Below are positions 1 to 64,000 of a DNA stretch of 64,000 bases, in pieces. The DNA comes from an uncultured candidate division Zixibacteria bacterium (lineage in GTDB: Bacteria; Zixibacteria; MSB-5A5; UBA10806). The translations under genes were made by a program, and so were the position numbers. The stretch lies in the NCBI GenBank assembly GCA_963801605.1, contig CAWDFP010000008.1, positions 10,314 through 74,313 on the forward strand, given 5' to 3'. The notes below the pieces were generated by a model that made no database searches, was not told where the DNA came from, and saw only the letters and a program-made list of their open reading frames with translations. Numbering within the stretch: position 1 is the stretch's first letter; each line of letters opens with the position of its first letter.

Positions 1-54
1 GGTGATGACAAGGGAAAATTGAGGCAACATCCTTGATTTTAACGCAGGTAATTT

Positions 55-1386
55 TTAGCGCTTCAGGGGATCGGTCTGACGAACCAATGTGCCGGTTTGA
101 AGAACTTCCTCGATTTTATAGACTCCCAGCTTGCGGTTCTTAATAAAACCGTTTAGAGCCTTTTCGGCCAGGATGCCATCCTTCAGCATATCTCTCAACC
201 ATTCCGCGGCTTGAAGCGGCGAATACTGCGGCAGGGCACACGATTTATCCATAAGCCATTTGCCGTTTTTATCCTCCTGGGTTCCGATGGTAGGCGCCAT
301 GACAATCGGAATACCGAGTGCGGAGTAGAATGAAAGTTCGCTGGGTTTGGTCCAGAGAATATCAGTGGTTCGCATCAAACGATTGAAATGTTCGAAATAG
401 GCGGGCCGGCTATCCTCGCGAATAACTTCGATACCATTGGTATTCTTGGGATACAACCCAATATGAAGCAGAAAATCGACGAAGGCTCGTTCCACAAATC
501 GATTCGTGCCGGCAACAAGTTTGAGTTTGAAGCGACCATCGAGAATACCGTCTTTAAGGCTTAGGGCTAATTGCTGGCCGATCTCAACCTGGGCGCCTGC
601 TCCGCCAACCGCAAAGGTAACGGTCACCGGCTGAATATCACCGGCGTTGGAATCCCAGGGTCCGAGATTTTGTTCGACAAGTGGACGGTAAAGCGAAATA
701 AAACGTCCCTTTGGATCGAGCCGGTGCAAACGGGCCAGAAAATCGGATTTCAAAATCGGCATATCCGGCCCGCCAATATTTTCTTTGGGCAGAGGGAATC
801 CCGTAATAAATATCCGCTCGTCGGGCACGCCATACGACCTTAACCGTCGCATAACTCGTCCACAGGGGGCAAAATAATAAATCTGGCTTTCCCTGGGCTT
901 GGTAGCTACCCAGACGCGGTTGAGATCAGCGTCGCAAATAACGGTATATATGGGATTATAATGATAATGATCGGCAACCATCGAGGGTGCATAGAATGTC
1001 GAAATAATGGGAAGATGGTTGGTGGCGATTCGGCGCATTAGAGTTTTGCCCAGGCCGCGCCTGATAAAATAATCAACTATATAATTATTAGGGGCGGCCT
1101 TCGAAAGATCACGAAGCGGATAGAATGGCGGAATTCGAAGCAATGAATTCATTAACCCAAAAAGCCAATTGCCTATTATCGGGATTTCTTTGGTTCGGGA
1201 TATGAATTCGTAGATGGCCCGGATGCTGCGCCAGAAACGGGCTTCGCCGCTGTCAGTGACATCGGGATCGCCAGCGGTAATAATACCACCCTCGGCCATG
1301 TAGGAAAGCGGAAACGCGGCTCGCTGGTGCCCCAGGCCCATGTCAGCAGTGACCACCCAGGCCTTTGTACTATTAGGATTCAACAT
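55..1386 (-). CDS. Glycosyltransferase-like protein (GT-B, MGDG synthase/MurG-like)
   Basis: N-terminal DMGLGHQRAA; GGAGAQ; DILWTKPSELSFYSALGIPIV...QEDKN resemble GT28-like motifs. Confidence 0.6.
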   Translation of the reverse strand: MLNPNSTKAWVVTADMGLGHQRAAFPLSYMAEGGIITAGDPDVTDSGEARFWRSIRAIYEFISRTKEIPIIGNWLFGLMNSLLRIPPFYPLRDLSKAAPNNYIVDYFIRRGLGKTLMRRIATNHLPIISTFYAPSMVADHYHYNPIYTVICDADLNRVWVATKPRESQIYYFAPCGRVMRRLRSYGVPDERIFITGFPLPKENIGGPDMPILKSDFLARLHRLDPKGRFISLYRPLVEQNLGPWDSNAGDIQPVTVTFAVGGAGAQVEIGQQLALSLKDGILDGRFKLKLVAGTNRFVERAFVDFLLHIGLYPKNTNGIEVIREDSRPAYFEHFNRLMRTTDILWTKPSELSFYSALGIPIVMAPTIGTQEDKNGKWLMDKSCALPQYSPLQAAEWLRDMLKDGILAEKALNGFIKNRKLGVYKIEEVLQTGTLVRQTDPLKR

Positions 1387-1737
1387 GCTATTACTCGCAT
1401 CGACACTATTTATATCCGTATTTGGTGTCCAGATAAAGTAAAATTATTAATTATTTAGTAATTCAACAGATTTTAACTGAGCGTTTTTAGTATAGACAAG
1501 TTAAAACCGCCGCTGTATAATACAGTTTTAATGATAGCTGATATTGCAAAAGTAACCGGAAAGCATTTGAAATTGCCGGATATGACTCTGTTTTATTCGA
1601 CGCATTACTTTAAATTTCGATACATCAGCTGTATTATTATTTATTACGCTATTTTGTTTGGTCCGATGAAATTTTTATTTCGAGCGTAAATTCACGAACC
1701 AATTTGATAAAGAATTTTTCACGATAGAGAGGTTTAA

Positions 1738-3483
1738 ATGTCTCCTAATCCGTTTGCCAGAAGATCGACAAAATCTATCAAAGATTTAATAGAGGTCTCA
1801 TCAGGGCAGAAAGCGGCTGATTTAAGCCTGGAAAACGGCAAGATTATCAATGTTTTTACGGGCGAAATTATCGAGGGCAATATTACTGTATTCCAGGAGC
1901 GAATTGCCGGAGTGGGGCCGAAATATAAAACCGCCAAAAGAATCGATCTCAAAGGTAAATATGTTGCGCCCGGCTTTATAGACGGGCACTTTCATATCGA
2001 ATCGTCTATGGTGACAATACCGGAGCTGGCACGCTTCATTGTACCGCGCGGGACAACCTCGGTGATAGCTGATCCTCATGAGATCGCCAATGTTTTGGGT
2101 TATGACGGCGTGCGGTACATGCTGGAATCATCTAAATATAATCCCATGAATGTTTTTCTGACTCTTCCCTCCTGCGTACCGTCCACCAATCTGGAAACAT
2201 CGGGCTCGACCATGAGGGCCTTTGATATCTATCCTTTCTTCCGCGAGAAATGGGTGGTCGGCTTAGGGGAAGTCATGAACTATCCGGGCGTTCTCAACGG
2301 TGACGAGGACCTCATGGAAAAGATCGCTATTACGGAGGAGAAACGGGTCGAGGGTCACGCGCCGGGCATGAGCGGTAAGGAGTTGGCGGGATATATTTCG
2401 GCGGGGATATCGTCCGATCATGAATCCACCACTCTGGAGGAGGCACGTGAGAAGCTTCGGCTGGGAATGTATGTCATGGCCCGCGAAGGATCGGCCGCCA
2501 GGAATCTCAAAGACCTGATTCCGTTGATAAAGCCCGAAAACCGGAGCCGTTTCATGCTGGTAACGGACGATCACAACCCCAGCGATATTTTGGCTACCGG
2601 CCATATGGATGGAGTCGTGCGCAAAGCTGTGCGGCTGGGGCTTAATCCGATAACGGCGATTCAGCTTACGACAATAAATCCCGCCCAATATTTCGGGCTT
2701 AAGGACCTGGGTGCAATCGCTCCGGGATTGTTAGCTGATTTAGTGGTTTTCGACAATCTTAAAGATATTAACGCCACTGAGGTTTTCAAGAAAGGACAGC
2801 TTGTCGGTAAGAATGGGGAAGCTGTATACGACGAAGTACCGCGGCCTCGTCCGATGATAAGAAGCACGGTGAATATCAAGTGGCTCGAAGGGGACGAATT
2901 CCGTATTCCCGCTAAAAAAGGGCGAGTGCGAGTAATAGGCATTATCCCCAATCAGATAGTAACAAAGCACAAAGTTGTAACACCGAAGCTTGCCGGCCGC
3001 GAGGTTGTGTCCGATACCAAACGCGATATCCTGAAAACATTCGTTCTCGAAAGGCATACAGCGTCGGGACGAATCGGCAAGGGACTGGTGCAGGGATTTG
3101 GAATCAAACGAGGAGCGGTGGCAACATCGATAGCGCACGATTCGCATAATATTATCGCTATTGGAGTTGATGATGCCGATATTTTCAAGGCGGTTATACA
3201 TATCAATAAGATCGGCGGCGGCGTGGTGGCAGTATCCGACGGCGAGGTTATGGCGGATGTTAAACTGCCGATTGCGGGTTTGATGTCGGATAAGCCGCTT
3301 CGGGAGGTGGCTGAGGCCGTGCGTAAAATCACCCTGGCAATACAGGATTTAGGTTCAGAGCTCGAAGACCCAATAATGACACTCAGCTTTTTGGCTCTGC
3401 CGGTAATACCTGAACTGAAGCTTACAGATTTTGGCTTGATAGATGCAGTGGAATTCAAGAAGATCGATTTATTTGTAAAATAG
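1738..3483 (+). CDS. ade: Adenine deaminase
   Basis: PGFIDGHFHIESS, ADPHEIANVLG, GLGEVMNYPGV, EGHAPG, SDHE, AHDSHN, LSFLALPVIPELKLTD motifs; 581 aa. Confidence 0.95.
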   Translation: MSPNPFARRSTKSIKDLIEVSSGQKAADLSLENGKIINVFTGEIIEGNITVFQERIAGVGPKYKTAKRIDLKGKYVAPGFIDGHFHIESSMVTIPELARFIVPRGTTSVIADPHEIANVLGYDGVRYMLESSKYNPMNVFLTLPSCVPSTNLETSGSTMRAFDIYPFFREKWVVGLGEVMNYPGVLNGDEDLMEKIAITEEKRVEGHAPGMSGKELAGYISAGISSDHESTTLEEAREKLRLGMYVMAREGSAARNLKDLIPLIKPENRSRFMLVTDDHNPSDILATGHMDGVVRKAVRLGLNPITAIQLTTINPAQYFGLKDLGAIAPGLLADLVVFDNLKDINATEVFKKGQLVGKNGEAVYDEVPRPRPMIRSTVNIKWLEGDEFRIPAKKGRVRVIGIIPNQIVTKHKVVTPKLAGREVVSDTKRDILKTFVLERHTASGRIGKGLVQGFGIKRGAVATSIAHDSHNIIAIGVDDADIFKAVIHINKIGGGVVAVSDGEVMADVKLPIAGLMSDKPLREVAEAVRKITLAIQDLGSELEDPIMTLSFLALPVIPELKLTDFGLIDAVEFKKIDLFVK

Positions 3484-3685
3484 CGCTCATAACGCGTTGT
3501 AATTACGATCTGAATTTTTCAAAATCTGAGGGTATCTGCCGGCGCCGGTAACTTCCAAAAAGAATATATAGTAGCTGGAAATCCAATTATTAACGGGACT
3601 TCCGGGCAATAACCTACACAAGATATTTTTAATTATAGTCGGTAATTACGCTTTGAGCTTAGGGATCGATTGTATCGTAAAGAAG

Positions 3686-5649
3686 CTAATTAAAGAAATT
3701 CCACATAAAGCCAACCCACACGATACGAGGTGATTCGAGGTAAGGCCACCAGGTGGAATAACTGGAATTAAGCAGGTTTTCGTCATTGAGCCAGATTGTT
3801 AAATCTTTATAGCGGAATTCAAGTCGTCCAGAAAGCGATGAAAAACTGCCGGTAAATCCCTTCGTAATCGATCGGTAATCCCGTCGGCTTGAAACGCGGG
3901 CCTCCAGCGAGGCTCCAAGATATAATCTGGGAATGAAAACCTGTTTTAAGTATGACAATCTGGCATAAGCCAGTGCTGCCGGGCCCTTTTCTAAATTATC
4001 GGAGAAAAATCGTTTTGACCATTTGCGATAAGCCCCCGAAACCTCACCGGTAAGCGGTCCATAATCGGCGCTGGCCCTGGCGAATATCTCCATAAAGTTA
4101 TCATCAAAGTTGGTGGGCGTTACTGTGAAGTTGCCAACGGAATCGGAGGCGTAAGTAAGATAAATTTGCGATTTAATTTTCTTATAGGATATACCCTCGA
4201 TCGATTTTACCTGGCCCCATGACGATTCGACTCCAAAAGTTGCCTGAGTTGTCACCGGCATTTTCAGATCAGGATTCGATATAAAGCTATAGGAATTTAA
4301 TAAGGTTCCGACGCCCAAGCCGCTGGCAGAATCATTAAAGTAAAGCAGATTGAGATCGGGCTGGCGCCGAGAACGAATTATCTCGATAAAAGGCTTTTGA
4401 TTCGAATTCAAAGCATAAAATAATTTAGCCGATGGCAAAAAGGCGCTTTTATCAACTTTATTCCAGGCATAAACTACATTCAGATCATAATCAATTGAAA
4501 CGAGCTTGCCGCGCAATCTAACTGATGGTTCAACTTCCCCAATAGCGGGATTATTCCCGGAAATTTTAGAGACGTTATATCGATAGTATTGCAGAACGCC
4601 ATCGAGAATATAGTTTGAACTGGAATCGGAAAGAAGCGCTTGACCGCCAATTACCTTATAAATCTCTTTAATCTCATTTGAATATCCATCGACGAGTTTG
4701 ATTGTTGTTTTGAAAAAAACCGGTCAGGGTTGCGCTGTAATTTTCCATCAATTTGGTTTTATAACGGAGCTCTCCCCTGCTGATTGAACGGTTATATCGT
4801 GATTGTTGGGCGGTCAGAAAATCGAAAGTATTAAAACCGCCTTTAGCCTTATGCTGCCAGAGATCAATGCTGACTTCACCTTTTCCTATTTGCCGGGAAA
4901 TCCCTCCGGTAACATGGAAAGCCGTTATAATCGGAGTTAACTTCGTAACCACCTGATTTTTTAAATCCCGCCGTAAAATAAGTGTAAGTCTTTTTACCGA
5001 AGGGCCTGAAGAAACGCCAATGCGAAGCCTCGTAACTATAAGGCCCGCGAGCCACGTCGATATCCGACCGATTGGAGTTATCGGCAGGGCGGCCAACTTT
5101 GAAATCGAGTTCATCGGCAGATCGGGATTTAGGATTCCAGGAGATATCATTTAAGATTTCCCAGGGGATTGTATTGAGATCGGTTCCGATAACGTACGGC
5201 CTGTACAATCCCTGATAGGGAAACGGCAATCCGTTAAGTTTGATTTCAATACCGGGTACGTTGAGGTATTCGAAAGGTATGGCAGGCGAGCCAACCGTTC
5301 CCGGGGTAGAAACGAAAATATCGGGGATATCTTTAACCTCATCCTCCGGCCCTTTTGAAATACGGCTGCGGTCATGAAAGATTGAGGATGTAATCACGGT
5401 TTGAAGCGATTCGGCCGCCAAAGATTCAGGCGAGACCGTGGCGAGTCGCAGCGTTGACGCTATTGAATCCGGCAATATAAAGGAAGTATCGCTTTCAACC
5501 GGCGCGGGAGCTGCACCCAGCGTATCGGGTTTGCTGTAGGGCACCGTACTCGATGCCGTGTCTGGAGGAGCCACCTGAGCTTTGAGCGGAGCGATTAAAA
5601 ACGCAATCAACGCGCAAGCGGCGGCAGTAGATATCCTATTCGTTTCCAA
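3686..5649 (-). CDS. Outer-membrane beta-barrel protein, TonB-dependent receptor/porin-like (frameshifted; ORF pieces 4876-5649, part of 4674-5150, 3686-4516)
   Basis: Signal peptide; plug-like segment (IKLNGLPF...DLNTIPWEIL); aromatic beta-strand C-terminus ...WVGFMWNFFN. Confidence 0.55.
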
Positions 5650-6170
5650 ATCCTGTAAATGATTAATGATGAAAAAGCGAAAATAACCGTATTGCTAATC
5701 AAGTGAATTACGCCAAATCCGAGACCGCCAATGAATGATGGCCAGAACGGCCCAAAGACGATGGCAAATGCGAGATTGGTTGTTATATCGTACCACAACG
5801 TTAGAATCGCGCCACAAGCGGCCAGCAGGAGCGCCATGCGTTTAGTTTCATAATGATTGATAATAATCGGCCTGAGCAGCCCTCCTGCCAAACCGAAGAG
5901 AATAAAACCGACAAGTTGAGCCAAACCCACGAGCGGCATTATTTGAATTCCGTTCGGATTAAAAAAGATAAAGATAATTCCGGCTACGAGCGCCACACCA
6001 AGTCCATCCCAAATGCCCAAAAATACTCCTGACAAAAAAAGCGCGAGCGAAAATGTTTCCACGTTGGGGATCGCCAGAAACGGAGCGTTAACCCCAAATG
6101 CCAGCGCCGAAAAAATCCCAACCCTGGCCACATCCGAAAGCCCAAATCTGCTACGACCTTTCTCAGGCAT
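5607..6170 (-). CDS. ECF transporter S-component
   Basis: ~187 aa with about 6 hydrophobic helices and an IPNVE motif; start placed at ATG 6170 (MPEKG). Confidence 0.75.
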   Translation of the reverse strand: MPEKGRSRFGLSDVARVGIFSALAFGVNAPFLAIPNVETFSLALFLSGVFLGIWDGLGVALVAGIIFIFFNPNGIQIMPLVGLAQLVGFILFGLAGGLLRPIIINHYETKRMALLLAACGAILTLWYDITTNLAFAIVFGPFWPSFIGGLGFGVIHLISNTVIFAFSSLIIYRIWKRIGYLLPPLAR

Positions 6171-6171
6171 C

Positions 6172-8017
6172 TCATTTGACGCCGTTAACAACGGCGAATC
6201 TTGCCGGTTGCTGTATTTCCGCCGGCTCTGAATAGGTAGATGTATATGCCTGAGGCAATAAAATCCCCTCCCGCAGTTTTTCCGTCCCATTGAATACCGT
6301 GTGCATATCGTCCAGCATCGGTAAATAAAAACCTCTCCCCCGGAATTTTCTGTACCAGCGCCCCGGATGCATCGTAAATCAGCATCTCCATTTCCGATTT
6401 AGAATACGTTTTGTCGAGCGAATAGGGAATTGTCAGAGAGTCGCCGCCGCTAATTACGTATGGTGATGGGTATGCCTGTGAAACGCCAAACACCGGTGAA
6501 CCCTCACCGCCGGTAAGAGAAGCGTCATATACAAGCGTTCCACCATAATTAAAACTTGAATAATTAGGATTCAACCCAGTTACCGTCGGGATTAATACTA
6601 TGGCTCGGTAGCTATTCCAATCGATCCATGGTCCCGCGCCAGCACCTGTAGTCGGGTTAACCTGGATATCTACCCAACGACTGTCATTGGCCCGATAACC
6701 AAGCAGGGCCACATGCCATCCCAGACCGCCGGAAAGGTCCTGCCCATTAAAATTGGCGATAATACCGCCTGTCGCAGTCGGGATGGAATTCATGATTACA
6801 AAATTAGCCCCAAATTCCTGGGGATAATCGAAAATATTAGTTAGCGTAAAGGGAGTGATTCCCGGCAAATTGCCGACATAAAGGGTTGTTTCGGCGCCCG
6901 GGAAGCGGCGTCCATCAGTAAAATAATGAACCGTATCGGCCAGTGCGCCGGTTTGGAAATTCCAGACTTCAAATTCGAGGAAAGCGCTGCTTATGTCGCT
7001 GCCTCGGGCCCGGAGCGCGCCATCAGTGGCAGGCAGAGTATTGTACCCCGCAACCGCGCCGCACCTTTGCCAGATATCTTTCATGATGCTGAGATCGTCG
7101 AAACTCTCTGTCAGATACATCGGCCATACGCAACTGGCATAGGGATGAAACGCCTCGGCGCTGCCGCCGTAAGAAAATACGCCGAGACCCATCCATATAT
7201 AATTGTAGAAATACGGCAAATACCCGATGTAGTCTTTAATATAACTATAGACAACATTTTCCATCCAGGTGGATGATGCCTCCTCCCACCAGGGTTTGTA
7301 GGTGGCGGGAAGCGAGTCTACCAGAGCGTCGAATTCAAAGGCGTCATATCCAAATTGAACAGCGTGGAAAAATTCGTGCGCCGCGGTTACTTTTGTCGGT
7401 TCGAGGGGATGTTGCCGGTAATTTGGATTAAGGGTTTCCTGGAAATCGTTTTCGATCTCGATAAAGCTTGTGGCTCTGTACCCGAGGATGCTGTCATCCT
7501 GAGTAAAACCAAAATAACCGGAGCCGAGATTTACGAGATAGATATCATATCGATTGTCTCCGCCGTTTCCGAAATCGGTTGGAGGCGGTAGATAACCAAG
7601 CGAATCAATTTCAATACTCCAAACGTGTTCGAAAACATCGGCGACGCGCGTAACATGTTGGGGAACCCCCGCCAGAGAATCGATTCCCGATTGGTAAACG
7701 GAATCGGATCCGGTAGTCGTATAATGGATGAGAAAGTGAGTTGTGCCGTAAGAATCGGGGAGCGTTGGACGCTGGTTTTGAAGCGTAAGCTCAACGCTTG
7801 GATATTTATGATTGTAGTACGCCAGTGCTGAAAAAACCGGAGTTCCGCATTTTAAGGGAAGCATTTCGCCCGCGGCAGCCGGCGCGGGAGCCTGCCCTTT
7901 GACCTGGGCAACCCATGACGAAATAAGTTGGACCGCCTGTTTTTGCTCGGCTTCAGCGACTGCATAAGAGAAATAACAAATGACGCAAACGGCAATAATC
8001 AGCAATCGGCGCATCAT
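6172..8017 (-). CDS. Secreted zinc metalloprotease (MXAN_6640-like) with C-terminal FlgD-Ig/sorting-like domain
   Basis: Signal peptide, LKCGT propeptide, AAHEFFHAVQFGY, WWEEASSTWME; C-terminal IYDASG...WDGK...SGIYIY; probable frameshift in last codons (alternative frame ends FAVVNGVK at 6172). Confidence 0.8.
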
Positions 8018-8841
8018 TTTTCCTCCTTCACCCTCTTGAGTTCCATAAGACAGCTATATGGCACTTTTTGAGAGCCCATCAGCACTTTTCCCTTACGAGG
8101 GCCATGACAATCGGAACCCCCTGTATATATCACTCCGAATTTTTTGGCAAAATTCTTATAGCGCTGAACCGCCGACTTATCATGCAGTGAATGATAGGCC
8201 TCGATTCCATCCAAGCCCATTCCGACCAGATCAGGGATGAATTCATCGCGTTTCAAAGTCCCCGGATGTGCCAAGACCGCTACACCGCGCACCAGGTGTA
8301 TGAGACTGATACCCTCCTCGGGAATCAATACCGGTTTGGGAACGTAGGCGGGGGCATGATATCCCAGATAGCGCGCAAAAGCTTCATCATAGGTTTGAAC
8401 GAACTCCTCGCGCACCAGGGCATCGGCCAGGTGCGGGCGGCCAACGGCGCTATTGCCGGCAATGAGTTTGACCGTTTCCATCGACAAATTAATGCCGAGT
8501 TCGTTCAGCTTGGCTACCATCGCCTCGCCACGCTCGTAGCGTTCTCGACGAAAGGCCTCGATCTTTCTGACAAACTCCGGGTTTTCGTAGTCTATCAGAT
8601 ATCCCAGAATATGAACATCCATTCCCTTGTAATAGCAGGATAACTCCACACCGGGCAGTACTTCAAGTTGATCTTCGGTTACCAGTTCATGGGCGATTTT
8701 GAAGCCATCGACAGTGTCATGATCGGTCATAGCTATGGCGGCCAATCCGGATTGCATAGCATATTCCACAACCTCCGCGGGAGTAAACAAACCATCGGAA
8801 GCGTTACTGTGAATGTGTAAATCGATATATTCTTTTTTCAT
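8014..8841 (-). CDS. PHP-domain phosphoesterase (TrpH/YciV-like)
   Basis: DLHIHSNASDG, TDHDT, GVELS, HILGY, GRPHLA, AHPG, GGSDCHG. Confidence 0.9.
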   Translation of the reverse strand: MKKEYIDLHIHSNASDGLFTPAEVVEYAMQSGLAAIAMTDHDTVDGFKIAHELVTEDQLEVLPGVELSCYYKGMDVHILGYLIDYENPEFVRKIEAFRRERYERGEAMVAKLNELGINLSMETVKLIAGNSAVGRPHLADALVREEFVQTYDEAFARYLGYHAPAYVPKPVLIPEEGISLIHLVRGVAVLAHPGTLKRDEFIPDLVGMGLDGIEAYHSLHDKSAVQRYKNFAKKFGVIYTGGSDCHGPRKGKVLMGSQKVPYSCLMELKRVKEEK

Positions 8842-10368
8842 CCGAGTTTCAATTCTACAATTTTTTCGGTTTTATCGAATAGCTCCTGCGCCCTCGCAAG
8901 AGTAGATTTGGCCCTGTTAGCGAGCTCGCTGCGTTTGGTTTCATCTTCAAGGCCCGGTAGATTTATTCTGACATTCATATTGGCTCCCTTGACCGCCGAA
9001 AGGGCCATAAGATTCGCCACGCCGACATCCGAGATGGAATTGACATTTCCTTTCTCGGCGATTACCGGCAGATGCTCCATTATTGCCACTGTCTTTTCCA
9101 TCACTTCCAGAGGAATTGTGGATGCGAGCAGGGTAGCCTCCTGAATCTTGGCATTGCGCTGGGTAATCTCAAATTCGGTATATTTCGGCAACCGTCTGGC
9201 TGCAAGAACCTGGTCAAATCCCTGGGCATCCTTTTCGATTAGAAAAATCAGTTCCGGCCGCAGAGCATCGAGCTTCTTTAAGACTACCTTAAGCTCCTCG
9301 GAGACGTCAAGATACTTTTTCTTGCCGACCGTAAGACCACAGACCATCCCTCCCAAAGCGGCAGATAAAGCGCCCGCCAACGCCGATACCGAACCGCCAC
9401 CGGGAGTTGGAGTATTGGCCGCGACGCTATCTACAAAGGCTTTCATCCCCTGCTTGGCGGATAGTTCGGGTGATTTGAGTTTGTATTCGAGTATTTGCGA
9501 GGTTTTGAAATTTTCCAGGCCAAGATAAAAATCAGCTACATCAACTAAGGCCTGCATGGGAGTCAGACCGATAATCTCCGCTGAAATGAGCGGCACACCA
9601 TAACGACGGGCCTCGGATTTAATCATCTCGTAAGCGCGGAAGATCGGCGTCTTTTCAAAATTTACGAGATTCATCGAGACCTGTACCATTTGACGTTCTT
9701 TTATTTCGAAACCCAACGCTTTCACATAGCGCAGGCCGCCATCGCCAAACCTGATAGCCTTGGCAATATCCTTGGCAATTTTGAGATTGGTCGTTCCCAG
9801 GTAAACATTGAAAGCGACAAGATAAGGTCTGGCTCCGACGGCAGTGGCGCCTGCTGTGGGATGAGTCTGGCTGGGGCCGAAATCCGGTTTACGGTCGGGA
9901 TCGGTTCCGATAGAAGCTTTGATTCCCTCGTATTGTCCGCGTCTCACGTCGGCCAGATTTTCGCGTTCGGGGCGGGTAGCCGCGGATTCATAAAGATAGA
10001 TCGGAATACCAAGAGTCATCGGCCACCCTTTTACCCAACTGACGGGCCATTTCAACGCACTCTTCGATAGTTACTCCGGAGACAGGTATAAAGGGAACAA
10101 CATCGGTGGCGCCCATGCGGGGATGTTCACCTTGATGCTTTTCCATATCGATCAATTCGGTGGCCTTGACCATAGCTTTGTAAGCCGCTTCAAGGACCGG
10201 TTCCGGCTCGCCAACGAATGTAATGACGGCGCGGTTGTGATCTTTATCCATTTCCTGATCTAAAAGCTGAACGCCGTGAACGGCTTCAATTTCACCAACG
10301 ATGGCAGCGATTTTTTGGGGATCTCGTCCTTCCGAAAAATTAGGCACACATTCCACAAGCTTCGACAT
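8838..10368 (-). CDS. ftcD: Glutamate formimidoyltransferase/cyclodeaminase (frameshift near 10010)
   Basis: MSKLVECVPNFSEGRD, HQGEHPRMGATDVVPF; second ORF has cyclodeaminase motif TPGGGSVSAL and NVRINL. Confidence 0.9.
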
Positions 10369-10369
10369 A

Positions 10370-11331
10370 CTACATCCTATTCCCTTCCATAAATTTATCT
10401 TTAATGGCCGCAGCCAGAAGCGGGATCATTATTTCATGATGCCCCGTAAAACTAAATCCCTGACCGTTTCCGGCTACCGGCCGAGTCGTCACGTTTGTAT
10501 TTGGCCGATAATGCTGAATCATATCGAAATTAACCGCTGTAAAATTTGTCACATCTTCCGTAAATATTGCGGGCCACCGTCAGCGCTTTCAGAAATACCT
10601 CCGGCATTATCACCGCCGAACCGATATTTAATACGACACCGCCGGAGAGATGCCCCACTGATTCGCATAAAATATGAAAATCTCCGTGAGATAGCTCGCC
10701 AAATAAGGCGCCATCAAAGCCAGGATGCTGGCAGATCGTATCGGTGCCAATAGCGATATGGACAGTGGCCGGAATGCCCTTTGTATAGCAAGCGCTTAAA
10801 ACTGAATGAGAAGCGTACTGCGCCGCTTTATCGCCAAAAAACTTTCCTAAACCCTCGCCTAATCCAAGTTTCTCTTTCTGAGCTAATTGAGCGGCTTCGA
10901 AAAATGAGTTTCGGCGTTTCTTCGACCATTCCAAAGGTGCCATCGGATAAGGCCATCGGCCACTTCTTCGGAGGTCCGTCCAAAAAAAGCCATTTCGAGA
11001 TCGTGAATTACAAAAGCGCCATTAACTGCCATATGGGTGATAAAGCCGCGCTCTATGAGATCAATCAAAATATCGGAAAGCCCCACCTTAATCGGATGCG
11101 CTCCCATCATCCAGATGACCGGTTTTTCCTGACGCTGGCGCCGGCGATCTTTTCGGCCACGACTAATAAATCCCTGGCCTTCAGATAATCGGGAAGGGAA
11201 TCCAGGAATTCCGAAAGCGAAGTCTCAGGAGAGGAAATCTTGCCCAGCCGGGAAATATCGGCTTTGGTTTGACGATTCTCGACTTTCAGGGTCTTGATTT
11301 TGGAGATATCAATTTTTTTGAATTTGCTCAT
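10370..11331 (-). CDS. Conserved GSU2086-like protein, deoxyhypusine-synthase-like fold (about 3 frameshifts)
   Basis: Consecutive ORF pieces give GAHPIKVGLS, NGAFVIHDLE, TVHIAIGTD, GSAVIMPEVFLKAL, HYRP, GHHEIMIPLL. Confidence 0.65.
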
Positions 11332-12246
11332 CGGAGATTTTCCCGCGGGTGAATTTGTTGAGTTGGGCGTTAATCGAGCCCAAAATATAGACTTCGCTTT
11401 TCATCATGACCGGCATTTTATATTGATCATCGGTAATCCAAATTTTTATATTGCCCTTGGCTTTGAATATTCCCTCGGAACGCATGACAGGTTCGATTAT
11501 GATACAGTCGAATTCACCGGCGGGAACTTCGACATGCTCCCTGCCAAGCACTCTAACGTTGATAGGATAGTTTTTTCTATCGGAGTGGCTGTCGATCAAT
11601 ATATCCTCTCCCGGGCACAAGCTCCTGAGTTCTAATATAATATAAGCTCGATAACGGGTCCTGGACAAAGGCGAATGTAGGTATGGTATCATTTCCGGTG
11701 ATCGCCAGGTGCTTTTTTTGATCAAACTTGGTCTGGCGATTTACCTTATATTTTCCCTCGCGAATTTGCTTGGTAAAATACCTGGGAAAAAGACCGGGCA
11801 TATCGATATATGTCTGAACGGTATCGCGCACTTTGTAAAAAACCGAAATAAAATCGTTGGAATTGGCGATAGAGACGACCCGATAGCAAATATGGTTATC
11901 AACCAAGGCCGTATCCTTAATCTCCATCACAGCGTTTCCGGCGGAGATAGAGCCATATTTGACCGAAAATTCAAGCCTCTCCCCAACTCCAAAGGCCTTA
12001 TTGGGAACTGTCCGGCTCCACCAGGAGGAATCAATGATTGGCTCCGCCAGCTTGTTGGAGAGCGGTAATGTATCGGTAATTTGCGGCAGCGTTTCGGCCG
12101 GAACCGGTGTTACGGCCGCGGGAGTAGAATCGATAACCGCATTAACTACCGTATCGCTGGATGGCAAGGTGCTCTCCTCGGGATTGCCTCCCAAGGCCGA
12201 AAGAATAATCAATTGGCAAAATAAGAGTGCGAAATAAATTGGTCAT
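11309..12246 (-). CDS. DUF3108 family exported protein (frameshifted)
   Basis: GERLEFSVKYG, FYKVRDTVQTY, QDPLSSLYYIR, EVPAGEFDC, IWITDDQYKMPV. Confidence 0.75.
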
Positions 12247-12758
12247 CAAGAATCCTTTTTGAGGGAATCGGAAAACCAATTATGCTATTGACGATCTTTC
12301 TCAGTATCTCGTCCAATTCGAGATAAGTCTGATTATACTCATCGAGAGTGCCGCCGATTGGGTCCTGAACTTTTTCCTGTGTTGCGGAGTAAGGAGCTGG
12401 AAAAGCCTTTATCAGGTAGGTCTTTCGAAAAGCATCCGAATTCCGTCTGATTATAGCCTCGACATGTTCCGGGGCCATAGCCAAAATCAGATCGGCCCGT
12501 TCAACAAGATTGCCGGTCAGCTGCCGAGCCAAATGACCGGTAATATCGACTGCCCCAGTTTTTGGCGGCCTCGATGGCAAAAGGGGTAGCCTGCATCCCG
12601 TTCAAAGCACCGATTCCGGCGGAACTGACGTGGATGTTTTCTATTCCTCTTTCCTTGAAAATGGACTTTAAAATACCCTCGGCCATCGGCGAACGGCAGG
12701 TATTACCGGTACAAACTATCAGAATTTTATATTCGGGATTACTCAAATTTATCTCCAA
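12209..12758 (-). CDS. Low-molecular-weight protein Tyr/Arg phosphatase (frameshift near 12555)
   Basis: VCTGNTCRSPMAEG P-loop; ADLILAM; DPIGG. Confidence 0.9.
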
Positions 12759-13347
12759 CTACGCTGCTGATCTCATCACGAGTTATTGCTCCTTCACGCA
12801 TAATCCTGAGTATTCCGCCCTCGATTTTCACCACTGTCGATGGCAAACCGATCGGTTTTACCTCGTAATCAATGACATGATCGACCTGCTTCCGAAGCGA
12901 ATCGCTAATATCTTCCAGACGCTCCGGCGCCGGACGGCCATGAGGATTGGCGCTGGTGGCGGCAATCGGGACGCCGACCAAATCTATTATTTTACGCAGG
13001 AAATCGGCATCCGGCATTCGCAAACCCAAAGTATTAGCCTCGCCGCTACAGGGAAAAGGAACTTCGGATGTCATGACTATGGTCAGCGCTCCGGGCCAAA
13101 AATGATCCATTAGCAAATTGGCCAGGCGGCTTCTGCGGACCTTCAGGATCTCCAACTGCTTTTGATCGGAAATCAGGACAGCCAGAGGATTGCGGTCCAT
13201 AATACCTTTAATCTTGCGGATTTTCGCAATCCCCTCAGTCGAATCGAATCGACATCCCAAGCCGACCACGGTATCGGTGGGAAATAGCACAACTTCATCG
13301 CCCTTAAAAAAGTTTGCGTAATTTTTCAGTTCGGGGGTGTTAGCCAC
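12739..13347 (-). CDS. tsaC: L-threonylcarbamoyladenylate synthase
   Basis: FPTDTVVGLGC, FWPGALT, ATSANPHG, PSTVV, REGAI. Confidence 0.9.
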   Translation of the reverse strand: MANTPELKNYANFFKGDEVVLFPTDTVVGLGCRFDSTEGIAKIRKIKGIMDRNPLAVLISDQKQLEILKVRRSRLANLLMDHFWPGALTIVMTSEVPFPCSGEANTLGLRMPDADFLRKIIDLVGVPIAATSANPHGRPAPERLEDISDSLRKQVDHVIDYEVKPIGLPSTVVKIEGGILRIMREGAITRDEISSVVGDKFE

Positions 13348-13372
13348 AATTCCTCATCTTCTTAGCATATTG

Positions 13373-13862
13373 TTATTTCCTGATTCGCACCAGCCAGGCC
13401 TGCGGGAAACCCATATCGTTAACCTTCTTTAGTAATTCCTCGGCCTGTTCGAAATCGGAGCTTCTTCCAACGCATACCCTGTAATACGGAGCCTGATAAT
13501 CTATTCTTATCTCGTCACTTGCAAATTGCGACGATACCGAATTTTTAAATTCTTTGGCCTCGGTGTTTGATTTACTGGCAAAAATCTGAACGGAAAAGTA
13601 CTGGCCGGTTTGCTTTGGCTCGACTCTGTTTCCCCGGAAAATATTGAACGGTGTTATCTTCATTGGACTCTTTTGCCTCAGGAACATCGGAGGTAATAAC
13701 AACATCGTCGTTCTGGCCATTAAGCGGATCAAAGTTAGTCTCCGCTAAGGTGCGCTTATCAGCGTTTTCGCCAGGCCTGAGCCGTTTGGCCCCTGCTCCG
13801 CAGGCAATAAAAAGCAACAACAGAACGCCAGTTATGCCAATAATTCTAAAGGTACTTTTCAT
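13373..13862 (-). CDS. SPOR-domain lipoprotein (frameshift near 13650)
   Basis: Lipobox-like LFIAC; C-terminal FSVQIFA...PYYRVCVG...GFPQAWLV. Confidence 0.7.
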
Positions 13863-14925
13863 GGTTCTTATCGGCGGCTATCTTTGCCAGCAACTCTTTA
13901 ATATCGCCAACGCGGGTTTTATGAGCGACCATTATAATTTCGCCGGCTTTGACAATCACCAGATCGCTTAAACCCAGTCCTACGATTACTCCATCATCGC
14001 TATTGACTACGGTATTTTCGTAGCAGGTATCGAGAAGCACGTTGCCAATAGCCACGTTATTGTGCCTGTCGTGCTCACGGATTCGCTCCAGCGCCAGCCA
14101 GGAACCGACATCATCCCATTTCAATTCGCCTTTCATAGTCAGGACGTTGGGGGCATTTTCCAGAACGGCGAAGTCTATTGAAATACTGCTGCAATCTCGA
14201 TAAAGTTTCTCGCGGGCCTGAGGTTCGTCTGATTTTCCAATACTTTTCTGGTAAACTTTGAGGCAATCGAAAATACCAGGCACAAAACGTTCAATCGACT
14301 CTAAAATGGCATCTGCTCTCCAGATAAACATGCCGGAGTTCCAAAGATGGCCTCTGTCGAGATAATATTCCTGGGCTTTGGTAGGACTCGGTTTTTCCTT
14401 GAATTGTTTTACATGAAAGAAATCGATACCGCCATGATTTCCATATTTTTCTCCAAGCTCGATATAACCGTAAGCTGTTTCGGCCCTGGTAGGCACCACG
14501 CCGATCGTAATCAGGTATTTATCCTTTGAGGCTTGATCTACTCCGGCTTTAAGGAGCGAAACAAGCTTATCGGTTGGAGTAATAAGATGATCCGATGAAA
14601 GGATCACCATAACGGCATCGGGGTCCTTATGCTTAAGATGAGCCGCGGCCCATCCGATTGCCAGACAGGTGTTTCGGCCCTCGGGTTCAAGCAGCAGATT
14701 ATCATCGGACAACCCGGGGACAGCCGCCAGAATCTTATCTTTCAAATACATTCCGGTAACTACCTGAATCCGTTCCCTGGGAATGAAACCGTCGAGACGC
14801 TCAACAGTCTCCAGTATCATCGTTTTATCCGATGTAAGCTTCAGGAGTTGCTTGGGATTTTCCTGCCGGGATAAAGGCCAAAATCTTTCTCCTCGACCGC
14901 CTGCCAGGATTACGCCATAATTCAT
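13846..14925 (-). CDS. manC: Mannose-1-phosphate guanylyltransferase
   Basis: ILAGGRGERFWPLSR...PKQ, EPEGRNT, FKEKP, WNSGMF, WDDVGSW. Confidence 0.92.
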   Translation of the reverse strand: MNYGVILAGGRGERFWPLSRQENPKQLLKLTSDKTMILETVERLDGFIPRERIQVVTGMYLKDKILAAVPGLSDDNLLLEPEGRNTCLAIGWAAAHLKHKDPDAVMVILSSDHLITPTDKLVSLLKAGVDQASKDKYLITIGVVPTRAETAYGYIELGEKYGNHGGIDFFHVKQFKEKPSPTKAQEYYLDRGHLWNSGMFIWRADAILESIERFVPGIFDCLKVYQKSIGKSDEPQAREKLYRDCSSISIDFAVLENAPNVLTMKGELKWDDVGSWLALERIREHDRHNNVAIGNVLLDTCYENTVVNSDDGVIVGLGLSDLVIVKAGEIIMVAHKTRVGDIKELLAKIAADKNHEKYL

Positions 14926-16676
14926 TAGCGCCCCTTTCCTAACTTACTTGAAATAGGCTCGGATTTTTGAGTGAATAAATATCGTTTGATCTTTTTAGTG
15001 GAGGTTTTCTCAAATTCATCCTCGCGAATTTTTATGTACTTTACTTTTTTAAATTCAGCCAGGCCGGAGCTCAAACGGAAAACCTCGGACTTAATTATTT
15101 TTTCGACTTCCTCGGTGGAGTAATTTTGGCCATTCTCGGCGCCCAGGCTGTTAAAATATTCATAATCGGGTACGATAATAGCCTCAATTTCCTCACCACG
15201 CATTCCTTCACCCTCGAGAGGACGACCCAAAACCAGCGATTCAAGTATATAGGGAGATTTATTCAATTCACCTTCGATTTCTTCGGGATAGACGTTTTTA
15301 CCCGCGGGAGTAACGATTACATTTTTTACCCGGCCCGCGATATAATAATAGCCATCCTCATCGACCCAGCCGGAATCGCCGGTATAGAGCCAACCGTCTT
15401 TGAGGATTTCGGCGGTGGCTGACGGGTTATTGTAATACCCGATCATCACCATCGGGCCGCGGGCGATAATCTGGCCGATTCCCCGGCTATCGGGATCGAC
15501 GATTTTGAGTTCCGCGCCGGGAATGGGCATCCCGATAGATGCGTCCTTGCCTTTCGCTTCAATAGGACATAACGTCAAAACCGGGGCCGCCTCGCTGAGA
15601 CCATATCCTTGCATAAAGCAAAAGCCCAATAACTTGAATGCTCTGGTTACCTCAGGAGGTATCGGGGCGCCGCCGGTAATCAGGAGCCTCAGGCTGATGA
15701 GTCCAGCTTTATCCCTGAGGCCTTTGAAGATGCGTTTGCCGGGATTATCTATGAATGTTGATGCTAATAATTTGCTTAAAGCATAAGTCGCATTGAACAT
15801 GACTCTGGTAAACGGCGGCTTCTTGGCGATAGCCTTGAAAATCCCGTCATGCATTTTTTCAAAAAGCAGCGGTACGCCCAACAAGATAGTAGCCTTGTTG
15901 CTGTTGATATCCTCGATAATGAGTTTGGAGGCCAGACCTCGGGCATAAGCTATGCAGGAGCCTGCCGCCAGCGGCGTTAAAAAACCGCACGTACATTCAA
16001 AAGCGTGATGGATTGGCAGAACCGATAGAAAAGTATCATCGTCTTTGATTTCGATCAAAGCTGTCATGCCATCGATATCGGATACTATATTTTGATGAGA
16101 AAGCAGAACTCCCTTGGCCTGTCCGGTAGTGCCAGAGGTGTATAAGATTGAGGCCGTATCTGTTGGTTTAACATCAGGCAAATTCGTTTTGGCCGTTTCA
16201 CCGCGTGATTCAAGTTCAGTCAATGAAATGGCTTTTGCGCCTGGTTCAATGTCATCCATACAAATAACCAACTCAAGACCGGGCAGATCATCGAGGAATT
16301 GTTCCAACTCGCCCAAAAATGATTTTGAGATAATCAGGATTCTGGCCCCGGAATTCTGGATAATATGGCTCCAGGATGGCGCTTTCAGGAGAGCGTCGAG
16401 AGGAACGTTAATACCTCCTGCGACCAAGACCCCTATATACGAAACGCCCCACTCCGGACGGTTTGTAGAAAGAACAGCAACCTTATCCCCTTTTTTTAGA
16501 CCGGAGGCTATTAGCCCCTTACCAATTCGCTCGGCTTTATCGGCGAATTCGGTGAAAGTAATGCCGACAAATTGGCCATCCTGATAGCTTTTCATGAAGG
16601 TTTTTGGCCCGAAAAGCTTACGGCTTTGCTTTAGGACATCAACGAGGCTTTTGCCCTTTAGTGTTACTTTATCCAA
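14925..16676 (-). CDS. Long-chain fatty acid-CoA ligase
   Basis: YTSGTTGQAKG, QGYGLSE, GWLYTGD, GKNVYPEEIE. Confidence 0.9.
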   Translation of the reverse strand: MDKVTLKGKSLVDVLKQSRKLFGPKTFMKSYQDGQFVGITFTEFADKAERIGKGLIASGLKKGDKVAVLSTNRPEWGVSYIGVLVAGGINVPLDALLKAPSWSHIIQNSGARILIISKSFLGELEQFLDDLPGLELVICMDDIEPGAKAISLTELESRGETAKTNLPDVKPTDTASILYTSGTTGQAKGVLLSHQNIVSDIDGMTALIEIKDDDTFLSVLPIHHAFECTCGFLTPLAAGSCIAYARGLASKLIIEDINSNKATILLGVPLLFEKMHDGIFKAIAKKPPFTRVMFNATYALSKLLASTFIDNPGKRIFKGLRDKAGLISLRLLITGGAPIPPEVTRAFKLLGFCFMQGYGLSEAAPVLTLCPIEAKGKDASIGMPIPGAELKIVDPDSRGIGQIIARGPMVMIGYYNNPSATAEILKDGWLYTGDSGWVDEDGYYYIAGRVKNVIVTPAGKNVYPEEIEGELNKSPYILESLVLGRPLEGEGMRGEEIEAIIVPDYEYFNSLGAENGQNYSTEEVEKIIKSEVFRLSSGLAEFKKVKYIKIREDEFEKTSTKKIKRYLFTQKSEPISSKLGKGR

Positions 16677-16761
16677 GGTTCTCCTTTCATCTAAAAGGAC
16701 TTAGAATATATGATTAATGACGATTTATTGCAAGTTTGAAGATAACCAGGATATAAAGGAT

Positions 16762-16797
16762 AAAATAAAAAAACCGGGGCTGACTTAACCCCGGTTT
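16762..16797 (-). terminator. Rho-independent terminator of the large peptidase gene
   Basis: aaaccgggg-N9-ccccggttt stem with A-run on + (U-tract on -), about 20 nt past the stop at 16816. Confidence 0.8.
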
Positions 16798-16815
16798 AGT
16801 AGATATTTAAACATT

Positions 16816-19800
16816 CTATCTGGTTTGAGGCAAGACCCTGGGGCTAATATTATGCCCTAAACCCTTATCGAGAATCCCTGACGGCAGACAGTCGAGACAC
16901 GATGTTGGTATGGAACCTCCCTTGAAGAAAGAGACCATAAAGGTTACATCAAGCCCATTGAAGCTGCAACTGTTGTTAACATCACCGGAGACATACCAGG
17001 TATTGCCGGGAGTGCATTCGCAGGAGTACAGAGGCGGAGCACCGCCCTTGAAATATCCAACTCCATAAGTTACATCCAGGCCGTTGAATACGCCCGATCC
17101 ATTAACATCTCCTGTGACATAATCGCAGCCGCCCAGGACTGTTAAATCGACAATTAACGTTTCGGCTAAGACGCCATCCGATGCAATTACCTTAAAGGTT
17201 GAACTTGAAGAACCCGGATTGGGCGTGCCGGATAAATGCATGCCGCTCGGCTCCATCCAGGTTGGATATTCGGCAAAGCTGATTATTGGGGTTGTTCCCT
17301 CGGGATCGCTGGCGGCAGCCTGATAATCGAATGGCAGGCCGACCGTGGCAGTGTCAGCCGATGGCGATGTAATAACGGGCGGATCGTTAATATCGATGAC
17401 ATTCAATGAAACCATCAGCGTATCGGCCAACTGGCCATCGGATGCAATTATACCGAAAGATGTATCGGGATAGCTTTCACCCGGAGTACCGGAAATGATA
17501 TGACCCGCAACCGTTAGCCAATGAGGGATGCGGAAAAATGTGATTTGCGGTGTAGTGCCGTCGGGATCAATTGCCGAAGCGGTATATTGGAATTGCTCGC
17601 GTTCCGTGGCTGTAGCAGTCGCCGCCGATGTTACCTGCGGATAGTGATTATCAAATGTAATCGTCAATGTAACTATCTGCGTATCCGCGAAGACTCCATC
17701 GGATGCGATAATCCTGAAAGTAGAATTGGTGGTTGTGGAATCCGGCGTGCCGGAGATTGTATCACCCACTACACTCAACCAGGCAGCATAGTTGCTGAGC
17801 GAAATAGTTGGCGTCAGCCCTTCAGGGTCTTGAGCGGTCGCAACGTAGCTGAAATGCTGATCTTCGTGCGCCTCGGCTGTGGACGACGAGGTAATCACCG
17901 GCGGATCATTAATATCAATGATTGCCACAGCGACAATTTCAGTATCAGCGAGTTGCCCATCGGAGGCAATAACCCAGAATGTGGTATCGTGGAAACTTTC
18001 GCCGGGCGTACCGAAGATTATGGCGCCAGAGACCTGCAGCCAGGATGGGTAATTGATAAATGAGCAGGTAGGCGTATTATCAGGATCGGTAGCGGTAGCA
18101 TGATAGGTAAATAGAATTCGTTCCGTGGCTGTATCCGCTATCGGTGATGTAATTACCGGCGGATCATTGACAGGGATTACAGTAACCGATACGGTTTGAG
18201 TATCGGCCAGGAAACCATCAGAGGCGATAATCCTGAATGTCGTATTTCCATTCCCGTTAAGCGGAGTTCCCTGAATCGTATCACCCAGGACGCTCATCCA
18301 CGCAGGATAATTGCTGAAAGCAAGCGTCGGAACTGTCGCGTCGGAATCCGACGCGGTGGCAGTATATCGGAAGAGGATATCCTCAGTTGCCGACGCCGTG
18401 GCAGGCGACGTGATGACCGGCGCGCGATTGCGGCGTTTGAGAACCGGCGAAACATTTGTGGTATCGGCGGCGGTAACGACCACGCTATGAATGGTTGTAT
18501 CGCGGTAATCGGTATGGGTAAATCTGACATTATAGGTTCCTACCGTTCGCTGTGAACTATAATAGCCGTTGACATCAGTGTACATCGAATCAACCGCGGC
18601 AATTATAGGAGTGCTTCCTCCGTTAGCGGGCGCCACCCCGGCGGCATCGATCAGGAGAGCGCCGGTATTAATTCTCACAAAGATATTCTGAAGAGGCGCT
18701 CCGGTTGTATCCCTGACCGTACCGTTTATATAGCCGGGCAATATCACCATCTGCACATTCCTGGTGGTTGTCCCTCCGGCAGTAACGACGATTCCCGCGA
18801 TAGTCGTATCCCGGTAATCGGAATTGGTAAAGCGAAGCGTATAGGTGCTGTCCACAACGTTTGCGAAAGAATAGGCGCCGGACGAGTTGGTTGTATCCAA
18901 ACGCGAGCTGCCGACTATTGAGACGAATACGTTGGCAATCGGGTTGGTCGGCGGACTGCTGGGGTAACGGGTTACAGTTCCGGAAATCGTTCCGGGTAGC
19001 CGCTGCATCACAACGTTCAGGGTAGTAGTATTGCTTGAGGTGATTACTACGCCGCTTATAGTCGTATCCCTCTCCCCGCTTTTTGTGAATGTTACGTTAT
19101 AAGTCGCAGGCGGAAGAGACATTGAATACGCACCGCTGGTTGATGTCGTATCATAGAAATTGGTGCCGCCGTTGACCGCATGCACAAAAGCCTGATTGAT
19201 TGCGCCGCGGAAATCAGTTACTGTCCCGGAAAGCGTCCCCGGAGGAGTGGTGTTGCAGCGCATTGCGGAAATTACAATATCATCGATATTCCATCCGCAA
19301 AATTGCCAGGAGTCATCAGTGGCGCCGATTCCAAATTGGATTTGGAAATTCGGATTATTAGTGGCATAATCGGAAACATCGTAAGAATACTGGCTCCAGG
19401 CGGATTCATCTATTGTAGTGCCGCCGTTTTCAAAAAGCGTCACCCAGGTACCGCTGGCATTCTTAACCTGGAAATAAGCATGGTCATATATGTTCTGTTC
19501 GACCCCCAACCAACGCCAGAAACTAACCGTGATCGCATATCTGCCGGAGAGGTTATAAATCGGTGATGTTACCCAATTGGTCTGTGTTAAACTGGCAGAA
19601 TAATCGCCTCCTGTACCGCTGGTGATATCATTTCCCAATAGACGATTATCGCTGGTGGAACTATGATCGGTGGCAGGATCGGGCCCACCATAACCGTCGC
19701 TACCAGACCCTCCGGTAGCAACCCCGATAGTCCATTCGCCAAGTCCCCCGGTTCCGGTCCAACCTTGATTGGTCGAAAAGTCATCGGTAAAGAGGGTATC

Positions 19801-21861
19801 CCGATCAGCAGTACCGACCTGGGTAGAATAATAAACAGATGGCGCGTTTTGCGGATCAGTTACAAGAGTTCCGGTGGTGGTCAGGGCGCTGCAATAATAG
19901 TGAACGCTTATTCCGCATGTTAATGCCGGGAAAACCGCATCATAGACGTTAGGTGTAACTTGAGTCATATTGGAGGTTAGCCAGCCAGCGCCTGCGTTAT
20001 AATGAAGAACGCCGGTATTGGCTTGAGGCGTAGCTCCGATGGCAGTAACTACAACGCGCATCGAGGTGCCGCCGTTGGGACTGATAAAAGTCGGCCGGCC
20101 ATTGGGGTAGGCAAAGCTCAAAAGATTAAGCGCCGGGCAATCCATATTATGAGCGGTAAAACCGGCACAGATTTCGGAATGATGAGGTGTGCCGTTATTG
20201 ATATTGCCATCGTCATCGTCAAGAGTTAAATAATCGATTGTAATCTGCGGAGTGATTTCGGTGCCGGAATGAAGCGTCATGGCACTGATAGCCAATGGGG
20301 CCAGAATATCGATATAGTTGGTAGGATGGGTCGCTGCTAAAGCATTGCGGGTACTCCAGACGCAACCGGAGAGCAACTGACCGCAATCGTGAATTTCCCC
20401 GGAGCAGGGATATTGTAAAGTATTGTCAGCATTACGAAGAGGCACCGCGCATTGTCCGTCGCCATAAAAACCATAAGCAGCGCCAGGATCATCGGTGATA
20501 AGCAGCCCCATGACATCACCCATACCCTCGCCATATTGCCCCTGTCCGCTTCCGGCACATTCTACAAGGTGATGGCCATATTCATGATGCACCACAGTTG
20601 AGAAGGCGGTATTTCTATAGCCGCCACCAGAGCGGCAGAAGGTTAACGAAACGCCATCATACCAGGCGTTGCCGGGGCAATAACCGGTATTATCATTTAC
20701 ATATACCGGGAAATTTGTTTGAGTAGCAACAGTCGGATAATTGGGAACATATTTTAGGGTAAAATCGCGGACAACATTGGCGTGTAAATAAGCGTTGACT
20801 TCAGCTCGTCTATATTCGGCATTGGCAGGATTATGCTGAAAATTCGCCGGTCCCGGCGGGGTTACCACGCGGGAAATGGTGGTATCGCTAACCGCCTGGT
20901 CATGGGTATAAAACCAATGGCCGCGCACCTGTGATAGCACCGTTACCGATGATGATCCGCTGTTATTGATCGTGAAATTACCGAGAGAATCGGTAAATGT
21001 AGAATCGCCGCCGGATATTTTTACACGGGCCCATTTCAAAGGAGTAGTAACTTCGTTACCGCATTGTTCGGCCAGGAAATTCTCGGTAGCCAAACCGGTT
21101 ACCTGCCCGCTGACATTAATATCGACAACTTGATTTTCCTGATAGAGAACTTCACCGGATACAGGATCGATAATATAGAGGTCTCTGAGTACGGTCGGCT
21201 CATTGCCATCATCGGCAATAAACTCGATACCAACTGCAGGATTGACTTTATCATCGATACCCGCCCAGATTACTCTTTGGGGATCGGTAAATTTGACATA
21301 TTGCGGATTTTTTATGGCAAAAGCGTCTTGAGCCGCTTTGGGATCAACAGAGGCTTTACCAGCGTCAACAGTAAAATTGCCTAAATCTTTCAGGGCTGAT
21401 GCAGCCAGAACAAGCGGGTAGCCTGATTCATTTCGCACCAGAAGCCTTAAATCGGATTTATAAACGGGGATACCGTCTTTATATTGGGAATAATATACGA
21501 GCGTAAATTTGTATTTGCCGTTTTCATACATTAATTGAAGAGTATTACCGTCCTTAACAACATAGCTCACCGGCTGCAGATCACCGGGATCGACTCCCAG
21601 TATTGGCGAATACTGAGTTCTGAATTGCTCAGCGGCATCCTGCGGGCTAATGCCATGTATAAAAGCCTGACCGTAGATTCGTGTTATGGTTGAATTCTCA
21701 CGGTAAAACTGTACTTCCGGATTGGAAGTCAGAAGCTGCTGATAAGCGATCTTTTGGGCATCGGCAGTAGCCCCGCTGGCGACCGAAACCAGAGCGAACA
21801 TCAAAAGCGCAGTAAGCACCACGCTTTTGCCAAGGTAGTAGTTTTTCATGAAGCGCTCCAC
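16816..21861 (-). CDS. Secreted modular zinc metallopeptidase (M4/M36-like) with carboxypeptidase-regulatory-like repeats, five cadherin/Ig-like repeats and a C-terminal dockerin-like domain
   Basis: Signal peptide and propeptide; VVHHEYGHH...GEGMGD; repeats G.ISGTV...DTT and PVITS...ATE...ASDG..ADT; terminal duplicated GDVN motif. Confidence 0.8.
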   Translation of the reverse strand: MERFMKNYYLGKSVVLTALLMFALVSVASGATADAQKIAYQQLLTSNPEVQFYRENSTITRIYGQAFIHGISPQDAAEQFRTQYSPILGVDPGDLQPVSYVVKDGNTLQLMYENGKYKFTLVYYSQYKDGIPVYKSDLRLLVRNESGYPLVLAASALKDLGNFTVDAGKASVDPKAAQDAFAIKNPQYVKFTDPQRVIWAGIDDKVNPAVGIEFIADDGNEPTVLRDLYIIDPVSGEVLYQENQVVDINVSGQVTGLATENFLAEQCGNEVTTPLKWARVKISGGDSTFTDSLGNFTINNSGSSSVTVLSQVRGHWFYTHDQAVSDTTISRVVTPPGPANFQHNPANAEYRRAEVNAYLHANVVRDFTLKYVPNYPTVATQTNFPVYVNDNTGYCPGNAWYDGVSLTFCRSGGGYRNTAFSTVVHHEYGHHLVECAGSGQGQYGEGMGDVMGLLITDDPGAAYGFYGDGQCAVPLRNADNTLQYPCSGEIHDCGQLLSGCVWSTRNALAATHPTNYIDILAPLAISAMTLHSGTEITPQITIDYLTLDDDDGNINNGTPHHSEICAGFTAHNMDCPALNLLSFAYPNGRPTFISPNGGTSMRVVVTAIGATPQANTGVLHYNAGAGWLTSNMTQVTPNVYDAVFPALTCGISVHYYCSALTTTGTLVTDPQNAPSVYYSTQVGTADRDTLFTDDFSTNQGWTGTGGLGEWTIGVATGGSGSDGYGGPDPATDHSSTSDNRLLGNDITSGTGGDYSASLTQTNWVTSPIYNLSGRYAITVSFWRWLGVEQNIYDHAYFQVKNASGTWVTLFENGGTTIDESAWSQYSYDVSDYATNNPNFQIQFGIGATDDSWQFCGWNIDDIVISAMRCNTTPPGTLSGTVTDFRGAINQAFVHAVNGGTNFYDTTSTSGAYSMSLPPATYNVTFTKSGERDTTISGVVITSSNTTTLNVVMQRLPGTISGTVTRYPSSPPTNPIANVFVSIVGSSRLDTTNSSGAYSFANVVDSTYTLRFTNSDYRDTTIAGIVVTAGGTTTRNVQMVILPGYINGTVRDTTGAPLQNIFVRINTGALLIDAAGVAPANGGSTPIIAAVDSMYTDVNGYYSSQRTVGTYNVRFTHTDYRDTTIHSVVVTAADTTNVSPVLKRRNRAPVITSPATASATEDILFRYTATASDSDATVPTLAFSNYPAWMSVLGDTIQGTPLNGNGNTTFRIIASDGFLADTQTVSVTVIPVNDPPVITSPIADTATERILFTYHATATDPDNTPTCSFINYPSWLQVSGAIIFGTPGESFHDTTFWVIASDGQLADTEIVAVAIIDINDPPVITSSSTAEAHEDQHFSYVATAQDPEGLTPTISLSNYAAWLSVVGDTISGTPDSTTTNSTFRIIASDGVFADTQIVTLTITFDNHYPQVTSAATATATEREQFQYTASAIDPDGTTPQITFFRIPHWLTVAGHIISGTPGESYPDTSFGIIASDGQLADTLMVSLNVIDINDPPVITSPSADTATVGLPFDYQAAASDPEGTTPIISFAEYPTWMEPSGMHLSGTPNPGSSSSTFKVIASDGVLAETLIVDLTVLGGCDYVTGDVNGSGVFNGLDVTYGVGYFKGGAPPLYSCECTPGNTWYVSGDVNNSCSFNGLDVTFMVSFFKGGSIPTSCLDCLPSGILDKGLGHNISPRVLPQTR

Positions 21862-22244
21862 TCAGTTTGCTTATTGGGTATTGTTATCCTATTGACCTAC
21901 CTATAGTTAAATATCCGAACAATATCGCGGGCAAAATTACACCCTTATAGATTTCATCGACCGTTCCAATAAGGATATTTAGGAAACGGCAAAATTTTCC
22001 GAGAAGACCAAAAGTGTGTTAAGTTCGAATTTTTCAATTCATCAACTCATGAAGACAGCTTCAAGCAGCTAAATAATAACATTATCAAGTGCTTAAGTCA
22101 AGAATTAAGGGTATAAAATGATACTTACCGAATTAATCTTATTCCCCTAAGCCGCCCTATTAAAAATTCAAAATGATTAGAGCCAATAAAGGCAAAAAGG
22201 ATTATTTATGACATGTTCCCGCGTTTTGAGTACCGTCAATTTTA

Positions 22245-22517
22245 TTGGTTGCAGCCATGCAGATCTTCACCCTTCTCGCCTGTCCATTCATAAGGCCATT
22301 TAGAATATCGCGGCTTTTCTGGACTTACATAATCCCGGCGGCCCCGATCATCGGGTTTCTGGACGGTATAGTATCTTGTTTTAGGACTTATTCAATTGAG
22401 GAGATGAGGGAATTAGTTAATAAGCTTTCGCCAAATGAATACGAATGGGTCATCGCCAAAAAAAACGCCTTTTTAAGAGTGCCAATTTTCTTTCTTATAA
22501 GATTTCCCAATAATTGA
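22245..22517 (+). pseudogene. Probable gene remnant (resembles the C-terminus of a class I SAM methyltransferase-like family)
   Basis: RPFRISRLFWTYIIP...DGIVSCFRTYS..E..EL; no convincing start or RBS. Confidence 0.35.
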
Positions 22518-22530
22518 TAGTGATTTTATC

Positions 22531-23526
22531 CTAAATGTGAAATTCGATTATATCGCCATCGGATAATACAAAATTATTCTTCACGCGCTGGCCCTCGAAT
22601 TTCCCTTTACCCCAAACTTTGGCAAATTGAAGTTTGTAGGCGAAATCCTTATGCAAGTTTACGGCAGCTTCCTCGACAGTACCGCCAATCGGAAGAATGA
22701 TTGGATCGATATATTCCACATCATGCCCGATCCGCTTGGTATAGACTCGAATTATATTCATGGATGCAAACACGGCAGCTTTGAAATTGTTGAGAGAATC
22801 ATCGTCAAGAATTGACGTTGGCACGATTACGAAATCTGGAAAGCGTTGTTTGAGGCGGGCAAGACCCGCCCCAGATTCATCATCAAGAAATTTATTGGCG
22901 ATAACTATAGTTTTCTTATAGGAAAAATGAGGATTTTCGACTTTTTCCGGCGGATCGGGTGTTAGATTGATTGCCTTTTCTTCAAGTAGTTTCAGGATAA
23001 GATCAAACTCGGATACCGGATCAGGATTGGAAACATCACCAATCATCGCAACCAGATCGGATTGACGGATCAGATTGGGAAGATAGGTTGGAAACTGTTG
23101 ATCCGATATAGCTGGTGTATCAATCAATTGAAAATGAACGGTCTCGAATGTCATCATGCCGGTAAGCGGTTCTCTGGTGGTATAAGGATATTCGCCGATA
23201 AGCGGTTTAGCGTGAGTTACGCTTTCAAGCAGGCTCGATTTACCCGTATTTGGCGGACCGATCATGATGACCTGCGCCGCACCCTCCTTTTCGATATGGG
23301 AATGGAGATCGACCCGGTGGGCACCATGCCCCTTACCACCCTCCTCAGCCTGTTTCTTGAGTTTCGAAATTTTGGCCTTCATCTCCGCTTGAAGCTTGTC
23401 CGTTCCTTTATGCTTGGGCATTAAGGCCAGAAGCTCTTTGGCTAGACGAAGCTTTTCATGAGGGTCAGTTTCTTTGTTGAACTGTCTCTCAAGTTCATAA
23501 TAATGGGGCGGTAGATTCGCGGGCAT
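22531..23526 (-). CDS. DRG/Obg-superfamily GTPase with TGS domain
   Basis: PKHKGTDKL, GPPNTGKSS, YPYTTREP, DTPA, NKFLD, IRVYTK, FAKVWG...GQRV...DGDIIEFH. Confidence 0.85.
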   Translation of the reverse strand: MPANLPPHYYELERQFNKETDPHEKLRLAKELLALMPKHKGTDKLQAEMKAKISKLKKQAEEGGKGHGAHRVDLHSHIEKEGAAQVIMIGPPNTGKSSLLESVTHAKPLIGEYPYTTREPLTGMMTFETVHFQLIDTPAISDQQFPTYLPNLIRQSDLVAMIGDVSNPDPVSEFDLILKLLEEKAINLTPDPPEKVENPHFSYKKTIVIANKFLDDESGAGLARLKQRFPDFVIVPTSILDDDSLNNFKAAVFASMNIIRVYTKRIGHDVEYIDPIILPIGGTVEEAAVNLHKDFAYKLQFAKVWGKGKFEGQRVKNNFVLSDGDIIEFHI

Positions 23527-23616
23527 AGATTATCCTCCGAAATATTTTACTCCAAAAAATGAATTATTTCAAGTTTAAAGCAGGCGATAGCGCGGGGATC
23601 ACAGCCCCGAATAGAT

Positions 23617-23761
23617 GCGCGGGTTCCGCCTCCTGACCCCAGGGGTCAGGAGCAGGAAATCCGATTGTGAATATCCGCGGTATCGGTATGTCAGAGACCA
23701 TCTATACTGATGTTGGGAGCTCTCGGATTTCCGCGTCCAATTGGACGAGCGGAACCCGCGC
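23617..23761. repeat. Composite palindromic mini-element, copy 1
   Basis: 13-bp terminal IR gcgcgggttccgc/gcggaacccgcgc, two internal palindromes, inner IR gaaatccga/tcggatttc. Confidence 0.85.
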
Positions 23762-23918
23762 CTGTTTGTGGATGGTTCTTCGCAAAGTTATCGAATTAGG
23801 TAATTTACAAATCGCTTGCATTTTTATGGTCAGGGCGTATTATTTGTATACGTTCTGAATATAGAGGAAGATGTATAACGTTCGGAGATAAACACTTTTG
23901 AACGAATGAGGTTATAAG

Positions 23919-26465
23919 ATGAAAAAAGTTGGAATCGCGCTGGGAATAATTATCCTGGTTATCATCGTTGTTCTGCTGGTAATCCCGATATTTTTCAAAC
24001 CGCAAATCGTCAAGATGGTTAAGGAAAAAGCCAATCAAAGCATAAATGCCACGGTTGATTTCAAAGATGTCAGCATAAGTCTGCTGAGCTCCTTCCCAAA
24101 TGCCCGGGTTTCGCTTGAAAAAATCTCGGTCGTAAACAAGGCGCCGTTTGAGGGTGACACGTTGGCCAGCCTCGATAAATTTGAGATCACGGTCAACCCC
24201 TGGAAATATCTTTCGAGCAAACAGCTGGAGATATTATCGCTCAAACTCGATAAGCCCGATCTTTTCCTGGTTACTCTTAAGGATGGCCGCTCGAATTATA
24301 TGATAATGTCTCCGACTCCGGCTAATGCTCCTCCCGAGCAGACGCAGGGGGCAGCCATGAATCTGGCGATTAAAAATTACGCTATAAGCAACGGTCGTAT
24401 CGTTTACGCCAACGATTCATCGGGAATCTATGCAGCGGTTATTGGCTTAAATCATGAAGGTAAGGGGGATTTCTCCAAATCGGTATTTACTCTGTCTACC
24501 AAGACAAAAATCGACAGCCTTTCGGTTCAGATGGGCGGCGTATCTTATCTTAATAAGGCCGAATTGAATATTAAGGCCGATCTCGATATGGATTTGAATG
24601 CAAAGAAATACGCGTTCAAACAAAACGAGGTCAGGCTCAATCAATTGGCGCTGGCATTCGATGGTTGGGTGCAGATGGCTGGTGAGGCGATTAATATGGA
24701 TTTGACTTTCAAGACGCCCAGCACCGAATTCAAGAGCTTACTTTCGATGATACCATCGGTTTATCGTAAGAATTTCAACGACCTGCAGGCCCAGGGACAA
24801 TTTTCACTTGAGGGCAAAGCGCAGGGTACCTATAGTAAAAAGCAGATGCCGCTTATTGATGCCAGGTTATTGGTCGATAACGGCATGTTTGAGTATGCCC
24901 AGCTTAAGACACCGGTCAAAAATGTTTCGCTCGATCTGCAAATCCAAAATCCGGGTAGAACAATGGATGATACTGAAATCGATTTGCGTAAATTTCATCT
25001 GGAGATACTGAATGAGCCGGTCGATGCCCAACTTCTTGTAAAGACGCCGATCTCCAATCCCTACGTCGATGGATTCCTCAAGGGAAATATTAATTTAGCC
25101 GATGTGCGAAAATTGGTACCCATGAGCGACAGCGTTCAACTCGAAGGTATGGTGAGATCAGATGTTAAATTCCGAGGAAACGTCGGCTCTCTTCAGCAAA
25201 AGCAATTAGGGAATTTTACAGCATCAGGAGCAGTTGCATTTGCGAATATTAAGTACGCGGCTCCGACCATTCCGGAAGCGGTTCAAGTATCAAGCGCCAA
25301 TATTACATTCACTCCCGCTCAAGCCAAGTTGGAAAATTTCAATATGAAAATGGGTAAAAGCGATATTAAGGCCAATGGCGGTCTCGACAACGTTATAGGA
25401 TATGTTCTCGCCGGGCAAACTCTGAGCGGAAATTTGGCAATCAGCTCCAATTATCTCGACCTCACACCGATGATGAAACAGCCGGGCGGCGCGTTGGCGG
25501 CTGTTGAGCTTCCCGATAGGATTGATTTTCAAATGTCCGGCATTTTTGGCGAAATTGTTTTGGATAACATGGATATGACCAATGTCAAGGGCACCCTGCT
25601 CTTGAAAAATAGGACTCTGACACTTTCGAATTTATCCGCCAATTTTCTGGGCGGCACCATGATCAGCAACGGCACCTACGCTTATATCAAACCATCCAAA
25701 CCGCACATCAATTTCGATCTCAAGATGTCACAATTAAATATACCCGACATGTACAAAACATTCGTTACGGTTCAAACCTTTGCGCCGATGGCGGGATACA
25801 TGAAAGGGCAGGTAAACGGCAATATCAATTTAAACTCCGATCTCGGGGATTCATTGATGCCGCTTTGGCAAACAATTATCGGTCAGGGGGCATTGCAGAT
25901 TCCTCAGGCTCAGATCGAAAATTTCGAACCGCTTAACAAAATCGCCGATGTTTTAAAAATGAGTCAATTCAGCAATCCGACACTGAAAAATCTGGCTCCA
26001 AGTTTCAATATTCAGGATGGATTTTTCCATCTCAAACCAATTAATTTTAGTATCGGCGATATACCGGTGATAGCATCAGGCTCAAACGGTTTGGATAAGA
26101 CACTTGATTACCAGTTGAAGCTTCAACTACCGGCCTCGATGATGAAAAATACGATCAATTCCGCGCTCTCGGGATTACTTGGCAACAGCGCCAATCTTGT
26201 AGGAAATGAAACTGTCGAGGTTAATGTTGGTGTAGCCGGTCCGATTAACAGCCCCAAGATTAATACATCACTGGGGCAGATAGCCAAGGGCGCCGTTCAA
26301 CAGCTTCAGCAACAAGCCAAGCAGGAGCTCGAAAATCAGGCCCAGCAAAAGCTCAATCAGCAAAAGGCAGCAGTGGAGGATTCCTTAAGCAAGGCCGTTG
26401 AGAATCAAAAACAGAAACAAACTGAGGATATCAAAAACAAAATTAAGGGCCTGTTCGGGAAATAA
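23919..26465 (+). CDS. AsmA family protein
   Basis: N-terminal membrane anchor, beta-rich AsmA-like repeats, Gln/Lys-rich tail ending KIKGLFGK. Confidence 0.85.
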   Translation: MKKVGIALGIIILVIIVVLLVIPIFFKPQIVKMVKEKANQSINATVDFKDVSISLLSSFPNARVSLEKISVVNKAPFEGDTLASLDKFEITVNPWKYLSSKQLEILSLKLDKPDLFLVTLKDGRSNYMIMSPTPANAPPEQTQGAAMNLAIKNYAISNGRIVYANDSSGIYAAVIGLNHEGKGDFSKSVFTLSTKTKIDSLSVQMGGVSYLNKAELNIKADLDMDLNAKKYAFKQNEVRLNQLALAFDGWVQMAGEAINMDLTFKTPSTEFKSLLSMIPSVYRKNFNDLQAQGQFSLEGKAQGTYSKKQMPLIDARLLVDNGMFEYAQLKTPVKNVSLDLQIQNPGRTMDDTEIDLRKFHLEILNEPVDAQLLVKTPISNPYVDGFLKGNINLADVRKLVPMSDSVQLEGMVRSDVKFRGNVGSLQQKQLGNFTASGAVAFANIKYAAPTIPEAVQVSSANITFTPAQAKLENFNMKMGKSDIKANGGLDNVIGYVLAGQTLSGNLAISSNYLDLTPMMKQPGGALAAVELPDRIDFQMSGIFGEIVLDNMDMTNVKGTLLLKNRTLTLSNLSANFLGGTMISNGTYAYIKPSKPHINFDLKMSQLNIPDMYKTFVTVQTFAPMAGYMKGQVNGNINLNSDLGDSLMPLWQTIIGQGALQIPQAQIENFEPLNKIADVLKMSQFSNPTLKNLAPSFNIQDGFFHLKPINFSIGDIPVIASGSNGLDKTLDYQLKLQLPASMMKNTINSALSGLLGNSANLVGNETVEVNVGVAGPINSPKINTSLGQIAKGAVQQLQQQAKQELENQAQQKLNQQKAAVEDSLSKAVENQKQKQTEDIKNKIKGLFGK

Positions 26466-26486
26466 GAATTTTAGCATTTTCTGTTA

Positions 26487-26541
26487 AAATCACAAAACGC
26501 CGGGATTATAATTAAATCCCGGCGCTTAATTTTTGTGATTT
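26487..26541. terminator. Bidirectional terminator between convergent asmA-like gene and aconitase
   Basis: aaatcacaaaa-cgccgggatt...aatcccggcg-...ttttgtgattt extended inverted repeat. Confidence 0.75.
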
Positions 26542-26569
26542 ATCTAATCAGAAGGTAATTCGATTATGC

Positions 26570-28541
26570 TTAAACAGCCGCTTTATTTCCTTCCTTTTGA
26601 TGTTTTTTACGGAAGATATTTATCAACCCCCCTGCCAGGATCATCTCGATTTGCCGCGCAGTCATAGAATGATGTACTTTATAAATTTCATTCCTGGTTT
26701 TATTAAATATCTCGAAAGCCGCCGTTATTTTTGATTTTCTCGATAATATTCTCAATCACCAGGTAATCGTTTTGATTGATTCTGTTATAATCATCGGTAT
26801 TATCAAATTCGAGAGGCAGTACTCCGAAATTGGTCAGGTTCTGCCAATGAATTCGGGCGAATCCCTTTGCCAGAACTGCCCGAAGCCCCAGAAATCTCGG
26901 CACCAGGGCAGCATGTTCGCGACTTGACCCCTGGCCATAATTCAGTCCTGCCACCACAAAAGAGCCGATACTTTTACATTCCAAGGCCCGAGTGTAGAAA
27001 GTCTCATCGACCTGCGAAAATGCAAACTTGCTGAGCTCCTGAATATTACTTCTAAATGGCAAAACCTTCGTTCCCGCGGGAAGAATCTCATCGGTGGAAA
27101 TGTTATCGCCCAGTTTGAGTAAAATCGGACCCTCGATTGTACCAGCAAGGGGATCGAGAATTGGAAGCGACTTTACATTTGGCCCTTTTTCCAACTTTAT
27201 ATCAATACCGCGCTCCGGCGGGGCAATCAGCATTTGCTTATTAATTATCGGATTTTCAGGTTCTACAAAATGAGGACAGGCCATATCGAGCGTTCGGGGA
27301 TCGGTGATAACGCCTTTTAAGGCCGATGCCGCCGCGGTTTCGGGGCTGCAGAGATATACTAAATCGTCTTTCGTACCGGATCGTCCCGGGAAATTTCTGG
27401 GCACGGTGCGCAGGCTGATTTTGTGAGTGGCGGGCGCCTGCCCCATGCCGATACAACCGTTACAACCAGCCTGATGAATCCGTCCTCCGGAATGAATTAA
27501 CATCCCAAGATACCCCTGCGCCGCCAAATTTTCCAGAATCTGCCTGGATGCGGGATTAATATCGAAAGATACATGATCGTTAATCTGTCTGCCCTTAACT
27601 ATCATGGCCGGTACCGCAAAATCGCGTAAACCCGGATTGGCCGATGAGCCAATCACCGCCTGATAAATTTCCCGACCAGCAACTTCTCTAACCGGTACGA
27701 CATTGCCCGGACTGCTTGGCAACGCGACCAAAGGCTCAAGAGTCGAAAGATCAATTTCCTCATATTCGTCATAGGTAGCATCGAAATCGGGCATTAATTC
27801 AACCCAGGCATCTTCTCGCCCCTGCGCCCGCAAAAATCGCCTGATTTCGCTATCCGATGGAAATACCGATGTCGTCGCACCAAGCTCCGCCCCCATATTG
27901 GCGATCACGTGTCGATCCATAGCAGATAAAGTGTCCAAACCCGGTCCGTAATATTCGATTATTCGTCCCACTCCCCCGCTTACGCCGTGCCGACGAAGCA
28001 TTTCTAAGATCACGTCCTTGGCGCTAACCCAATCAGGAAGTTTGCCTGTTAGCCTCACCCCCCAAACCTTCGGCATCTTTACATAAAACGGTTCACCTGC
28101 GATCGCCAGTCCCACCTCAAGGCCACCGGCTCCGATAGCGAGCATCCCCAGAGATCCCGCCGAACAGGTATGGCTGTCCGAACCGAGTAGAGTTTTCCCG
28201 GGAACTCCAAATCGTTCCATGTGTACCGGATGGCTGACCCCGTTTCCCGGACGGCTAAACCAGATTCCAAATTTCATACAGGCGCTTTTCAGGAAAATGT
28301 GATCATCGGCGTTTTTAAAATCAGTTTGAAGCAGGTTATGATCCACATATTGCGCCGAAAGCTCAGTCCGCGCGCGCTCCAATCCCATAGCCTCAAGTTC
28401 CAGCATGACCAGAGTTCCGGTAGCATCCTGAGCTAAGGTCTGGTCTATTTTCAGCCCGATCTCCTCCCCTGCTTTCATCCGTCCGGCGACAAGATGGCTT
28501 TCAATCAATTTTTGCGCGACATTCTTCCCCACGAATCCCAT
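26570..28541 (-). CDS. Aconitate hydratase (single-chain type; frameshift near 26720)
   Basis: QDATGT, YVDHN, GSDSHT, IGSSANPG, GCNGCIGMGQAP, RNFPGRSG, NYGQGSSREHAA; C-terminus ILAGGLIN lies in another frame. Confidence 0.9.
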
Positions 28542-28725
28542 CCTTTCTAATTACAACAACCGGCAACCCGGTCGAAACAGCTTCTCTTATCCATATATAA
28601 CATGGATAAGAACACCGCTGGAAAAATGGTGGTTCCTGGTGATAATCCCAAAAATTTGAACGACGCGTTTGGGAAGTTAGGAAGCCAATATTAAATCAAA
28701 TGATATCTTCGGAGAAAAACAATAG

Positions 28726-28877
28726 CCGCGGGTTCCGCCCGTCCAATTGGACGCAGAAATCCGATTGCTGTATAGGAGATGCATTATAATATCGGAATTC
28801 TACAATCGTGATAAATTGAGTTGGCGCCATTCGGATTTCTTTCTCCTGACCCTTTGGTCAGGAGGCGGAACCCGCGG
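28726..28877. repeat. Composite palindromic mini-element, copy 2 (inverted relative to copy 1)
   Basis: 14-bp terminal IR ccgcgggttccgcc/ggcggaacccgcgg with the same two internal palindromes in swapped order. Confidence 0.85.
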
Positions 28878-28885
28878 AGGCATTG

Positions 28886-31570
28886 CTATCCAATCGTCTT
28901 TGAGACTTCAACGGTGGAATCGGAGGAATATGTAATCTCAAAACCCAGTTTTTGAAAAACCGAGATCATGGGGCCGTTATTTGTCGTAGTGACTGCTGTT
29001 ACCATTCGAAGCTTCCATTTACCTGCGATTTCCAGACAGTATTCAGTTAGGATTTTGCCTAGGTCCTTTTGCTGCCAGGCATCGGCGATAAGCACCGCAT
29101 ACTCAACGCTTTCATGGTCGAGATCGGCAATCAGCCGGCCTACACCGATCAATTTCCTCGCTCCATTCTCCTCGATCTCGGCTACGATAGCGATTTCTCT
29201 ATCGTAATCAATATAGCAGTAACGGGCCGCAACCTCATGCGAGGCCCATTGGAAAAAGTAGCGGAATCTCAGATAAATCGATTCTTTGGAGCAGCTTGCC
29301 AGAAGATTCATCCATAACGGCTCATCCTCGGGCTTTATCGGGCGAAGTATTACTTTGGTGCCATCCCTGAGCGATACAGTCTTAACATATTTTTCGGGAT
29401 ATGGCCTGAGCGCCAGATGTGAATAAGGTTCAAGGGCCTTTCCAATTAAAGTATTATCCATCACGATACGAGCATCAAGCGCCACTACCCCTTTGGGGCT
29501 GACAAGCAACGGATTAATATCGAGTTCGCTTATTTCCGGATAATCCGCAGCCAGATAAGATAGCCTGATAAGGGTCTCGATCAGCTTATCGGTATCGGCC
29601 GGTGGCCTGCCACGGTAACCTTTCAGAAGCGGCCAGATTTTTAGCGATTCCAACATTCTGCGGGCTAATCTTTCATTGAGAGGTGGAAATCCAAGCGCTT
29701 TGTCCGCAAAAAGCTCGGCAGCTACTCCACCCATACCCGCCATTATAATTGTCCCAAATATTGGGTCCTTTTTTATGCCGATGATAAGCTCGGTCGAATC
29801 TCCCTTGGTCACCATTCGCTGAACAGTAACACCCTCGATCCTGGCCTCGGGCTTTTTCTGACTGACGCTTGATATTATTCTTTCGAAACTTTCGCGCACC
29901 ATGGCCTCATTATCAACGCTTAGAGCCACGCCGCCAACATCCGTTTTATGAGTAATATCCGGCGAATGAATTTTAAGAGCCACTGGATAACCAATCTGAT
30001 TGGCGATATACACGGCTTCATCGGCTGTTTTCGCACGATGCGGACGGGTTACCGGAATGCCGTAGGTTTCGATAAGAGACTTGGAGATATCCTCGGATAA
30101 GGTGCTGTTGCCGCCGAAATTCGAGGCTACGAATTCGGTCCGAAGCTTTTCTCGGTCCACGTTGAAATCAACCCGGATATCCTTGGGAGTGTCATAAAGC
30201 GTCTCAAGGTTTTTCGAATAAGAAACTAATGTCATAAAAGCTCTGATGGCCTGCTCGGGGGTTCTATATGATGGTACACCGGAGTTAATTAGTATCTGGT
30301 CCCCCTCACGCATAGCCGCTCCCCCCAGCCAGGCGGCGAGTATCGGTTTGGAGGTGCTTTCAGAAAGTCTGGCAACGACCTTGGCTGCTGCGGTCGGGTT
30401 TGTCATGGCTTGGGGAGTAAGAATCACCAGGACAGCATCGATGGCGGTATCCTGCAAAACTATTTGAACCGCTTTTTCGATCCTTTTGGAGTTGGCGTCA
30501 CCTAAAACATCGATAGGATTACTATGCGACCAGGCAGGCGGCAAATTTTCATTCAGGGTTTCCATAGTTTTATCAGACAATTTGGCCAACTCGCCACCTG
30601 ATGCTATAAGCGAGTCCGTAGCCATAACGCCCGGGCCGCCGGCGTTGGTGACGATCCCCAGCCGTGGGCCTTGAGGAATCTTGCGACGGCCGATAAGTTC
30701 GACGCAATCGAATATTTCTCCAATATCGAATACCCTGGCCACTCCGATACGCTGAAAGGCAGCGTCATACACAGCATCTTCCGAGGCCATGGCGCCGGTG
30801 TGCGATGCCGCCGCCTTGGCAGATTCAGGAAACCGTCCCGCTTTATACGCAATTATTGGTTTGGTGCGCGCAAAGGCCCTGGCGGCCGTCATGAATTTGC
30901 GGGCTTGCGAAATTGATTCGATATAGAGTATGATCGATTCGGTATTTTCATCTTCTCCGAAATAATCGATCAAATCACCGAATCCGACATCGATCGTATT
31001 TCCAATAGAGACGAAATGCGAAAACCCGATTTTACCTTCAAGTGCCCAATCGAGCACCGATGTACATAGCGCTCCCGATTGCGAAATAAAGGCTACATGC
31101 CCGGCTTTCGGCATGCCGGCCGCAAAACTGATATTGAGTTTTTTGCCTGGTGAAATTATCCCCAGGCAGTTTGGACCGATTATTCTCATGCCTCGAAAAC
31201 ATGCTGCCTGTTCCCTGATTTTTTCTTCAAGCGCTTTGCCCTCAGCGCCGATTTCTCTAAATCCGGCCGATATAATCATCAAGCCCAAAATACCGGCCTC
31301 GCCGCATTGGCGTACCAAATCGGGAACCTGAACAGCTGGAGCGCAGATCACACCCAAATCGGGCATATTGGGTAATGATTTAATGTCTGGATAGCAGCTT
31401 ATTCCCAGAACTGCCTCTCGGTCCGGATTTACAGGGTAAACTACACCATCAAAGCCTCCGCCAACGAGATTGGCAAGCAGTTTCCCCCCCACGCTGTTGG
31501 GGTTGGACGTTACCCCCATCACCGCTATCCGTCTGGGGCTGAAAAACCGATTTAAATTATGTACATCCAT
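28886..31570 (-). CDS. Acetate-CoA ligase-like/GNAT fusion (Pat/PatZ-type protein lysine acetyltransferase)
   Basis: GPNCLG, SQSGA, SHTGAMA, NAGGPGV, HKTDVGGV, ELDINPL, C-terminal GNAT (LRPIKPEDE, IDYDRE). Confidence 0.9.
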   Translation of the reverse strand: MDVHNLNRFFSPRRIAVMGVTSNPNSVGGKLLANLVGGGFDGVVYPVNPDREAVLGISCYPDIKSLPNMPDLGVICAPAVQVPDLVRQCGEAGILGLMIISAGFREIGAEGKALEEKIREQAACFRGMRIIGPNCLGIISPGKKLNISFAAGMPKAGHVAFISQSGALCTSVLDWALEGKIGFSHFVSIGNTIDVGFGDLIDYFGEDENTESIILYIESISQARKFMTAARAFARTKPIIAYKAGRFPESAKAAASHTGAMASEDAVYDAAFQRIGVARVFDIGEIFDCVELIGRRKIPQGPRLGIVTNAGGPGVMATDSLIASGGELAKLSDKTMETLNENLPPAWSHSNPIDVLGDANSKRIEKAVQIVLQDTAIDAVLVILTPQAMTNPTAAAKVVARLSESTSKPILAAWLGGAAMREGDQILINSGVPSYRTPEQAIRAFMTLVSYSKNLETLYDTPKDIRVDFNVDREKLRTEFVASNFGGNSTLSEDISKSLIETYGIPVTRPHRAKTADEAVYIANQIGYPVALKIHSPDITHKTDVGGVALSVDNEAMVRESFERIISSVSQKKPEARIEGVTVQRMVTKGDSTELIIGIKKDPIFGTIIMAGMGGVAAELFADKALGFPPLNERLARRMLESLKIWPLLKGYRGRPPADTDKLIETLIRLSYLAADYPEISELDINPLLVSPKGVVALDARIVMDNTLIGKALEPYSHLALRPYPEKYVKTVSLRDGTKVILRPIKPEDEPLWMNLLASCSKESIYLRFRYFFQWASHEVAARYCYIDYDREIAIVAEIEENGARKLIGVGRLIADLDHESVEYAVLIADAWQQKDLGKILTEYCLEIAGKWKLRMVTAVTTTNNGPMISVFQKLGFEITYSSDSTVEVSKTIG

Positions 31571-31829
31571 AGTTTTATCCTAAATTATTATCCAATCTTG
31601 TTCAACCATAACACAAAGGTAACTAATTACGCCTTTTTTATCAAGATCGATAGCCAATGAAATCGATGCTAGGATAACATTCCTTGACTTGATAAGCCGC
31701 TATGTTATATTAGCTTTGGATGAAAAAATGGCATTTCCGCTAAGCGGATTAATTATTTAAGCCAGGAATCATCCCCTCGTTAATTGGAGCTATTAATAAT
31801 ATTGAGTCGGTTAATTTCGGCATTGACAT

Positions 31830-31860
31830 TTCTATGAGTAATTTAATAGTGCTCATAGAA
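31830..31860 (+). promoter_or_regulatory. Inverted repeat next to TTGACA upstream of the PAS-LuxR gene
   Basis: ttctatgagta-atttaatag-tgctcatagaa immediately after TTGACA (31823-31828), about 35 nt before ATG 31895. Confidence 0.5.
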
Positions 31861-31894
31861 CAAAAATCAATGATTTCGTTTAGGGAGAATCTAT

Positions 31895-34800
31895 ATGATT
31901 GTCGATGAAACAAATCAAAGAGATTCGCAAAATGGAAATCGAAATCAAGGCGATCAACAAAATGCTGGTACTAATGCCATGAGCCGACTCTCTCGGCGAA
32001 ATGAGCTTATTCGGAATAACTCTCCCGATGGTCTGGCCATTATAGGGCTGGATGGGACAATTGTTGACGCTAATCCTGCGCTTTGCAAATTTCTCGGATA
32101 TTCAGCGGAGGAGCTTCAAAAATTGAATATCAGGGATATTGACGCCAACGAAAAACCCGATGAGACCGGACAGCGCATAATCAATATAATAAATTCCGGG
32201 GCAGATAGATTTGAAACCAAGCTTCGGCATAAAAGCGGGCAGTTGCTTGATGTTTATATTTCAGCTGATTTTTGTCAAATTGGCGACGAGCAATTTATCA
32301 TTTCATTTTCACAAGATATTACAGCCCGTAAAAAAGCGGAGGAACGGCATCGGGAAAGCGAGGAAAAATACCGCAATTTGATCGAAATGTCTCCTCATAC
32401 CATTGCTATTTTGCAGGATGGCAAAGTTGCTTTTGCCAATAAAAAGGCCGTAGAGCTTTTTGCGGGAAGTGTTACGGCTGATGTCATTGGCAGAGACGTT
32501 TTCGACGTCGTACCCGAGAATGAGAAGGCGCGTTTGCGCGAATTCGCGGAGAGGCGCTATACCGGGGATACATCAGTCCCGGTCCGCTATAAAACAGCTT
32601 TACGCCGCGCGGATGGCGAAGTATTCCCGGTAGAGATATTTGCCGATCAAATCATCTTTCGCGGCAGGCCTGCAATTCAATTAATGGCTATCGATATTAC
32701 CGAACAGGAACAAGCCGCCGCGGCTTTGAAAGTATCGGAAAGTAAGTATCGAACTCTCGTAGAGCATACTAATGCTGTGACATACGAATTCCGACTTGGA
32801 CCCAATATGGGCTTTATCTATATCAGCCCACAAATTGAAAAGCTAATTGGCTATAACGCGGATGAATTAATATCTGATCCGTCCCTATGGACCAGCTTGC
32901 TACACCCGGGGGACAGTCAACGCGCCAGAGAAAGCGCCGAAAGGCGCCTGACAGGCGGGTCGCCGCTAAGCAATGAATACAGAGTAATCGCCAAAAACGG
33001 CAGTATTGTCTGGATTAAGAACGAGGCGATCATCGAGCGCGATGATAAGGGGCAGCCGAATATTATCCGCGGCGTTATTCTTGATATTACCAGCTTGAAA
33101 GAAACCGAAGCCACGCTGGCATCATCCGAAAAACGTTATCAGGAATTGTTTAATTCGGCTCTCGAGGGAATTGTCATTAGCGATATAAATTACGTTATAC
33201 AATTTTGCAACCCGGCTATCGCCAGCATTTTTGAGATACAAGATGTATCCGAGATTATCGGCAAAAGCACGTTAGATTTGGTAATTGACAGCCAGAAAGA
33301 AGTTCTCATCGATCAAATGAAGCTTCGTAAAAAGGGTTTGTCTACGCACTATGAGCTTCAAATAATAACCGCTTTAAAAAATTCCAAAACTCTTTTGGTT
33401 TCCTCATCTCCTTTATATGAATCCAATGGAGATTTCCGGTGTATATTGAGCGCAGTAATCGATATCACCGAAAGCAAGCGCGCCCAGGCGGCCCTGGCCG
33501 CCTCTGAAAAGCGCTATCATGAGCTTTTCAATTCCGCCCTGGAAGGAATAGCCATTTTCGATAAAAACCTGATTGTGCAGTTCTGCAATCCGGCGTATGC
33601 CAAAATTTTCGATATGAATACGCCCGAAGAGGTGGTTGGTGAAAATCCATTGAATTACATTGAGGGAAACCAGAAGACAATTGCTATCCGGCAAATTGAA
33701 ATGCGCAAAAAAGGGTTATCATCAACCTATGAATTAGAAGTTATAACGATAAAGAAAAACAGAAAAACGCTCCTGGTATCATCGGCGCCAATGCTTGATT
33801 CCGAGGGTAATTTTTCGGGCACTCTCAATACGGCAATCGATATTTCCGAACGCAAACAAACCGAGGAGGCTTTGCGTACTAGTGAAGAATTCAATCGAAC
33901 GGTAATCGAACATTCTCCGCTGGCAGTATCGGTTCGAAACCGAACAGGGAAGCTATTAAGCTGCAATCGGGCCTGGCAAAAAATATGGAATAGAACGGAC
34001 GAAGAAATAAAAGAGATGTTGACGAAAGAGATCCCCGCGCTTCAATTTACGAAAGGCGATGATTATCTAAAGGACTGGCACCCAAAGGTAAGAGCCATTT
34101 ATGAGCGCGGCGGTAATTTGCATATACCCGAGGTTAAATTGCTATACCATCATGAAGGTGGAGAACACTGGGTATCGCAGCATTTCTACGGTATCAAGGA
34201 CCAAAGCGGCGCTGTGGGAAAAGTAGTCATTCTGACTGAGGATATTTCCGAACGCAAGCAGGCCGAAAATGCGTTGCGCGAAAGCGAACGACGGTTCCAC
34301 GATCTTTTTGCACATTTTACGTCCGGGTATATGATCGGCAGGATCATTACGGATGATGCCGGCAAGCCTATCGACTACATATACCTTGAAGTCAACGAAG
34401 CATTTGAGGAAATGTCGAAGAAGAAAGCATTCGAAGTCATTGGCAAAAGAGTTACAGAGCTTTTTCCCAGCGGACACTCTGCAGGCCTCATCAAAGTATG
34501 CGGTGAAGTTGCGTTGACCGGCAAACCCATTCGAATTGAGCATGAATCATTAGTAGTTGGCCGGTTTCTTGAGGTGCTTATATATTCCACTCGCCAGGGC
34601 GAATTTGCCAGCGTCTTCACCGATATAACTGAAAAGAAAAAATCTGAAAACGCCCTTCGCGAAAGCGAGGAACGCTATAGAGCCATTTGGGAGAACTCTC
34701 CGGTTGGAATATGTATGCTGGATTACAGAGGAGTATATCAATATGTAAACAGGACCTATTGTAATATCTACGGTTATTCGTCAGAGGAGTTGATCGGAAA

Positions 34801-36397
34801 ACCTTTTTATGAGCTTATCACACCGCCGCAGCGCCGGGTGCAGGATCGGGATAATTATATGCGAGAATTCGGTAAATCCCGAACTTCGCAAGTACGGGAA
34901 GCTGAAGTATTTGTAAGAAAAAGCGGCGAATCCGTGGCTATTCAATTCACCAACGATTACATAATGCAGGACGGTCAAGCCAGGTACGAAGTAACCATGA
35001 ATATCGATATTACGCCGAAGAAACGCGCCGAGGATGCTATGCGTGAAAGCGAGGAGAAATTCAGGCTTTTGGTAGAAAATGCGGGTGAGATTATCGTAAA
35101 TGCTGATCGAAACGGACGGCTCCTCCATGTCAATAAATCAACCGCCAGATATTTTGGCAAAACACCCGAGGAAATTATAGGCAAGAATATTAAGGATTTT
35201 TTTGAACCGGATACGGCAGAACATTTCATTGAAAGTATTAATAAGGCGCTGGATACCAATAAAAATCTAAGCGTCGAACGAAAGATTTTCCTCGTTGGCG
35301 AACGCAAGTGGTTCGTTACAAACCTGCAGCCTATAATCAGAAGTGACAATGGCCCGGCCAGCGTGCTGATTATTACCAGGGATATTACCGTTCAAAAGCT
35401 TGCCGAGATACGTAACCAGGCTCGGCTGCAACTCCTGCAGAACCTACGCCAGGCTAAAAATGTCGATGAATGTTTAAAATTCGGGTGCCAGGCAATCTAC
35501 GATACCGAGCTTTTCAAACGAGCTGTTTTGACGCTGCATAATAGCGATAGGGCCATAATCAATTTGGGACAAGTTGGTCTTAGCGCTGCTGTTGTTACCA
35601 AAGCCAGAAAAGGTTCGGCTCCGGATATCGCCCTTGCAAAAAAAATCATGAAAGAGACTAATCGCATCAGCCACTCTTTCTTCGTTCCGATAGAAAGCGG
35701 AATAATGAGCAAAATTAAAAGCCGCTACGTCCCGCAAAAAGGAACTCATTTTCCGGGCCCGCAGAAGTGGCAACAGGAAGACGAGCTATTCGTGCCGGTG
35801 ATGGGTAACGACAATAATTATGAGGGCTGGCTTTCTGTCGATACTCCCTTCGACGGGAATCGTCCCACCATGCAGACTGTCTTAAACCTGGAAGAGATAG
35901 TTGATATTACGGCCAAACAGATTCATGAAATCCAAAGTCTCGAGCGTCTAAAAAAAGAGAGTCAGGCGCTGGAGAATACTAACGTGGCCCTGCACGAAGT
36001 GTTGAAACATATTCAGGAAGAAAGGATGGAAATTCGGCAGAGTATCGGCAGTAATGTTTCTCAAATTCTGATACCTGCTTTTAACAAGTTATTCAAAAAA
36101 GATGGTACAATCAATAAAACCTATTACAATATTCTTAGAGACGGACTTCCGGAGCTTGTTACGGTCTCGGGTGCAGAACTGAACATGTTTGCGAAACTAT
36201 CTCCCCGGCAACGTGAAATCTGCTATATGATAAAAAGCGATGCTACCTCGAAGGAAATAGGCGAGGCACTCAATATTTCTCTGGCTACGGTTCAAAAACA
36301 TCGGGAGTTAATCCGCAAGAAATTAGGAATAAACCACAAATCAGTCAATTTGGCTAACTATCTTAAAGGTATACAGAATAAAAGGTTAGAGCAATAA
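31895..36397 (+). CDS. Multi-PAS (9) + GAF-like + LuxR HTH one-component transcriptional regulator
   Basis: Nine PAS/PAC repeats ending in DIT/DIS linkers; C-terminal LSPRQREICYMI...SKEIGEALNISLATVQKHRELIRKKLG; no kinase or REC domain seen. Confidence 0.85.
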   Translation: MIVDETNQRDSQNGNRNQGDQQNAGTNAMSRLSRRNELIRNNSPDGLAIIGLDGTIVDANPALCKFLGYSAEELQKLNIRDIDANEKPDETGQRIINIINSGADRFETKLRHKSGQLLDVYISADFCQIGDEQFIISFSQDITARKKAEERHRESEEKYRNLIEMSPHTIAILQDGKVAFANKKAVELFAGSVTADVIGRDVFDVVPENEKARLREFAERRYTGDTSVPVRYKTALRRADGEVFPVEIFADQIIFRGRPAIQLMAIDITEQEQAAAALKVSESKYRTLVEHTNAVTYEFRLGPNMGFIYISPQIEKLIGYNADELISDPSLWTSLLHPGDSQRARESAERRLTGGSPLSNEYRVIAKNGSIVWIKNEAIIERDDKGQPNIIRGVILDITSLKETEATLASSEKRYQELFNSALEGIVISDINYVIQFCNPAIASIFEIQDVSEIIGKSTLDLVIDSQKEVLIDQMKLRKKGLSTHYELQIITALKNSKTLLVSSSPLYESNGDFRCILSAVIDITESKRAQAALAASEKRYHELFNSALEGIAIFDKNLIVQFCNPAYAKIFDMNTPEEVVGENPLNYIEGNQKTIAIRQIEMRKKGLSSTYELEVITIKKNRKTLLVSSAPMLDSEGNFSGTLNTAIDISERKQTEEALRTSEEFNRTVIEHSPLAVSVRNRTGKLLSCNRAWQKIWNRTDEEIKEMLTKEIPALQFTKGDDYLKDWHPKVRAIYERGGNLHIPEVKLLYHHEGGEHWVSQHFYGIKDQSGAVGKVVILTEDISERKQAENALRESERRFHDLFAHFTSGYMIGRIITDDAGKPIDYIYLEVNEAFEEMSKKKAFEVIGKRVTELFPSGHSAGLIKVCGEVALTGKPIRIEHESLVVGRFLEVLIYSTRQGEFASVFTDITEKKKSENALRESEERYRAIWENSPVGICMLDYRGVYQYVNRTYCNIYGYSSEELIGKPFYELITPPQRRVQDRDNYMREFGKSRTSQVREAEVFVRKSGESVAIQFTNDYIMQDGQARYEVTMNIDITPKKRAEDAMRESEEKFRLLVENAGEIIVNADRNGRLLHVNKSTARYFGKTPEEIIGKNIKDFFEPDTAEHFIESINKALDTNKNLSVERKIFLVGERKWFVTNLQPIIRSDNGPASVLIITRDITVQKLAEIRNQARLQLLQNLRQAKNVDECLKFGCQAIYDTELFKRAVLTLHNSDRAIINLGQVGLSAAVVTKARKGSAPDIALAKKIMKETNRISHSFFVPIESGIMSKIKSRYVPQKGTHFPGPQKWQQEDELFVPVMGNDNNYEGWLSVDTPFDGNRPTMQTVLNLEEIVDITAKQIHEIQSLERLKKESQALENTNVALHEVLKHIQEERMEIRQSIGSNVSQILIPAFNKLFKKDGTINKTYYNILRDGLPELVTVSGAELNMFAKLSPRQREICYMIKSDATSKEIGEALNISLATVQKHRELIRKKLGINHKSVNLANYLKGIQNKRLEQ

Positions 36398-36651
36398 ATT
36401 TTATAAATGTTAAGTTCGTAACAATAGCAATTATTAATGGGTCTATTTACAGTATAAAAAGTGATTATCTAAATTACGCATATCAGCAAATAGCCAGAAT
36501 AACACTTTTCAGAATCCCCTAATCGTCAAAGGCAACGCTCCTTCAAATTCGCATATATATTGTATTGTATTACAACCGTTTACAAGATTGGGCTCGTCGG
36601 TTCTTGATTTTAGAAATTAAATCCAGGCGAATTATTTTAGAAAAATCCCAA

Positions 36652-36724
36652 ATATGCGTAAGTTTATATACGCATATATTAAGCTTTTTAACCGGATTGA
36701 CAAAGCTGACAATTATCATATTAT
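36652..36724 (+). promoter_or_regulatory. Sigma70-type promoter with upstream palindromic operator
   Basis: ATATGCGTA-N8-TACGCATAT (36652-36677); TTGACA 36697-36702, 16-nt spacer, TATTAT 36719-36724. Confidence 0.65.
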
Positions 36725-36730
36725 GGCGAT

Positions 36731-37147
36731 GCAAATTGCGATAAACGCAGTTGCCAGAAAGCAAAATGGCAGGGATTTAGTAAAGGCCGTCAATTAGTAA
36801 TAGGTTCTTAAGCGCGGCAGGCCGTCAGGAGGGACACTTAACAGGATCGACATCGGAGTTTGCGATCTGGACAAGGCTACAATGATTATTAGTAATTTTA
36901 GAGCGATCAGTATTGGAAAATTGTTTTCTCCCGAGTATCAAGTCGCCATAAGGAAATCAGAAGGGCTGTTCTCTCCAGCCAACGAAACACGCGTGGTTGC
37001 CTCAATTAAAGGATGGAGGAGGGTCTAAGGATCTCACGGGAGCAGGGAAGCTCCATAAGGATGATTAGATTCTAAGTTTTGGCTCGTCGCTCCGACGGGT
37101 AAACCCGGTATCCCAACCGAAAAGCCGCTCTGCCAGGAGCGGCTTTT
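36731..37147 (+). ncRNA. Candidate CsrB/RsmZ-like GGA-rich small RNA
   Basis: 15 GGA on + versus 3 on - within 36773-37061, several in short hairpin loops; promoter upstream, terminator downstream; no long ORF in this interval on +. Confidence 0.5.
37120..37147. terminator. Bidirectional intrinsic terminator
   Basis: aaaagccgctc-tgccag-gagcggctttt. Confidence 0.85.
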
Positions 37148-37167
37148 AATTTATGGGAAAAGCTATT

Positions 37168-38398
37168 TTATCTGGTGGGTGGACAATCGGGACAGAAGCT
37201 AACAGGCAAGCCTCGTTGAAAACACCATTCCATGAAAGTAACATCCATACCGTTGAATACGCAGTTGCCATTGGCGTCACCGCCGGCGTAAAACGTTCCG
37301 TGAGGCGAGCAATCGCAGGAGTCAGGCGGACGGGGCCCTCCTTTGAAATAGGTTATAGCCATGGTAACGTCCATAAGATTGTAATGATCGTTGCTGTCTA
37401 GATCACCCGGTTTGTAGTCGCAATGGGTGGGATTGAAAGAATATATTTCCATCGTTTCCCAACAGGCCGCATAAACGTAATTATAATCACGCGACACTCC
37501 TTGAGCGCGTGCGGGTGTATGTGCCGACGCTACCTCGATAGGGGCCTCTGGATCGGAGATGCGCGCTACCACCAGCCCCGAATCCTCGACAGCAATATAA
37601 GCATAAGAGCCATTAACAGCGATGCTCCTGGCGTTATCCGGTGTGGCCAGGTTACCTACTATGGTCGGATTTTGGGGATCTATAACATTGACCACCTGCA
37701 TACCGGCGGGACCGTCAGCAACGAAGGCATATCCGCGGGGTAAATTACCCAGAGAAACATCGGTAGCGTTGCCGGGCGTATCGCACGTTCCCAGGATCTG
37801 AATATTATTCGGATCAGCCACGTTCAGAATCATTAGACCGGCGTTACCGGCGGCGACGTACAGATAACGGTCGAATACAAGTCCGGACGCATACCCGGGA
37901 ATCGTAAAGCCACTTATTAATGCTGGAGAACGGGGATTCGAAATATCAATTACTTTAATTCCACCCTCGCTAACGTAGGCGTAATTATCAGGCCAGACCG
38001 CGACAGAGAGCGCCTCCCACATAAAACTAACCGCGCTTAGCGATTCCGGATGCGCCTTGTCGCTGATATCGATAATATAAAGATCGCCCATATAGGGCTC
38101 CGATAATCCTGCCGCCAAAAAAGCCAGGTTTCCGGCAATCTCGATATCAAAAACGGCCGGTGAGGGGTTATAGCTGCCTGTATAGATCGGCGCCGACGGA
38201 TTAACCACATTGTAAATAAGCATCCCCAACATATAATCACCGATATAAGCAAAACTATCAGCAACTGTTACGGACGTTGCGTAAGCCAGCGAATCAACAG
38301 CTCCCATATAAATTAAACCCTGTGCTGAACCGGTAGTTGGTATCAGAAATATGAGCGTTAATAAAAGCGTGACTATGAATGTTCTTTTTACTTAGCAT
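37168..38398 (-). CDS. Secreted LVIVD-repeat beta-propeller protein with C-terminal dockerin-like domain (frameshift in signal-peptide A-run near 38387)
   Basis: Repeats YAYV/AFVA...GL.I.(D/N)VS.P..P; RBS AAGGAGG before ATG 38398; signal peptide RTFIVTLLLTLIFLIPTTGSAQ in the frame of the main ORF. Confidence 0.8.
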
Positions 38399-38622
38399 AA
38401 TCTCCTCCTTAACCGCAAAGGTAAGGATTTGGGACGAAACGCCAGACAAATGAGGTTTGAAATTACCAAACTAAATATATCATCGAAAAATAGACTGTCA
38501 ACTTCTATTTGGATCTATTTCAAAAGCGCCTATCCCCTCAAAAAGCATTTGACAACAGTTGTACCGAGACGCTACAGATAGCCTGCAAACACGGAAATCG
38601 GCCTTACTTAAAAGGAGTTTAT

Positions 38623-39072
38623 GTGACGGTTACACTGCGCGAAATTACCATGGCGAATTTTCGAGAGTGCATCGGGCTTAAATTGAAACCGGGGCAGGAA
38701 GATTTCGTGGCTCCTAATATTTATTCGCTGGCTGAGGCCAAGGTCGACGGCGTTTCGATCCCTCTGGCGGTTTACGCCGACGATACGATGGTTGGCTTCG
38801 CGATGTATTGCTATGATGATAAAAGCTGCAAGGGATATTTCGACCGCCTGATGATCGACCAGCGCTACCAGGGCAAGGGTTACGGACGGGCCGCGGCTAT
38901 ACTGGTCGTAGAGCGCTTAAAGCAAAATCCGGGCATTCGGGAGATACAGATTTCATTCGAACCGCAAAATATCGCCGCTGATACGCTTTATGGGTCGATA
39001 GGCTTTGTCAAAAACGGCCAGTTCATTCCGCCCCCGCATGTGGAAACGATAGCGATTTTGAAGATTACGTAG
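38623..39072 (+). CDS. GNAT N-acetyltransferase (BltD/spermidine acetyltransferase-like)
   Basis: RBS AAGGAG then GTG 38623; FVAPNIYSLAEA, RLMIDQRYQGKGYGR, LYGSIGF. Confidence 0.85.
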   Translation: MTVTLREITMANFRECIGLKLKPGQEDFVAPNIYSLAEAKVDGVSIPLAVYADDTMVGFAMYCYDDKSCKGYFDRLMIDQRYQGKGYGRAAAILVVERLKQNPGIREIQISFEPQNIAADTLYGSIGFVKNGQFIPPPHVETIAILKIT

Positions 39073-39132
39073 CCGCGGATCAAGTTGTTACCCCCGGATT
39101 ACGTAAACCTGAGGGATTCATTTAAATTCATC

Positions 39133-39160
39133 TTGACAAGACAATCCGATAAGATATAAT
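39133..39160 (+). promoter_or_regulatory. Consensus sigma70 promoter
   Basis: TTGACA-16nt-TATAAT. Confidence 0.7.
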
Positions 39161-39360
39161 TAAACATACTCCCTTTTATCCACGTGCCAAGGATGAAGGA
39201 AATCTGTTTTGTACAATTATCCGTTTTGCGGTTTGTATTAACAATTTTATTCATCGGAGGCAAAGCAATGGCAGGCAAAGGCAAAACCAGGCAAATTGGC
39301 CGTTCGCAGAGCAATATGTCTCTGCGATTAATTTAATATTATTTAAAAAAGGAGAATGCT

Positions 39361-39855
39361 TTGAAAAAGCATCAAATGTTTGGACTAATCTTCACATTAA
39401 TATTTCTATTTGTGGGATGCGGGGCAATGTTCCAAGGATCAAATCAGACTGTCAACATTCAATCGGCTCCTTCGGGTGCCAAACTGACTGGTTCCCCAGC
39501 TATTGGCGAGTATACGACACCTACCTCAGTAACGTTGTCACGAAAAAACAGCTACGATTTTCATTTCACAAAGGAGGGATATAAGGATGCTACTGCTCAT
39601 ATACAGGCGAGCGCTAGTTTTGGCTATATATTATTGGATGTTCTTTTCACGGGCTTAGTGGGTGTAGTTGTAGATGCGGCTACCGGTTCATGGAATAAAT
39701 TGAGCCCTGAAATAATAGTTGCTACTCTTGAAAAGCAGGAGATATCGGCGCTAGGACCAGATAAAATTGAAATCCAATTATCTGCCGTTGGTCCCGATTT
39801 ACGAATTGTATCTGATGGACCGCCTGTAGAGGTATCGATAACTCAATCAAAGTAG
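39361..39855 (+). CDS. PEGA-like domain lipoprotein
   Basis: Lipobox FVGC; IQSAPSGA, TTPTSVTL, KEGY, VDAATGSW. Confidence 0.7.
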   Translation: MKKHQMFGLIFTLIFLFVGCGAMFQGSNQTVNIQSAPSGAKLTGSPAIGEYTTPTSVTLSRKNSYDFHFTKEGYKDATAHIQASASFGYILLDVLFTGLVGVVVDAATGSWNKLSPEIIVATLEKQEISALGPDKIEIQLSAVGPDLRIVSDGPPVEVSITQSK

Positions 39856-40039
39856 GAATTCCATTTGTGTGCGTTAGGATGTTGCGTTTTTTCGCGATAT
39901 CCTGACGCCCCCCGGTCCGCCCGTCATATCCATTTTCCGCTTGACAAGCGGAGCCAGAAGGCTATAAAAAAAGCATTTACTTTGATTCTGCAACTATAGC
40001 CGACGATAAAAGGAATATTTTTTTTACTAAGGGGTAATT

Positions 40040-40885
40040 ATGATTGAAGAAGAAAATGCCAGTGGTTTTTCTGAAATTCTAGCCAAAGTTAAATCAATCT
40101 CAAGGAGATGGGCTCCAAACCCAGCAGATAAACAGGAATTATGGTTTCGGGGTCAACGTTTTAAAAGAAATGATCTTATTCCTGGATTATATTGGCAACA
40201 AGACGCCGGATTTCGCTATGATGAGGAAAACATTTTCGAAAGATTCAAAGCTACTTCCGCGCCATTTATCGATTATAAAATAAGTTCGGATTGGGATTGG
40301 TACATCTTAGCTCAACACCATGGCTTGCCTACCAGATTACTCGATTGGACTGAGAGTTTGACGACCGCGTTATTTTTTGCATTAGAATATGAATATAGAA
40401 ATTGTGATAGGCGTCAATATGATATTCAAACATCTGGGCCATTTGTAGCATCTATCTATAATAATGATTCGCCCGTGATATGGTTGTTAGATGCAGGCTC
40501 TTTGAACCAATTTTCGCGTGGATTAGACGAGGATTATATATTAACACCTGGAGGCCAGATAACTGAATCGTATCTTCCTCCCCTTGTAAACCAACCAGAC
40601 ATATTAAATAACTATCCTATAGCCATTCTTCCATCATATACAAATCATAGAATTGTTGCACAGCAAGGGCGCTTCACAATTCATGGGCGCGATAGGCAAG
40701 CATTAAACAATCTTGCGGTATCAGAGGAAGGAAAATGCATTAAACTTGCAACAATAACTATCGATACGGCTAATATTGCTTTCTTATGGGAAGAACTTGA
40801 GATAATGGGGATCAATAAATTGGCGATGTTTCCCGATTTAGATTCTGTTGCCCATGTTACTAAATGGGACGGACAATACTCTTAA
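40040..40885 (+). CDS. FRG domain protein
   Basis: WFRGQ, AQHHGLPTRLLDWT, ALFFAL, RIVAQQGRFTIH, FPDLD. Confidence 0.9.
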   Translation: MIEEENASGFSEILAKVKSISRRWAPNPADKQELWFRGQRFKRNDLIPGLYWQQDAGFRYDEENIFERFKATSAPFIDYKISSDWDWYILAQHHGLPTRLLDWTESLTTALFFALEYEYRNCDRRQYDIQTSGPFVASIYNNDSPVIWLLDAGSLNQFSRGLDEDYILTPGGQITESYLPPLVNQPDILNNYPIAILPSYTNHRIVAQQGRFTIHGRDRQALNNLAVSEEGKCIKLATITIDTANIAFLWEELEIMGINKLAMFPDLDSVAHVTKWDGQYS

Positions 40886-40980
40886 ATAATAGAAAGGCAA
40901 ATTATGACTGAGAAACACACAAAAGGTAAACCCAAAAAGCCTGTTAAGAAAAAATGATAGAAAGATAAGGGTTAAATTGC

Positions 40981-41011
40981 GCGGCAGACGCTTTCGTCTG
41001 CCGCTTATTTT
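40981..41011 (+). terminator. Hairpin/terminator after the FRG gene
   Basis: gcggcagacg-cttt-cgtctgccgc followed by ttatttt. Confidence 0.65.
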
Positions 41012-41082
41012 AATATTAATTAATCAATAAAACCGGGGCCCCCGTTACAAGCGCCCCGGCCACCTCTGGATGCCAAGCGTTC

Positions 41083-41334
41083 CTACTTGCCTTCCTTAAC
41101 CTCGATGATCTCGTCAGCGACAAGGCCATGCGCCTCTTTATGAACGATCTCCCCCGCCTCCTTATTGGGCGCCTCGAAAAGGCAAAAGACAGTGCCGTCA
41201 GAGTCGTTATACCAGTACTTGAGATAGTTTACCCCATGCTTCTTCTGGGTTTGAACATCCTTGCGATGAGCATCCGCGACTGCCTCGGCTGTGAGGCCGT
41301 TAACATTTTTATGAACGTCCATGTAAAGCGGCAT
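41083..41334 (-). CDS. DUF4242 / SCO4226-like nickel-binding protein
   Basis: MPLYMDVH, AHRKD, YLKYW, FCLFEAP, VHKEAHGLVADEIIEV. Confidence 0.85.
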   Translation of the reverse strand: MPLYMDVHKNVNGLTAEAVADAHRKDVQTQKKHGVNYLKYWYNDSDGTVFCLFEAPNKEAGEIVHKEAHGLVADEIIEVKEGK

Positions 41335-41463
41335 ATTTCCTCCCTTTTAAGGTTTTACTTAGTACTAATATGACGCTATAAACAAACGTACTTTTGCGGA
41401 TGTTCCTGGGAGATACAATCTCGCAATGAAGAGGAGCCGTCTGCGGCTTCAATAAAATGCTTC

Positions 41464-42003
41464 CTATTTTATAAACACTACAAAGCCGTTGACAAAGAAC
41501 ACAATTCCCACCGCACCAATACAGAGGCCGAGAATCCAAACCGGTTTCTTCCTCATCAGGGCGGCTATCGATGATAACAGTATCGCAATTTGCAGATAGA
41601 TCACCGCAATACCGAAATTCTGCCCATGCTCCAGCGCATGATCGCGAATCGTCTCGAACTTGCGGGCATCCGATTGTATGGCCGCTTTCTCGCTGTCGTA
41701 CCGGGCTATCTGGGCTTCGTATTTGGCGATATGGTCTTTCATCCGCTGTTCAACCTCAGGCGATGTTTGGGGAGCTAAATCCTGCAATTCGAGATTAAGC
41801 TCATCCTTTTGAATTTCGTAGAGGTATCCCTTCAAGCTTTTTGATTGGAAAAATGCCCACTGGTCGGAGGCCTGAGTCTGGCTCAGCACCGTGCGCGTGG
41901 AATAGCTGCTGCCCTTGAATGTCGAAAGCGTGGCGCAAACCGCTAAAATCACCGATGTAAAGGCGAGATAATTAAGCCAACCCTCTCTCTTGTCCTCGGC
42001 CAT
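41464..42003 (-). CDS. DUF4337 family membrane protein
   Basis: LAVCATLS, ASDQWAFFQSKSLK, LQIAILLSSIA; start at ATG 42003 with an upstream GGGAG. Confidence 0.8.
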   Translation of the reverse strand: MAEDKREGWLNYLAFTSVILAVCATLSTFKGSSYSTRTVLSQTQASDQWAFFQSKSLKGYLYEIQKDELNLELQDLAPQTSPEVEQRMKDHIAKYEAQIARYDSEKAAIQSDARKFETIRDHALEHGQNFGIAVIYLQIAILLSSIAALMRKKPVWILGLCIGAVGIVFFVNGFVVFIK

Positions 42004-42084
42004 ATAGATTTTCTCCCTATAAAATAAATCGGGGATACATCGTAGAAATATCCTCAATCTAATTGAAATGATCTCTATATAAAT

Positions 42085-42111
42085 GTAGGGGCGTATCGCA
42101 TACGCCCCTAC
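42085..42111. repeat. GTAG-type REP palindrome
   Basis: GTAGGGGCGTAT-cgc-ATACGCCCCTAC; degenerate relative at 58011-58040. Confidence 0.8.
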
Positions 42112-42156
42112 ACCATTTCCATGCGTCAACTTCGGGGAGTTGACGCCACGGGCTAA

Positions 42157-43076
42157 TTAAAGCAGACCGTACTTCTGAATGTTGTTTTCGGCGATCTGAC
42201 GGATCTTCTCAAGCTCGGCTTCGGCGCCGGCTTTGAAGAGGTGTTTGAACCGTCCCTGAGCCTTGAGGTAATCCTCAACCGGCTGACGGGTCTTCCCTAT
42301 TTTGCGCACGCGGGTCGAGCTTATTCCACTCGTATTCGACGATCGGGAACAGCCCGGTATTGACCGCTATTTTCGCGATCTCAATCGTCTTTTCCGACGG
42401 ATAAATCCAGCCCAGCGGGCAGGGCACGTGAACATGCAGAAATTTCGGCCCTTTGATCTTGAGCGCCTTCTTGACCTTGCTCATCAAATCTTGCGGATAG
42501 CCCACGGTGGCGGTGGCAGCATACGGAATTCCATGCGCCGCGCAGATTTCGAGCAGGTTCTTTTTCTGATGCTGATTTCCGAAACTCACCGCGCCAGAAG
42601 GCGAAGTCGAGGTGCGAGCGTCAAACGGAGTCAACCCGGAACGCTGCACACCGGTATTCATATAGGCCTCGTTGTCGTAACAGACATAGAGGATATTGTG
42701 GCCGCGTTCCAGCATACCGGATAGACATCCGATACCGATATCAGCCGTACCGCCGTCACCGCCCTGCGCGATGATATTGATATCACCTCAGTTCACCCTT
42801 GGCCATCAGCGCGGCTTCAATGCCGGCCGCTACCGCCGAGGAGTTCTCGAACAGCGAATGCACCCAGGGCATCCGCCAGGCCGATTCCGGATACGGGGTC
42901 GAGAAGACCTCGAGACACCCGGTGGACGTGGCGACCATTGTGTTGGGGCCGGCAGCGTCCATAACCAGCTTGGCGCCTAATGCTTCGCCGCAACCGGCGC
43001 AAGCCCGATGCCCGCTGGTAAAGAGCGACTCGGTGACCGGCGCCTTACCTTTTTTAGTTTCAACTGTATCTGACAT
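42157..43076 (-). CDS. porB: Pyruvate/2-oxoacid:ferredoxin oxidoreductase beta subunit (2 frameshifts)
   Basis: [40 protein letters not shown]. Confidence 0.9.
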
Positions 43077-43093
43077 TTCTATTCCTCATCATC

Positions 43094-44290
43094 CTATCGG
43101 GTTTTCGTTGCCAACGGGCTATTCTTGGGGGCCACTTCCGGGCGAAGGTCGATGAATTCTGTCGAGATGACCTTGCCGCGAGCGCCCTCGTAGATCTTCT
43201 TAATGGTGCTCGGCGGAATATCGCGGCCGCCCAGACCAAGAACGAAGCCCGAGATTATGGGTTGATGCTTCTGCCCGTAGAAGGCAGCGCGAAGCTCTTC
43301 CTGAAGCATACCGCCGGAGCCAAACGAGAGGGCTTTTTCAAGAACCATCATCTCTTTGACATGGCCGCAAACTTCGAGAATCTTCTCTTTCGGGAATGGA
43401 CGATAGGACCGAATTTTGAGAACACCGACCTTTTCCCCTTTAGCGCGGAGATCATCGACTGTCTCTTTGAGCGTTCCAACCAATGAGCCCATCGCCACGA
43501 ACACGCGCTCGGCGTCATCCATACGATAGGTATCGATCAAACCGCCGTAATAGCGGCCGAATTTGGCTTTGAAATCGTCAGCGGTCTTCTCGATCATCGC
43601 CTTGGCGTCTTCCATAGTTTCCTGGATTTTGTAGCGAGTCTCCGCGTACCACTGAGGCTCCGCCAATGCGCCGAATGTCATCGGATTTTTAACATCGAGA
43701 TATCTCTCGGGAGCAAACATTGGCAGGTAAGCATCGACCTCAGCCTGTTCCGGCATGTCAACCGGCTCGAAAGCGTGGGTCAGAATGAAACCATCCATAT
43801 TAACCATGACCGGCAGCAGAATATTGGGATTCTCGGCAATCTTGAAGGCCTGAGGATGCATATCCGCTGATTCCTGGTTGTCCTCGGCAAAGAGCATAAT
43901 CCAGCCGGAATCACGGACACACAGGGAATCGGAATGATCGTTCCAGATGTTGATCGGGGCCGATATCGCACGATTAGCGCAGGTGATAATCACCGGCAAT
44001 CTCATGCCGGCGATATTGAATAGCACCTCAGCCATCAGAAGCAAACCCTGAGCGGTGGTGGTTGAATAAGCCCTGGCGCCCGCTACGGATGCGCCCAGAA
44101 CCACCGACGCCGCGCCGAATTCGGATTCGACGTTGAGGAATTGTGATTTGAGAGTACCATCAGCAACGAACTGCGACAGATTTTCGACTATATGGGTCTG
44201 CGGCGTGATTGGATAGGCGGCCACTACGTGGGGACGGCACAGCTTGACCATTTCGGCAACAGCCATTGACCCTTCAATAAGTTTCTTCAT
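43094..44290 (-). CDS. porA: 2-oxoacid:ferredoxin oxidoreductase alpha subunit
   Basis: AAYPITPQTHIVE, VESE, NRAISAPINIWNDHSD, DGFILTH, GLGGRD. Confidence 0.93.
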   Translation of the reverse strand: MKKLIEGSMAVAEMVKLCRPHVVAAYPITPQTHIVENLSQFVADGTLKSQFLNVESEFGAASVVLGASVAGARAYSTTTAQGLLLMAEVLFNIAGMRLPVIITCANRAISAPINIWNDHSDSLCVRDSGWIMLFAEDNQESADMHPQAFKIAENPNILLPVMVNMDGFILTHAFEPVDMPEQAEVDAYLPMFAPERYLDVKNPMTFGALAEPQWYAETRYKIQETMEDAKAMIEKTADDFKAKFGRYYGGLIDTYRMDDAERVFVAMGSLVGTLKETVDDLRAKGEKVGVLKIRSYRPFPKEKILEVCGHVKEMMVLEKALSFGSGGMLQEELRAAFYGQKHQPIISGFVLGLGGRDIPPSTIKKIYEGARGKVISTEFIDLRPEVAPKNSPLATKTR

Positions 44291-44291
44291 C

Positions 44292-44549
44292 TCACTTCAC
44301 CTCCAGCACCATGTCAATATCATTGACAGGGCATTCGTAAGCGCACATTCCGCATCCCTTGCAGAAATCGAGATTGGCGTCATATTTCTTGTCGGCGCCG
44401 GTGATGCAGGCGTCGGGGCAAATCAGAACGCAGATACGGCAGTCGTTGCAGGTATCGTGCTTGAAAATCGGCTTATTGGTGCGCCAGCTTCCGGTATGGT
44501 TGGCTTTGGATGAGCCGGGCGCTACGAACATTTGAATTGGCTTAGACAT
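44292..44549 (-). CDS. porD: POR delta subunit (2x[4Fe-4S])
   Basis: TGSWR..KP; CNDCRICVLICPD; CKGCGMCAYECP. Confidence 0.92.
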   Translation of the reverse strand: MSKPIQMFVAPGSSKANHTGSWRTNKPIFKHDTCNDCRICVLICPDACITGADKKYDANLDFCKGCGMCAYECPVNDIDMVLEVK

Positions 44550-45093
44550 GAGAGCCCTCCTTCACCATTCCAAACGCCTTCTCGGCCGCGGCCACGTTCT
44601 TCTTTCCGATGATGCCCGGGAAACGCTCCTCGATGGCGTTCTTGACACCCTCGAATGAGATCAGTCCCGTCACTCCGGCGAAATAACCAAGGAGCGTGGT
44701 ATTTTGCACAGCACGCCCGATAATCTCAATGGCAATCTTGGTGGCAGGTATGGTTAAAATTGTGCCGTTGATCTTTAAGCCCAAATCTTTGGGATTCTTT
44801 TCGGTATCGACGATAACAAGTCCACCCGGTTTGAGTCCCTTGGCGACATCGATAGCGCCTATGAGAGTGGCATCCTGAATGATCAGAAAATCAGGCTCAT
44901 AGATTTGATTCCTGGCCCGGATTACCGAGTCGGATATTCTCACGAACGACTGGACCGGAGCGCCCATTCTTTCCGAACCGAAAGCCGGAAAGGCCAACGC
45001 AAACTTACCGTCGGCAAATGCCGCCTGGGCGATAAGCTCGGCCGCTGTTACGACTCCTTGTCCACCGCGTCCGTGCAGACGAATTTCCTTCAA
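44542..45093 (-). CDS. porC: POR gamma subunit
   Basis: EIRLHGRGGQGVVTA, FPAFGSERMGAPV. Confidence 0.93.
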   Translation of the reverse strand: MKEIRLHGRGGQGVVTAAELIAQAAFADGKFALAFPAFGSERMGAPVQSFVRISDSVIRARNQIYEPDFLIIQDATLIGAIDVAKGLKPGGLVIVDTEKNPKDLGLKINGTILTIPATKIAIEIIGRAVQNTTLLGYFAGVTGLISFEGVKNAIEERFPGIIGKKNVAAAEKAFGMVKEGSHV

Positions 45094-45183
45094 TTTATCC
45101 TCCTTAAAAGCTTCTAAAAAAGCTTACTTATATCTTATACGGCCCAAACAAAAGCCGATTGTGAATTAGTTTAAGGCTCTTCT

Positions 45184-45738
45184 TTATTTCTCCACTTTTG
45201 GATAAGTAATTTCTTTTTGCCCCTGGTATTTGCCCTTGCGATCAGCGTAGGATGTTTCGCAAACTTCGTCAGCTTCCAGGAAGATCACCTGGGCGATACC
45301 TTCATTGGCATAAATCCTGGCAGGCAATGGCGATGTATTTGAAATCTCCAGAGTGGCAAACCCTTCCCATTCAGGCTCGAACGGGGTGACGTTAACAATA
45401 ATCCCGCAGCGCGCGTAAGTTGATTTTCCCGTGCAGATGGTCAGGATATTACGGGGAATCTTGAAATATTCAACTGTGCGGGCCAAAACTATAGAGTTGG
45501 GCGGGATGATACAGGTATCACCCTTGAAATGAGTAAAATTACCCTCATCGAGTTTTTTGGGATCGACTATGTTGGAATTGTCGCCGGCCAGGATTTTAAA
45601 TTCATCAGCGACCCGGAAGTCATATCCATATGACGACAATCCGTATGAAATGCCGTTGGATTGTTTTTCGGAAAACGGGGTAATCATCTCGTGTTCGAGA
45701 GCCATTTTCCTGATCCATTTGTCGGGCTTAATCGCCAA
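45184..45738 (-). CDS. dcd: dCTP deaminase
   Basis: [49 protein letters not shown]. Confidence 0.95.
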
Positions 45739-45778
45739 TTTTTCTCCTTACACAGCCTATGAACCCAATTAGCTGATT

Positions 45779-45841
45779 AAGCTAACCATCCGGCTAGGAA
45801 CTGTCAACAGTTTTTTGGTCAATTTGTTACTTTTTTCACAA
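45779..45841 (-). promoter_or_regulatory. Promoter of dcd(-por) with upstream CRP/Rex-like palindrome
   Basis: Minus-strand TTGACA (45807-45802)-17nt-TAGCTT; TTGTTAC-TTTT-TTCACAA at 45824-45841. Confidence 0.5.
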
Positions 45842-46041
45842 TGAATGACTGTTGAACATGGGGGAAGTTTCAATTATTACAAGATTTTAGGGATGTTATT
45901 ATTGATGGGTCTATACGGCGGATAACGGGTATCTTGGGAGATGATTGATTACGGTAAAATCCTATTGGGCCGAGGGTTTATGGATAGACCTTACATCATT
46001 TATTGACTATAGCAGGCTAACGATCAATCTATTTTATCTCA

Positions 46042-46797
46042 TCAGCTAAATCTTGCTACAAAATAGACGAAAACCGTACCCAATATTGTTAAAGCGATAG
46101 TCCATTTTGAAGAGCTTTTGCTGTGCGCTTCGGGCAGAATATCGCTGGCCCCGATATAAAGCAAAAAGCCCGCGAAAAAGCCGAGATATAAGAGCAATGA
46201 AATATCGGATAACCGGTAAAATATGGTCGATAGCGCCCCTATAGCCGGAGCTAACGCGTCCGCTCCAAGCAACACCAGCGCTTTTGTGTTGGTATTACGG
46301 TTGACCAGCATCAAACTGACAGTGTTAAGCCCATCCGAAAAATCATGAGCTATGACGGCAATTGCCACCGCGATTCCAATACCGAAGTTGATTTGAAACG
46401 CTAATCCAATTCCTACACCGTCGAGAAAACTATGTCCGGTCATCGCCAGCGCGGAATAAAGCCCTACGAGCGGATGATGATGATCACCATAGGCGTTTTC
46501 GTGGCCATGATGAATAATGGTGAGCTTCTCGATTATATGAAAGAAAAGGAACCCGACTACCATAGCGGTCATCGGGACGACGGGCACGGTTTTCGTCTCA
46601 TTGCTAAGATTGAAAACCTCCGGCAATATTTCAAACGCCACGACACCGAGCAGCACTCCTGCGGTAAATCCTAAAATCCTGTGAATCTGGTTCCTAAATC
46701 GAAGGGCAAACAGACCACCAAGAGCTGTCGAAACAAATGTCGCCGCCGCAAATATCAGTACAACCACTAAGCCCTCTTTTGATTGATCGACATACAA
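46042..46797 (-). CDS. ZIP family metal transporter
   Basis: GFTAGVLLG...ILPE, His-rich loop, HSFLDG, AHDFSDG, DILPEAH; start codon uncertain. Confidence 0.9.
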   Translation of the reverse strand: MYVDQSKEGLVVVLIFAAATFVSTALGGLFALRFRNQIHRILGFTAGVLLGVVAFEILPEVFNLSNETKTVPVVPMTAMVVGFLFFHIIEKLTIIHHGHENAYGDHHHPLVGLYSALAMTGHSFLDGVGIGLAFQINFGIGIAVAIAVIAHDFSDGLNTVSLMLVNRNTNTKALVLLGADALAPAIGALSTIFYRLSDISLLLYLGFFAGFLLYIGASDILPEAHSKSSSKWTIALTILGTVFVYFVARFS

Positions 46798-46800
46798 CTC

Positions 46801-46826
46801 CTCAGGTCGCAGGCGACCTGAGCTAC
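46801..46826 (-). repeat. GTAG-led REP-like palindrome
   Basis: Minus strand GTAG-CTCAGGTCGC-ct-GCGACCTGAG, perfect 10-bp stem. Confidence 0.65.
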
Positions 46827-47398
46827 ATCAGCTTAATAAGTTCTTTATATCTGAAACAATCGACCAGATGATCGTTTACCATTCCCGCGGCCTGCATAAA
46901 GGCATAGCAGATCGTTGAGCCGACAAACTGAAAGCCCCGCGATTTTAATTCGGCGCTCATCTGGTCCGATTGTTTGGTTTTAGCCGGAATTTGGGAGAGG
47001 GTACGCCATTTGTTTACAACGGGCTTACCACCAGAAAACTGCCAGATATATTTATCGAAACTGCCATACTCCATCTGGATATTATTGAAGCAGCGGGCGT
47101 TGTTGATTGTAGCCAATATTTTCGCCTTATTGCGGACGATACCCTGGTCTAAAGTTAGTTTCAGAATTTTGCGACGCTCGAAACGCGCGATTCTGCCCGG
47201 ATCAAAATTATCGAACGCTTCGCGGAAATTTTCGCGCTTATTGAGAATGGTGGACCAGCTTAGTCCTGCCTGGAATGAATCGAGGACGATAAATTCGAAT
47301 AGCTTCTGATCGTCATGAAGCGGCACGCCCCATTCGGTATCATGGTAGGCGATCATTAATTCGTTATCTTTTGCTGGCCACGGGCAACGGGTGGGCAT
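46823..47398 (-). CDS. tag: DNA-3-methyladenine glycosylase I
   Basis: RCPW, YHDTEWG, QAGLSWSTIL.KRENFR, GFQFVGSTICYAFMQAAGMVNDH..C. Confidence 0.95.
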   Translation of the reverse strand: MPTRCPWPAKDNELMIAYHDTEWGVPLHDDQKLFEFIVLDSFQAGLSWSTILNKRENFREAFDNFDPGRIARFERRKILKLTLDQGIVRNKAKILATINNARCFNNIQMEYGSFDKYIWQFSGGKPVVNKWRTLSQIPAKTKQSDQMSAELKSRGFQFVGSTICYAFMQAAGMVNDHLVDCFRYKELIKLM

Positions 47399-47435
47399 GG
47401 GCGGTCCTTTTTAATGCTAAATTTTCATGGCAGTA

Positions 47436-48396
47436 TTACAAATTGGTTTTAATAAAATTAACTGTGTCTTTCCCTATTCTATTCATGTAATTAGTTGTTA
47501 CGCTGTCCATAATATATTTTTGTGATAGTTCAGATAAGTTTGTGCTAACAAAAATAGGGTTCATAAAACCTGAAGATATAAAAAAAGATTTGAATGGCTT
47601 ACAATCATAACGCAATACTATACATTTGTCGTTTCTTAAAGTATATTTAATATCCTTTGTTATGTTATCTTCTAATTTGGGATCAAGTATAGTAGGGTAA
47701 AATATTATGCTACCACCCGAATGGTTGATTTGATTAATACTATCCAAATTGGAATTGATATAACTCGCCAAACCGTTAAGCTTATTTAATTGAGTTAATT
47801 CCGTTAGGGAATAGAATAGCGAACTGCAATATTTTGCTTTAATCAATTCTACTTTGTAACCCAGATTTCGTAATATATCGGCAGATTGATATATATTGCC
47901 CGATTCTTCAAAGGATAATTTAATGTAATATTTATAATTTTGCTGAATAATATTAAATATTGTGTCTTGAGCAGTTGGGTCAAATGATAAATGAATGAAC
48001 TCTTTTATATTATTAAAATCATTATCTATATCTACTCCAAAAAGGCTTTTTAGGCTCATATTTGCTTCATTGAATATAATATTTGACGCAGATAATGGTT
48101 CGTTTACTATATTTGTATCAGATGCAATTAATCCACAATATGATTCCACCATATCGTTTCATAAACGTTGAATAATAAGATGCAAATCTTAAATTATTTT
48201 TGCCAATGGCATTTAAAATGTGGCTCATATTGAAATCAAATAGGTATCTTTTATCAATAAAGGTATGAATTTCTAATTTTGATTTAGCTAAAGTGGTAGT
48301 ATCATGTATGAATACTGATAGGGGAAATTCAACAGCCCCATAGATTAAGGCTTCTTGGCGTGATTGTAAATAAAGGGGCGAGTACAATAAGTACAT
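47436..48396 (-). pseudogene. AT-rich hypothetical gene, fragmented
   Basis: Overlapping ORFs 48118-48396 and 47436-48152 in a visibly AT-rich segment; no clear family. Confidence 0.35.
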
Positions 48397-48950
48397 TTTA
48401 CTAAATCAACATCAGTTAATATCAAGCTATCCAACAAATTCGGATGACCAAAGTAATTATAATCGAGTTTTAGTTTTAATTAGGCTGGAATCCAGAGGTA
48501 ATTTTAAGGCGGTATTTAATATTTCATCATTTAAATTTAATATGTTTATACGCTAGGTAATCCCGGGGCTGAAGTAATAGTTTCTTTGCCTAGCGGGAAA
48601 TGCATGACACAATTCCGTCGCGAAAAATACTTAACTTAAGCAATTCTATTGCAGCATTTTTTCGTGGTGGGCTTTATGGTTATTAAATCAAATTCGCAAA
48701 TAGCGAATATTTGAAGAGTTAGTCCGATATACAATTAGATTCGTAATGCCGATTTTAAACTTTGGAGGCCAAAAATAATCTCGGAGGGGATTAATTAGTA
48801 ATAGAATAGCACCCAAAAGTGAGCCCAATATAAATTATAATTTTGAGCGATTGTCTTAATATTAGCGGTGACTTTTGATAAACCCTTATTTTTCATTAGA
48901 AATCGAGATTTCTTAGATGCGCCATCGTTTTCATCCAGGCATTTATATTT

Positions 48951-50424
48951 CTACCTCAGCATCCCCGCTTCATTGAGGAGGAATTTGGAGAGCACACGAA
49001 CGCCGAAGCCGGTGGCGCCTTTGTAGCGGTAAGGATGGCCGGCCGTATCTTCGTGATCCATCCCGGCGATATCCAGATGCGCCCAGGGGTAATCAGTGAA
49101 AGCCTCAAGAAACTTGCCCGCAGTGATTGCGCCGCCCCAACGGCCGCCGGAATTCTTCATATCGGCTGCTGGTGTTTTGAGAAGCTCTTTGTAATCGTCC
49201 CATAAGGGCAAGCTGCCAGAGCCTCTCCCCCGTTTGCTGACCGGCTTCGAGAATCAAATCAAGCAAGTCCTGATCTTTGCCCATCAGTCCGCCCGCGATA
49301 TTCATACCCAGCGCCACCATACATGCGCCGGTCAGGGTAGCGATATCAATCACATATTTAGGGTTGAAGCGTTTGGCATATACTAACGCGTCGGCGAGAA
49401 TCAACCGCCCTTCAGCGTCGGTGGAGATAACCTCAATAGTTTTGCCATTGGACGCGGTCAGCACGTCGCCCGGACGATAGGCTGTGCCTGACGGCATATT
49501 CTCAACTAGCGGGGTGATACCGACAATATTTAATTTCGGCTTGATCCTCCCCAGCACGTGCATGATTGATATCACCGCGCCGGCGCCGCCCATATCACCT
49601 TTCATCGCTTCCATGCCGTCACCCGGCTTGAGCGAGATACCGCCGGAATCGAAAGTCACGCCTTTACCGACTAACACAATCGGCGGCGCACCCGGTTTGC
49701 CACCCTTGTATTCCCAGACTACCATTTTGGGACGATTGGCCGAACCTTGCGCCACTCCCAATAGCGATCCCATTTTCAGACGAATAAGCTGGGCTTCATC
49801 GAGCACTTTAACAGGGATTTTATTTTCGCGGCCGAGGCGCTTGGCCTCATCGGCCAATATTGACGGTGTAAGCAGATTGCCGGGAAGATTGGCAAGATCA
49901 CGAGCCATACAGGTGCCCTCATCCATCGTCTGAATGGCCCTGATGAAGGCATCATTAATATTGGAGTTGCCAACAAAGAAAAAGGCGGTCTTAAGCTTGC
50001 TTTCCTCTTTTTCCGTTTTAAGGCGATCGAAACGATAGTCCCCGAGAATAGCGCCGTCGATTAGCGGTGCGATAGTTTCCGCTATATCATCAACCGGCAA
50101 AAATGCCACCGTACGAAGCTTGCGTACGTTTCGAATCGCAATCCCGGCAGCCCGGCGGATATTTTCGGGAGTAGAAGTTTTCTTCTTGCCCAAACCGACA
50201 AGAATCATCCTCGGGGCTTTGGCGTTGCTAAGCGGATATATTTGAAAGATCTCTCCGCTTACACCTCTGAAATGTTCTTTTTCGAAAGCCGATTTGATTA
50301 GCTTGCCCAGAGCGCCATTCAGGCCGGGACCATCCTGATATTGCAGCGATATCAAAGCATCGCACTTAAAATCCTCGTACTTACCCTTTGCAATCTTACA
50401 TTCCACGGCATTCTCCTTTGCCAA
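48951..50424 (-). CDS. pepA: Leucyl aminopeptidase, M17 (frameshift near 49205)
   Basis: [43 protein letters not shown]. Confidence 0.93.
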
Positions 50425-50503
50425 TAATGTCGATCAAAGTTGCTCGGTCGAATCCGCGCGAATCTCCCTGACTCCGCGACTTTACGCCATTCTATCAGGT
50501 CTA

Positions 50504-50995
50504 TCACGTAATCTGTTTAAACTTTTCACTGGATGCTCCGCAGTGCGGACACCTGTCCGGCGCGTTTCCGGCAACCGTATGGCCGCAAACAGAACAAACG
50601 AAATAATCGCTTTCCTTTTCTTGCCCCAACTGTTCCAATAGACGCGAAAGCAGATTGCCATGCACTTTTTCAGCAGCCATAGCGTTGCGGAAAGACATCA
50701 CCGCCCTGGGATTGCCATCCTTTTCGGCCTGCGCTAAAAAAGCCGGATACATTTGGGTATACTCGTAAGTTTCGCCATCGATGGCGCTGGTTAGATTATG
50801 CTCGCTGTTGCCTACCTCACCCATAACCGCCAAATGGCTTTGGGCGTGTACACGTTCAGCTTCGGCTAAAGCCCGGAATAATTTGGCCACCTGCTTGTTG
50901 CCTTCCTTTTCGGCAGCAGCGGCGTTGGCCAGATATTTCATGTGCGCTTTGGATTCGCCGGAAAAAGCGGTGTTCAGATTGTCATCGGTACTCAA
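50504..50995 (-). CDS. rbr: Rubrerythrin
   Basis: AFSGES, EAERVHA, GETYEYTQMYP, AEKVH, CSVCGH...CPHCG. Confidence 0.92.
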   Translation of the reverse strand: MSTDDNLNTAFSGESKAHMKYLANAAAAEKEGNKQVAKLFRALAEAERVHAQSHLAVMGEVGNSEHNLTSAIDGETYEYTQMYPAFLAQAEKDGNPRAVMSFRNAMAAEKVHGNLLSRLLEQLGQEKESDYFVCSVCGHTVAGNAPDRCPHCGASSEKFKQIT

Positions 50996-51361
50996 GATTC
51001 CTCCAAGCCATACTTAACGTTAATTTTAAAACCTATCAGAATATGACAGTATAAGTCAAGCGTTATATTGATTACAAATATCTATCCTCCAATTGAGAAT
51101 CAATAATAAGTTAACATATTGACATCATTTATCAAAATGATATTTACGATTTAGAATATTCAATAAGGAATTAAGATTTCAATGTATGCTTTATATTATG
51201 CTGGCCGCGATAGTATGATAATAATAATGGAGCCTGACCCCATATTAGATTTTTCGCACAATGGTTCCCGGAATTATTAATTATTTTGTTTAATTATGAT
51301 TCGTAACCCATAACATATCAAAAGGTTACAAAATGGAGCCACATTTTCTTAAGAAAATACT

Positions 51362-51380
51362 ATACTTTATTGTAAAGTAT
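51362..51380 (+). promoter_or_regulatory. Palindromic operator, likely for the Rrf2 regulator
   Basis: ATACTTTA-ttg-TAAAGTAT about 45 nt before the Rrf2 start. Confidence 0.55.
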
Positions 51381-51423
51381 TAGTTTATATAGGTGAAATT
51401 ATAGAGAAAGGGTACTGGGGAAG

Positions 51424-51912
51424 ATGAAAATAAGCGCACTTGAAGAATATGGGATACGCTGCATGCTGTTATTGGCACGGACCGAACCGGGCGATACGCT
51501 GACGTTGCCGGAGTTCCAGGAAAAGGAAGGGCTTTCGATACCTTATGCCGCGAAGCTTCTTATGATTCTAAAAAAAGCGGGCCTGGTTAAAGCGTCACGA
51601 GGACGAAAAGGCGGATATGCGTTAGCCAGAGCAGCAGATGATATTCAGCTCAAAGAGATAATCGACGCGCTTGGTGAACCGGCTTTCTCTTCATCGCATT
51701 GTGGACGGCATACCGGACAATTCGATGCCTGTGTTCATCAGAATGATTGCCAGGTTCGCGTAATTTGGAAATCGTTTGATAGTTTTATCAGCCAGCTTTT
51801 AAGCGGAATTACGTTAGCCGATGTAGCCGCAGGAAAACTTGCGAATTTGGAAAACATACAAGTTACGATGAGTGGCGAGGCAGACTCGTCGGGCGAATTA
51901 TATCAAAAATAA
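51424..51912 (+). CDS. Rrf2 family transcriptional regulator
   Basis: EYGIRCMLLLA, SRGRKGGYALAR, C-x8-C-x5-C cluster ligands. Confidence 0.92.
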   Translation: MKISALEEYGIRCMLLLARTEPGDTLTLPEFQEKEGLSIPYAAKLLMILKKAGLVKASRGRKGGYALARAADDIQLKEIIDALGEPAFSSSHCGRHTGQFDACVHQNDCQVRVIWKSFDSFISQLLSGITLADVAAGKLANLENIQVTMSGEADSSGELYQK

Positions 51913-51932
51913 GGGGAAGATTGAGGCAGGTA

Positions 51933-52700
51933 ATGAGAGACAATAATAAAATCTTCGCATTCTACGATATTCATGTGGTGGTCGAGGGGAAAGAAGTCGT
52001 TAAGGGAGTAACGCTGGAGATTGGCCGCGGCGAAAAACACGCCCTGATGGGGCCAAATGGATCCGGTAAATCAAGCCTTGCTAACGCGCTGGCGGGCCAT
52101 CCCAATTATAAGATCACCTCGGGCGAGGTTTATATCGATGGCAAAAATCTTTTGGAGATGGACGCCACCGAACGTTCCCGTGCCGGTTTGTTTCTGGCGT
52201 TCCAGTATCCCCTGGCGATCCCCGGTGTAACCGTAGCGAACTTCCTTCGCGCCGCAATCAAAGCCAGAAACGGCAATGATGAAAGCGCGCTTCGGTCCTT
52301 TAGAAAAGACCTGACCGATAAATTTGAACTTCTCGAAATTGAGAAGGCGTTTGCTACCAGATATCTCAACGACGGATTCTCGGGAGGCGAGAAAAAACGA
52401 TTGGAAATATTGCAGATGGCGATGCTCAAGCCCAAAGTCGCAATTCTCGATGAAACCGATTCGGGGCTCGATATCGACGCTTTAAGAATTGTCTCTCGGG
52501 GCATTAACGCCGCGACCAGCGGCGAAGAAGCTGTGCTTCTGGTCACCCATTACCAGCGGATACTGAATTATATCAAACCGGATAAAGTGCATGTCATGAT
52601 GAACGGCCAAATAGTTCACTCGGGCGGAGCCGATCTGGCCTTGCAGCTCGAAGCTGAGGGGTATGATTGGATGAAGGAAAAAGAAAATATTGAGGCATAA
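51933..52700 (+). CDS. sufC: Fe-S assembly ATPase
   Basis: [43 protein letters not shown]. Confidence 0.95.
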
Positions 52701-52702
52701 AG

Positions 52703-54133
52703 ATGGCAGATGTATTGAATAAAAATAGAAACGTTGCCGATATCGGCGACGACTATGAGTCGAAATACGGTTTCCATGATCCGGAGGAGTATTTCCATAA
52801 AGGCTCGAAAGGACTCAGTCACGAGGTGGTTGAGATGATCTCTCGTCTGAAAAAGGAGCCGGATTGGATGAGAGAATACCGTCATGAGGCGCTTGACATT
52901 TTCCTGGCCAAACCGATGCCGCGCTGGGGCGATACGGAGCTTCTCAACAGTATCGATTTTAGCGATATATTTTACTATGTCCGTCCGATGGAAAACCAGG
53001 GTAAGAGCTGGGAGGATGTGCCCGAGAATATCAAAAAGACATTCGACCGCCTGGGAATCCCGGAGGCCGAAAAGAAATTTCTGGCGGGAGTCTCCGCGCA
53101 GTATGAGTCGGAGGTTGTTTACCACTCACTGAAAAAGGATTTGGAAAATCAGGGGATCATCTTTCTCGATATGGATAGCGGCCTTCGCGAGCATCCCGAA
53201 ATCGTCAAAAAATATTTTGGTACCATAATACCATCGACAGACAACAAGTTTGCGGCGCTAAATTCCGCAGTCTGGTCCGGAGGTTCATTTATCTATGTGC
53301 CTCCGGGAGTTGATGTCAAGATTCCACTGCAGGCTTATTTCAGAATCAATGCCCAGAATATGGGGCAATTCGAACGGACGCTGATTATCGCCGATAAAGG
53401 CTCCCGCGTACATTATATCGAGGGCTGCACGGCGCCGAGCTATACTACCAATTCGCTGCATACGGCTGTCGTGGAGCTTATCGCCCTAGAGGGCTCTTAT
53501 ATTCGCTATACCACGATACAGAACTGGTCGCATAACGTTTTCAATCTGGTTACCAAGCGCGCTATGGCGTATGCCCATGCTACGGTGGAGTGGATTGACG
53601 GCAATATTGGATCGAAGCTTACCATGAAGTACCCTTGCGTTTATCTCGTTGGCGAAGGCGCCAAGGGCGAAATTCTTTCGATCGCGTTCGCCGGTAATGG
53701 CCAGCATCAGGATGCCGGAGCCAAGGTGATTCACGCGGCGCCAAACACCAGTTCGCGTATCACATCGAAATCAATTTCCAAAGCGGGCGGCCGGTCATCA
53801 TATAGAGGACTGGTAAAGGTCTATCCAAATGCTGTTAAGAGCAAAGTATCGGTGGAATGCGATGCCCTGCTCATTGATGAAGCATCGCGTTCGGATACCT
53901 ATCCCACGATGGAGATCGATGCTGATGATGTCAGGGTTGAGCATGAGGCCAGAGTCAGCAAGGTTGCCGAAGAACAGCTTTTTTATCTGACGAGCAGAGG
54001 GCTGACAGAGGATGAAGCCAGACTTCTGATTATCAACGGCTTTATCGAGCCATTTACAAAAGAGCTTCCAATGGAATATGCCGTAGAGCTAAACCGGCTT
54101 ATTGAACTTGAGATGGAGGGTTCAGTTGGATAA
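52703..54133 (+). CDS. sufB: Fe-S assembly scaffold
   Basis: [49 protein letters not shown]. Confidence 0.96.
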
Positions 54134-54137
54134 CGAT

Positions 54138-55425
54138 ATGTCAATCGATACCTTAATTCGCGATGAAACCGCGTTTAGACCGATAGTCTCGGGCGAACCG
54201 GAGTGGTTTTATCGTCTTCGCAAGGATGCCTGGGAGTATTATTTAGCCTCTCCCCCGCCGGAACGTACCTCGAATGTTTGGCGCTATACCGATCCCGGTG
54301 GAATTTGAGATTGAAAATCCGCAGGAGCTATATGGGCAATTGCCACTCTTACCTGATAATACACCAACGAAGCTTCGTCAAATGAACCCCGATTACGCGG
54401 CATTCGGGTATAATCAAAGCGATCTGAGGACTTACGTTCAGATGATACCGGAGCTTACTGATTCCGGAGTCATATTCAAAGACCTCTATTCGGCGATTCG
54501 GGAAAACGGTGATATAGTCGAACAGCATTTGGGGCGGCTTATCGCGACAGATTTTGGAAGGTTTGAAGCGCTCAATATGGCGCTGTGGAATAATGGATTG
54601 TTTCTTTATATCCCCTCGAATTTAGTGATTGAAAAACCGATCTACCTGCATCGTCATCCGACAGGCCAGAATACGATATCGCGTCTACTGGTCGTAATTG
54701 GCGATAACACCCAGGCAACAGTTATCGATGATTATGCCTGCCATTGCCGGGATAAAAGCTCCATTGTCAACAGCGCTGTGGAGATTTTCGCTGGAAATGC
54801 CGGCAACGTACGTTATGTTAATCTTCAGAATCTCGGACTTGAAACCAAAACATATATTACAATTCGAAGTCTGATAGGCCAGGGCACAAATATCAAATCT
54901 ATCTACGGCAGCGTGGGAAGTCTCGTTACGAAAGTTAACGCCGGTACTATTCTCAACGGCAGAGGAGCTGAAAGCCAGATGTATGGCGCTATTTTCGGAG
55001 ACGGCAAACAGCATTTTGACTACCACACCATGCAGCATCATAAGGCCGGTGAATCGTTCTCGAATTTGAATTTCAAAGTGGCGCTTAAGGATAAAGCCAG
55101 GTCGGCTTATACCGGTCTGATCAGGATCGAGAAGGATACTGTTAACTGCGAGGCTTACCAGGAAAATCGCAATCTGCTATTAAGCGACGGAACGAAGGCA
55201 GAATCAATTCCGGAGCTTGAGATACTGACCGACCAGGTTCGCTGCACTCATGGCGCCACCATGGGGCCGATAGACCCCGAACAGGTATTTTATCTTAAGA
55301 GCCGCGGAATCGCCGAAACCGAAGCGGTCAAAATAATAGTTAACGGGTTTATGGAATCGCTATTAAGCCAGATACCAATGGAAAGCGCCAATATTCTTCG
55401 CGAATTGATAACCAGGAAACTTTAG
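54138..55425 (+). CDS. sufD: Fe-S assembly protein SufD (frameshift near 54298)
   Basis: WRYTD in the first piece; PELEILTDQVRCTHGATMG...FYLKSRGI. Confidence 0.9.
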
Positions 55426-55437
55426 GGAGAGGCTGTC

Positions 55438-55755
55438 ATGGTTCAGGAATTTATTAAGGCATGTGACGAGACTGAAATTATCGAAGGCAAAATCAAAACC
55501 GTAGAACTGAAGGATCGTCCGATAGCGATAGCGCGCTTCGAAGGAACTATTTATGCCATCGATAATATTTGCACTCATGATGGCGGCAATTTAGGTGAGG
55601 GCAATGTCGTCAAGGGGCAGGTTCAGTGCCCCCGACATGGCGCGCGTTTCGATCTCAAAACGGGACAGGTAACGCGGATGCCGGCAGTCATCGGAATTAA
55701 CACTTATGAAGTAAAAGTTGAAAACGGTCAGGTTTTCGTAGCTATTCCAGAGTAA
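55438..55755 (+). CDS. Rieske-type ferredoxin
   Basis: CTH...CPRHG. Confidence 0.92.
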   Translation: MVQEFIKACDETEIIEGKIKTVELKDRPIAIARFEGTIYAIDNICTHDGGNLGEGNVVKGQVQCPRHGARFDLKTGQVTRMPAVIGINTYEVKVENGQVFVAIPE

Positions 55756-55756
55756 G

Positions 55757-57041
55757 ATGAAAGCTAAAATTAAAAATATCGAACCTAAAGCGCAAGCCTC
55801 CGGGATAAAAGTTTTGGATCCCGAGGTGATTCGTGGGGATTTCCCCATATTAAGCAGAGAGGTTCATGGCAAAAACCTGATCTATTTCGATAATGCCGCC
55901 ACCACTCAAAAACCGAGCAGCGTTATTCAAGCCATCGGCGATTACTATCTCGGCTACAACGCGAATGTTCATCGCGGGCTGCATACGTTAGCTGAGGAGG
56001 CTACTTCGGCCTATGAGGCCGCTCGCGCCAGGGTAGCAAATTTTATCGGCGGAGTGAAATCCGAGGAAATAATTTTTACCCGTAACGCCACCGAGGCTAT
56101 CAATCTGGTAGCCTATAGCTGGGGTCGCAAGCATCTTGGACCGGGCGATCGTATTGTGGTAACCGAGATGGAACATCATGCTAATCTTGTCCCCTGGATC
56201 GCCCTTGCCAGAAAAACAGGAGCCGAACTCAAGTATATTCCTATTTCAGATGATGGTTATCTCGATTTATCCTATCTCGATGAAATTATAAATTGCAATA
56301 CTCGCATTGTGGCTATTACCCAAATGTCGAATGTCCTTGGAACCATAAATCCTGTCGATGCAATTATTAAGCTGGCGCACGACCGTGGAGCGCTGGCTTT
56401 AGTCGATGCTGCTCAGAGCGCGCCGCATATCCCTGTTAATGTGCTGGAGACTCAATGCGGATTTTTTGGCGTTCTCGGCGCACAAGATGCTGGGACCGAC
56501 CGGAATCGGTGTTTTATACGGCAAAGAGGCAATCCTCCGCGAGATGGAGCCGTTTCTTTACGGCGGCGATATGATTCGGGAAGTACATCAGGATTCCGCA
56601 ACATGGAACGATCTTCCCTGGAAATTCGAGGCCGGGACGCCGAATATTGCTGATGCCATCGCTTTCTCCCCGGCGCTTGATTATCTCGATAATCTGGGGA
56701 TGGACGCGGTCAGGCAGCACGAAAAGAATCTGACATCTTACGCCCTTGAAAGATTAGGAGAAATTAAATCGATCAAAGTTTTTGGACCGACTGATATCAA
56801 TCATCGCGGCAGCGCGATATCATTTATCGATAGAGATATTCATCCGCACGATCTGGCAACCTATCTGGATAGTCAGGGTATCGCCATACGGGCCGGACAT
56901 CATTGTGCCCAGGTACTAATGAGACGATTGGGCGTAGTCGCGACGGCTCGTGCCAGTTTTTATATTTATAATACGAAGCGGGAAATAGATTCCTTTATCG
57001 AGGCGCTGCAGGCTGCCAGGAGGTACTTTGGCCATGTCTGA
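55757..57041 (+). CDS. sufS: Cysteine desulfurase (frameshift near 56450)
   Basis: YFDNAATTQKP, NVHRG, EHHAN, DAAQS, SAHKMLGPTG, RAGHHCA. Confidence 0.93.
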
Positions 57042-57498
57042 ACCACTTGACGAACTCTATCGCGATATCATCATGGACCATTATCGGTATCCGCGCGGTC
57101 ATAAGAAACTCGCTGACGCTGATATCCAAAACGAGGGGCAGAATCCGGTTTGCGGTGATGAAATCACGGTGGCGTTGAAACTTGCTGATGATAGAGTTGA
57201 GGATGTTTCAGTTGATTGCGCAGGCTGCGCTATTTCGGTGGCCTCGGGAAGCATGCTGGCGGATATTGTTAAAGGCAAAACGATTTCCGAAATTAAAAAA
57301 ATCGCGTCAGCTATTAAGGCGATTCTAAAGGGCGAGAATCCTCCGGATGGACTGGATTTGGGCGATCTCGAGGCATTAGCTGGCGTGCGGAATTTTCCGG
57401 TGCGTATCAAGTGCGCGCTGCTTTCCTGGACAACGCTGGTCGATGCCATTGAATCTGTTGAGAAAGGCAAAGGGATTAAGGTTTCATCAACCGAGTAA
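57034..57498 (+). CDS. sufU: SufU sulfur-transfer/scaffold protein
   Basis: LYRDIIMDHY, NPVCGD, GCAIS, RIKCALL. Confidence 0.92.
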   Translation: MSEPLDELYRDIIMDHYRYPRGHKKLADADIQNEGQNPVCGDEITVALKLADDRVEDVSVDCAGCAISVASGSMLADIVKGKTISEIKKIASAIKAILKGENPPDGLDLGDLEALAGVRNFPVRIKCALLSWTTLVDAIESVEKGKGIKVSSTE

Positions 57499-57501
57499 GT
57501 T

Positions 57502-57807
57502 ATGTTTACTAAAGAAGAAGTTTTGGCGAAACTGTCGAATGTAATGGACCCGGAACTGGGGCTCAGTATCGTAGACCTGGGGCTAGTCTATGATGTCGAG
57601 GTCCTGGACGAAAAATCGGTGTATATTTCGATCACGCTGACTTTTCCGGGTTGCCCTTATGGGCAGACTCTCATTAACGACGCGGAGCAAGCGGTCAAGG
57701 AGCTTCCGGGCGCTGAAAAAGTAGATATAGAGCTTGTCTGGGACCCGCCCTGGAATCCCTCGGAGATGGCATCGGAATTTGCCAAGGATGTTTTAGGAAT
57801 TTGGTGA
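57502..57807 (+). CDS. sufT: DUF59/SufT Fe-S maturation protein
   Basis: DPELGLSIVDLGLVY, TLTFPGCP, VWDPPW. Confidence 0.88.
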   Translation: MFTKEEVLAKLSNVMDPELGLSIVDLGLVYDVEVLDEKSVYISITLTFPGCPYGQTLINDAEQAVKELPGAEKVDIELVWDPPWNPSEMASEFAKDVLGIW

Positions 57808-57848
57808 ACTTTTTGCGCTTAAGGCGTATAAATTATACCAATAGGATT

Positions 57849-57887
57849 GAAAACGGGCAGCCTTCGGGGGGAAGCGGCCCGTTTTTC
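57849..57887 (+). terminator. Terminator of the suf operon
   Basis: gaaaacgggc...gcccgtttttc stem plus T-run. Confidence 0.75.
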
Positions 57888-58093
57888 ATTTGGAGATATA
57901 ATCAAATAAGACAGTAACAATAAAATTATAACTATTGATTCATAAGGGCAGTGATATAGTTATTTTAAGGCTTGATGCCCGTATTTGTTATTTCAAAATT
58001 ATTATAAAATATAGGGGCGCATTACGATACGCCCTTGTACGAAAACTATAATGTAAGAGCTAATATGAAAAATAGTTTTATCGATACTCTTAT

Positions 58094-59014
58094 TTATGTC
58101 AGACTGGGATAAGTCATTCCAAATCGTTTGCGATAGTAGAGGCGCGTAAGAATAAACAATATTACCAGAAATGGCGCGTAGGGCCAGAAGTGGATTGATG
58201 CTGCCATAGAGAGAAGCAGGATTGCTATTTTAATCGCTACAATGGCTTGACGATCGGAAGCTTTGTAAATCACCCAAATATAAAATGGCAGGCACAATAC
58301 CGAAACAACGGCAAGAAACAGATCTTTGATCTCAAGCCCCATAACGAGTGAACTGATCAGGCACAATGTCATTATTATCGCAGAGCGTCTGATTCCTAAT
58401 ACAACACCGGGAGTAATTTTGCCGACCTTGAAATCGCCGGGGATATCTGGAATGGTTGTGCCGATAAAGACCGATACTACAGCAAAAAAGTAGGGGATTG
58501 AATATATGATTCCAGTTCGAAATATCCCTCCTGCCGCCACATATCCCACCAGGAACGGTAATATGCCGTGAGCAATGCCGTTCGATAAGGTGCTCAAGAT
58601 CGGATGATTCTTTCCATAAAATGGTTTTCCAGAATAGATATAGCCTAATATTAATCCTAAGGCGAAAAGATAGCCGATTGTTTTCCCCATCAAGAAACCG
58701 CCAATTAGCGTGACGAATAGTGCGATTGCGGCCATAACATAAGCGGATTTTATGGAGATAATTCCCTGCGGCAGGAAATAGAGCTTTTTATTGATACGAT
58801 CCGATTCAATATCGCTGATTTGATTTACGATATAAGCCCAACTGGCCGCCGCGGATGATAAGAGCAATAGATAGATTAGGAAGGAGTCGCGGCGTGCTCA
58901 GGTCCTGAAATATCCAAGAATAACGATTGTCCAGACCGGAGGATGGAGAGCGGGCCTTAAAAAGAAGATATAATCAAAATTTTTGGAATTGTTATTTTGA
59001 TGTGAATCATCCAT
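58094..59014 (-). CDS. UbiA family prenyltransferase (frameshift near 58890)
   Basis: NQISDIESDRINK and IPDIPGD Asp-rich motifs, multiple TM helices; N-terminal piece DYIFFLRP from ATG 59014. Confidence 0.8.
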
Positions 59015-59431
59015 AATCATTAAGTATTAAACAATAATTAGCTTAGTTATAGTGCTCGGTATAAGTTTTTATTAGGGTACTTACCGGTGTTGAACTTCTC
59101 TGCCATAGTTCCAAATGCCAGTATTCTTTAATGTGAAGACCAAATCATTCTATTTAGATCGTCCCTTCCTAGTTGATTTGCGAAACAATTATACGTGCTG
59201 ACAAAAAATCGAATTGAGTTCAATTTTTAGGAATATCAGGTCGGTTAAATTGATCGGGCATTTCCCAGCTGTCGAGTAATCGCTAAAGCAGCAATCCATA
59301 ATGGTTCTCGCAACCAGATTCTAACATCAGCTTCCGACTTTGATTTGTACCTCATTTGAAATCCTCCTTTAGTAGCCGATGGAATTTTCTTAATTGAAAA
59401 ATTGGCATTAGAGTACATTTTATTCTACAAA

Positions 59432-60240
59432 TTAGGTTAGTATCCGCAGCATAAAATATACGGCCGGCAGCGCAATTACAAAAGAATCGAACCTGTCCAG
59501 CACTCCCCCATGTCCGGGGATCAGATTCGACGAGTCCTTGATACCGCAATCGCGCTTGATGGCAGATTCGATAAGATCGCCTATTTGACCGAAAAACGTC
59601 GCCACCAGCGAAAGGAGCATCAAAGCGGGCAATGACCAGTTGTGGAGAAATGGCATGGCCAGAAACGGTGTCAGCAAACCGCCGACAAATGAGAATACAA
59701 AGCCAGCCCAGGTTTTTTTCGGCGAAATTGTCGGAGCCAATTTTCGCTTGCCGATCCATCGTCCAAAAGCATACGCGAAAGTATCGGCTATCCAGGTATT
59801 AACGAATATAAAGAGCAGGAACACCCATCCCACCGGGGCGAACTGCGCGATGAATTAGAATCGCAAACGACAAGAAAAACGTTGGATAAATGGTAGCCAA
59901 TATTGAAAACGACAGATATGTAGTATAATCTGTGATACCGCTTTCGATAAGCCTGTAAACCGCCACCAGCATGAAAAGTATGAATACGGCGCCAAGGCCG
60001 ATCGGGCCGAATTTCGAAAACTGGAAACATCGATACTACCAGAATGGGAAGCACCGTTATGAGCTTCTTACTCAAGCGAATCTGCTTGGCGATTAGCATC
60101 GCGGTCAGCTCCCAACTCGAAAGAACCGAAATCAGGATACAGAAAAAATACAGCCAGTATCCTCCGAAATAGGAAATAAGAACAAGCGCGGGAATGCCAA
60201 TCGCTGCGACGATTAATCTCTTTGTCAGATTGGAACTCAT
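59432..60240 (-). CDS. cdsA: Phosphatidate cytidylyltransferase (frameshifted)
   Basis: DTFAY, ISPKKTW, GDLIESAIKR..GIKDS..IPGHGGVLDRFDS. Confidence 0.93.
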
Positions 60241-60241
60241 C

Positions 60242-61006
60242 TTAGTTGGCGGATGAAATCTTTCCGAATCGCCGTTCGCGCCCCTCGAAATCGAGGATTG
60301 CTCTCAGGAAATCGTCTTGAGAAAAATCGGGCCAGAGTATATCGGTCACATATAGTTCGGTGTAGGCTGTTTGCCAGAGAAGAAAATTGGAAATGCGCAT
60401 TTCCCCTGATGTTCTGATGAGCAGATCGGGCTCGGGCAGACCCATGGTTTGAAGATACGCCGCAAAAAGAGCCTCGTCAATCTGATCAGGCTGAAGTCGT
60501 CCGGCGGCAACCTCCCCGGCGATCTTTCGTACTGCCAGAATTATTTCATTTCGACCGGAATAGTTGAGCGCTAGATTCAGCACCAGTCCGGTATTGGCGG
60601 TGGTGCGTTTGATGGCGTCAAGGAGGATTTCCCGGCGCTCATCAGGAAGCCTTTCAATATCACCGGTGGCGATAAGGCGAACGTTATTTTCGAGAAGCTC
60701 GGCTAGTTCGCGACGGGTGGTATCGCCCAAAAGCTTCATAAGAGCGGAAACCTCGCTTTTAGGACGATTCCAATTTTCGGTGGAGAATGTAAAGAGTGTC
60801 AGATATTTGAGGCCGATATCCCCGGCGACGCGAACTATTCTCTTAACAGTTTTCACGCCGGCCCGGTGGCCGGCAGTCCTCGGCAATCCTCGTTTTTGAG
60901 CCCAGCGGCCGTTGCCATCCATGATGATAGCAACATGAACCGGCATTTTCCCTTTGGAAATGATAGCCTGCTTGAGATCTGAGGTGCTTGAGGATTTGCT
61001 TCTCAA
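60242..61006 (-). CDS. uppS: Undecaprenyl diphosphate synthase
   Basis: HVAIIMDGNGRW, FSTENW, RTSGEMRISNFLLWQ. Confidence 0.95.
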   Translation of the reverse strand: MRSKSSSTSDLKQAIISKGKMPVHVAIIMDGNGRWAQKRGLPRTAGHRAGVKTVKRIVRVAGDIGLKYLTLFTFSTENWNRPKSEVSALMKLLGDTTRRELAELLENNVRLIATGDIERLPDERREILLDAIKRTTANTGLVLNLALNYSGRNEIILAVRKIAGEVAAGRLQPDQIDEALFAAYLQTMGLPEPDLLIRTSGEMRISNFLLWQTAYTELYVTDILWPDFSQDDFLRAILDFEGRERRFGKISSAN

Positions 61007-61561
61007 ACAGCCATCACCTCAGACTCTTTGGCTTCCAGCATCTTATCGATCTTGGTTATATGACCGTCGGTATTATCCTGTAGATGCTTTTGCCCGAGAT
61101 GCAGCTCATCCTCGGTAATCTTCGAATCTTTCTCGGCTTTTTTCAAGGCTTCGATGGAATCGCGCCTGATATTGCGAATTGAAACCTTGGCGTCCTCGCC
61201 GAATTTCTTCACGAGCTTCACCATCTCACGACGGCGTTCTTCGTTGAGCGGCGGAATTGGCAGGCGGATGATGCCCGCCTTCGGAAATAGGATTTAGTCC
61301 CAGATCGGCTTTCTGAATCGACTTGATAACCTCGGGAACCATGTTTTTCTCCCAGGGCTGGACGATCAGAAGCTTGGGGTCGGGCGCCGAGACCGAAGCA
61401 ACTTGCTTGAGCGGCGTGGGCGTGCCATAATAGTCGACTTTGATGGCGTCGAGGATGTTGGTTGTGGCTTTGCCGGTGCGGATACCGCTTAGCTCCCGCG
61501 AAAGTGAATCGAGGGTTTTGTTCATGCGGCTTTCGGCATCATGATAAATCTCTTTTAGCAT
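61003..61561 (-). CDS. frr: Ribosome recycling factor (frameshift near 61275)
   Basis: IRTGKA, YYGTPTPL, LGLNP; AKVSIRNIRR, KESEVM. Confidence 0.95.
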
Positions 61562-61572
61562 AATGTCCTCAT

Positions 61573-62360
61573 TTAAACAACCAGTGTTCCGAGTTTCTCA
61601 CCAAGTATTAAACGTTTTAAATTATCATTTTGATAAAGATTAAAAACTATGATGGGAATTTTGTTGTCCATGCACATCGATATGGCGGTGGCATCCATGA
61701 CTTTTAAGTCCATGGTTAATGACATCGAGATAGGTCACTTCGTCGTATTTGACGGCGTCTCTTGTTCTTCATGGGATCGATATTGTAGATGCCATCGACT
61801 TTGGTGCCTTTGAGAACTACTTCGGCGTCGATTTCGTTGGCTCTCAGGGCCGCGGCGGTATCTGTCGAAAAATAAGGATTACCGGTGCCGCCCGCGAAAA
61901 TTACGATACGTCCTTTTTCGAGATGCCTGACCGCGCGACGCCTGATAAATGGCTCGGCGATCTGCGACATCTGGATAGCGGTCATTACGCGAGTGAATTT
62001 GCCCGCTTTTTCAAGATACTCTTGAAGCGCCAGCGAATTGATTACGGTGGCCAGCATGCCCATATAATCGGCGCTGACACGGTCCATCCCTCCGGCAGCG
62101 GCCTGGAGACCTCGAAAAATATTGCCGCCGCCTATGACAATTCCAACTTCGACTCCAAGATTGGAAATTTCTGCCACTTGTGCGGCGATATTTCGCAGAA
62201 CGACGCCATCCAAAGCGCCCAGGGACTCATCCCCCTTTTTGGGAGCGGATTTATCGCCCATGAGGATTTCGCCCGACAATTTTAGGAGAACACGACGAAA
62301 CCGGACTTGGGGCTTTTGGTCCGGATCGTTGTTTTTATGGGATTGCGGAAGGTCGCTCAA
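61573..62360 (-). CDS. pyrH: Uridylate kinase (frameshift near 61760)
   Basis: [31 protein letters not shown]; tail VMDATA...GTLV in another frame. Confidence 0.95.
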
Positions 62361-62954
62361 TTATTCCCCCAGTCTGAACCGGGCGAATCTCTTAACCACG
62401 ATATTTTCGCCAAGTTTGCTGATGGCGCGTGTGATTAAATCCTTAACCGTTATATCCTGATCTTTAATAAATGGCTGTTCTAAAAGGACTACTTCCTGAA
62501 AATATTTTTCCAGGCGGCCCTGTACGATTTTTTCGAGAATTTTCTCGGACTTGCCCTCGTTGAGAGCCTGAGTCTTATAGATTTCAGCTTCTTTTTCCAT
62601 CAAGGATGGATCGACTTGCTCGCGAAGAACTACCAGCGGATTGGCGGCCGCCATCTGCATGGCGACATCCTTGGCCAATCCCTTAAAATCATCGGTGCGG
62701 GCCACGAAATCGGTCTCGCAATTGATTTCAAGCAGAACGCCTAATTTATCACCGGGATGAATATATGAGTAAATCAATCCTTCGCTGGCGGTGCGCTCGG
62801 CTTTTTTCGCGGCTTTGGCCAGGCCCTGTTCCCTGAGGAACGAGACCGCTTTTTGCATATCTCCATCAGCTTGGGTAAGCGCCTTTTTGCAATCCATCAT
62901 TCCGGCGCCGGTTATGTCTCTAAGTTCTTTAACTGCCTGGGCGGATATTTCCAT
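62361..62954 (-). CDS. tsf: Elongation factor Ts (short form)
   Basis: VKELRDITGAGMMDCKKAL, NCETDFVA, GENIVVKRFARF. Confidence 0.97.
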   Translation of the reverse strand: MEISAQAVKELRDITGAGMMDCKKALTQADGDMQKAVSFLREQGLAKAAKKAERTASEGLIYSYIHPGDKLGVLLEINCETDFVARTDDFKGLAKDVAMQMAAANPLVVLREQVDPSLMEKEAEIYKTQALNEGKSEKILEKIVQGRLEKYFQEVVLLEQPFIKDQDITVKDLITRAISKLGENIVVKRFARFRLGE

Positions 62955-62956
62955 GA

Positions 62957-63721
62957 TTATTGTACCTCCGCTGCCGGCGGTTCTTTTGATGCCTGTTCCT
63001 GGGCAGCCGCAGCAGCCTCTTCCATCTCTTCAGCGCGCACTCTGGTTTGAGCATTAACGGCAGAATCAGCGATGGCCTTGGTGATGATCGAAATGGACTT
63101 GATAGCATCGTCGTTGGCGGCTATAGGATAGTCGACCGGATCGGGATCGGAGTTGGTGTCCAGAATGCCGATGACCGGAATTCCCAGCTTATTGGCCTCG
63201 GCAACCGCGATCCGCTCTTTCTTGGTATCGACCACAAATAGAAGTTGCGGCAGGCTGTACATATCTCTGATACCGGTTAGATATTTATCCATCCGAGCGG
63301 CTTCCTTCTCGAGTTTTTTAGCTTCCTTTTTGGTCAGCTTCTCGAAAATACCGTCCTGTTTCATCTTTTCGATATCTTTCAGCCGCTTGATATTCTTTTT
63401 GATGGTCAGGAAGTTGGTCAACATTCCGCCGAGCCAGCGTTCCGTGATAAAAAACTGATGAGAGCGCGGAGCCTGCATCTTGATGACATCCTTGGCCTGC
63501 TTTTTGGTGCCAACATAAAGGATCGTGCCGCCCGATTCGATGACATCGGAGACCTTCTGGCAAGCCCTGTTGATTGAGAGCAGGGTCTTGTTGAGATCGA
63601 TGATATAAATGCCGTTTTTGGCGGTGAAGATGAATTTTTTCATTTTGGGGTTCCAACGTCGGGTTTGATGACCGAAATGAACCCCTGATTCAAGGAGGTC
63701 CTTGACCGTTATATCTGACAT
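62957..63721 (-). CDS. rpsB: 30S ribosomal protein S2
   Basis: GVHFGHQTRRWNPKM, RWLGGMLTN, DTNSDPD, NDDAI; start ATG 63721. Confidence 0.98.
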   Translation of the reverse strand: MSDITVKDLLESGVHFGHQTRRWNPKMKKFIFTAKNGIYIIDLNKTLLSINRACQKVSDVIESGGTILYVGTKKQAKDVIKMQAPRSHQFFITERWLGGMLTNFLTIKKNIKRLKDIEKMKQDGIFEKLTKKEAKKLEKEAARMDKYLTGIRDMYSLPQLLFVVDTKKERIAVAEANKLGIPVIGILDTNSDPDPVDYPIAANDDAIKSISIITKAIADSAVNAQTRVRAEEMEEAAAAAQEQASKEPPAAEVQ

Positions 63722-63820
63722 TTTGGTTTTCTCCTCCACCGGTCTACTGCGTGGCTCTCCGAATTTTGGAGAGACCCCACAGACCAATCCCACGAACATG
63801 GGATATCCGGTGTGCGTCGT
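63722..63820 (-). promoter_or_regulatory. Structured rpsB leader (probable S2 autoregulatory element)
   Basis: cacaccgg...ccggtggagg outer stem covering the SD; inner hairpins atcccatg/cgtgggat and ctctcc/ggagag. Confidence 0.6.
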
Positions 63821-63827
63821 TAAATGT

Positions 63828-64000
63828 TTATCTCTTAGAGAACTGGAATCTCTTGCGAGCCTTTACCAGGCCGTATTTCTTGCGCTCCACCATTCTGGAG
63901 TCGCGAGTGAGCAGCCCGTTGCGCTTGAGCACATTGTGCAGCTCTTCGTCATATTGATTCAGCGCCCGTGCGATGCCAAGACAGATTGCCATGGGGGCTG
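63828..64000 (-). CDS. rpsI: 30S ribosomal protein S9 (3' part)
   Basis: [28 protein letters not shown]. Confidence 0.97.

Follow-up and report, generated by a model that had tools for sequence, protein, structure and literature searches.

A nine-PAS LuxR-type regulator gene of an uncultured Zixibacteria bacterium (assembly GCA_963801605.1, contig CAWDFP010000008.1) is followed by a motif of four half-sites, a sigma-70-type consensus promoter and an intrinsic terminator, which frame a predicted non-coding RNA (Table 1). All coordinates refer to the window, the 64,000-nt stretch of this contig that was analysed. As the comparison of related genomes suggested in the original prediction made clear, regulator, palindrome and a non-coding, terminated gap are kept together across Zixibacteria. 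At the level of sequence the link from regulator to promoter is well supported, and it is very probable that the regulator drives the adjacent predicted RNA. The complete model, in which a phosphorylation-independent activator acts on the adjacent promoter and the resulting RNA base-pairs through a C-rich seed, has in our judgement slightly better than even chances.

The protein was originally described as carrying nine PAS domains, a GAF-like domain and a LuxR HTH, with no kinase or receiver domain, and this description was confirmed. The C-terminal D-I-T/S motifs of all nine PAS domains were located (residues 141, 267, 397, 523, 649, 783, 910, 1038 and 1163), seven (PAS_9) or eight (TIGR00229) of the nine repeats were resolved by HMM, and HisKA, HATPase and receiver families were absent from the 12 Pfam matches of the regulator. 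The GAF region gave no Pfam or NCBIfam match; its AlphaFold model, an alignment-based fold with pLDDT 85 (the single-sequence fold had 41), matched the GAF domains of DosT/DosS with a best E of 7e-5. Judged by its domain content, the protein would be soluble. Descent of the linker from a degenerate HisKA_3 kinase was considered and kept as a lead only: the match had a probability of 1.3%, the family was absent from the top 25 Pfam families (32 members), and no His is present at the H-box-like position. Likewise a lead only are the uncharacterised GerE-domain regulators of Thermodesulfobacteriota, the Atlas clusters that come closest to a homologue's linker-HTH module (scores 0.90-0.91). A receiver domain (PF00072) was found in many homologues, including one paralogue in the same genome, and the family is therefore not purely one-component. 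The proposed fusion of sensing and DNA binding in one phosphorylation-independent protein is likely for this member, which has no phosphorylation domain.

Table 1. Features of the regulator-RNA locus (window positions).
Feature	Position	Strand	Remarks
Inverted repeat TATGAGTA-N9-TGCTCATA	31833..31857		between TTGACA (31823) and -10
Regulator gene	31895..36397	+	1500 aa: nine PAS, GAF, long helical linker, LuxR/GerE HTH
GAF-fold domain	35390..35929	+	approx. residues 1166-1345; kept in many homologues
Helical linker	35930..36190	+	faint HisKA_3-like register without phospho-His; probability 1.3%
LuxR/GerE HTH	36194..36343	+	Pfam; residues 1434-1483
Perfect palindrome ATATGCGTA-N8-TACGCATAT	36652..36677		half-sites 1 (36655-36660) and 2 (36669-36674) of predicted operator
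Three half-sites, direct repeat	36669..36696	+	11-bp period (36669, 36680, 36691); flush with -35
Sigma-70-type promoter TTGACA-16-TATTAT	36697..36724	+	
Predicted non-coding RNA	36731..37150	+	about 420 nt
GGA-dense stretch	36990..37070	+	7 of 16 GGA; no counterpart in two aligned orthologues
Conserved 7-bp hairpin	37083..37099	+	upstream of seed
Conserved 20-nt C-rich element	37102..37121	+	candidate base-pairing seed, ahead of terminator
Intrinsic terminator hairpin	37120..37147		arms 37120-37130/37137-37147; flanking A-run and T-run
Convergent LVIVD-repeat gene	ends at 37168		beyond terminator

The promoter ranks best of 16 promoter-like sites within 31500-37300 and places the start near 36731, so that the palindrome is centred near -66, as had been predicted; the chance of such a palindrome, with up to 3 mismatches allowed, is 0.07 per window. 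The direct-repeat half-sites are the most widely conserved portion of the motif. Those at 36680 and 36691 had been missed in the original prediction, yet belong to the conserved motif.

Homologues were collected from genome contigs with an alignment-based scan, a single-protein scan having given no matches. Of 105 distinct homologues, 61 are followed within 700 nt by the motif, defined as four half-sites abutting TTGAC (leave-one-out score above 12 bits), frequently within 20 nt of the stop codon, and 44 are not; the corresponding null is 5 of 1235 long ORF ends in the same genome, a set in which the three paralogues are included. The pattern occurred in 24 of 41 genomes, namely in 24 of 28 with the regulator (the strict pattern being absent from the other 4) and in 0 of 13 without it, and the reversed-pattern control had 0 matches in all 41. 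With 1 mismatch it was found in 46 of 201 genomes of the phylum (control 0). Glu1471 (codon 36305-36307), the residue after KHR in the HTH, tracks base 4 of the half-site, which is G in 147 of 168 half-sites at E/D loci vs 1 of 36 at Q/N loci. On the tree Q/N at this residue requires 5 changes; among the independent pairs (n=4) 2.6 point the same way and 0.0 the opposite way, which is not significant (sign test p 0.25), and the 68-locus set was defined by a 2-bit cut-off picked after looking.

In mechanistic terms, the PAS and GAF domains might sense a ligand or redox state, the protein would dimerise via its long helix and bind four TACGCA-type half-sites that end at -35 just 3' of its own gene, and binding would presumably activate rather than repress transcription of the RNA. 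The -10 boxes downstream of the motif are fairly good (49 of 61 match at least 4 of 6 positions), so activator dependence is not forced. The same regulator family may drive a small regulon, and the non-adjacent promoter copies mostly stand before genes for secreted-looking proteins. Three paralogues with an identical KHRE helix and about nine motif promoters are present in this genome, and since the motif is common to the three, one of which has a receiver, the neighbouring protein need not be the activator. The motif could mainly be bound by a paralogue, e.g., the one on C6 that has a receiver and follows a sensor kinase, or could be a repressor site, and the circuit would then not be a self-contained one-component circuit, a reading with which the many PF00072-bearing homologues agree. 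However, it is rendered very improbable by the adjacency kept at so many loci, often so close to the stop codon, by genomes with both E-type and Q/N-type genes, where the matching half-site variant adjoins each, and by the sites ending at -35, which leaves -10 and +1 free.

The second repeat, upstream of the regulator gene, is present as originally described, but an autoregulatory role is unsupported, as it is not conserved. It was rejected as an operator, being excluded by an independent half-site matrix from the 31 sites above 12 bits; a pattern built from both repeats matches only those two places, which is circular by construction.

No Rfam model matched the window at gathering score, and none matched any of 12 related loci at E 0.5. 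A search of RNA sequencing runs listed none that carries the sequence. The 13 small ORFs of at least 20 aa that overlap 36400-37150 were rejected, none having a counterpart in the aligned orthologues, and no conserved start was found after the G tracts of the family cassettes. The RNA body could not be aligned with orthologues; the promoter and the 3' module alone are common to two orthologues, which were found via the protein. Adjacent RNAs from other genera are short, with a median of about 125 nt, and have a G5-8A tract.

Base pairing is probably the conserved job of the predicted RNA. Among 2233 leaders, the longest uninterrupted helices with the seed were 15 and 13 bp, in two SAM-methyltransferase paralogues, followed by 11 bp. 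In three genomes, which belong to one genus and are not independent, SAM-methyltransferase leaders have the complement at their predicted +1; all 4 copies within the genus carry it, as against 0 of 11 orthologues from elsewhere. Near-matches to the seed numbered 25, 23 and 15 in the three genomes of the genus (controls 3, 4 and 6) and 3-13 in 23 other genomes (controls 0-8); 6 of the 25 in this genome have the G-rich strand in a 5' region and 1 of the 25 the C-rich strand, at a background of 11%. The seed would thus pair with the methyltransferase leaders, and repression or destabilisation is our guess for the outcome. Covariation in the 3' module was no better than in shuffles (146/500), and the invariance of the seed in 6 of 7 alignment rows is built in, because the rows were fetched by the seed pattern. 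In the global fold the UAUCCC core is mostly paired (unpaired 0.17-0.29), and in local folds the seed lies in the loop of a 4-bp mini-hairpin. Blocking of leader nt 1-12 produced no common structural switch among the 4 leaders. The C-rich motif was rejected as a phylum-wide element, most of its 23 matches in relatives sitting in unrelated ORFs, as were most of 57 matches in metagenomes, 5 of which had regulator and promoter.

The best target site occupies the very 5' end of the leader, 30-50 nt ahead of the start codon and off the ribosome-binding site; because it starts with the predicted +1, a DNA operator is an equally good reading of it. The element might accordingly be the site of a genus-specific protein, either a DNA operator over the methyltransferase +1 or an RNA loop, with the RNA as a decoy or mere carrier. 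The start of the site 6-7 nt past the -10 box in all 4 copies, its CGG-N8-CCG symmetry, and copies in intergenic hairpins, including those that follow secA, once with the G-rich strand in a terminator loop, are consistent with this reading. It is nevertheless improbable, given that the C-rich strand is the one transcribed, 150-400 nt from the promoter, in the two motif-driven non-coding RNAs found here and in their orthologues, and that the leaders carry the G-rich strand, whereas a decoy should share the strand of its target.

RepG of H. pylori is one of the C-rich-loop sRNAs of the Hfq-independent type. Pairing between C-rich loops and G-rich targets is an established way of acting without Hfq (PMC8383071), and the predicted RNA resembles RsaE and RNAIII of S. 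aureus and LhrC of Listeria in its C-rich UCCC element near the terminator and in the G-rich leader complements. It differs from RsaE, RNAIII, LhrC and RepG in that no sequence relation was found and that the best target is off the ribosome-binding site.

The original prediction regarded the module as one not yet described. This does not hold, since VqmA of Vibrio cholerae is already a cytoplasmic PAS and LuxR-type HTH protein that activates a small RNA gene, VqmR, the product of which regulates mRNAs (PMC10335731; bioRxiv 10.1101/2021.04.15.439952). Both systems have a PAS and LuxR HTH protein without a phosphorylation domain adjoining an RNA, here a predicted one. From what these sources state, VqmA has one PAS domain and binds DPO, in contrast to nine PAS domains, a GAF domain and a long helical linker here, and VqmR binds Hfq, whereas Hfq was not found in the present genome (estimated 87% complete). 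On its own, the HTH of VqmA is a monomer and inactive. Further differences are the Zixibacteria operator of one inverted and three tandem half-sites, the presence of several paralogues, and the protein genes within the predicted regulon. None of the 46 PDB matches to the GAF-linker-HTH profile was named VqmA, and Rfam gave no match to VqmR. This combination of a sensor, an activator and an RNA output within a single locus would thus recur in an unrelated lineage in which no Hfq was found. No plasmid match was found, and a search confined largely to literature outside subscription revealed no publication on the Zixibacteria regulator family, its motif or its RNAs.

The proposed Csr/Rsm analogy is not supported, because the GGA richness is not conserved, an outcome that the original prediction itself had named in part as refuting. 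As in BarA-UvrY/CsrB-C and GacS-GacA/RsmX-Y-Z, a LuxR/NarL-type HTH lies upstream of a terminated non-coding RNA, csrA is present and, in this one RNA, GGA is abundant; unlike BarA-UvrY and GacS-GacA, the regulator has no kinase or receiver and the csrA locus is of the FliW type, and unlike CsrB-C and RsmX-Y-Z, the GGA content is not conserved and there is no Rfam match. The RNA contains 8 ANGGA vs 2.8 expected (p 0.007), joint second among the 300-nt windows of the genome, and 12 ANGGA or AGGA vs 4.9 expected (p 0.001); these p-values are after the fact, as GGA content was the reason for choosing the region. CsrA is encoded in 41 of 41 genomes and kept in this genus even though none of its 3 genomes yielded a flagellin, and flagellin leaders of relatives have canonical ANGGA hairpins. 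These findings would suit a dual-function RNA that base-pairs through its seed and binds CsrA via GGA repeats gained in this lineage, as E. coli McaS is said to combine base pairing with CsrA binding. One ANGGA lies in a clean hexaloop, but 3 of 16 GGA are predicted open and this RNA alone is enriched among six orthologous RNAs, the other five carrying 1 ANGGA each, which together with the post hoc p-values makes dual function unlikely.

Less probable still is the original model of this RNA and the G-tract RNAs of the family as CsrA sponges in a Gac/Rsm-like circuit. Beyond the same ANGGA enrichment, CsrA ubiquity and flagellin-leader hairpins, it can draw on G5 tracts, which mostly end in GGA and were present in 36 of the 61 cassette transcripts (22.2 +/- 3.3 in shuffled sequences, 5 of 61 on the other strand). 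Against it, neither GGA (229 vs 244.7 expected) nor ANGGA (66 vs 59.7) is enriched over the 61 cassettes, the G-tract GGA are mostly predicted paired, and CsrA is found throughout, in contrast to the patchy distribution of the cassette; moreover, csrA adjoins fliW, an anti-correlation is on record between FliW and BarA-UvrY, the system from which sRNA antagonists come (PMC4682653), and FliW-bearing Geobacter has no characterised sRNA antagonist of CsrA (PMC13407953). C-tract targets for the G-tract RNAs were also rejected, as no enrichment was found upstream of 1761 genes or 90 regulator genes.

A joint reading, which we regard as doubtful, would assume modular PAS/GAF/receiver-LuxR activators throughout the phylum, with a single recognition-helix residue fitting each one to its own operator, and an Hfq-free network of C-rich seed RNAs pairing with mRNA 5' ends, in which short G-tract RNAs act as ribosome-binding-site mimics, decoys for C-rich RNAs or CsrA, and the present seed RNA has gained CsrA-binding repeats. 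If true, it would place an sRNA antagonist in a non-flagellated FliW-CsrA bacterium. A candidate phylum with hardly any studied regulation gains a regulator family, an operator consensus, a residue-to-base rule, a regulon and an sRNA-target pair, all of them predicted. Whether FliW-bearing bacteria use sRNAs against CsrA was left open earlier (PMC4682653); the comparative answer is mostly no, and the GGA-rich RNA described here offers a direct test case.

A conserved cassette of regulator gene, putative operator and predicted small RNA is real, as judged from its recurrence in related sequences. Palindrome, promoter consensus and terminator were present in the window as originally described, and the same element recurs downstream of homologues of the regulator, a fixed 22 nt before TTGAC. 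Its core comprises three half-sites (consensus TACGYA, 11-bp period), the last one flush with the -35; the palindrome corresponds to the first core half-site and an inverted copy upstream, the latter found mainly in the two closest families. After removal, from 107 matches, of an unrelated LuxR protein and a locus that lacked downstream DNA, the motif exceeded 12 bits (leave-one-out) within 700 nt downstream in 61 of 105 homologues and was missing there in 44, compared with 5 of 1235 long ORF ends in the source genome, the three paralogues among these. A strict pattern occurred in 24 of 41 related genomes, every one with the regulator, and in none of the 13 genomes lacking it, while its reversed control gave no match in any of the 41; since the pattern was built from these same genomes, only the absences and the non-adjacent matches count as independent. 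With one mismatch allowed, it was also found in 46 of 201 genomes of the phylum. The expected synteny of regulator, palindrome and GGA-rich gap is conserved as to regulator, motif and promoter, but not as to GGA richness.

Coordinates of features in the window and elsewhere in the source genome (G000; C5 to C7 are its contigs)
Feature	Position	Strand	Locus
Inverted repeat before regulator gene	31833-31857		window
Regulator gene	31895-36397	+	window
Additional single half-sites	36475-36483; 36549-36558		window
Palindrome	36652-36677		window
Promoter consensus	36697-36724		window
Predicted RNA	36731-37150	+	window
Twenty identical nucleotides of the 3' module (candidate C-rich seed)	37102-37121		window
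Terminator	37120-37147		window
Presumed oxidoreductase, two ORFs	42275-43076	-	window
csrA-fliW pair	C5:27311-28050		L001, L002
Tandem motif-promoter pair	C6:543299; C6:543581		
Second C-rich RNA	C6:772329-772560		L081
C-rich stem-loop near secA	C6:1840939-1840957		L087, L341
Matches to seed complement	C6:118832; C7:106722; C6:799457	-	
Minimal RNA	C6:1786764-1786700		L240
Minimal RNA	C7:114059	-	

The two additional half-sites of the window lie 100-190 nt upstream of the palindrome. Tandem motif-promoter pairs following a single regulator gene, with a separate short RNA for each promoter, were seen in the source genome and at L026 and L164. At L045, L143 and L149 a small HTH-like ORF, not a terminated RNA, comes after the motif promoter. 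In L119, a homologue without a downstream cassette, a perfect palindrome stands 123 nt ahead of the regulator's open frame.

The description of the regulator as a 1500-aa protein with nine PAS domains, a GAF-like domain and a LuxR HTH, free of kinase and receiver domains, was confirmed by Pfam/HMM matches, PAS motifs and a structure model. Nine PAS C-terminal motifs are visible (7 to 8 resolved by HMMs), the GerE HTH occupies residues 1434-1483, and the 12 Pfam matches include no kinase or receiver domain. No family match was obtained for the segment preceding the HTH; its predicted structure (18-sequence alignment, pLDDT 85) resembles the GAF domains of DosT and DosS, and in this model the fold would run on into the HTH as a 70-residue helix. 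The window's regulator is a one-component member of a family detected by a linker-HTH profile search in 28 of the 41 genomes, with 1 to 9 copies each and lengths of 179 to 1846 aa. A receiver domain is present in many homologues, including a 585-aa paralogue of the source genome behind a sensor kinase, so that one- and two-component inputs share this output module. Named relatives belong mostly to Zixibacteria, with some in Latescibacterota, Krumholzibacteria and loosely labelled bins, and Thermodesulfobacteriota have candidate counterparts of the output module. The homologue P0038 (1630 aa, 96% identity across the output module) is longer by about one PAS unit, which suggests that PAS number changed recently. 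Published work on the family was not found in a literature search with thin coverage of subscription journals.

From a suggestive but not significant link between recognition helix and half-site we infer that the regulator binds the motif. Among 68 loci, collected with a cut-off lowered to 2 bits after inspection to include distant members, base 4 is G in 147 of 168 half-sites where E or D follows KHR (56 loci), whereas with Q or N (12 loci) it is G in 1 of 36 and mostly C; at the 12-bit cut-off, C stands in the first half-site in 1/55 and 5/6 loci, respectively. The tree requires 5 changes for Q/N, of which well-supported branches force at least 4, and only 4 independent pairs were available (same direction 2.6, opposite 0.0, p 0.25). 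That the half-sites end at the -35 points to activation through RNA polymerase contact, although the promoter may instead be repressed. The inverted repeat before the regulator gene exists as described, but its proposed role in autoregulation was unsupported: its spacer is 9 rather than 8, the two closest orthologues lack it, and it is not among the 31 sites above 12 bits of a half-site matrix from other genomes, by which the palindrome ranks second genome-wide.

The cassette is predicted to work like VqmA-VqmR, where a cytoplasmic PAS-HTH factor activates a small RNA (PMC10335731; bioRxiv 10.1101/2021.04.15.439952); it is a member neither of that system nor of Gac/Rsm. The reading of the RNA as a conserved sponge of the Csr/Rsm type was rejected on cassette-wide counts and orthologue comparison. 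Across 61 cassette transcripts, of which 28 ended at a called terminator (median 125 nt) and the remainder were cut at 200 nt, GGA was not enriched (229 vs 244.7 in shuffles) and ANGGA reached 66 vs 59.7. Among six distinct orthologous RNAs with the 3' end of the window RNA (duplicates collapsed), ANGGA richness is confined to the window RNA itself (8 vs 2.8 expected, p 0.007; 1 in each of the others), whose 16 GGA include 3 predicted to be open. It has no Rfam match.

In the flagellin leaders of flagellated Zixibacteria (L188-L207), a GGAGGA ribosome site is preceded at about 25 nt by a conserved ANGGA hairpin, the layout of CsrA control of flagellin. ORFs that we take from their translations to be sigma-28-like and MinD-like lie about 6 kb upstream of the csrA-fliW pair. 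Some link of the cassette RNA to Csr would agree with csrA in 41/41 genomes, with these canonical leader sites and with retention of csrA-fliW in the source genus, in whose three genomes flagellin was not found; against it, FliW is anti-correlated with BarA-UvrY (PMC4682653) and, according to PMC13407953, Geobacter has no characterised CsrB-type RNA. Enriched instead were G5 tracts (36/61 transcripts vs 22.2 in shuffles; opposite strand 5/61), and G-tract RNAs follow most homologues. Because the upstream regions of genes in the source genome are enriched in G-rich words (60 vs 26.7), our best guess is that these RNAs mimic ribosome-binding sites.

Two orthologues found through the protein resemble the window only in promoter and 3' module, the latter aligned as a 7-bp hairpin, the 20 identical nucleotides of the candidate seed and the terminator; further copies were fetched by pattern search and hence cannot add to seed invariance. 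Against 2233 gene leaders of the source genome, the longest uninterrupted seed helices (15 and 13 bp, next 11) fall on two paralogous SAM-methyltransferase genes. The leader site opens at the predicted +1, with a conserved -10 box 6-7 nt before it. All 4 copies from the genus's three genomes have the site and none of 11 orthologues from other genera does; the window-type RNA was not seen in those genera either. The RNA probably acts by base pairing of the seed with G-rich leaders, a known mode for C-rich loops (PMC8383071); against this, the global fold leaves most of the seed core paired, no structural switch common to the leaders emerged, covariation of the 3' module does not beat shuffles, and the leader site, lying at +1, may instead be an operator in the DNA. 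Near-matches to the seed are commoner in the source genus and, in 5' regions, favour the G-rich strand (6/25 vs 1/25); Hfq was not found in the source genome.

A near-identical C-rich element occupies a large hairpin loop of a second motif-driven non-coding RNA (L081, L273), divergent from the locus of a 307-aa paralogue. In two genomes (L087, L341; L086, L295) the same element as in the window RNA lies in a stem-loop, possibly a 3'-derived RNA, after the hairpin following what is presumably secA and convergent with a presumed CusA-like efflux gene. Behind the three further 5'-region matches to the seed complement are one gene following a ybeY-like ORF and two for secreted-looking proteins.

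The regulon, as predicted from promoters, is wider than one RNA. About nine motif promoters were found in the source genome, three beside paralogues and others before minimal 55-75 nt RNAs, the second C-rich RNA, a secreted-looking protein and an ECF-sigma-like ORF. Among 37 further ones in relatives, an ORF was called after 20 and a terminator after 5; by a crude rule, 11 of the 20 ORFs have a hydrophobic N-terminus. Stand-alone promoters would yield minimal 50-75 nt RNAs, solely G tract and terminator, in the source genome and at L268 and L269. Elsewhere in the window, what we take to be a 2-oxoacid:ferredoxin oxidoreductase beta subunit is split into two ORFs (97 and 146 aa), possibly by a frameshift or an assembly error.

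Follow-up and report, generated by a model that had tools for sequence, protein, structure and literature searches.

A predicted base-pairing small RNA encoded behind a PAS-GAF-LuxR regulator in an uncultured Zixibacteria bacterium

The 64,000-nt window analysed here, part of a Zixibacteria genome (source genome G000, with contigs labelled C5, C6 and C7), contains what is probably a genuine small-RNA gene (Table 1). According to the reading that we prefer, with a probability of about 0.58, its product is a trans-acting small RNA whose C-rich 3' hairpin would pair with the 5' end of a methyltransferase mRNA and whose synthesis would be driven by the regulator encoded upstream. The RNA is best read as an Hfq-independent base-pairing RNA of the RoxS/FasX kind. 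We infer its transcription, the binding of the regulator and the pairing inside the cell from genome sequences. The sequence-only reading that first pointed to the locus had proposed a GGA-rich sponge for CsrA resembling CsrB and RsmZ; its claim that a non-proteobacterial lineage holds an independent gene for a small RNA is supported, in a Zixibacteria genome that carries csrA.

Table 1. Features of the small-RNA locus (positions in the 64,000-nt window)
Feature	Position	Strand	Remarks
One-component regulator, 1500 aa	31895..36397	+	PAS repeats, GAF-like domain, coiled coil, LuxR/GerE HTH
Operator palindrome TGCGTA-N8-TACGCA	36655..36674		22 nt before the -35 box; in all 6 loci
Two degenerate half-site repeats, 11-bp steps	36680..36696	+	Between palindrome and -35 box; 76-site matrix
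Sigma-70 promoter	36697..36724	+	TTGACA 36697-36702, TATTAT 36719-36724, 16-nt spacer
Predicted small RNA	36731..37147	+	About 415 nt; start deduced from -10 box; based on promoter, 3' domain and terminator kept in orthologues whose downstream genes differ
Variable body with 15 GGA	36773..37061	+	Not conserved in sequence, length or GGA content
48-codon open frame inside body	36882..37028	+	Lacking from 5 orthologues; unlikely to be a gene
Best CsrA-type site	37040..37053	+	4-bp stem, AGGGAA hexaloop, fully unpaired in both folds
Hairpin H1, loop CUC	37083..37099	+	Near-invariant; changes seen preserve pairing
Hairpin H2 (37106-37119), loop AUCCCA plus flanks	37101..37121	+	Predicted base-pairing seed
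Intrinsic terminator stem-loop	37120..37147	+	Shared here with convergent gene; hairpin kept in orthologues, sequence changed
Convergent LVIVD-repeat gene	37168..38307	-	Mere neighbour; other genes replace it in relatives

The predicted small-RNA gene, its conserved 3' end and its probable regulator

The TTGACA-16-TATTAT promoter named in the sequence-only reading was borne out as an 11/12 match to the sigma-70 consensus, and its -35 box is invariant among the orthologues. The intrinsic terminator downstream of the small hairpins is likewise present as a stem-loop; it is missing from the output of the strict terminator scan. It had been cautioned that this terminator also serves the LVIVD gene and is no independent evidence. 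The sharing holds for the source genome, but the caveat is eased since the terminator persists in relatives although the downstream neighbour changes. The comparison comprised five distinct orthologous loci, those of genomes G001 and G002 and the metagenome loci L064, L067 and L068, which together with the source amount to six; L066 and L065 were left out as they are identical to G001 and G002. All five orthologues are located behind the same regulator, the C-terminal part of which is 54-69% identical, and all retain the promoter, with the palindrome or a near copy of it 22 nt ahead of the -35 box, a 3' double hairpin and the terminator, while their downstream genes differ. The orthologous RNAs are about 230-260 nt long. 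Their bodies do not align with that of the source, and only those of two close relatives align with each other. The gene has its own promoter and terminator and, in the five orthologues compared, no conserved reading frame. As a whole, the RNA folds no better than shuffled sequences (z=-1.2). Rfam yielded no match at gathering score in the window and nothing relevant, including any CsrB, CsrC or Rsm family, at E<=10 in 36300-37300.

The "small GC hairpins" ahead of the terminator, mentioned only in passing in the sequence-only reading, are indeed present and turned out to be the near-invariant part of the RNA: a 3' domain of about 38 nt varies at just two positions among the six loci. The operator ahead of the promoter, another conserved part, had gone unmentioned in that reading. 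Stem and loop of H2 are identical in 6/6 loci; the loop is unpaired in the local fold and just partly unpaired in the global fold of the source copy. H1 and H2 together comprise 12 pairs, every one of which holds in each of the six loci (72/72 cells), with two pairs varying one-sidedly and none two-sidedly, which argues for constraint on the sequence itself, as expected of a pairing seed. Since the seed never varies, covariation with it is not seen either. A DNA search with the 3' 76 nt over 285 genomes confined the domain to this genus, with matches mainly to the terminator in 10 other genomes. The whole domain is single-copy in the source genome at up to 6 mismatches. The short seed pattern, searched over 24 genomes, occurs near control level outside G001, and of the matches inspected outside the genus 7/8 either lay in coding sequence or had no clear meaning.

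The regulator contains no receiver domain according to Pfam and scores far below the cut-off of the UvrY model. An AlphaFold model of its last 336 residues (pLDDT 84) consists of a GAF domain, a long helix and the HTH, and its top Foldseek matches are the GAF domains of DosS and DosT. Homologues are mostly labelled Zixibacteria, and many others uncultured bacterium or Ignavibacteria. The protein is the likely activator of the RNA gene. An operator at fixed spacing is found in 24/29 genomes of families f1, f2 and f4, and the combined operator-promoter pattern occurs one to seven times per genome in 12/13 genomes of f1, 8/10 of f2 and 3/5 of f4, with a reversed-pattern control near zero in these families; in many cases it appears to drive a short terminated RNA. 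Sixteen other genomes of the 285 have one match each, mostly at control level. G015, G022, G025 and G050, which belong to the same families and are without the regulator, are also without the operator; in G009 the regulator runs off the end of a contig.

For a matrix of the operator, 12 of 88 operator-like matches were judged to be chance and dropped, which left 76 sites. A score of at least 15 within 700 nt after the stop codon was reached at 34/37 full-length regulator genes and at 10/38 HTH-only relatives, in a test set that overlaps the training sites and excludes 12 GAF-only loci. The operator often lies just a few bases after the regulator stop, and the reversed matrix scored at 0/37 full-length genes and 0/75 overall. 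It is from this linkage that we infer binding of the regulator to the palindrome. A lone half-site is situated at 36474-36482, 77 nt past the stop codon of the regulator gene, and likewise in G001. Six sites score above 22 in the source genome; five precede short terminated RNAs and one a gene. Two of these five RNAs, the one described here and that at C6:772315, carry the C-rich seed and three carry runs of G. Protein-coding genes, many of which seem to specify a signal peptide, also lie behind the operator-promoter (e.g. L122, L130, L136, L138, L148 and L150), and the regulon therefore includes mRNAs. Further downstream in L030, L032 and L077 lies a sequence which we take to be cobalamin-riboswitch-like.

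The predicted methyltransferase target and related RNAs

Gene starts in the source genome were taken from a simple caller (2773 genes), which misses short genes, and 2772 predicted leaders were ranked by duplex energy with the 21-nt seed. Two class I SAM-methyltransferase paralogues came out on top (-26.7 and -25.9 kcal/mol); as 2/20 shuffled seeds reach -26.7 or better, the ranking alone is not significant. The third-ranked leader, that of a secreted protein (G000:C6:1821313), was dropped as a core target with the site in 1/13 loci. The methyltransferase orthologues of G001 and G002 carry a complementary site as well (-28.9 and -27.1 kcal/mol), and each of the four leaders beats 300/300 shuffled leaders (p<1/300). 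In six orthologues from genera where the RNA was not found the site is missing and energies range from -9.2 to -15.9 kcal/mol. It is thus present in 4/4 copies in the genus and in 0/6 outside, the former from three related, non-independent genomes. The main invariant blocks of the four leaders are the -35 box, the -10 box and GGGATA directly after the latter, which places the complementary site at the predicted mRNA 5' end, 46-50 nt upstream of the start codon. The complementary sites of the source genome, in leaders, a gene 3' end and a terminator (n=4), all have the G-rich strand in sense, and both operator-driven seed RNAs carry the C-rich strand. With up to two G-U pairs permitted, 17 paired bases were reached by 6/40 shuffles. 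A pairing search for a partner of the H1 loop found none.

In the proposed mechanism, a signal read by the PAS/GAF domains would cause the regulator to bind the palindrome and the half-sites beside the -35 box and, once bound, to activate the promoter of the small RNA. The H2 loop is predicted to initiate a duplex at the G-rich 5' end of the methyltransferase mRNA; this duplex would extend to 13-16 base pairs, covering about the first 15 bases of the predicted mRNA. By analogy with RoxS and yflS, pairing may stabilise or activate the mRNA through shielding of its 5' end or freeing of the start codon, an outcome to which we give little better than even odds. Folding gives no single direction of control: when the leader site is blocked, the shift in the energy for opening the ribosome site varies with copy and length between +3.6 and -8.3 kcal/mol, opening being eased by 4-8 kcal/mol in one paralogue, with little or mixed effect in two leaders and 0 in that of G002. 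RNase J yielded no match above cut-off in the source genome, so the mechanism described for yflS cannot apply here without modification. Both RNase E/G and RNase Y are present. The RNase E/G match (G000:C6:966956-968243) spans two adjacent frames, as would result from a split gene, a frameshift or an error of assembly.

A sister RNA in the source genome (G000:C6:772315-772560, L155) has the same seed and the same operator, with a counterpart on contig C260 of G001 (L146); an operator-driven copy was not seen in G002. It pairs over 16 perfect Watson-Crick bases with one methyltransferase leader, and one pair of this duplex co-changes, being A-U in G000 and G-C in G001. The sister RNA and a three-gene unit, the last gene of which encodes another LuxR-type regulator, are divergently oriented. 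In G000 and G001 an AcrB/CusA-family gene has a 17-base perfect complement at its 3' end, before the terminator; this site is confined to 2/20 loci and absent from the G002 orthologue. G001 possesses two terminator-bounded non-coding stretches, L237 (C25) and L240 (C96), that contain the G-rich seed complement, twice in the case of L237, and one of them shares 17 bases of complementarity with the sister RNA of G001. These two RNAs, and the 3' end of the efflux gene too, could act as sponges. The terminator loop of a gene for a secreted repeat protein (G000:C6:1141254) also carries the G-rich complement.

A second family of operator-driven RNAs, about 60-190 nt long, has a conserved run of 6-8 G beside the terminator. 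It is represented in the source genome at C6:543285 (+), C7:114073 (-) and C6:1786810 (-) and elsewhere by L009, L027, L033, L038, L039, L045, L050, L112, L113 and others. Their terminator and flanking stems show two-sided changes. This G-run form is more widespread than the C-rich one and is the common form in other genera; runs of at least 6 G follow 18/75 regulator genes in sense and 5 in antisense, against a background of 2%. Pairing between G-run RNAs and the C-rich seed was unconvincing (p 0.035-0.48 against shuffles over six pairs). The G-run RNA at C6:543461 could form an 18-base duplex, including two G-U pairs, with codons 4-9 of G000:C6:915778 (+); the encoded protein (413 aa) looks from its sequence like an efflux membrane-fusion subunit. 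In YPNP motifs of G000 proteins the first proline is encoded by CCC in 61/107 cases versus 29% genome-wide, a comparison made without codon-context control; this usage gives rise to many coding copies of a seed-like word.

The GGA-rich body, CsrA and competing explanations

The GGA counts of the sequence-only reading hold, with 15 on the plus strand and 3 on the minus strand in 36773-37061, and so do the threefold TAAGGA (36949, 37026, 37056), the twofold CCATAAGGA (36946, 37053) and the three hairpins it named (36824-36835, 37040-37053 and 37054-37063). ANGGA occurs 8 times over the whole body. Against dinucleotide shuffles the excess of GGA has p=0.0008 for the bounds 36773-37061 and p=0.003 for the whole transcript or body, values that are inflated because the stretch was chosen for its GGA content. 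Fifteen GGA are attained by 39/122,106 genome windows. Among 27 genome loci with at least 15 GGA per 295 nt, and likewise among 4 with at least 8 ANGGA, the RNA body is the only non-coding one; other apparently intergenic GGA-rich stretches proved to be small genes, such as that for a small membrane protein at C6:1461208. Placement of the GGA in hairpin loops is weaker than had been claimed: 2/15 are fully unpaired in the global fold, 6/15 are mostly unpaired in the local fold, and 9/15 can be placed in some hairpin loop versus 40% in shuffles (p=0.15). In relatives the motif is not conserved, which the sequence-only reading itself had named as refuting. None of the five orthologues is enriched (6, 3, 4, 5 and 4 GGA, dinucleotide p 0.15-0.98, one ANGGA each). 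The body measures 351 nt here as against 160-192 nt in the orthologues, about twice the usual length, and a search within the genome found no donor for it. It is read as a fast-changing linker which may load CsrA, not as a conserved function.

Both csrA and fliW, for which a check of the genome had been suggested, were found, adjoining each other at G000:C5:27311-28050 (L002), in a genome in which no flagellin gene was found. CsrA exceeds the Pfam and NCBIfam cut-offs and is encoded in 61/61 genomes, fliW was found in 56/61 and flagellin in 42/61. Flagellin was not found in 3/3 genomes of the genus (69-96% complete), which removes the usual input to FliW. All 19/61 genomes where flagellin was not found retain csrA, most of them with fliW too, and CsrA-FliW seems to have a non-flagellar job in Zixibacteria. 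In 20 flagellin leaders of relatives (L257-L276) the ribosome site is preceded, at a distance of about 20 nt, by a GGA that for the most part belongs to a short, canonical CsrA-type hairpin, so that hairpin GGA and ribosome site form a conserved two-site layout. Such a layout has been described for Bacillus hag. The canonical consensus used for comparison is that given in PMC7652899. As these leaders bear canonical hairpins, the CsrA motif applies in this phylum; for the same reason the G-run motif was dropped as a candidate for the local CsrA site. On a matrix built from the 20 leader sites the best GGA of the RNA scores 6.9, the 95th percentile of genomic GGA being 6.0 and the training sites ranging from 4.5 to 20 (self-scored and hence inflated). 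Hfq was not found in 26/26 genomes.

That the RNA is, wholly or additionally, a CsrA sponge like CsrB or RsmZ is unlikely, though the least so of the alternatives, and sponging would at most be a recent gain on top of an older 3' domain. Its 15 GGA and 8 ANGGA (p=0.003) are unique among the non-coding DNA of the genome, its lengthened body offers one clean AGGGAA hexaloop, and in the nearest orthologue 6 GGA fall within 160 nt, with AGGGA in one loop. CsrA is universal, relatives present it with canonical hairpins, and the genus appears to be devoid of flagellin. Furthermore, a LuxR-type activator that acts at a palindrome upstream would parallel UvrY at csrB, as described in PMC4682653. The same paper reports an anti-correlation between FliW and the BarA-UvrY route to CsrA-binding sponge RNAs, and fliW is located right beside csrA here. 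With 0/5 orthologues enriched, loop placement no better than chance, inflated p values, weak scores against the lineage's own CsrA sites and no Rfam match, CsrB/RsmZ-type sponging as the main function is not upheld. Compatible with base pairing, and less probable again, is the possibility that the 3' seed pairs while the GGA load CsrA as a matchmaker replacing Hfq. Hfq was not found in the genomes searched, CsrA is universal and uncoupled from flagellin, each orthologue has 3-6 GGA and the leader site itself contains one; SR1-ahrC of Bacillus subtilis, with CsrA, sets a precedent (PMC6546359). On the other hand, 3-6 GGA in 160-190 nt are the chance level, pairing would cover the GGA of the leader site, and in the Bacillus case, according to PMC6546359, the sites that matter lie on the mRNA.

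Another improbable explanation, ranking marginally behind the sponge, regards the motif shared by RNA and leaders as a protein-binding site on the DNA or a small dispersed repeat, the true target of the RNA being elsewhere. A site at +1 to +15, as predicted for the leader motif, is a usual position for a repressor, and three copies abut terminators. The strand use is, however, consistent with pairing, no second copy of the entire 3' domain appears with 6 or fewer mismatches, the short motif has just about 6 intergenic copies, and H1 is conserved alongside H2 yet lies outside the shared motif. It is highly improbable that the transcript is merely the mRNA of the 48-residue frame or a promoter remnant with a terminator. 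The frame exists, preceded by a weak AAGG, but the codon-level conservation envisaged in the sequence-only reading did not appear, as the frames of at least 20 codons that the five orthologues contain bear no relation either to it or to one another; against a remnant speak the near-invariant 38-nt domain and the operator, both kept across loci with regulators only 54-69% identical.

Relation to known systems and significance

The base-pairing RNA most likely works like RsaE/RoxS or FasX without being a member of either the CsrB/Rsm or the RsaE/RoxS families, as judged from its sequence. [quoted passage not shown] With RoxS/RsaE of Bacillus subtilis and Staphylococcus aureus, the RNA described here shares a C-rich seed, control by a transcription factor and a predicted pairing at the G-rich extreme 5' end 44-50 nt before a start codon (PMC5419742). 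In contrast to them, it belongs to another phylum, matches neither in sequence nor in Rfam, bears its seed in a hairpin loop beside the terminator and is linked to a PAS-GAF-LuxR one-component regulator instead of ResDE/Rex, in a genome where RNase J was not found. FasX of Streptococcus pyogenes likewise pairs through a C-rich motif with an mRNA 5' end (PMC5419742). Homology to FasX was not found, the regulator family differs and the predicted target here is a methyltransferase. Like FasX, the RNA is a few hundred bases long and encoded behind its likely activator. The FasX gene is located behind its activator genes.

With CsrB/CsrC and RsmX/Y/Z under UvrY/GacA, the locus has in common the many GGA of this one copy, csrA, a LuxR-type HTH regulator and an upstream palindrome (PMC7652899 and PMC4682653). 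It differs in that the GGA are unconserved and show no preference for loops, conservation rests with a C-rich element, the regulator is without a receiver domain and FliW is present. The RosA sponge of B. subtilis (PMC8216469) may serve as a model for G-rich RNAs titrating the C-rich small RNA, although the G-run sister RNAs of G000 pair with the seed no more clearly than shuffles do. As for SR1-ahrC of B. subtilis (PMC6546359), a FliW-type CsrA exists beside a GGA-bearing base-pairing RNA; unlike there, CsrA binding of either partner is purely putative here. No prior report of a small RNA, a non-coding RNA or a LuxR regulon in Zixibacteria was found in a search that covered few subscription papers, and the LuxR-family regulon is unreported within that scope.

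An improbable extension is that the RNA is bifunctional, combining an older 3' base-pairing seed with a newly gained GGA array that sponges CsrA. If so, an RNA antagonist of CsrA in a FliW-encoding, flagellin-lacking lineage would have been caught early, within a multi-copy network of C-rich and G-rich RNAs that forms one LuxR-family regulon and operates without Hfq. The locus also illustrates how misleading a GGA count from a single genome can be. Binding of CsrA by the GGA body, if it occurs, would breach the division reported between bacteria that use FliW and those that use sponge RNAs. As the RNA seems to be Hfq-free, it offers a test case for chaperone-free or CsrA-assisted pairing. The analysis supplies a regulator, an operator, a multi-copy family of small RNAs and a predicted target for an uncultured phylum.
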